From Candidatus Hodarchaeota archaeon (GTDB lineage: Archaea > Asgardarchaeota > Heimdallarchaeia > Hodarchaeales > Hodarchaeaceae): a stretch of 11,481 nucleotides of DNA. Positions 1 to 11,481 of the stretch are shown here, in pieces. Location of the stretch: NCBI GenBank assembly GCA_016840035.1, contig JAEOTC010000274.1, positions 1-11,481 on the forward strand, in the 5' to 3' direction. The notes below the pieces were generated by a model. The model saw only the letters and a program-made list of their open reading frames with translations. It had not been told where the DNA came from and searched no databases. Positions within the stretch are counted from its first letter, which is position 1. Each line of letters starts with the position of its first letter. Position numbers and translations under genes: made by a program.

Positions 1-5
1 AATTT

Positions 6-1547
6 GTGGAAAATATCGATCCTCCCACAGGAAATGGTAATGCAAGTTATAACCAAGTAAGATTTTTAGAACCGATTCCATTAAACTCGTTTATTCGACA
101 CAAGATTCTAAAAATGTTCATTGATATAGGTTTAGAAGATTTTCCTTCGCAAATTCTCATATCTATCATCCTTCATGGTGGCCAAATTAAGTCTACTACT
201 TTAGCAGCGGACCTTGATTGTAAACCTTCGCGGTTAGAGTTACCTGATGGATTTCCACGTTTAATCGATTTAAATCTAATTGCTAAATCGCACAATCGAC
301 CCAAAACAGTTATCCTAACCCTAGAGATTGAGGATTTATTGAATCGATTAGAAACACGAGCTTTGATTCCAGAGGCCTTTCTTTCACCTGAACTAGCCCA
401 AGAGATTCTCCATAAGTTGGAGAAAAAAGGAGCAATCCCTCAAAAAAACAAAAAAACCTCGAAAAATGAGAATGATAAGAAATCTGATGAATTTCCCTTT
501 CTCTTGAAATATTACACGAATTTAGAAAGATTATGTGCCTCTGTACCCTCCTTATTATCTATACTATTCTGTGTGTTTACATCCCTTTGGATGGAGGAGA
601 ACCAGGCCCTTATTTTAGCTAAATTAATTGTGAACGGAGGACAGGCCTCAAAAAGGGAATTCTATCTTGAACAAATCAAAAATTTTGATCCTCAGTCCCT
701 AACCACAAATCTAAAATCCATAAAAACCGACTTGGCAGAAATAGGTTATTCACCAAAGAAGATAAAAGTCCTTAGTAAATCGGTGGAAACTTTTTATAAT
801 AAAAGGACTAACCAGTTTAAATTTTCTAGTGAACAGCTATTCAATCATACATTATCAGGGCTAGAGAAATATTGTCATTCAACATCTATGGGAGAGAAAG
901 GGGGAAAGCGAAAATTCTTAAACTTAACCTTAATTCAAACGCTTTCTCAATTAGCAGACGAGCTTTATCAAACTATTTCAATTTATTTTGATCAACATGC
1001 GACAGAAATGCATACTTTAAGAATGGCATATTCCAATGTAAGACTTGTAGATAGTGAGATCTTTCTTTCTACAATTGCGGATCCATCATCGACTCGCAGA
1101 AGGCTTGAAACAGATTTAGCATATGCAAACCAGATTAGTTTAGTTCTTAATCATCCTTATTTCATAGACGATCTATTGCTGAAAATCTTTGATTCGGAGA
1201 AAATCGATTCAAAACTAGATTTAATTGTCGCAGAAGAACTTAAAGAGGAATTTTTGTCGATGTTGGCGGGATACAAATCTCAGTTACAAGGAAAACGAGG
1301 AATAACTCCTCAAGACATCGTTACGTTTACTCCATCAGATAAAATTCCCCAAGATGTACTAATGGGGAATACATTGATTCTATTCTATGAAGTGGGATCC
1401 TCCATGATTAGTATCCACGAAGAAATCACAAAGGAGAACCCAACAGAAATCAATACAATCCCTCATGATGTGAATCTGGCATTGGAGAAATATAACGAAC
1501 TAAAAGCTGAATATCCGAGACAATACGAGCTATTGAATCTGTTATAA
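6..1547 (+). CDS. TrmB-like transcriptional regulator with two tandem winged-helix domains and a putative C-terminal effector-binding domain; probably 5'-partial
   Basis: aa ~35-118 (MFIDIGLEDFPSQILISIILHGGQIKSTTLAADL...PRLIDLNLIAKSHNRPKTVILTLEIEDLLNRL) follows the TrmB wHTH pattern (xGL...ilxxLl..G...A..la......L...gLv......RPk.y....e.ll..L). aa ~187-325 repeats its start (FTSLWMEENQALILAKLIVNGGQASKREF). No in-frame stop lies before the GTG at 6, so the true start may be upstream of the window. Confidence 0.6.
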   Translation: MENIDPPTGNGNASYNQVRFLEPIPLNSFIRHKILKMFIDIGLEDFPSQILISIILHGGQIKSTTLAADLDCKPSRLELPDGFPRLIDLNLIAKSHNRPKTVILTLEIEDLLNRLETRALIPEAFLSPELAQEILHKLEKKGAIPQKNKKTSKNENDKKSDEFPFLLKYYTNLERLCASVPSLLSILFCVFTSLWMEENQALILAKLIVNGGQASKREFYLEQIKNFDPQSLTTNLKSIKTDLAEIGYSPKKIKVLSKSVETFYNKRTNQFKFSSEQLFNHTLSGLEKYCHSTSMGEKGGKRKFLNLTLIQTLSQLADELYQTISIYFDQHATEMHTLRMAYSNVRLVDSEIFLSTIADPSSTRRRLETDLAYANQISLVLNHPYFIDDLLLKIFDSEKIDSKLDLIVAEELKEEFLSMLAGYKSQLQGKRGITPQDIVTFTPSDKIPQDVLMGNTLILFYEVGSSMISIHEEITKENPTEINTIPHDVNLALEKYNELKAEYPRQYELLNLL

Positions 1548-1570
1548 ACAAAGGAGAAATTTAATCCCAT

Positions 1571-2143
1571 ATGAGTCATTTGAAGTCAACTGTTCGCGCT
1601 ATTGGATCCCCAATAAACTTGGTTTTCTGTGGTCTTGATTTCGCAGGTAAAACAGCGATGTACATCCGATTAAAGACGGGGAAATTTGTTGCCGATCTTA
1701 AACCTACACTTGCCTCTACCATGGATTCAATCTCATTGAAGGACGAAGACGGCTTATTAAATGCCACAATAATCGATTTAGGGGGTCAAGAAGCACTACG
1801 TGACCAATGGGAAGAATATTTGGGAAAATCGCATGCAATCATTTACGTGATTGATGCCAATGATTCATCTCGTTTTGAGGAATCGAAAGCAGAGTTCCAG
1901 AAAAGAATTGTACCTTTCATCTCTACAATCCCGTGTATTATTGTATGCAACAAGTTTGATCTATTGAAAGCTCAAAGGAAATCCAAAGATTCTTCCAAGC
2001 TTCCCCAAGAAACCGAAATGACCATAAAAGAAGCGTTGGCAGTCCCTGATGATTCACACTTTGCCATTTTGGTCGCTAGCCAAAAAACAGGTTACGGACT
2101 GCCCAAAGTGACTCGTTTGCTTCGTGAAATGGTAATGAATTAG
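1571..2143 (+). CDS. Arf/Arl-family small GTPase (Asgard Arf-related type)
   Basis: G1 GLDFAGKT (Arf: GLDxAGKT), G2 KPT46, G3 DLGGQ followed by the Arf-typical switch II LRDQWEEY, IYVIDAND..RFEES, G4 NKFD, G5 ASQKTG. Starts 23 nt after the previous stop, with AGGAG at 1552-1556. Confidence 0.92.
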   Translation: MSHLKSTVRAIGSPINLVFCGLDFAGKTAMYIRLKTGKFVADLKPTLASTMDSISLKDEDGLLNATIIDLGGQEALRDQWEEYLGKSHAIIYVIDANDSSRFEESKAEFQKRIVPFISTIPCIIVCNKFDLLKAQRKSKDSSKLPQETEMTIKEALAVPDDSHFAILVASQKTGYGLPKVTRLLREMVMN

Positions 2144-2147
2144 AAAC

Positions 2148-2177
2148 ATATCTCTGTAAAAGGTTTAAGAGAGATAT
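2148..2177. promoter_or_regulatory. Perfect 8-bp inverted repeat (ATATCTCT-N14-AGAGATAT); possible operator or hairpin
   Basis: Arms at 2148-2155 and 2170-2177 fill most of the 39-nt gap between the GTPase stop and the wHTH start codon. The function is inferred. Confidence 0.4.
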
Positions 2178-2182
2178 AACAA

Positions 2183-2626
2183 ATGACTCTTGAGAAAAAC
2201 TCTGAAAAAGATGTCTTATCAGGAAAAGCAATTGAAATCTATACTTATCTCCGTGAACATGGTCCTTCAGGTGTCCGTGAGATACAAAAGGCATTAAAAT
2301 TATCCTCCCCTTCATCAGTTTCATATCACATTAATAAAATGGTTCAAGCAGAGATTGTAGGTCAGAACACTGAGGGGAAGTATCAAATCACCAAGGAAGT
2401 AGAAACCGAAATCTTTAGGCTTCTGGATGACATGTTTTTCAGGTTTTGTTTATATTTATCGTATTTTGGTACAATCTTGGTATTGGTTACCTTTTTTCTT
2501 TTAATTGACGTGCGAATCCACTCTTTACTCCCGTTATTCTTTGTCATTTTTACATCAATTGGCACTGGAATATTTCTTTTTGAACTGTATTTAATATACC
2601 AGAAAAGATCCAAGTTGAAATTTTGA
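2183..2626 (+). CDS. Membrane-tethered winged-helix transcription regulator (N-terminal wHTH plus two C-terminal TM helices)
   Basis: LSGKAIEIYTYLREHGPSGVREIQKALKLSSPSSVSYHINKMVQAEIVGQNTEGKYQI is an archaeal ArsR-like wHTH. It is followed by two hydrophobic segments (FCLYLSYFGTILVLVTFFLLI; LLPLFFVIFTSIGTGIFLFELYLIY) and a basic tail. Confidence 0.85.
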   Translation: MTLEKNSEKDVLSGKAIEIYTYLREHGPSGVREIQKALKLSSPSSVSYHINKMVQAEIVGQNTEGKYQITKEVETEIFRLLDDMFFRFCLYLSYFGTILVLVTFFLLIDVRIHSLLPLFFVIFTSIGTGIFLFELYLIYQKRSKLKF

Positions 2627-2628
2627 AA

Positions 2629-2640
2629 CCTTTTCTTTTA
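2629..2640 (+). terminator. Possible archaeal oligo-T terminator
   Basis: CCTTTTCTTTTA directly follows the TGA at 2624-2626. Confidence 0.35.
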
Positions 2641-2706
2641 CCATTCAGGGAAAATTAAGATGAAAAAAGTTTTGTACTCTACTACTGAACAAAGTGTCCA
2701 AATCTA

Positions 2707-2753
2707 TTGTACAACTTGTACCACAGAATAGCTTTTTATTGGATCCAAGTTGT
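2707..2753 (+). promoter_or_regulatory. Putative promoter of the surface-protein gene, flanked by inverted repeats and palindromes
   Basis: TATA-like TTTTTATT at 2733-2740, ~50 nt before ATG 2789. ACAACTTG (2711-2718) and CAAGTTGT (2746-2753) are inverted arms on either side. Perfect palindromes TTGTACAA (2707-2714) and TTGGATCCAA (2739-2748). Confidence 0.45.
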
Positions 2754-2788
2754 GATATTAAGTAATAGATGAGTATGAGGATTTGTCA

Positions 2789-4333
2789 ATGAGCAGTGAC
2801 CTAAACAAAGTAAAACCATATGTTATCGTGGGCATAATATTAGGAATTATTAGCGTAAGTAGTGTCATTGTTTTATCGAATGGAGTTACCTTTGGACAAG
2901 TAGATGAAACCAATCAAATCGAAATTAATGATTTCTCAAATTTTCAACAACATCTAGATAATGAGATGATTACTAGCCAACATTCGTCTGACGAAATTTC
3001 ATTTGAGTATGAGGAAAAAGATCTTGTAGATGACGTTTATCTTGCAACATTTGATGATTACGGGAATTGTACCGATTTCAGCATCAATTTAACAATAGAT
3101 TATGAATATGAAGGAGGGAGTTCCATTTTAGGAACAGCATTTCTTAGACTTGGAAGCTATTATGCAGAAGATGGAAGTTCCTGGGATTTAAAACCTGAAA
3201 AAGGAGTACGGTCGAACGATAGTTATAGTTACTTATGTACATTATCGGTACGTGATGTTTGGACTGCAAGTGGTGGATTATATCGAATTGTGGGTCATCA
3301 AAACGATGTAAAAGATACATATGAAGAAACTAGTTCCTTTCCTCTTTCAGGTAGTGTGAATCTCTTTGCTAGCCGAGAAGGAAATGAAGTAACCTGTGAG
3401 ATACAAAAATCAACAGGCGAACTCTTACTTTCCCATACATGGACATACGGGATAACGAAACCCCTCAATTATATCGTTTTACAATATTATATGAAAAGTG
3501 GTTATGGGGACTATTGTCAGGTTGAATACAAACAAATCAAGTCATTTTTTTCGATATCACCAAATGAAATAGAAATTAGCTTTAATGATTATACGTCGTT
3601 TGAATTATGGTATGATTCCCCAACTATAATCAGTAAAAATGAAGGTACCTTTATTAATTTCATTTATGACAAAACGGGGCAATATGAAGGAGATACATAT
3701 ATCTATATGGTTTCAAATACCGAAACTGTCCATGATTTTTCAGTTAATGTCACAGTTGACTTTAATTATTCTGAACCTATGCTAGGTGCGGCATTATTCC
3801 GGCTAGGAAGTTATTATAGAGAGAATGGAAGTGAGTGGGGTATTCCCATTAAAAAAGGGGAGCGTATCACTGATGCATATAATTTTCTTAGTACACTCTC
3901 TGTTCGTGACGTTTGGGAAAGTAGTATTGGAACTTATCGATTGGTTGGATTGCCTTTTGACGAAAAAGATCCATATGAAAACCCCTTAGGGCAGTATTCA
4001 GGGACACTTATCTTTAGTATTATGCGTACAGACAATCTCCTTAACGCAAGAATTAGTAATGTGAATGGAGTAATTCTTCTAAATCATACTTGGACTGAAG
4101 GAGTATCAAGGGGGATTAATTACATTGTGATTGATTATTACTTATTCGTTAAATATGCTGATTCAACACGTATTTGTTTTCGAGATCTACAAGGTAGCTT
4201 TACACTTGAGATTGGAAACGATGGGATATTTCTGACTCCCTGGACGGGAATTTTGATAAATCTCGGAAGCATAATGATTGTACTTAAGCTTAAAAAAAGA
4301 AGGAGTAGAACAAATCCAGAAAAAAAGCATTAG
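2789..4333 (+). CDS. Cell-surface protein: N-terminal signal/TM, two tandem ~218-aa beta-rich domains, C-terminal TM anchor with basic tail
   Basis: Hydrophobic N-terminus KVKPYVIVGIILGIISVSSVIVL. RLGSYY, TLSVRDVW, HTWT.G and NYIV..YY each occur twice, ~218 aa apart. C-terminus TPWTGILINLGSIMIVLKLKKRR. Several N-x-S/T sequons. ATG 2789 (GAGG at 2777-2780) is preferred over TTG 2783. Confidence 0.8.
   Translation: MSSDLNKVKPYVIVGIILGIISVSSVIVLSNGVTFGQVDETNQIEINDFSNFQQHLDNEMITSQHSSDEISFEYEEKDLVDDVYLATFDDYGNCTDFSINLTIDYEYEGGSSILGTAFLRLGSYYAEDGSSWDLKPEKGVRSNDSYSYLCTLSVRDVWTASGGLYRIVGHQNDVKDTYEETSSFPLSGSVNLFASREGNEVTCEIQKSTGELLLSHTWTYGITKPLNYIVLQYYMKSGYGDYCQVEYKQIKSFFSISPNEIEISFNDYTSFELWYDSPTIISKNEGTFINFIYDKTGQYEGDTYIYMVSNTETVHDFSVNVTVDFNYSEPMLGAALFRLGSYYRENGSEWGIPIKKGERITDAYNFLSTLSVRDVWESSIGTYRLVGLPFDEKDPYENPLGQYSGTLIFSIMRTDNLLNARISNVNGVILLNHTWTEGVSRGINYIVIDYYLFVKYADSTRICFRDLQGSFTLEIGNDGIFLTPWTGILINLGSIMIVLKLKKRRSRTNPEKKH
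2912..4213 (+). repeat. Intragenic tandem domain duplication (approx. 2912-3556 and 3563-4213)
   Basis: Collinear protein-level repeats, e.g. DFSINLTIDYEY/DFSVNVTVDFNY, LGTAFLRLGSYYAEDGSSW/LGAALFRLGSYYRENGSEW, LCTLSVRDVW/LSTLSVRDVW, LLLSHTWTYG/ILLNHTWTEG. Confidence 0.9.
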
Positions 4334-4363
4334 AACCTGTTATCCTTCTGTAAAATATCAATA

Positions 4364-5200
4364 TTATGTCCAAGGAGGAAGCTCTTTAAGGATTTTTGGT
4401 GAAATAAATCGCTCAAATACAGGAATTGACAATAAGCCTACCACGATACCTGTGGACAATGCAATCAAATATGCAGCCATATTGTCAGAGGAGAGGGGAA
4501 GAATCCCTAATGTGGAGTTCCAAAATAAATGCCAGATCAAGGAAGGAAGTAAAGAACTAGTCTTATAATAATAGTACCCCCATGGAATTGCTACCAAGAA
4601 AGAAAATAAGCATAATACAAAAGTGTACAGAATTACCTCTGGTAAGGTCATTTCACCTATTACGTACTCCTTTAACGGAGTTGGAAAATGCCAAATTCCG
4701 AAGAAAAAGGCCTGAAGCAGATTTGCCTTCCAAAAATGTTTTTTCGTGACATCCAAAGATAAACGAAGGTATATTCCGCGAAATAGACTCTCTTCCATCA
4801 TCACATTTACAATATTAGTAACAAATGTAAAGTAAAGAAATGAGAGCGTTACTTCAGAAAGATCCCATGCTCCGAAATCCCCAGCAACAAAAGTGTGAAC
4901 GACACGCATAGTGACTATTGAAAGTAGAACAAACCCTAAGCTGAATAAGCAGTTATAAACGAAGTATTCCTTTTTAATACCGATATCCTTCAGCGTTTTC
5001 CCCATAAATATAAGTAGAAATATAATTAAAACAAAAGAAAATGATTTAGAAAGGAGAATATCTCCCCAATCCTCGTCTAAGGTTAACCAGAAGATATCAA
5101 GCATTTTAAAGAAAATGAAAAATACAAACAATCCTATCATTAGAATAAGTGATCGATTTTGATCGTAAAACGATCCCTGTTTTTGTGTTACTTCAGTCAT
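4364..5200 (-). CDS. CPBP-family intramembrane glutamic endopeptidase (Rce1/Abi, type II CAAX protease-like)
   Basis: All three motifs are present in a multi-TM protein: EESLFRG (EExxxR), FGIWH (FxxxH), HLFWN (HxxxN). Start placed at ATG 5200 (MTEVTQ), preceded by GGGGA; the ORF track start at 5251 is an alternative. Confidence 0.92.
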   Translation of the reverse strand: MTEVTQKQGSFYDQNRSLILMIGLFVFFIFFKMLDIFWLTLDEDWGDILLSKSFSFVLIIFLLIFMGKTLKDIGIKKEYFVYNCLFSLGFVLLSIVTMRVVHTFVAGDFGAWDLSEVTLSFLYFTFVTNIVNVMMEESLFRGIYLRLSLDVTKKHFWKANLLQAFFFGIWHFPTPLKEYVIGEMTLPEVILYTFVLCLFSFLVAIPWGYYYYKTSSLLPSLIWHLFWNSTLGILPLSSDNMAAYLIALSTGIVVGLLSIPVFERFISPKILKELPPWT

Positions 5201-5323
5201 TTGAATCCCCATAAAATATTGAAATCGAGAGTTGTAACAAGATTTCATCACTTAATAAGTTAGCTAGTGAGTGATAGAGTTCTCCCCACGACATGATTAT
5301 GAAAAAACTGGAGAATATGCCCT

Positions 5324-6085
5324 TTATCCTTCCTCAAAATCAGATTTTATCTCTGAAATCCGCCAGTGGGTTAATTCTAAATCTGTTTCTGCAACAAACA
5401 CAATTACAGAATAAGGAAAGACATTGAACATCAAACAATGAAAATCTCTTGAAAGAGCTATCTGAAAACTCTCAATGGGAAAAGCGGTACGATTAGACAA
5501 ATCTAGAATAGTCTTAAGAGCTTTTGAGACATCTTCACTATACACACTGAATTTTTCGTCAATAAGATGAGTATATATTTGACTCATTTCAGGCCGGGTG
5601 AAAATAAGCATGTTTTCAAACGTTTTATCACCATAGCTATGAATAGAATCTAATAATTTACTCAAGTTGGTAACATCGATGTGTGAAAAGGATTTGTAGG
5701 CTTGAGCACATTCTACCGCAAAATCATAGTGCTCTTGATGAATTAAGGAGCTACCAGTAGCGGTCTTTTCTAAATCATCTTTGAATTTTTCTTCGAATTG
5801 AGAGATCAATTTGACAATAAAGTTCTCAAAAGTCGGGCCTGATTGAAATGTAAAGAGAGTTCCATAGACATAATCACCCTCAACAAGAATCGCATTATAA
5901 TGCCCGTAATTCACCATTCTCGTTTCCCCCTGTCCTTCACCTTTGCCAAAAGTCTCTCCCATAACTTGCATTATTGCAGTGATTAATCCACCCCGTATTT
6001 CACTATTGAAAAGAGTATCAGGCCGAAATTCAAGAGTGAATAGGGGAATCCCACTTACTTTACTTGTAATTTCAATGCCTATCAT
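5324..6085 (-). CDS. Longin-like domain fused to a C-terminal roadblock/LC7-like domain
   Basis: The N-half (IGIEITSKVSGIPLFTLEF...IRGGLITAIMQVMGETFG...MVNYGHYNAILVEGDYVYGTLF...FIVKLISQFEEKF) has the b-b-a-b-b-b-a longin pattern with the SG.PLF, GG.lTAI and FEe.F hallmarks. The C-half (LSKLLDSI...NMLIFTR...VSKALKTILDLSNR...IESFQIAL..FHCLMF...SVIVFV...DLELTHWRISEI) fits the a-b-b-a-b-b-b-a roadblock pattern. ATG 6085 is preferred over TTG 6115. Confidence 0.7.
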   Translation of the reverse strand: MIGIEITSKVSGIPLFTLEFRPDTLFNSEIRGGLITAIMQVMGETFGKGEGQGETRMVNYGHYNAILVEGDYVYGTLFTFQSGPTFENFIVKLISQFEEKFKDDLEKTATGSSLIHQEHYDFAVECAQAYKSFSHIDVTNLSKLLDSIHSYGDKTFENMLIFTRPEMSQIYTHLIDEKFSVYSEDVSKALKTILDLSNRTAFPIESFQIALSRDFHCLMFNVFPYSVIVFVAETDLELTHWRISEIKSDFEEG

Positions 6086-6226
6086 GGAAAGGTCACTAGA
6101 AAAAATAAATCCCAAGAAGAATAATTATTTGAATTCAATCTTATTAATTAAGGATATCGAAATTTAGCCTTTTCGTTTAATTTTGCTTAATCTGAGAAAT
6201 CCGAGATAAAACAGGTTTCCCAAGAT

Positions 6227-6269
6227 CAGAAGGTTTATTAGCAAAAGGAAACTCTTTCAATAGGAGTGA
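6227..6269 (+). promoter_or_regulatory. Putative archaeal promoter (BRE plus TATA) and ribosome-binding site for the 6279-10023 unit
   Basis: Purine-rich CAGAAGG followed by TTTATTA (6234-6240), then AGGAGTGA (6262-6269) 9 nt before ATG 6279. Confidence 0.5.
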
Positions 6270-6278
6270 AAATTAAAA

Positions 6279-6674
6279 ATGACCCAGAATCAGAATCAAT
6301 TAGTAAGTAGACGCTATGAAGTTATATCAATCATTAAAATCGTGAAATGGACTTTTATTCCATATTTGTGTATTCAATTCTTACACTTCTTAGGTGCACT
6401 AGGGAAGGATCCAACAAATCTCCTTCAGGCAACTATCACATTCATTGGGATGAGTGGATGGGGATATTTAGTTGTAGGAGGGCCATTCGTACTGATTGGT
6501 ATGGGAGTAAATTATATTGTTAGTCAATCGCTCCTGATGAATATTCCACAAGATACAACCTTGTACGAGGCTGTTACCCAATCCACTATAATGGTTGGTA
6601 ATCTAAAAGTGATCCTTCCTCGGATAGAGGATGATATTGAAATTTTAGATGAGAATGAATTAGAAGAATGGTAA
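6279..6674 (+). CDS. Hypothetical small membrane protein (about 2 TM) with an acidic C-terminal tail ending in Trp
   Basis: Good SD. Hydrophobic segments at aa ~15-41 and ~52-82. Tail EDDIEILDENELEEW. No family recognised. Confidence 0.7.
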   Translation: MTQNQNQLVSRRYEVISIIKIVKWTFIPYLCIQFLHFLGALGKDPTNLLQATITFIGMSGWGYLVVGGPFVLIGMGVNYIVSQSLLMNIPQDTTLYEAVTQSTIMVGNLKVILPRIEDDIEILDENELEEW

Positions 6675-6739
6675 GAAATAGGAGGAGAGGAATTCTTCTC
6701 TCTATTCGAAATGTAAATTTCTCGAGGATGAGGTAAAAA

Positions 6740-8482
6740 TTGTCACTGAAGAAGGGAGCTCTCTCAAAAATAAGAGAGAAAATACGAAAAAAACCAGATT
6801 ATGCCAAATTGATCGGTAAATATCATAAACAAATACAATCACACCCAGAGGATACTGAACCATATTTACTTCGAGCAGAAGTCTATATGACAATAAAAGA
6901 CTATCCTAGTGCCATTAAAGATTATACACAAGTATTAAAATTAAAACCCGACTTGGCAGAGGCTTATTGTAATCGGGGAGGGGCATATGGCAGACTAGGT
7001 GAATTTGAAAAAAGCCTCACCGACTATGCAGAGGCGATACGGTTAGATCCCCAAAATGCAGCTTATTTTCATTTTAGAGCGTATACACAGTATGTTGCAG
7101 GGGATTATCATCCTGCTCTCAGAGATTATTCACAGGCGCTCAGAATAAATCCATTATTAGCGATCAGTCATGCAGGTAGAGGAGACTGTTATTTTGCGAT
7201 GGAAAATTACCCGAAAGCAATCGAAGAATTTTCACAGGCATTAAAGCTGGCTGATCAATATTCCGAAACTAATGACGAAAGAGATCGAAAAGCTCAAGCA
7301 ATATTGATACAAAGAGGATTTGCATATTCACGTACAAAAGATACAGTGAGAGCGAATGACGATTTTTCTCGGGTAATCAAGATTAATCCAAAAAGAATAG
7401 ATGCATGGGGAAGTCGGGGGATGAATCATCTATATCGAGGAGAGTTTGACAAGGCAAAAGCTGATTTCAATAAGTGTATAGAATTAGATCCTACTGATTT
7501 TTTGGGATATTTCAATCGGGGAAATGCTCTGTTCTATAACCACCAATTTCGTGAAGCAATTCCAGATTTTACCAAGACCATAGAATTGAATCCAAATGAT
7601 CAACAGGCGATCCTTAATCGAGGGAACTGTTGGCGAGAATTGGGAGAGAATGAAAAAGCATTAGCAGACTATGCACTGGCGATATCGATCAACGAAGAAT
7701 ATGTCAATGCACATCTTAACCAAGGATCGGTGCTATTACGGATAGAAAAATATGATGAAGCCATCCAGAGTTTTAATAAAGTAATTGAATTGGACTCGGA
7801 GAATAAAGGTGCCTATTCTAACAGATCCATCGCTTACGAAGCTAAAGAAGAATATGAACAGGCATTAGCAGATGCAACAAAAGCTATCAGCTTGGATCCG
7901 AGCTATATGCAAGCTTATCATAATCGGGGAAGCATATACCTAAAGCAAGAAGAATATGCAAAAGCTTATTCCGAATTTTCTAAAGCAATTGAATTATCTG
8001 AAAATCCGGGTGCTTATCATTGGAGAGCGGAAGCCGCAGTCAAACAACAAAAATATGAAAATGCAATTCGGGATTGGACCCTTAGTGGCTTTCGGTATTT
8101 TCGTCATAGAATGTTTGAACAAGCCCAAAAGGCATTCAAACTCGCCTATGAGACAATGGATGAACAGGAGCTCATTACCGAAGAAGGGTTACTCGCAGCA
8201 TTGATGATTTTTACCTCAAGTCGTGATCCCGAAGTTGAAAGCATATTTGCCATATTACAACAGGAGGATTTGGATAAGCTTCACGACTTGATTTTAATTA
8301 AGTATTTAGAGCTAGTAAGAGAATATTTATGGGATCCTACCCAAGTATCAGAATCAGTTGAACGACTAGAAAATCTGAAAGATGAAATAAAAGCGTCTAA
8401 AAACCTTGAAACTAGAAAGAAAGCTTATTATCTGATACTCGGGATCGTGATGCGACAGAAGCTCTTGCAAAAGAGGAAATAA
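6740..8482 (+). CDS. Tetratricopeptide-repeat protein (~12 TPRs plus a C-terminal helical region), soluble
   Basis: 34-aa periodic motif AY.NRG..Y...g.ye.A..Df.kAi.l.P from aa ~39 to ~456 (4 repeats, an ~11-aa insertion, then 8 repeats). TTG start with GAGGT at 6730-6734. No signal peptide or TM seen. Confidence 0.95.
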   Translation: MSLKKGALSKIREKIRKKPDYAKLIGKYHKQIQSHPEDTEPYLLRAEVYMTIKDYPSAIKDYTQVLKLKPDLAEAYCNRGGAYGRLGEFEKSLTDYAEAIRLDPQNAAYFHFRAYTQYVAGDYHPALRDYSQALRINPLLAISHAGRGDCYFAMENYPKAIEEFSQALKLADQYSETNDERDRKAQAILIQRGFAYSRTKDTVRANDDFSRVIKINPKRIDAWGSRGMNHLYRGEFDKAKADFNKCIELDPTDFLGYFNRGNALFYNHQFREAIPDFTKTIELNPNDQQAILNRGNCWRELGENEKALADYALAISINEEYVNAHLNQGSVLLRIEKYDEAIQSFNKVIELDSENKGAYSNRSIAYEAKEEYEQALADATKAISLDPSYMQAYHNRGSIYLKQEEYAKAYSEFSKAIELSENPGAYHWRAEAAVKQQKYENAIRDWTLSGFRYFRHRMFEQAQKAFKLAYETMDEQELITEEGLLAALMIFTSSRDPEVESIFAILQQEDLDKLHDLILIKYLELVREYLWDPTQVSESVERLENLKDEIKASKNLETRKKAYYLILGIVMRQKLLQKRK

Positions 8483-8514
8483 TAAGAAAAAATCATCTTG
8501 GCAAAGGGAAAAAC

Positions 8515-10023
8515 ATGACATCTAATAGACCAGAGGAAGAAAAAACCACACAAATCGAATATGATAGTCCAAAAAGTTTTCTAGACAAAAATAATGCAAC
8601 AACACGGTTACTAGTAACCTTAGGTGTTATAGTAATCTACTTTATACTTACCATGATGCGGTTACCAGGAATTGACTTGGGTGAAGGAGATCCACTGTCA
8701 ACTATACGTATTATAGGTGCATCAAGTAATGGATCCCTCGTCGAATTAGGAATACTGCCGATTCTAATAGCTGGATTGACGATGTACATCTTACTGAAAT
8801 TTAATCTTTACGAACTCGATCCAGAAAAGCAAGTCGAACGAACTCGGTACAATAATGTGAGAATGATATTGAGTATCCTAATTACAATCATCCTAGCATT
8901 TGCTCTGACGATTTCAGGAATATATGGAACAGACCTGGATATAATTTCACAATTAGCGATAATCATTCAGCTTACTGTTGTTGGAATCCTGATAGTCTGC
9001 CTAGTGGAGCTCATAAATAGAGGTTGGGGATACGGATCAGGAATTTCACTTATTTTGGCAACTGGAATAGGACTACGCGTTATGAGGGCTTTTCTAGCAC
9101 CAAATAATATCTTAGAAGGGCCCGCAGAGGTTACTTCTGCACGAGGAATAATCTGGGCAGTTCTATATTGGACACTGGAACTAGGACCTGTTAAGGCATT
9201 CAACTATTTATTCTTCCGCTATAGCATCGATCCAACTCATAATTTAAATTTACCGTCATTATCACTATTTTCTGTCTATTTAGCAGGTATAGGTTTCCTT
9301 GTAATTGTAATAATGGAGCTTCTAATATCAAGAAAGCGTAACCAAGGACATACACATCCAAAATTAGAAAAGTTGACATCACCTGTCATACCCATTGTTT
9401 TAATAACAACGACATTGGCAATAGTCAGGTTCTTCAGCCTTTTCATCTGGAATATGAGTGGAAGAGACGGATCTTCATCAATATTAACATGGATATTGGG
9501 TGATTATAGATTAGAACTGACAACTGAACAGTATGTTCCAATCGGAGGATTAGCGTATTTTACGACTCCACTTTCAACATTCATGGCTGATCTGGCTCTT
9601 GATCCAATAGCAGCAATTTCACATGGAGTCATATATGCAGCAGTCTTTTTTGGACTGTACATGATGTTTAGTAGGATAAATTTCTGGATAGCCAATAAGA
9701 ATGGAGGTGTTTCAGGTATACAAAAACTGGGTACCCAGTGGCTTCTAATTGGGATAACCTGCGTGATACTGGATATGTTTAGTGTTCTTGGGGTTGGTTT
9801 GGGAATAATCATCTTCACATTGATAATTATGGACTATTATCACCTGTTTACCAGTGACCACTCCCCTGAGTTCATAAGATTCGATCTAGCCCAGTTAGAT
9901 AAGGAAAAAACTGACCGTTCACAGAATATAAGAATTTCTGGAGGCCTTTTCTGGGTAATCCTAGTTTTATTTGAGGTTACATTATTTATCGTCAGCGTGT
10001 TCTTCCAAATATTCTTTAATTAG
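8515..10023 (+). CDS. secY: Divergent SecY/Sec61alpha paralog with truncated cytosolic loops and an extra C-terminal TM helix
   Basis: Plug/TM2 DPLSTIRIIGASSNGSLVELGILPILIAG (Sec61alpha: [29 protein letters not shown]), TM4-5 IQL...LVELINRGWGYGSGISLILATG ([20 protein letters not shown]), TM7 IPIVL, GGLAYF..P...DPI before TM8, TM10 LGVGLGIII...IMDYY. Not flanked by ribosomal-protein genes or adk. Confidence 0.9.
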   Translation: MTSNRPEEEKTTQIEYDSPKSFLDKNNATTRLLVTLGVIVIYFILTMMRLPGIDLGEGDPLSTIRIIGASSNGSLVELGILPILIAGLTMYILLKFNLYELDPEKQVERTRYNNVRMILSILITIILAFALTISGIYGTDLDIISQLAIIIQLTVVGILIVCLVELINRGWGYGSGISLILATGIGLRVMRAFLAPNNILEGPAEVTSARGIIWAVLYWTLELGPVKAFNYLFFRYSIDPTHNLNLPSLSLFSVYLAGIGFLVIVIMELLISRKRNQGHTHPKLEKLTSPVIPIVLITTTLAIVRFFSLFIWNMSGRDGSSSILTWILGDYRLELTTEQYVPIGGLAYFTTPLSTFMADLALDPIAAISHGVIYAAVFFGLYMMFSRINFWIANKNGGVSGIQKLGTQWLLIGITCVILDMFSVLGVGLGIIIFTLIIMDYYHLFTSDHSPEFIRFDLAQLDKEKTDRSQNIRISGGLFWVILVLFEVTLFIVSVFFQIFFN

Positions 10024-11481
10024 TTTCCCTTCTGTAGAAATGTGTGAAGAGAAAAAATAAGAGAATTGTGAATGAGAAAGAAAGAGTAGGAGACTGCTGG
10101 GAAGTAGTGCTGCTATGAGTTGTAGTGGAAGAAAACGACGAATTTAGTGGTATAGTAGGTAAAGATGTCGTAAGAAATGAAGAATTCATCAAAAAAGTAG
10201 TAAAAGAATATGCGGGTATGTGTAGAGAGACATCGGTGGTAGGAAAAGGACTAATGAGACTTTCTATGCCGTTATAAACAGTCACAATATTATCAATACT
10301 TGGGATCTCACACGCATCTACACCAGACTGAACGAGGAGATTGGAAAAATTGCCACTCCACACAAGCGTAGAATCACCACGATTAGCAAATAAAATTGCG
10401 AGATCACCCCGAGGACCTCGATATCCCTGAATGACACCCTGGGGAACATTGAGACCAGGAAGAGAAATCATTGGACAATCAGTCCATAGGAAAGGAAACA
10501 ACAAATCCCCATCTCGGAAGAATTGATAATCATCTAATTTACGAGTTAAATAAGCAGAAATTAATGCTTCATAGGATTTGGTAGAAATCGACAAACGGGA
10601 AGGAGAAATTAGAGTTGCAGCACCAGGAAAATAGCCATCCTTAAGACTTTCTGACAAACCCCAGAAAAAAAGGGGAAAATTAACTGGATTAATATCAGGA
10701 CGTCCACTAGTCAACAGATAGGGATGATAAACAAAACTAAAGAGGGGGATACTCTTCCCTGTGGGAAACCAGTTATTACGTTCATAGCTAGTATGATAAC
10801 TCCAAAATAGATCAATAGTACTCAGATAAGTTTCAACAACATTTTCTGAAGCTAATCCCGCATCGGGATTGAAGGTATGCATGGCATCCCGAGTTCGAGT
10901 TAAAAGCTGGTTTTCTGCTATTTGCCACCAGCTACCTGAGCCAGGGGGGTGAGAGGGTACATCACGATAATCAAACATAGGTGGGGCCACACTAATCTGA
11001 TCTAAATATAGAAGATCAGCTTGAAAATCACGGACAGCCGTTACAGAATAATTAAGAACGATTTCCTGCCACCAATCAGAAGAAGGATCCGCTACAGCGC
11101 CTGTAAGATAGGGAGTATAGGTTTCAGTATAAATTGAATCTCGATACCCTGTAAGAAATTCCTGATTTTGCGTAAATGTATCAGTCGAGACATCCACCAA
11201 TCGTCCGTTAAAATACAACATAACTTTAGCAGAGGCAGAATGGGCATCATTAATCCCTTCAACTAGCTTAACATTGCCGTCACGGGCGGGATAATAATCA
11301 GGATATCCACGATCAAAACCATCACGCCCCCATCCCCACCACTCAAGTAAAAAGTCGGAAGATAATCCTTTCTGAGTGAGATGGGTTGGAAACATTCCCA
11401 TATTATCAACGGTTTCCCCTTCGAGGACAATATTTCCCGTATCATGGTCAGTGACATACGATGATCCTTTCCAGACGTAAT
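10016..11481 (-). CDS. Putative glycoside hydrolase (DUF6259-like TIM barrel) with S/T-rich linker and C-terminal membrane anchor; 5'-partial
   Basis: Motifs WWGW...YPDYYP, MLYFNGRL, DP...WQ, ADLLYLDQIS, HPPG.G.WW, SENVVETY and PLFSFVYH resemble DUF6259/GH36-like barrels. The end is SSTTTHSSTTSQQSPTLSFSFTILLFFLFTHFYRRETN. The frame stays open from 11401 to the window edge (YVWKGSSYVTDHDTGNIVLEGETVDN-MGMF), so the real start is outside. Overlaps the secY-like 3' end by 8 nt. Confidence 0.7.
   Translation of the reverse strand, partial: YVWKGSSYVTDHDTGNIVLEGETVDNMGMFPTHLTQKGLSSDFLLEWWGWGRDGFDRGYPDYYPARDGNVKLVEGINDAHSASAKVMLYFNGRLVDVSTDTFTQNQEFLTGYRDSIYTETYTPYLTGAVADPSSDWWQEIVLNYSVTAVRDFQADLLYLDQISVAPPMFDYRDVPSHPPGSGSWWQIAENQLLTRTRDAMHTFNPDAGLASENVVETYLSTIDLFWSYHTSYERNNWFPTGKSIPLFSFVYHPYLLTSGRPDINPVNFPLFFWGLSESLKDGYFPGAATLISPSRLSISTKSYEALISAYLTRKLDDYQFFRDGDLLFPFLWTDCPMISLPGLNVPQGVIQGYRGPRGDLAILFANRGDSTLVWSGNFSNLLVQSGVDACEIPSIDNIVTVYNGIESLISPFPTTDVSLHIPAYSFTTFLMNSSFLTTSLPTIPLNSSFSSTTTHSSTTSQQSPTLSFSFTILLFFLFTHFYRRETN

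Follow-up and report, generated by a model that had tools for sequence, protein, structure and literature searches.

A fast-evolving SecY/Sec61alpha paralog with a rewritten cytosolic face, encoded behind small membrane protein and TPR protein genes in an Asgard archaeon

Extra SecY/Sec61 channels are known from bacteria (SecY2), plastids and eukaryotes. In the SecA2/SecY2 system of Firmicutes, the gene for a second, divergent SecY lies outside the ribosomal cluster, and its product presumably serves special clients. In eukaryotes, the Sec61 channel with Sec62, Sec63, Sec71 and Sec72 embodies the idea of a ribosome-free channel served by small membrane partners and, on the cytosolic side, by the TPR receptor Sec72; in yeast, Sec63 binds to loop 6/7 of Sec61. 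A third comparison is offered by Ssh1, mammalian Sec61alpha2 and plastid SCY2, which are lineage-specific duplicates, and of these Ssh1 keeps ribosome docking. The ribosome docks universally on loops 6/7 and 8/9 (as do SecA and the SRP receptor), and we know of no characterised SecY or Sec61 that docks the ribosome without them. The housekeeping archaeal secY normally closes the spc ribosomal-protein cluster, and post-translational translocation in archaea, which are without SecA, is a long-standing question. We searched the literature without finding SecY paralogs described for Asgard archaea, or any SecY in which both ribosome-docking loops are lost and an 11th helix is gained.

The window (the whole stretch of 11,481 nucleotides that was analysed) carries a gene for such a paralog, preceded by genes for a small membrane protein and a TPR protein. 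The initial annotation suggested that these could form a second, post-translational channel with the TPR and small proteins as its partners. Its description of the layout, with three co-oriented genes separated by gaps of 65 and 32 nt between a divergent and a convergent gene, was borne out by the ORFs. The features are as follows, where group C denotes the divergent SecY clade discussed below.

5324-6115, - strand: ORF of the divergent 5' neighbouring gene
6116-6278, no strand: 163-nt AT-rich spacer between the divergently oriented genes, 5' of the small-protein gene, with an SD-like GGAGTG ahead of the ATG (read directly)
6279-6674, + strand: small membrane protein gene, 131 aa, two TM helices (P0001)
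6675-6739, + strand: gap between the small-protein and TPR genes, 65 nt, no + strand oligo-T run
6740-8482, + strand: TPR protein gene, 580 aa, TTG start (P0002)
8483-8514, + strand: gap between the TPR and SecY paralog genes, 32 nt, no + strand oligo-T run
8515-10023, + strand: group C SecY/Sec61alpha paralog gene, 502 aa
10016-11479, - strand: DUF6259 gene, the convergent 3' neighbour (Pfam DUF6259, E = 1.7e-43), truncated by the contig end

Both gaps are free of terminator-like hairpins and of T5 runs on the + strand, which on sequence grounds is compatible with co-transcription of the three genes. The 3' end of the DUF6259 gene overlaps the SecY paralog gene by 8 nt. A scan for sigma-70 promoters gave the same counts as shuffled sequence, the consensus not being applicable to archaea. 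It may be added that the 65- and 32-nt spacing, free of oligo-T, suggests that co-transcription is real here, and could reflect selection for co-expression.

The product of the gene at 8515-10023 scores 69.8 bits with Pfam SecY (PF00344; cut-off 32.2), the match spanning only profile positions 1-222 of 306, and it falls far under the NCBIfam equivalog cut-offs (106.3 against 300 for NF006341, and 90.8 against 253.6 for TIGR00967). A predicted structure confirms that it has a SecY fold: the AF2 model (pLDDT 78, pTM 0.81) is a 10-TM SecY fold, and Foldseek matches it to Sec61alpha and SecY chains at TM 0.6-0.72, with E-values for the top hits of 1e-17 to 1e-13 (best 1.4e-17) and Sec61alpha at the top (TM 0.67-0.72). 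The best matches are Sec61alpha chains by sequence as well as by structure, and both sets include PDB 2ww9, in which Ssh1 was solved on the ribosome. In common with housekeeping archaeal SecY and eukaryotic Sec61alpha, the paralog has the 10-TM clamshell, a plug-like segment, the GSGIS motif of TM5 and, at the four pore-ring positions mapped by hand, hydrophobic residues, and it also retains E165. The plug-like segment scores 20.0 bits against the Plug_translocon cut-off of 22.1, and aligns well to the canonical copy. The differences from housekeeping SecY are in loops 6/7 and 8/9, the loss of the PEV..P segment, an additional helix TM11, and evolution that is about 10 times faster.

The genome, which is 87% complete, holds four SecY-like genes. 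These are a canonical secY on contig C71 (full length, Pfam 216 bits) and three group C copies, on C277 (the window copy), C247 and C289; the window copy is thus not the only secY of the genome. A Pfam search of the window found no ribosomal-protein or adk gene, as the initial annotation had noted for the surroundings of the SecY homolog. However, this absence, which had been taken as a sign of an accessory role, tells nothing, as the canonical secY on C71 likewise lies outside any ribosomal-protein cluster. The premise of an archaeon without SecA held, in that no SecA_DEAD match was found in the 87%-complete genome, and Sec62 gave no match there either. One SecE-like gene (on C293) and one Sec61beta gene (on C112) are present, separate from SecY, and group C would probably still use these single subunits. 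Fusions of SecY to SecE or Sec61beta were considered and rejected, since five group C tails gave no match to PF00584 or PF03911 at E<=10.

In group C every cytosolic element has been rewritten, namely the N-terminus, loop 6/7, loop 8/9 and the C-terminus. The elements with coordinates in the window are these.

9346-9384, + strand: cytosolic loop 6/7, shortened and without its motif, residues ~278-290 (from alignment)
9688-9741, + strand: remnant of cytosolic loop 8/9, residues ~392-409 (from alignment)
9865-10020, + strand: C-terminal extension, with a conserved EF.RFDL linker and an 11th TM helix, absent from canonical SecY

In loop 6/7 of the paralog a different sequence takes the place of the canonical R..IP...G..YPIK hairpin, with a deletion of 6 residues; pLDDT is low at residues 278-287. 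In loop 8/9, 28-29 residues are deleted, and no group C member retains the canonical PGWRR-containing segment. The PEV..P segment of the N-terminus has gone as well. The C-terminal extension, of about 45 residues, is common to group C, and its TM11 (residues 476-501, nt 9940-10017; hydropathy 2.66) is a helix over the same residues in the AF2 model. The indels in loop 6/7, loop 8/9 and TM11 are present in seven of the eight clade members, the exception being G017_C8, and are absent from groups A and B. The earlier description of a remodelled SecY is therefore upheld by the alignments, in which the ribosome-docking loops are missing and the cytosolic face is rewritten.

Given that loops 6/7 and 8/9 are the docking site, group C most likely no longer docks ribosomes in the canonical way, and a ribosome-uncoupled second channel is plausible from the sequences. 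Another suggestion would be that the paralog is still co-translational, docking ribosomes through its new C-terminal linker or through partner subunits in the manner of Ssh1. The conservation of the new cytosolic C-terminal motif would fit this, as would an ancestral group, group B, that has intact loops and resembles ordinary alternative SecYs. We nevertheless regard it as very improbable, given that the seven group C members with the indels have both docking loops either deleted or rewritten.

Group C is a rare clade, confined to one Heimdallarchaeia genus (its database matches are named Hodarchaeales, Kariarchaeaceae and B3_Heim), and a search of 1.84 billion representatives yielded only about five 50%-identity clusters whose match runs through the C-terminal part. 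In the tree, which was built by a quick method and in which long branches can mislead, the divergent copies form a single clade (SH-aLRT 99) nested among the canonical SecYs of the genus, its end branches measuring 1.15-4.0 compared with 0.03. Group C derives from group B, a second secY copy with intact loops, and the two groups never occur together in one of the genomes searched. The best matches in G014 and G002 were considered as counterparts of the window gene, but the tree and the wHTH gene beside them make them orthologs of the C247-type copy.

The dN of group C is about 10 times that of the canonical copy. For dN/dS the paralogs give 0.25-0.40, and canonical copies 0.025-0.17. The group C ORFs are intact at about 500 aa across orthologs that are 45-57% divergent, and the genes stay under purifying selection despite their fast evolution. 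The rates can also be interpreted differently, to mean that group C no longer conducts proteins and consists of scaffolds, wHTH-linked sensors, decoys that titrate SecE and Sec61beta, or genes being lost. Such an interpretation would also accommodate the variable copy number and gene context, the C289 copy that has no Pfam SecY match, a related copy in G001 with an in-frame TAG, and a conserved partner that is a transcription-factor-like wHTH protein. It would further accommodate the change at two gate sites, where the canonical protein has a polar residue (E in TM3, D in TM7) and the aligned group C members have hydrophobic ones. On balance we consider it unlikely. Against it are the intact ORFs with dN/dS well under 1, the preserved TM core with its GSGIS motif, E165 and plug-like segment, and the confidently SecY-like fold. 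The gain of a new conserved EF.RFDL motif and TM11 argues for a maintained, altered function and not for decay. By our own count on a HMMER alignment, the residue opposite human N300 is I303 in the paralog and a D in the canonical Heimdall copy.

The small protein is predicted to be a two-TM hairpin, and its family alignment shows conservation in a C-terminal IP..TTLYEA..motif region, together with an acidic tail. The AF2 model has helices at 18-43 and 45-83, with modest confidence (pLDDT 69). The 131-residue sequence matches no Pfam family, and in a protein cluster database it matches solely sub-threshold 'hypothetical protein' clusters. Its family is restricted to the genus, where it is found in 16 of the 21 other genomes, mostly not linked to any secY, and also in genomes where no group C gene was found. 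The TPR protein (Pfam TPR_1, E = 9.5e-77, about 10 repeats) is predicted to be a soluble solenoid of about 10 TPR units followed by a helical C-terminal domain of about 140 aa, without a TM helix; its orthologs are 47-60% identical. For the pair SecY paralog plus small protein, complex prediction gave a score of 0.00 in a run without controls, which speaks neither for nor against binding.

The neighbourhoods of these genes were compared across 61 genomes together with metagenome contigs. The initial annotation had looked to recurrence of the three-gene synteny in other Asgard genomes, but direct adjacency of the small-protein, TPR and SecY paralog genes was seen in the window and in no other genome or contig examined. 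The small-protein and TPR genes recur as a pair in four genomes, namely that of the window, L077, G004 and L091. In the sister contig L077, whose P0004 (56% identity) is the only identifiable ortholog of the SecY paralog, the paralog lies 5.5 kb from the pair, with five genes on both strands between it and the TPR gene. The small-protein, TPR, DUF6259 and SecY paralog genes are all within 9.4 kb there, and some linkage is thus kept although the flanks differ. In G004 and L091 the SecY paralog is absent from the neighbourhood of the pair, and in G016 and G013 TPR orthologs occur alone. A second, independent proximity is found in G013_C435, where a homolog of the small protein is two genes away from a group B secY. 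At the other group C loci examined, the neighbours are wHTH, ABC transporter, LRR, Band7 or other genes.

It is from these data that the three genes must be judged as a dedicated ribosome-independent translocon, in which the TPR protein would be the client or chaperone receptor, the small protein a tether and SecY the pore, analogous to Sec61 with Sec62, Sec63 and Sec72. In its favour are the shared orientation of the genes and their 65- and 32-nt gaps, both free of oligo-T runs, the deleted docking loops, the failure to find SecA in the genome, the pair conserved in four genomes, and the proximities in L077 and G013. Because the trio is adjacent in one genome only, a dedicated three-part machine is unsupported, and a translocon of the three products is weakly supported. 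The interrupted arrangement in L077, the pairs and lone TPR genes without a nearby paralog, the wide occurrence of the small-protein family and the different neighbours of all other group C loci examined count against it as well. So does the absence of any Pfam family match of P0001 and P0002 to Sec62, Sec63 or Sec72, P0002 matching only generic TPR families, in agreement with the earlier statement that there is no sequence homology. The eukaryotic complex differs further in that the gene linkage is not conserved here, and in that loop 6/7, which is the contact site of Sec63 in yeast, is degraded in the paralog. The likeness to Sec62/Sec72 remains an analogy only, and we regard the dedicated translocon as improbable. 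Of the original proposal, the extra secY and its remodelling therefore stand, while the partnership with the TPR and small proteins is not supported by conservation of the trio. A mixed version, in which group C are true ribosome-independent channels and one of them has been recruited here with a TPR receptor and a tether, as a convergent, nascent analogue of Sec62/63/72 in a close archaeal relative of eukaryotes, is also quite improbable.

The reading that we prefer, with a probability of roughly 0.6, is that group C is young and fast-evolving, that it has most likely lost canonical ribosome docking, and that its juxtaposition with a separate small-protein and TPR pair is recent. Group C proteins would be channels or insertase-like pores without canonical ribosome docking, acting post-translationally or on a narrow set of clients. 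The position of the paralog behind the pair would be a recent, species-specific event, the genes being probably co-transcribed in this organism, and the small and TPR proteins would form a conserved pair of their own and not dedicated subunits of the paralog.

A channel of this kind differs from the other described duplicates. In comparison with SecY2, the window has no Asp, glycosyltransferase or serine-rich substrate genes, and neither SecA2 nor any other SecA was found in the genome. The tree implies that group C arose inside one archaeal genus, and hence independently of SecY2; to our knowledge, loss of both cytosolic loops with gain of TM11 is not a feature of SecY2. Group B resembles conservative duplicates such as Ssh1, Sec61alpha2 and SCY2, whereas group C, unlike Ssh1, has lost the docking loops. 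Being young and nested in one genus, group C is not the ancestor of any eukaryotic Sec61 paralog, and its significance for eukaryogenesis is limited. A natural SecY that selection has kept while its cytosolic face was rewritten is nonetheless a concrete object on which to test ribosome binding, the partner of EF.RFDL and the clients. If group C channels do prove to be ribosome-independent and to work with a TPR protein and a tether, they would give a handle on archaeal post-translational translocation without SecA.

Throughout the genus, group B secY is paired with a gene for a membrane-anchored wHTH protein (HVO_0163_N-type), and not with the TPR or small-protein genes; a wHTH gene adjoins seven group B copies, six group C loci and two odd divergent copies. 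This genus-wide association of the wHTH gene with a second secY constitutes a new, testable regulatory module.

Finally, a literature search on DUF6259 found nothing, and DUF6259 orthologs (77-79% identical) adjoin the TPR gene or the SecY paralog gene in G004 and L077.

The initial annotation proposed three co-oriented genes, encoding a small membrane protein, a TPR protein and a SecY homolog, as a candidate ribosome-independent accessory translocon, with Sec62/Sec72 as an analogy. They lie on contig C277 of a 4.3-Mb MAG (G000) with a completeness of 87%. The ORFs, strands and gaps bear out the arrangement described, including the divergent and convergent flanking genes:

5324-6115, minus strand, divergent gene upstream of the small-protein gene
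6279-6674, co-oriented with the next two, small-protein ORF (131 aa)
6740-8482, co-oriented with its two neighbours, TPR ORF (580 aa)
8515-10023, co-oriented with the previous two, SecY-paralog ORF (502 aa)
10016-11479, minus strand, convergent DUF6259 gene, overlapping the SecY-paralog ORF by 8 nt

The spacers are 65 nt (small to TPR) and 32 nt (TPR to SecY paralog), and neither has an oligo-T run on the + strand or a hairpin terminator. The small protein, which has no family in Pfam or NCBIfam, is predicted to form a two-helix membrane hairpin followed by a small C-terminal domain and an acidic tail. The TPR protein is soluble and consists of a TPR solenoid (TPR_1, E=9.5e-77) and a helical C-terminal domain of about 140 aa. 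The 502-aa protein scores 69.8 bits against Pfam SecY (cut-off 32.2) in a match confined to the first 222 of the profile's 306 positions, and stays far under the NCBIfam SecY equivalog cut-offs. Its AlphaFold2 model (pLDDT 78, pTM 0.81) matches Sec61alpha and SecY structures with TM scores of 0.6-0.72. The gene is a real accessory SecY paralog and has probably not been described so far. Full-text literature searches found no description of Asgard or Heimdall SecY/Sec61 paralogs.

It is not the sole secY of the genome, which has four SecY-like genes, on contigs C71, C277, C247 and C289. The C71 gene (L004:7742-9250) is canonical, with 216 bits over the whole Pfam profile and a plug domain. The paralog does lack ribosomal neighbours, as was pointed out initially, but this does not set it apart, because no ribosomal-protein cluster surrounds the canonical gene either, whose neighbours are an MFS-like gene and a divergent ORF longer than 670 codons. 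This ORF (L004:9782-11791) is head-to-head with secY and has no Pfam match. The C247 copy is 47% identical to the window paralog and the C289 copy 29%, the latter being missed by Pfam SecY because of its strong divergence. The C289 copy (L036:7501-8988) is the third group C copy (see below) of this genome; a Band7/SPFH gene precedes it, and a 112-aa ORF and a TldD/PmbA pair follow. Searches of the 87%-complete genome gave one SecE-like and one Sec61beta gene, and no SecA or Sec62. Named database relatives are Candidatus Hodarchaeales, Kariarchaeaceae and Heimdallarchaeota B3_Heim.

Alignments, used independently of the tree, define three groups. Group A is canonical SecY. Group B is a second copy with intact loops and C-terminus, found in G003, G008, G010, G012, G013, G015 and G018. 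Group C is made up of the window gene with its ortholog P0004, of P0005, and of the copies on G000 C247, G014 C80, G002 C62 and G000 C289. Throughout group C, loop 6/7 has lost 6-8 residues together with the R..IP...G..YPIK motif, and a 28-29-residue deletion in loop 8/9 takes out the PGWRR segment. The N-terminal PEV..P segment is likewise replaced. The group also shares a C-terminal extension of about 45 residues, which contains an 11th helix of high hydropathy (2.66; residues 476-501 in the model) as well as a conserved EF.RFDL linker and has no similarity to SecE or Sec61beta. The transmembrane core is retained, with the GSGIS motif, E165, a plug-like segment and hydrophobic residues at four pore-ring positions (mapped by hand on the alignment).

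Loops 6/7 and 8/9 of SecY/Sec61 are the ribosome docking site. With the pore kept and both loops absent, canonical ribosome docking is, on sequence grounds, most likely impossible for group C. We favour, at a probability of roughly 60%, the reading that these proteins form channels or insertase-like pores uncoupled from the ribosome, which would retain channel activity for a restricted set of clients and work with the cell's single SecE and Sec61beta. The newly gained cytosolic EF.RFDL motif and TM11 would then provide an alternative interface. Bacterial SecA and the bacterial SRP receptor use sites that overlap with the ribosome docking site (for example Kuhn et al. 2011, cited in PMC8082313).

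SecY was found in 55 of the 61 related genomes searched, with two copies in many members of the genus. In a quick IQ-TREE analysis of 43 sequences with SH-aLRT support, the divergent copies form one clade (99%) nested among the canonical SecYs of the genus, with end branches of 1.15-4.0 compared to about 0.03 for canonical copies. For group C, dN/dS is about 0.25 (window versus P0004, dS saturated) and 0.40 (G014 C80 versus G002 C62); for canonical pairs it is 0.025 (G000 C71 versus G004 C32) and 0.17 (G014 C31 versus G002 C88). Judged by these ratios, group C genes are maintained, though under much weaker or shifting constraint. Among 1.84 billion representative proteins, only about five clusters give matches that run through the C-terminal part, those with a named source being from Hodarchaeales or Kariarchaeaceae MAGs. 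Group C is young and limited to one genus, and no genome searched has groups B and C together. The simplest history would be a genus-level duplication giving a second secY associated with a winged-helix (wHTH) gene. In one sub-lineage this secY copy would later have been remodelled, with faster evolution, into group C and duplicated further. In the tree, a group B copy frequently pairs with the group A copy from the same genome, which suggests gene conversion.

The wHTH gene (Pfam HTH_HVO_0163_N) is membrane-anchored; four of the six gene models checked have an N-terminal TM. It adjoins seven group B copies (L019 in G018, L022 in G015, L059 in G013, L067 in G012, L068 in G010, L069 in G008 and L076 in G003), usually divergently and 150-300 nt away. 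It also adjoins group C copies in G000 C247, G014, G002, the contig of P0005, L088 and L090, and is probably the ancestral regulator of group C; the window copy would have lost it. Several wHTH-linked secY loci also have ABC ATPase and permease genes close by. On the metagenome contig L088 (2352-5746) the wHTH gene is followed by two tandem group C genes, only 45% identical to each other, the second truncated by the contig edge. The wHTH gene also lies beside odd divergent copies in G017 and G001, with STT3/AglB and an ABC transporter nearby. These very divergent SecY-like genes (G017 C8, in the locus L073:614-8004; G001 C6, L072) have no TM11 and keep the length of loop 8/9, not its sequence. 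They lie upstream of the wHTH and STT3/AglB oligosaccharyltransferase genes, and an ABC ATPase gene and an ORF of 487 aa without a Pfam match are divergent from them. The G001 copy contains a TAG codon in frame.

The proposed three-gene unit found little support when orthologous loci were compared.

Gene order at loci with small and TPR orthologs
Window: small and TPR adjacent (65 nt); SecY paralog directly after TPR (32 nt)
L077 (sister contig; 67% / 54% identity): small and TPR adjacent (188 nt); SecY paralog 5.5 kb downstream, past five genes on both strands, beside DUF6259
G004: one opposite-strand gene between small and TPR; 147-aa gene and DUF6259 after TPR; no SecY paralog nearby
L091: one opposite-strand gene between small and TPR; RDD and CNNM genes after TPR; no SecY paralog nearby

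Among these four loci the three genes are adjacent in the window only. That orthologs of the paralog share no operon with the other two is what the initial annotation itself named as refuting its model, and this is largely the case; the remaining linkage is at the neighbourhood level in one sister genome. Since the flanking genes differ among loci, small and TPR, with DUF6259 in three of the four, look like a conserved pair or neighbourhood. The TPR orthologs of G016 and G013 lack small, SecY-paralog and DUF6259 neighbours alike. Of 21 other genomes of the genus, 16 carry the small-protein family, and only in G013 is it linked to secY: a homolog there comes after the wHTH gene that adjoins the group B secY. 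The acidic tail of the family is present throughout, including genomes with no detected TPR ortholog. The SecY paralog is not demonstrably part of a three-protein translocon. Through a recent rearrangement, the window copy is probably co-expressed with small and TPR in G000.

The G013 TPR ortholog (L085:5488-7242, C126) is split into adjacent ORFs of 188 and 395 aa, which may reflect a frameshift, a stop codon or an assembly error. Upstream of the three genes, the window encodes an Arf-family small GTPase (1571-2143), a CAAX/Rce1-like protease (4364-5251) and, at 5324-6115, a 263-aa protein without a Pfam match, whose G014 ortholog is 79.5% identical and lies two genes from the small-protein ortholog there. 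At the other end, the last 41 codons of the DUF6259 frame (11357-11479) are identical to C53:8733-8855 of the same genome, and the two contigs therefore probably join. The small-TPR spacers of the window (6675-6739) and L077 (2579-2765) have the element TATTCGAAA in common; in L077 it sits within a TATA-like TTTTATATTCGAAAA, and the TPR gene may therefore have its own promoter there.

What the first reader, a model, noticed from the sequence alone, without database searches (positions are those of the whole stretch)
9316..9738. SecY paralog has lost ribosome-docking loop 8/9 and has a degenerate loop 6/7
Seen: only 20 residues (IANKNGGVSGIQKLGTQWLL) separate the Trp ending TM8 (W391) from the IG of TM9, and there is no G-F/H-R or L.RYIP motif. 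Loop 6/7 reads ELLISRKRNQGHTHPKLEKL instead of the RV.IP...RG....YPIK hairpin, though it keeps a basic RKR. Known: loops 6/7 and 8/9 are the ribosome-binding (and SecA-binding) elements, and loop 8/9 is among the most conserved parts of the family. From my recollection of Sec61alpha, roughly 25-30 residues are missing. Inference: the channel cannot dock ribosomes normally. The intact frame and retained TM motifs suggest specialisation rather than decay.
Basis: partly seen in the sequence, partly recalled or inferred. Interest (0 to 1): 0.85.

Follow-up and report, generated by a model that had tools for sequence, protein, structure and literature searches.

The report
Loop-less SecY paralog with SecE-like tail
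Besides its normal protein-export channel SecY, this Asgard (Hodarchaeales) archaeon carries three fast-evolving extra copies, of which this gene is one; they have lost both ribosome-docking loops but keep the pore, plug and outer face and have gained an extra membrane helix probably derived from the partner subunit SecE, which points to a channel that works without a docked ribosome.

Summary
Its cytosolic loop 8/9 is 28 residues shorter than in the canonical SecY of the same genome. Its loop 6/7 is 6 residues shorter and keeps none of the conserved motif residues.

This is not decay or an assembly error:
- All 10 family members share exactly the same deletion.
- dN/dS among orthologs is about 0.25.
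- The AlphaFold model is confident (pLDDT 88; Z 34.5 to Sec61alpha).
- All six pore-ring positions, the plug and the large outer loops are kept.

- A conserved C-terminal extension (FxRFD motif plus an 11th TM helix) whose end matches this lineage's free SecE. It is probably a SecY-SecE fusion.
- A remodelled lateral-gate polar cluster, with a family-invariant Arg in TM7.
- Three such paralogs plus one canonical SecY in this genome.
- A very narrow distribution: 3 of 83 Heimdallarchaeia species genomes.

The most likely function is a self-contained channel or insertase that does not dock ribosomes. That function is inferred, not shown.

No paper describing the family was found. Earlier AI notes of this scan reported the same family on other DNA.

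The parts
8515..10023 (+). CDS of the loop-less SecY/Sec61alpha paralog (P0001, 502 aa, stop included)
   Evidence: ORF list and translation. Pfam SecY 69.8 bits, covering only profile positions 1-222 of 306. Best PDB sequence hit is Sec61A1, E 4e-32. AF2 pLDDT 88.3. VIA Z 34.5, rmsd 2.5 A over 405 residues to Sec61alpha 7tm3_1.
8656..8754 (+). Plug / TM2a region (residues 48-80), retained
   Evidence: 58% identical to the canonical SecY of the same genome. Pfam Plug_translocon 20.0 bits, just under its 22.1 cut-off. Pore-ring I80 lies here.
9097..9264 (+). Outer loop 5/6 (residues 195-250), strongly retained
   Evidence: 70% identity to the canonical SecY, the best-kept large region. The AF2 model has a beta-hairpin at 198-209.
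9346..9384 (+). Degenerate cytosolic loop 6/7 (residues 278-290)
   Evidence: 9% identity to canonical and 29% within the family. It is 6-8 residues shorter and has no RIEIP/YPIK motif. pLDDT 65-77.
9385..9456 (+). TM7 (residues 291-314) with pore-ring V295, apolar I303 at the gate position (canonical D, human N300) and family-invariant R305 (canonical Y)
   Evidence: Column table over 10 family and 4 canonical sequences. Mapping to the human numbering comes from the HMMER alignment.
9457..9603 (+). Outer loop 7/8 (residues 315-363), retained
   Evidence: 51% identity to canonical. The AF2 model has a beta-hairpin at 331-342.
9688..9747 (+). Remnant of cytosolic loop 8/9 plus the start of TM9 (residues 392-411); 28 residues deleted
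   Evidence: In the AF2 model only residues 394-398 are non-helical.
9865..9888 (+). PEFIRFDL: the family-conserved F-x-R-F-D cytosolic motif after TM10 (residues 451-458)
   Evidence: F456 and D457 are invariant in the family. It is the only conserved cytosolic element of the family.
9940..10020 (+). Extra 11th TM helix (residues 476-502). It is SecE-like in the family but diverged in this copy.
   Evidence: AF2 helix 476-501, pLDDT about 83, outside the range aligned to Sec61alpha (1-448). A tail HMM built without this gene finds it at E 1.9e-6 and the free SecE at E 5.9e-6 among 33,317 ORFs of the genome. This copy reads ...TLFIVSVFFQIFFN, in register with the family's ...GLFLLRFIVFVILGRE, with no frameshift.

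Best explanation
The gene belongs to a small, fast-evolving family of SecY/Sec61alpha paralogs. The family is confined to a sub-lineage of Hodarchaeales (Asgard archaea) and arose by duplication of the lineage's own canonical SecY.

Changes in the family's ancestor:
- It deleted 28 residues of cytosolic loop 8/9.
- It shortened loop 6/7 and erased its motifs.
- It fixed an Arg in TM7.
- It gained a C-terminal extension: an FxRFD motif plus an 11th TM helix. This is most likely a fused SecE/Sec61gamma.

What it kept: the six hydrophobic pore-ring positions, the plug and the large outward-facing loops.

Proposed working: a self-contained single-chain SecY-SecE-type channel or insertase. It cannot be docked and primed by the ribosome in the canonical way, so it acts after translation or as an accessory channel. 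Its apolar gate probably favours very hydrophobic segments. It still presents the canonical outer face to extracellular partners. In most loci it is under a dedicated wHTH regulator; in this window it sits instead 32 nt behind a TPR gene.

Shown: the anatomy, the paralogy, purifying selection and the distribution. Inferred: loss of ribosome docking, the SecE origin of the tail, and transport activity and its mode.
For: Identity and fold:
- Pfam SecY 69.8 bits; Sec61A1 E 4e-32.
- AF2 pLDDT 88.3, pTM 0.90.
- Foldseek E 8e-18; VIA Z 34.5, rmsd 2.5 A, 405 aligned.

Paralogy:
- The genome has a canonical SecY on C71 (216.6 bits, full loops) plus this gene and C247, and a third loop-less copy on C289.
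- The 10 family rows form one clade (SH-aLRT 100) next to the Hodarchaeales canonical SecY. Their end branches are 0.11-1.08, against 0.04-0.05 for the two Hodarchaeales canonical SecYs (quick IQ-TREE).

Loop loss shared by the whole family: 35 against 63 residues, and 23-25 against 31.

Selection:
- dN/dS is 0.25 for P0001-P0003, 0.25 for P0003-P0004 and 0.29 for P0001-P0004.
- Identity to canonical is 0.5-0.75 in the outer loops and plug, and 0-0.11 in the N-tail and in loops 2/3, 6/7 and 8/9; the tiny loop 4/5 (WGYG) is kept.

Channel parts:
- Pore-ring columns are hydrophobic in all 10 members, with one Pro exception in P0162.
- Gate cluster: canonical T/E/D becomes T or I or L / L, M or G / I, L, V or A.
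- R305 is invariant in the family.
- In yeast, aliphatic residues at Q129/N302 stabilise the closed state. They cut CPY translocation but not DPAPB integration (PMC3518225).

Docking elements: loop 8/9, loop 6/7 and the Sec61gamma N-helix are the ribosome contacts, and ribosome binding through these loops is proposed to prime the channel (PMC4081569; PMC2171681).

SecE-like tail:
- The tail HMM hits only the three paralogs and the free SecE (E 5.9e-6); the next hit is at 0.027.
- BLASTP of SecE against P0005 gives E 5e-5 over 42 aa.
- hhalign gives E 5e-5, probability 68%.
- The ...RFIxFVILGRE-COOH end is shared only with the free SecE of G000, G002, G005, G006 and G007, the subgroup that holds the fusion-bearing genomes.

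Regulator: an orthologous HVO_0163-type double-wHTH gene (50-69% identity) lies directly upstream in 4 of 7 loci.
Against: SecE origin of the tail:
- Curated SecE models (Pfam PF00584, NCBIfam TIGR00327) do not hit the family tails.
- hhalign probability falls to 35% when the closest SecE sequences are left out.
- The similarity covers only about 21-30 residues of a TM helix.
- This copy's own tail has lost the RF..ILGRE signature.

Other points:
- dS is 1.3-1.6, near saturation, so omega is approximate.
- In yeast an apolar gate impairs translocation, so the channel might be poorly active.
- The family is rare: 3 of 83 class genomes, plus one decayed relic. It is therefore dispensable.
- No conserved partner or substrate gene was found.
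- Ribosome contact through other surfaces, or through pairing with the canonical SecY, is not excluded.
Confidence: 0.6

Rival explanations
1. It is a non-transporting regulator or decoy. The paralog keeps the SecY outer face and membrane core only to bind, and so titrate or scaffold, partners of the canonical translocon, such as Sec-beta or the OST/TRAP-like extracellular factors known in Asgard archaea. It does not itself conduct polypeptides.
For: The outer loops are the best-conserved parts (identity 0.5-0.75) while the cytosolic entry side is erased. The apolar gate would stabilise a closed state, by analogy with yeast Q129/N302 mutants. Asgard archaea encode OST and TRAP homologs (bioRxiv 10.1101/2023.03.07.531504).
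Against: All six pore-ring positions and the plug stay under constraint in nearly all members. A pure scaffold would not need that. The family has also built in its own SecE-like helix, as a working channel would.
Confidence: 0.15
2. It still works co-translationally. It would dock ribosomes through other surfaces (the FxRFD linker, the N-terminus) or sit beside the canonical SecY as a second lateral gate, comparable to an accessory insertase at a ribosome-bound translocon.
For: The FxRFD motif is a conserved cytosolic element of unknown role. One subclade (P0007, P0012, P0162) keeps the canonical N-terminal segment. An apolar gate fits insertion of hydrophobic TM segments, since DPAPB integration is unaffected in the yeast gate mutants.
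Against: Loop 8/9 with its conserved Arg gives the main ribosome anchor, and point mutations there already cut the affinity strongly. Here the whole segment is gone. The cytosolic segments have net charge +1, against +8 in the canonical SecY. No evidence of pairing with the canonical SecY was sought or found.
Confidence: 0.15
3. The C-terminal 11th TM helix is not derived from SecE. It is a new or convergent membrane anchor, and the paralog still needs the free SecE.
For: Curated SecE profiles miss the tails. hhalign probability is only 35-68%. This copy's tail has no SecE signature. The fused TM is about 7 residues shorter than the SecE TM.
Against: In a genome-wide ORF search the free SecE is the only non-paralog hit (E 5.9e-6, next 0.027). 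The shared RFIxFVILGRE end lies at the extreme C-terminus in both, and it is specific to the SecE of the fusion-bearing subgroup. About 70% DNA identity with many synonymous differences argues for selection, not recent copying. An independent SecY-SecE fusion exists in a Promethearchaeota MAG (TIGR00327 E 6e-6).
Confidence: 0.25
4. It is an assembly artefact or a decaying pseudogene.
For: A sister species (G003) holds only a weak remnant with an in-frame stop. The family evolves fast.
Against: The frame is intact. The same indels occur in 10 sequences from independent assemblies. dN/dS is about 0.25. The fold is confident. Contig GC (0.368) matches the genome (0.361).
Confidence: 0.02

Closest known systems
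Canonical archaeal SecY / eukaryotic Sec61alpha (SecYE-beta / Sec61 complex)
   Same: - 10-TM fold (Z 34.5 to 7tm3_1)
- plug
- six hydrophobic pore-ring positions
- GxGxS TM5 motif
- long outer loops 5/6 and 7/8, shared with the Hodarchaeales canonical SecY
   Different: - Loop 8/9 is 28 residues shorter and loop 6/7 has no motif.
- The gate polar cluster is apolar and R305 is fixed.
- It carries a C-terminal FxRFD motif plus an 11th TM helix.
- It scores 106 bits against the 300-bit cut-off of NCBIfam NF006341, where the canonical copy scores 406.
- It evolves roughly ten times faster.
SecE / Sec61gamma (TIGR00327; free copy at G000:C293, P0164)
   Same: The family tail ends ...RFIxFVILGRE, like the free SecE of the same subgroup. 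It has the same N-in/C-out single TM at the extreme C-terminus and a basic hinge before the TM.
   Different: It is fused in cis to SecY. The amphipathic N-helix is replaced by the FxRFD linker, and the TM is about 7 residues shorter. It is not detected by curated SecE models. In this window's copy the signature is lost.
Accessory SecY paralogs: bacterial SecY2 (SecA2/SecY2 systems) and yeast Ssh1 (from my own knowledge of these systems; Ssh1 structure 2ww9 appears)
   Same: A second, diverged copy of the channel beside the housekeeping one, presumably for a subset of substrates or conditions.
   Different: SecY2 and Ssh1 keep their cytosolic docking loops and work with a motor (SecA2) or the ribosome. 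This family has lost the loops, has no linked motor or substrate genes, and carries a SecE-like fusion.
Independent SecY-SecE fusion in a Promethearchaeota MAG (P0025, 526 aa)
   Same: A C-terminal SecE-like TM fused to SecY (TIGR00327 E 6e-6).
   Different: It branches elsewhere in the tree. It keeps YPIK of loop 6/7 and a longer loop 8/9.

Membership tests
SecY/Sec61alpha superfamily (PF00344) | Significant match to the family profile | tested here: met
   69.8 bits against a cut-off of 32.2, but only profile positions 1-222 of 306.
SecY/Sec61alpha superfamily (PF00344) | 10-TM two-half fold with central pore | tested here: met
   AF2 pLDDT 88.3. VIA Z 34.5, rmsd 2.5 A over 405 residues to Sec61alpha. 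Foldseek E 8e-18.
SecY/Sec61alpha superfamily (PF00344) | Hydrophobic pore ring (six positions) and plug helix | tested here: met
   I80, L84, I177, L181, V295 and I433 are all hydrophobic. The plug region is 58% identical to canonical. Pfam Plug_translocon scores 20.0 bits, just under its 22.1 cut-off.
Housekeeping SecY (NCBIfam equivalogs NF006341, TIGR00967) | Score above the curated equivalog cut-off | tested here: not met
   106.3 against 300, and 90.8 against 253.6. The canonical copy P0163 passes with 405.9 and 265.7.
Housekeeping SecY (NCBIfam equivalogs NF006341, TIGR00967) | Cytosolic loop 8/9 with the conserved basic G-x-R motif and the ..YIP entry into TM9 | tested here: not met
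   28-residue deletion with no motif left.
Housekeeping SecY (NCBIfam equivalogs NF006341, TIGR00967) | Cytosolic loop 6/7 hairpin (R-[IV]-x-[IL]-P ... YPIK) | tested here: not met
   9% identity, 6 residues shorter, motif absent.
Housekeeping SecY (NCBIfam equivalogs NF006341, TIGR00967) | Polar cluster of the lateral-gate gating motif (human T86/Q127/N300) | tested here: not met
   P0001 has I85/L127/I303. The canonical Hodarchaeales SecY has T/E/D.
Housekeeping SecY (NCBIfam equivalogs NF006341, TIGR00967) | Binds the ribosome | not testable with these tools
   Needs a binding assay. Only the absence of the known contact elements is shown.
SecE/Sec61gamma (PF00584, TIGR00327), for the C-terminal extension | Match to curated family profiles | tested here: not met
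   No hit for the tails of P0001, P0003-P0007, P0161 or P0019. The free SecE P0164 scores 44.5 bits against a cut-off of 36.2.
SecE/Sec61gamma (PF00584, TIGR00327), for the C-terminal extension | Specific sequence similarity to the lineage's own SecE | tested here: met
   The family tail HMM hits the free SecE at E 5.9e-6 as the only non-paralog hit. BLASTP gives E 5e-5 and hhalign E 5e-5, probability 68%. For P0001's own tail alone, BLASTP finds nothing.
SecE/Sec61gamma (PF00584, TIGR00327), for the C-terminal extension | TM helix crossing the back of SecY at the interface of the two halves | not testable with these tools
Only the helix (476-501, pLDDT about 83) and its exclusion from the Sec61alpha-aligned range are known.

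The most novel reading that the evidence does not exclude
These are natural single-chain SecY-SecE channels that have shed the whole ribosome/motor docking platform. [quoted passage not shown] That would give the first molecular handle on post-translational translocation in archaea, which lack SecA and Sec62/63. It would also be an example of functional splitting of the Sec61 channel before eukaryogenesis.
Probability: 0.3. Interest if true: 0.8.

Novelty: new variant of a known kind. Interest (0 to 1): 0.6.

Why it matters
SecY/Sec61 is universal, and its cytosolic loops 6/7 and 8/9 are among its most conserved parts because every known mode of use docks a partner there: the ribosome, SecA or Sec63. 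A selectively maintained SecY that has deleted this platform yet keeps pore, plug and outer face asks how a Sec channel can be opened and fed without a docked partner.

Archaea lack SecA and Sec62/63, so how they translocate proteins after translation is an open question. This family is a concrete candidate to test.

It also shows that the lineage nearest to eukaryotes plays freely with translocon paralogs: duplicated canonical SecYs, SecY+SecE paralog pairs, and SecY-SecE fusions.

Its weight is limited by its rarity (3 of 83 class genomes) and by the lack of any functional data.

Tried and rejected
- Assembly artefact or frameshift at the 3' end: rejected. The diverged tail of this copy aligns in register with the family, with substitutions only.
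- Recent gene conversion from the canonical SecY, a lead from earlier scan notes on other genomes: not seen here. The best 20-codon window has 72% nucleotide identity and 45% third-position identity.
- Recent conversion between the free SecE and the fused tails: rejected. 32-35 of 48 nucleotides match, with many synonymous differences.
- Viral or mobile origin: no relative in IMG/VR, and contig GC is typical of the genome.
- 'Small membrane protein + TPR + SecY operon': the first two genes are conserved as a pair in the P0003 contig (67% and 53% identity), but there the SecY paralog lies 5.5 kb away beyond five genes. Adjacency to the TPR gene is therefore peculiar to this window.
- 'ABC transporter as motor': the ABC genes near paralog 2 and near P0004 are not orthologous (23% identity).
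- The window's own HTH gene (2183-2626) is unrelated to the conserved regulator.
- Pfam and NCBIfam SecE models on the tails gave no hit.
- Complex prediction was not used. The only informative designs needed two jobs or model coordinates.
- Literature: no paper describing loop-less or SecE-fused SecY paralogs in Asgard archaea was found.
Full report
OBSERVATION. The ORF at window:8515-10023 (+) translates to a 502-aa protein, P0001. The finding's coordinates 9316-9738 cover residues 268-408 and read exactly as quoted. Pfam finds SecY at 69.8 bits, but only over profile positions 1-222 of 306, plus a sub-threshold Plug_translocon match. The best solved relatives are eukaryotic Sec61alpha chains (8b6l_A, E 4.1e-32). 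HMMER splits that match into query 33-395 against chain 33-383 and query 410-450 against chain 426-466. So 14 residues stand where human Sec61A1 has 42.

THE GENOME HAS A NORMAL SecY AS WELL. A search of the window's assembly (4.3 Mb, 293 contigs, 87% complete) with PF00344 finds a canonical SecY on contig C71 (216.6 bits, profile 1-305). It also finds this gene (70.7 bits) and another weak copy on C247. A later HMM search found a third loop-less copy on C289 that the Pfam search had missed. The canonical copy passes the NCBIfam SecY equivalog cut-offs (405.9 against 300). P0001 does not (106.3), and its match stops at residue 387.

A FAMILY, NOT A ONE-OFF. The word-indexed search returned five full-length relatives with 41-56% identity from Hodarchaeales, 'Kariarchaeaceae' and B3_Heim MAGs. 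The exhaustive profile search added P0012, P0013 and fragments. Only about three 50%-identity clusters exist among 1.84 billion representatives.
- In the alignment all members lack the same 16 + 12 columns of loop 8/9.
- Counting residues between the F385 and D420 columns gives 35 in all 10 members and 63 in all 4 canonical sequences. Loop 6/7 has 23-25 against 31.
- Within the family the two loop remnants are themselves variable (17-29% pairwise identity), so they look like linkers rather than new binding sites.

STRUCTURE. AlphaFold2 with a 77-sequence alignment gives pLDDT 88.3 and pTM 0.90. TM8 (H364-393) is joined to TM9 (H399-421) by a 5-residue turn. There is a short, low-confidence loop 6/7, then a helix at 462-470 and an extra helix at 476-501. 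Foldseek (E 8e-18) and VIA-align (Z 34.5, rmsd 2.5 A, 405 residues, model range 1-448) match mammalian Sec61alpha. The 11th helix lies outside the aligned range.

WHAT IS KEPT AND WHAT IS LOST. Region by region, identity to the genome's canonical SecY is as follows:
- outer loop 5/6: 0.70
- outer loop 3/4: 0.75
- plug: 0.58
- outer loop 7/8: 0.51
- N-terminal tail: 0.11
- loop 2/3: 0.00
- loop 6/7: 0.09
- loop 8/9: 0.00

The summed cytosolic segments have net charge +1 in P0001 (family range -3 to +8), against +8 to +9 in canonical SecYs.

Mapped through the HMMER alignment to human numbering, the six pore-ring positions are I80, L84, I177, L181, V295 and I433. They are hydrophobic in all ten members, with one Pro in P0162.

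The lateral-gate polar cluster is T/E/D in canonical Hodarchaeales SecY (human T86/Q127/N300). In the family it is T, I or L / L, M or G / I, L, V or A. An Arg (R305) replaces a canonical Tyr in all ten members. In yeast, aliphatic residues at Q129 or N302 stabilise the closed channel. They reduce translocation of CPY but not integration of the membrane protein DPAPB (PMC3518225). By analogy this gate would demand very hydrophobic segments or another way of opening. That is an inference, and the effect of R305 is unknown.

THE C-TERMINAL EXTENSION. All members carry about 50 extra residues after TM10: a conserved F-x-R-F-D motif, a variable basic linker and a TM helix that ends ...GLFLLRFIVFVILGRE in most members.
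- The genome's free SecE/Sec61gamma (P0164; TIGR00327 44.5 bits) ends ...FVIRFIIFVILGREL.
- An HMM of the tails, built without P0001 and run against all 33,317 stop-to-stop ORFs of the genome, hits only the three paralogs and the free SecE (E 5.9e-6). The next hit is at 0.027.
- BLASTP of SecE against P0005 gives E 5e-5. hhalign of tails against 30 SecE sequences gives E 5e-5 and probability 68%, falling to 35% without the closest SecEs.
- The ILGRE end occurs only in the free SecE of G000, G002, G005, G006 and G007, the subgroup that contains all fusion-bearing genomes.
- The DNA is only about 70% identical, with many synonymous differences. The likeness is therefore kept by selection, not by recent copying.

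Against a SecE origin, curated SecE profiles do not hit the tails. In addition, P0001's own tail has lost the signature (R to S, G to N, three residues shorter; no frameshift). I put the SecE origin at about 75%. An independent SecY-SecE fusion exists in a Promethearchaeota MAG (P0025).

EVOLUTION.
- In a quick IQ-TREE (LG+C20) of 46 SecY sequences, the ten family members form one clade (SH-aLRT 100, stem 0.48). It sits inside a group with the Hodarchaeales canonical SecY and other divergent paralogs.
- Canonical end branches are 0.04-0.05; family end branches are 0.11-1.08.
- P0001, the C247 copy and P0003 form one subclade. The C289 copy groups with P0007 and P0012.
- NG86 dN/dS is 0.25 for P0001-P0003, 0.25 for P0003-P0004 and 0.29 for P0001-P0004. 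dS is 1.3-1.6, so the values are approximate but clearly below 1.

DISTRIBUTION AND CONTEXT.
- With a profile of the diagnostic C-terminal third, only G000 (three copies), G002 and G007 among 83 species genomes of the class carry the family. G003 holds a weak remnant with an in-frame stop.
- No relative occurs in IMG/VR.
- An orthologous double-wHTH regulator (Pfam HTH_HVO_0163_N; 50-69% identity) lies directly upstream and co-oriented in four of seven loci: C247, P0004, G002 and G007.
- In this window the gene instead starts 32 nt after a TPR gene. That TPR gene and the small membrane protein before it are conserved in the contig of the closest ortholog, P0003, but there the SecY paralog lies 5.5 kb away on the other side of a DUF6259 gene. 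The TPR adjacency is local.
- ABC transporter genes near two of the loci are not orthologous.

HOW IT MOST LIKELY WORKS. [quoted passage not shown] Loop 8/9 and its universally conserved Arg give the main anchor, and the authors propose that ribosome binding primes the channel through these loops (PMC4081569). Point mutations in loop 8 greatly reduce ribosome affinity (PMC2171681). Here all three elements are deleted or replaced. I therefore read the protein as a self-contained SecY(-SecE) channel or insertase that is not docked by the ribosome. It would act after translation or beside the canonical translocon, with a gate tuned to hydrophobic segments and an outer face still fit for the canonical extracellular partners. 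Yeast work links lumenal loop 7 to post-translational import and to ERAD of soluble proteins (PMC3897919), which is consistent with this loop being kept. None of this is shown. The rivals are a non-conducting decoy, an accessory gate at a ribosome-bound canonical SecY, and a non-SecE origin of the tail.

PRIOR WORK. Searches of the paper library found no description of such paralogs. Earlier AI notes of this scan describe the same family on other genomes and on other contigs of this genome. I used them as leads and tested their claims here:
- The SecE likeness holds at family level.
- The gene-conversion patches reported elsewhere are not seen in this gene.
- The operon and ABC-motor ideas are not supported.
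- One note's TM7 mapping (human N300 placed at the SNIP motif) is off. N300 corresponds to I303.

VERDICT. It is a new variant of a known kind, of moderate to high interest. The function remains inferred.

Noticed in passing
G000:C289:10497-11984 (L010:6001-7488, P0162): A third loop-less, tail-bearing SecY paralog in the same genome, 27% identical to P0001. The PF00344 genome search missed it; the tail HMM found it. It keeps the canonical N-terminal segment, has a degenerate plug region and has Pro at one pore-ring position.
   Followed up: partly
G010:C1:2764854-2766092 and 3222859-3224094; also G015, G018, G019, G020, G004: Many Hodarchaeales species genomes, including a closed 4.9-Mb one, carry two full-loop canonical-type SecY genes (YPIK and G.R..YIP motifs both present).
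   Followed up: partly
G014:C6:72355-73763 and G013:C8:12806-14197: Another divergent SecY paralog type (P0010/P0015-like). Its loops have normal length but no motifs, and it has no fused tail. A separate SecE-like gene lies directly upstream, so this is a paralogous SecE+SecY gene pair. The G014 copy has an in-frame TAG.
   Followed up: no
P0025 (Promethearchaeota MAG, 526 aa) and P0055 (491 aa): Independent SecY proteins with a C-terminal SecE-like TM helix outside the family. The P0025 tail hits TIGR00327 at E 6e-6 and keeps YPIK. P0055 is a very long branch whose loop 8/9 is also short.
   Followed up: partly
G003:C12:193242-193598 (L030): A weak remnant of a family member with an in-frame stop in a sister species. 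It suggests loss by decay.
   Followed up: partly
window:6279-6674 and 6740-8482: A small two-TM protein (131 aa, no Pfam family) and a 580-aa protein with at least 10 TPR repeats form a conserved pair (67% and 53% identity to L007:165-578 and L007:766-2508). Only in this window are they directly followed by the SecY paralog.
   Followed up: yes
window:10016-11479 (-): A DUF6259 gene converges on the SecY paralog and overlaps it by 8 nt. In the closest ortholog's contig a DUF6259 gene lies upstream and divergent instead, so there is local rearrangement around the paralog.
   Followed up: partly
window:1571-2143 (+): An Arf-family small GTPase (Pfam Arf 96.6 bits), a eukaryote-like signature protein reported for Asgard archaea (bioRxiv 10.1101/2024.02.28.582541). 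A first-reader note also calls the ORF at 5324-6115 (-) a longin-roadblock fusion; Pfam found nothing there.
   Followed up: no
window:4364-5251 (-): An Rce1-like CAAX prenyl endopeptidase family protein (57.9 bits).
   Followed up: no
L001:1429-2937 (canonical SecY, G000:C71) and relatives: Canonical Hodarchaeales SecY carries Glu and Asp at the two gate polar-cluster positions where eukaryotes have Gln and Asn. In yeast, Q129D and N302D give a prl (easier-opening) phenotype (PMC3518225).
   Followed up: no

Follow-up and report, generated by a model that had tools for sequence, protein, structure and literature searches.

SecY/Sec61alpha and SecE/Sec61gamma are universal and, to our knowledge, have always been described as separate polypeptides. 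In the SecYE-beta and Sec61 alpha-gamma-beta heterotrimers (M. jannaschii 1RHZ/1RH5; mammalian Sec61), the gamma-type subunit is a separate protein of 60-70 aa. A second, diverged SecY or Sec61alpha is found in the bacterial SecA2-SecY2 system and in the yeast Ssh1 complex. In both systems, the small subunits, which can be dedicated or shared, are proteins in their own right. SecA2 drives SecY2, and Ssh1 has retained ribosome binding. SecA2 is, as far as we know, absent from archaea.

We analyzed a SecY paralog with an additional C-terminal helix in a Hodarchaeales genome. The window, i.e. the whole stretch of DNA that was analyzed, comprises 11,481 nucleotides (contig JAEOTC010000274.1 of assembly GCA_016840035.1). 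The relevant features are:

8515..10023, plus strand: divergent, fast-evolving SecY paralog, 502 aa (Pfam SecY, AlphaFold2/Foldseek, alignment with the canonical copy, tree)
9802..9852, plus strand: TM10, residues 430-446, final helix of the canonical SecY fold (AlphaFold2 helix; hhalign)
9853..9939, plus strand: polar cytosolic linker, residues 447-475 (AlphaFold2: mostly coil, pLDDT about 58-79)
9868..9885, plus strand: family-specific conserved motif EF[VI]RFD, residues 452-457, here EFIRFD (alignment)
9940..10020, plus strand: TM11, residues 476-502, TM helix probably derived from SecE/Sec61gamma, degenerate in the window copy (AlphaFold2, family alignment)
10021-10023, plus strand: stop codon

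Like the heterotrimeric channels, the paralog has a 10-TM SecY fold with a plug, and its family has a SecE/Sec61gamma-type helix that appears homologous to the SecE of the same lineage. Unlike in the heterotrimers, this helix is covalently attached to the C-terminus of the alpha subunit and is not preceded by a recognizable amphipathic helix or K-x-P hinge, the ribosome-docking loops 6/7 and 8/9 are shortened, and the gene is located outside any ribosomal-protein cluster. With SecY2 and Ssh1, the paralog shares the state of a diverged second SecY beside a housekeeping channel, the known link being the SecY family, but it differs from both in carrying its small-subunit helix in fused form.

The assignment of the 502-aa ORF to SecY is clear. 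It matched the Pfam SecY profile with 69.8 bits (cut-off 32.2; profile positions 1-222 of 306), and the Plug domain was found with E=6e-4. The AlphaFold2 model (mean pLDDT 88.5, pTM 0.90) had Sec61alpha/SecY chains as its top structural matches in a Foldseek search of the PDB, in which only the SecY chain was aligned (Sec61alpha 7TM3: E=5e-17, TM-score 0.70-0.75). The ORF is therefore a SecY by both its profile match and its 10-TM fold with plug. Its 10 canonical TM helices are followed by the C-terminal tail, and loops 6/7 and 8/9 are shortened. Both docking loops were below normal length: in all 11-TM members, loop 6/7 is short by about 6 aa and loop 8/9 by about 28 aa relative to the aligned canonical copy of the genome. 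Genes for a TPR protein and a small membrane protein are located upstream of the paralog, and a DUF6259 protein is also encoded nearby.

The tail proper is encoded by positions 9850-10023 on the plus strand, which translate into 57 residues (446-502 of the ORF) and the stop codon. The first-pass annotation had described a hydrophobic helix beyond a polar linker after TM10; the peptide matched exactly, and AlphaFold2 predicted a helix of 26 residues (476-501) with a pLDDT of about 84-88. Values of about 85 for TM11 match the expectation for a packed helix. The mean Kyte-Doolittle hydropathy is -1.1 for the linker, which contains five lysine or arginine residues, and +2.1 for the helix. The canonical SecY of the genome stops about 22 residues past TM10 and has no 11th helix. 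Within the linker, conservation is uneven. The stretch around EF[VI]RFD (region 450-460, mean pairwise identity 0.51) is better conserved than TM11 itself (0.42, equal to the value for the channel's C-terminal half), and F456 and D457 are invariant across nine members, whereas residues 461-475 are poorly conserved (0.17). In hhalign, TM10 and the following ~10 residues paired with TM10 and the C-terminal tail in canonical SecY (probability 82%). We also considered EF[VI]RFD as a leftover of the canonical SecY C-tail (N-P-A-L-R-G-F), but this is unsupported, since the hhalign match halts ~10 residues past TM10. By hhalign, the linker resembled neither Sec-beta nor the final part of the canonical SecY tail. 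Ungapped profile sliding of the linker along N-terminal SecE sequence was negative (score -26, rank 27 of 61 offsets), and neither the SecE amphipathic helix nor the K-x-P-x-x-x-E hinge was recognizable before TM11.

The tail is carried by 12 family members from Hodarchaeales/Kariarchaeaceae relatives in independent assemblies, so that the extension, whose presence in orthologs had been proposed as a check, is not a chance ORF tail. The source genome holds three 11-TM copies, the window gene and two more. In our tree, the 11-TM family is monophyletic (SH-aLRT 100) and sister (99) to a clade of tail-less paralogs, both being nested among the canonical SecY proteins of the same family. These tail-less Hodarchaeales proteins (L046, L047, L136/P0167+P0168) are the closest relatives of the 11-TM clade in the tree and, like it, are fast-evolving accessory SecY proteins with an own SecE-type partner ending in ...ILGR. 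Their partner, however, is encoded by a separate gene of ~66 aa located immediately upstream at three loci (L046, L047, L136/P0168), with amphipathic helix and hinge intact, whereas in the window paralog the SecE-type partner is fused C-terminally and the helix alone is left. No adjacent secE-like gene was found at the loci of the fused form (window, L003, L007, L008, L036). Stand-alone secE and sec61beta genes are still present in the source genome.

To what is the 11th helix related? The SecE of the genome (L114:344-553:+) scored only 22.0 bits with the Pfam SecE profile (cut-off 22.7). A profile of the lineage's SecE proteins matched exclusively SecE/Sec61gamma chains in the PDB (E=1e-7; 1RH5_B, 2WWB_B and others), which identifies L114:344-553:+ as a genuine SecE at the level of profile comparison. 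Since a genuine SecE stays below its cut-off, the Pfam profile is weak for this lineage. The family consensus of the 11-TM tails ends in RFI[IV]FVILGRE, as does the SecE of the genome. In BLASTP, this SecE matched the G054 family member with 14 of 21 identical residues (E=1e-6), the alignment extending to the last residue of both proteins, and in a six-frame search of the source genome its top non-self match lay at the C-terminal end of the sister copy (contig C247). Aligned as profiles with hhalign, the tails matched the SecE of the genus with a probability of 82% (E=1.1e-5; E=6e-5 after removal of the four closest SecE sequences), a score reached by none of 200 block shuffles. When the SecE profile was aligned with the profile of the full-length paralogs, the sole match paired the C-terminal 22 columns of the two profiles (E=6e-4). 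An ungapped SecE scan of the 1.96 million 22-mers of the genome gave scores of 101 for SecE itself, 66 for the C247 tail and 40 for the next best hit; the tails from G054 and G049 scored 71. Among 19,632 open frames, an ILGR[ED] ending occurs in just two, SecE and the C247 paralog. The first-pass annotation had named SecE as a second profile for comparison, and it is SecE that the family helix matches, by BLASTP, hhalign and the ungapped scan. On these alignments, the TM11 of the family is homologous to the helix and C-terminus of the lineage's own SecE.

The similarity is short and not seen by every method. Detectable homology spans only ~22 residues of the hydrophobic helix, and the hhalign probability of the SecE match ranged from 29 to 82% and never exceeded 95%. 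The Pfam SecE profile (PF00584) gave no match to the tails at E<=10, and lineage SecE HMMs (hmmsearch --max on all ORFs of the paralog loci) found the separate secE' genes and no tail at E<=10. The fused tails are thus seen by BLASTP, hhalign and the ungapped scan and missed by hmmsearch. A SecE-profile match within a G051 frame of 581 aa was a false lead, as this frame encodes a membrane-anchored beta-helix repeat protein.

We consider it likely that the tail is a fusion product, in which an accessory SecY paralog carries a SecE/Sec61gamma TM helix at its cytosolic C-terminus, connected by a linker of ~30 residues. For the window copy itself, the evidence is indirect. BLASTP of SecE gave nothing on its own tail, and in the ungapped scan it scored 9, a value that 10,855 background windows of the genome reached as well. 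Since the window tail is the most degenerate of the family, it is tied to SecE only through the family alignment, in which it aligns almost without gaps (one gap of two residues in one member).

This degeneracy raises the question of whether the SecE-derived helix of the window copy is decaying and no longer acts as a clamp, the gene being a drifting or sub-functionalized duplicate among three 11-TM copies. The mean identity of its TM11 to the other TM11s is only 0.19, compared to 0.42 within the family, although its core is as well conserved as that of other members (0.47 versus 0.48), and the genome contains two other 11-TM copies. The L-G-L motif has Glu instead of its Gly, the Arg has become Ser, and the final three residues are gone. 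With the Gly, Arg and GRE hallmarks lost, the helix of the window copy may be under relaxed or altered constraint. But the reading frame is intact, and no frameshifted SecE-like end is hidden in the other frames at 9900-10090. Moreover, the segment is still strongly hydrophobic and helical, with a pLDDT of about 85, and the upstream motif EFIRFD is fully conserved. Decay of the clamp is a minor possibility for this copy.

The helix could also be an unrelated lineage-specific add-on, acquired for example by downstream read-through, that came to resemble SecE by convergence on the same groove or by gene conversion from secE. The restriction of the match to ~22 residues, its invisibility to HMMER and the lack of a SecE signal in the linker are in line with such an origin, and the closer resemblance of the tails to the SecE of their own sub-lineage than to other SecE proteins of the genus (identity 0.33 versus 0.18) would also be explicable by gene conversion or co-evolution. 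Yet the match includes the non-membrane C-terminal G-R-E-L in a register that is exact to the stop codon, no other end like it exists in the six-frame proteome, and the sister clade is accompanied by separate secE' genes. Furthermore, P0025, a protein from a Promethearchaeota MAG (NCBI MFX1256171.1), shows that fusion of a whole SecE onto the C-terminus of SecY does happen: its tail matched SecE with a probability of 96.6% (hhalign, E=5e-10), including the K-x-P...E hinge. Taken together, we regard an add-on origin as unlikely. While P0025 resembles the 11-TM proteins in being a natural C-terminal SecY-SecE fusion, it branches outside their clade, has kept the SecE hinge and matches a nearly complete SecY profile (132 bits, 1-303/306), and it looks like a separate fusion event. 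A weak SecE-like signal (hhalign, probability 27%) was also obtained for the tail of P0063, which sits on a very long branch in the tree and is therefore not assigned.

The first-pass annotation had tentatively interpreted the tail as a fused Sec61beta, which would be located at the beta site and result in a single-chain alpha-beta channel. Its idea of a small translocon subunit fused to the cytosolic C-terminus of SecY stands, but the identity of this subunit does not, since the helix matches SecE far better and shows no profile similarity to Sec61beta. In topology, the beta subunit would fit: like Sec61beta/Sec-beta (PF03911), the tail has a single, tail-anchor-like C-terminal helix with its N-terminal side in the cytosol, where the C-terminus of SecY is also located, and would be a small accessory element of the channel. 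By eye, EFIRF resembles GLIRF of the genome's own beta subunit. In contrast to Sec-beta, however, the tail lacks both G-A-G-L-x-R and P-G-x-K-x-x-P. The positions of G-A-G-L-x-R-F/Y ... P-G-x-K-x-x-P are invariant in 30 Asgard beta sequences, and all that the tail holds of this cytosolic motif is an I-R-F triplet, 22 residues away from the helix; it has neither P-G-x-K nor the Pro, in agreement with the earlier remark that the conserved beta Pro is absent. The Pfam Sec61_beta profile did not match any of six tails at E<=10. A six-frame search of the genome with PF03911 at E<=1 missed the tail, its two matches being the stand-alone beta gene (40.7 bits) and an unrelated frame; separate beta genes are present in the source and in related genomes. 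Comparison of the tails with 31 Asgard Sec-beta sequences by hhalign gave, as the sole local match, the start of the helix with the beta K-I-G-P region (probability 0.2%, E 0.36), and block-shuffled tails equaled or beat the real tail in 166 of 200 cases. The beta profile and the profile of the full-length paralog aligned with a probability of 0.14%. As no Sec61beta signal was found, the beta-like matches FIRF and IRIS pointed out in the earlier reading are at chance level. A complex prediction for the full-length paralog with the stand-alone Sec-beta (score 0.01) is evidence neither way. Judged from all these comparisons, the tail is unrelated to Sec61beta, and a single-chain alpha-beta channel is very improbable. 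The probability of an assembly or gene-calling artefact, i.e. a frameshift or chimeric contig that fused secY to a small downstream gene, is negligible: the MAG is fragmented into 293 contigs (completeness 87%, contamination 4%), but the architecture recurs in NCBI, JGI, ENA and Logan assemblies, always as a single frame without stops, and at three loci of the source genome.

According to the SecE fusion model, an accessory SecY paralog of the Hodarchaeales type would have gained the SecE/Sec61gamma helix C-terminally through the linker of ~30 residues. The order of the genes in the sister clade, with secE' upstream of secY', by itself gives no C-terminal fusion. TM11 would be oriented N-in/C-out like SecE, which is compatible with the cytosolic C-terminus of SecY, and would lie across the back of the channel, at the site where SecE normally clamps the two halves. 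The paralog could thus form a self-clamped single-chain alpha-gamma unit with a fixed 1:1 stoichiometry, so that it and the housekeeping SecY would not compete for SecE. Given its two shortened ribosome-docking loops, the channel probably does not need a docked ribosome to function. More tentatively, the 11-TM proteins might be the central component of an accessory translocon in the Hodarchaeales that operates independently of ribosomes, with a SecE clamp in cis, the docking loops shed, and dedicated post-translational substrates; this remains speculative. If true, archaea would have an equivalent of SecY2 or of the post-translational Sec complex of eukaryotes, and this in the lineage closest to eukaryotes. 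The upstream TPR protein, the small membrane protein or the DUF6259 neighbor may be locus-specific helpers of such a channel.

No published report of a natural SecY-SecE fusion was found in full-text searches of the literature, and the 11-TM paralog family would represent a natural single-chain alpha-gamma channel that has apparently not been reported before. Besides correcting the subunit assignment of the tail from beta to gamma, the fusion would provide a confirmation, in the style of a Rosetta stone, that these paralogs require their own gamma-type clamp. For structural studies and reconstitution of Asgard translocons, a single-chain alpha-gamma channel would also offer a simple construct. 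With up to three copies per genome, the 11-TM paralogs form a small family of accessory Sec channels that is expanding in the Hodarchaeales. Since this is the archaeal group placed closest to eukaryotes, the family bears on how translocon diversity arose there. In the databases, the 11-TM proteins are annotated as 'hypothetical' or 'SEC61 subunit alpha'.

The window encodes a divergent SecY/Sec61alpha homologue (P0001), which matches the Pfam SecY profile with 69.8 bits, over profile positions 1-222 of 306 only, and gives a weak match to the Pfam plug domain. The AlphaFold2 model of this protein, built from an 80-sequence alignment (mean pLDDT 88.5, pTM 0.90), retrieved only Sec61alpha/SecY chains in Foldseek (best match 7TM3, E=5e-17). 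The first-pass annotation had described an extra C-terminal helix at 9850-10023. Translation of this region gives exactly the 57 residues quoted, and AlphaFold2 models the helix (TM11). Therefore, the observation is correct at this position.

Window 8515-10023, + strand: SecY paralog P0001, 502 aa
P0001 residues 430-446: TM10, a helix in the AlphaFold2 model
P0001 residues 447-475: linker, mostly coiled in the AlphaFold2 model (pLDDT about 58-79)
P0001 residues 476-501: extra helix TM11 (pLDDT about 84-88)

We then asked how widely the tail occurs. Relatives of P0001 in the databases come from MAGs of Hodarchaeales, Kariarchaeaceae and 'Heimdallarchaeota B3' and are named hypothetical proteins or SEC61 alpha. 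The extension characterises this family: twelve sequences share the tail and align nearly without gaps (one 2-residue gap, in family member P0005). Of the 83 species-level genomes in the class, just three (G000, G049, G054) carry it, and searching 1.84 billion representative proteins with a profile added only a few further clusters (P0011, P0012, the fragment P0019 and perhaps P0063). Within the family, the motif EF[VI]RFD (residues 452-457) has an identity of 0.51, with F456 and D457 invariant, the spacer is variable (0.17), and TM11 (0.42) equals the C-terminal half of the channel. Relative to canonical SecY, loop 6/7 is ~6 and loop 8/9 ~28 residues shorter in all 11-TM members. A maximum-likelihood tree unites these proteins in a single clade (SH-aLRT 100). 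Its sister (99) is another set of paralogs, which evolve fast and lack the tail, and both groups lie inside the canonical SecY radiation of the same archaeal family.

The first-pass annotation had read the tail as a fused Sec61beta, but all tests of this assignment were negative. Pfam Sec61_beta gave no match at E<=10 on six tails (the genuine beta reaches 41 bits), and a six-frame PF03911 search of the genome left the tail untouched at E<=1. Aligned by hhalign with 31 Asgard beta sequences, the tail alignment reached a probability of 0.2% (E 0.36) over 10 columns, the very ones picked out before, and shuffled tails equalled or beat the real one in 166 of 200 cases (linker and helix blocks shuffled separately). 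The beta profile matched the full-length paralog profile with a probability of 0.14%. Moreover, the invariant positions of beta (G-A-G-L-x-R, P-G-x-K-x-x-P) are missing from the tail, and every genome with an 11-TM protein has exactly one free beta gene.

We also compared the tails with SecE sequences gathered from the class. The SecE of this genome ends in ...RFIIFVILGREL, the family tails in ...RF[IV].F[VT]ILGRE plus one residue. BLASTP of SecE against the G054 family member gave 14/21 identities (E=1e-6), reaching the last residue of both proteins, and in a six-frame search of the genome the best non-self match of SecE was the C-terminus of the paralog on contig C247. By hhalign, the tails matched SecE of the genus with a probability of 82% (E=1.1e-5; still 6e-5 without the four closest SecE sequences), a score attained by 0 of 200 shuffles. 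The sole match between the SecE profile and the full-length paralog profile comprised the final 22 columns of both (E=6e-4). HMMER-based searches did not detect any similarity between tail and SecE. In an ungapped scan of all 1.96 million 22-residue windows from the genome's open frames that are 50 aa or longer, the last 22 residues of SecE scored 101 against themselves. The C247 tail came next with 66, and no other window exceeded 40; the G054 and G049 tails scored 71. Of 19,632 open frames, just two end in ILGR[ED], namely those of SecE and the C247 paralog. These sequence comparisons indicate that TM11 of the 11-TM family derives from SecE. Thus, a small subunit is indeed fused to SecY, but it is not beta. 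The linker lacks a SecE signal, and EF[VI]RFD could not be traced to beta, the N-terminus of SecE or the canonical SecY tail. Conserved open frames of ~310 aa in another family of the class (f4) also contain a match to the SecE profile, at positions 12-42 and with up to 26.6 bits, above the cut-off (e.g. G003:C39:6050-6142 and G019:C194:10572-10664); these may represent another protein with a SecE-like helix.

The tail of the window copy is the most derived of the family: Glu stands in place of the Gly in the L-G-L motif, Ser in place of the Arg, and the last three residues are absent. Its TM11 has an identity of 0.19 to the others, and on its own the tail shows no significant similarity to SecE (score 9). 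Alternative reading frames offered no better C-terminal end. Its assignment to SecE is based on the family alignment and on the 56% overall identity of P0001 to P0002, a member with a typical tail.

The assembly spans 4.3 Mb in 293 contigs, is 87% complete and contains several SecY genes. Three divergent copies, including that of the window, all carry the extension. In the PDB, the lineage profile of the genome's SecE retrieved no chains other than those of SecE/Sec61gamma (E about 1e-7).

Contig C71: canonical SecY, 216 bits, 502 aa, without extension
L003:775-2295, - strand: 11-TM SecY copy on C247
L036:901-2388, + strand: 11-TM SecY copy on C289, more distant
L004:1495-1671, - strand: stand-alone Sec61beta, one copy, 40.7 bits
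L114:344-553, + strand: SecE/Sec61gamma, one copy

Other genomes of the same family (G062, G057, G065, G066 and G067; loci L039, L040, L041, L019 and L022) have two near-canonical SecY copies whose loops are intact and whose C-terminus is normal, so SecY duplication is common in this group beyond the 11-TM proteins.

Directly upstream of the tail-less sister paralogs, at a distance of 50-130 nt, lies a separate full-length SecE-like gene (~66 aa), which forms a secE'-secY' accessory pair with the paralog. These SecE-like genes keep the amphipathic helix, the hinge and the ...ILGR ending.

L046:2294-2491, - strand: secE-like gene of a sister paralog
L047:2231-2428, - strand: secE-like gene of a sister paralog
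L136:2745-2948, + strand: secE-like gene of a sister paralog (P0168)

At a fourth sister locus, the same upstream place is occupied by a gene for 66 aa, known by place and length only. The G061 copy of the tail-less paralog contains an in-frame TAG. No separate SecE-like gene was found at the 11-TM loci (the window, L003, L007, L008 and L036). The dedicated gamma-type partner is therefore encoded either next to the SecY gene or within it, as would be expected if the fused helix takes over the role of this partner.

A further case is P0025, the SecY of a Promethearchaeota MAG, which is placed elsewhere in the tree, outside the 11-TM clade.

L133:712-2292, + strand: P0025, 526 aa, on a contig of only 3.5 kb

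Its C-terminal tail aligns with SecE across 42 columns, among them those of the K-x-P...E hinge (hhalign probability 96.6%, E=5e-10), and the protein looks like an independent SecY-SecE fusion. C-terminal fusion of the two has therefore probably happened more than once. Full-text literature searches returned no account of a natural SecY-SecE fusion, nor of the Asgard SecY paralogs described here. Such a fusion modifies a known machine and does not amount to a new type of system.

In SecYE-beta/Sec61 structures, the N-terminus of SecE/Sec61gamma lies in the cytosol. The subunit spans the membrane at an oblique angle on the hinge side of SecY and keeps the two five-helix halves of the channel together. 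Since the C-terminus of SecY is cytosolic as well, the 30-residue linker would let the fused helix insert N-in/C-out and reach this position. The paralog would then be self-clamped, with an obligatory 1:1 stoichiometry and no need for the housekeeping SecE pool. Because both ribosome-docking loops are shortened, the channel most likely works without a docked ribosome.

The neighbours of the 11-TM genes are candidate partners, though not conserved across the family. In the window, the SecY paralog is preceded by two genes of the same orientation, and the three are separated by 65 and 32 nt; this arrangement was not seen at the P0002 and P0003 loci. A DUF6259 gene also lies beside P0002, the closest relative.

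Window 6279-6674, + strand: 131-aa small hydrophobic membrane protein, no Pfam family
Window 6740-8482, + strand: 580-aa protein with many TPR repeats
Window 10016-11401, - strand: DUF6259 protein, convergent with the SecY paralog and overlapping its last 8 nt
L135:3553-5565, - strand: DUF6259 protein beside P0002, upstream and divergent

An ABC-type ATPase gene follows the C247 copy (L003:2-730, - strand) and another the sister paralog P0013; an ABC ATPase and an FtsX-type permease lie near P0003, with an HTH regulator upstream. The window also encodes an Arf-family small GTPase, one of the eukaryote-like signature proteins that typify Asgard genomes, and a putative CAAX endopeptidase.

Window 1571-2143, + strand: Arf-family small GTPase (Pfam Arf, 96.6 bits)
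Window 4364-5251, - strand: Rce1-like CAAX prenyl endopeptidase family membrane protein (57.9 bits)
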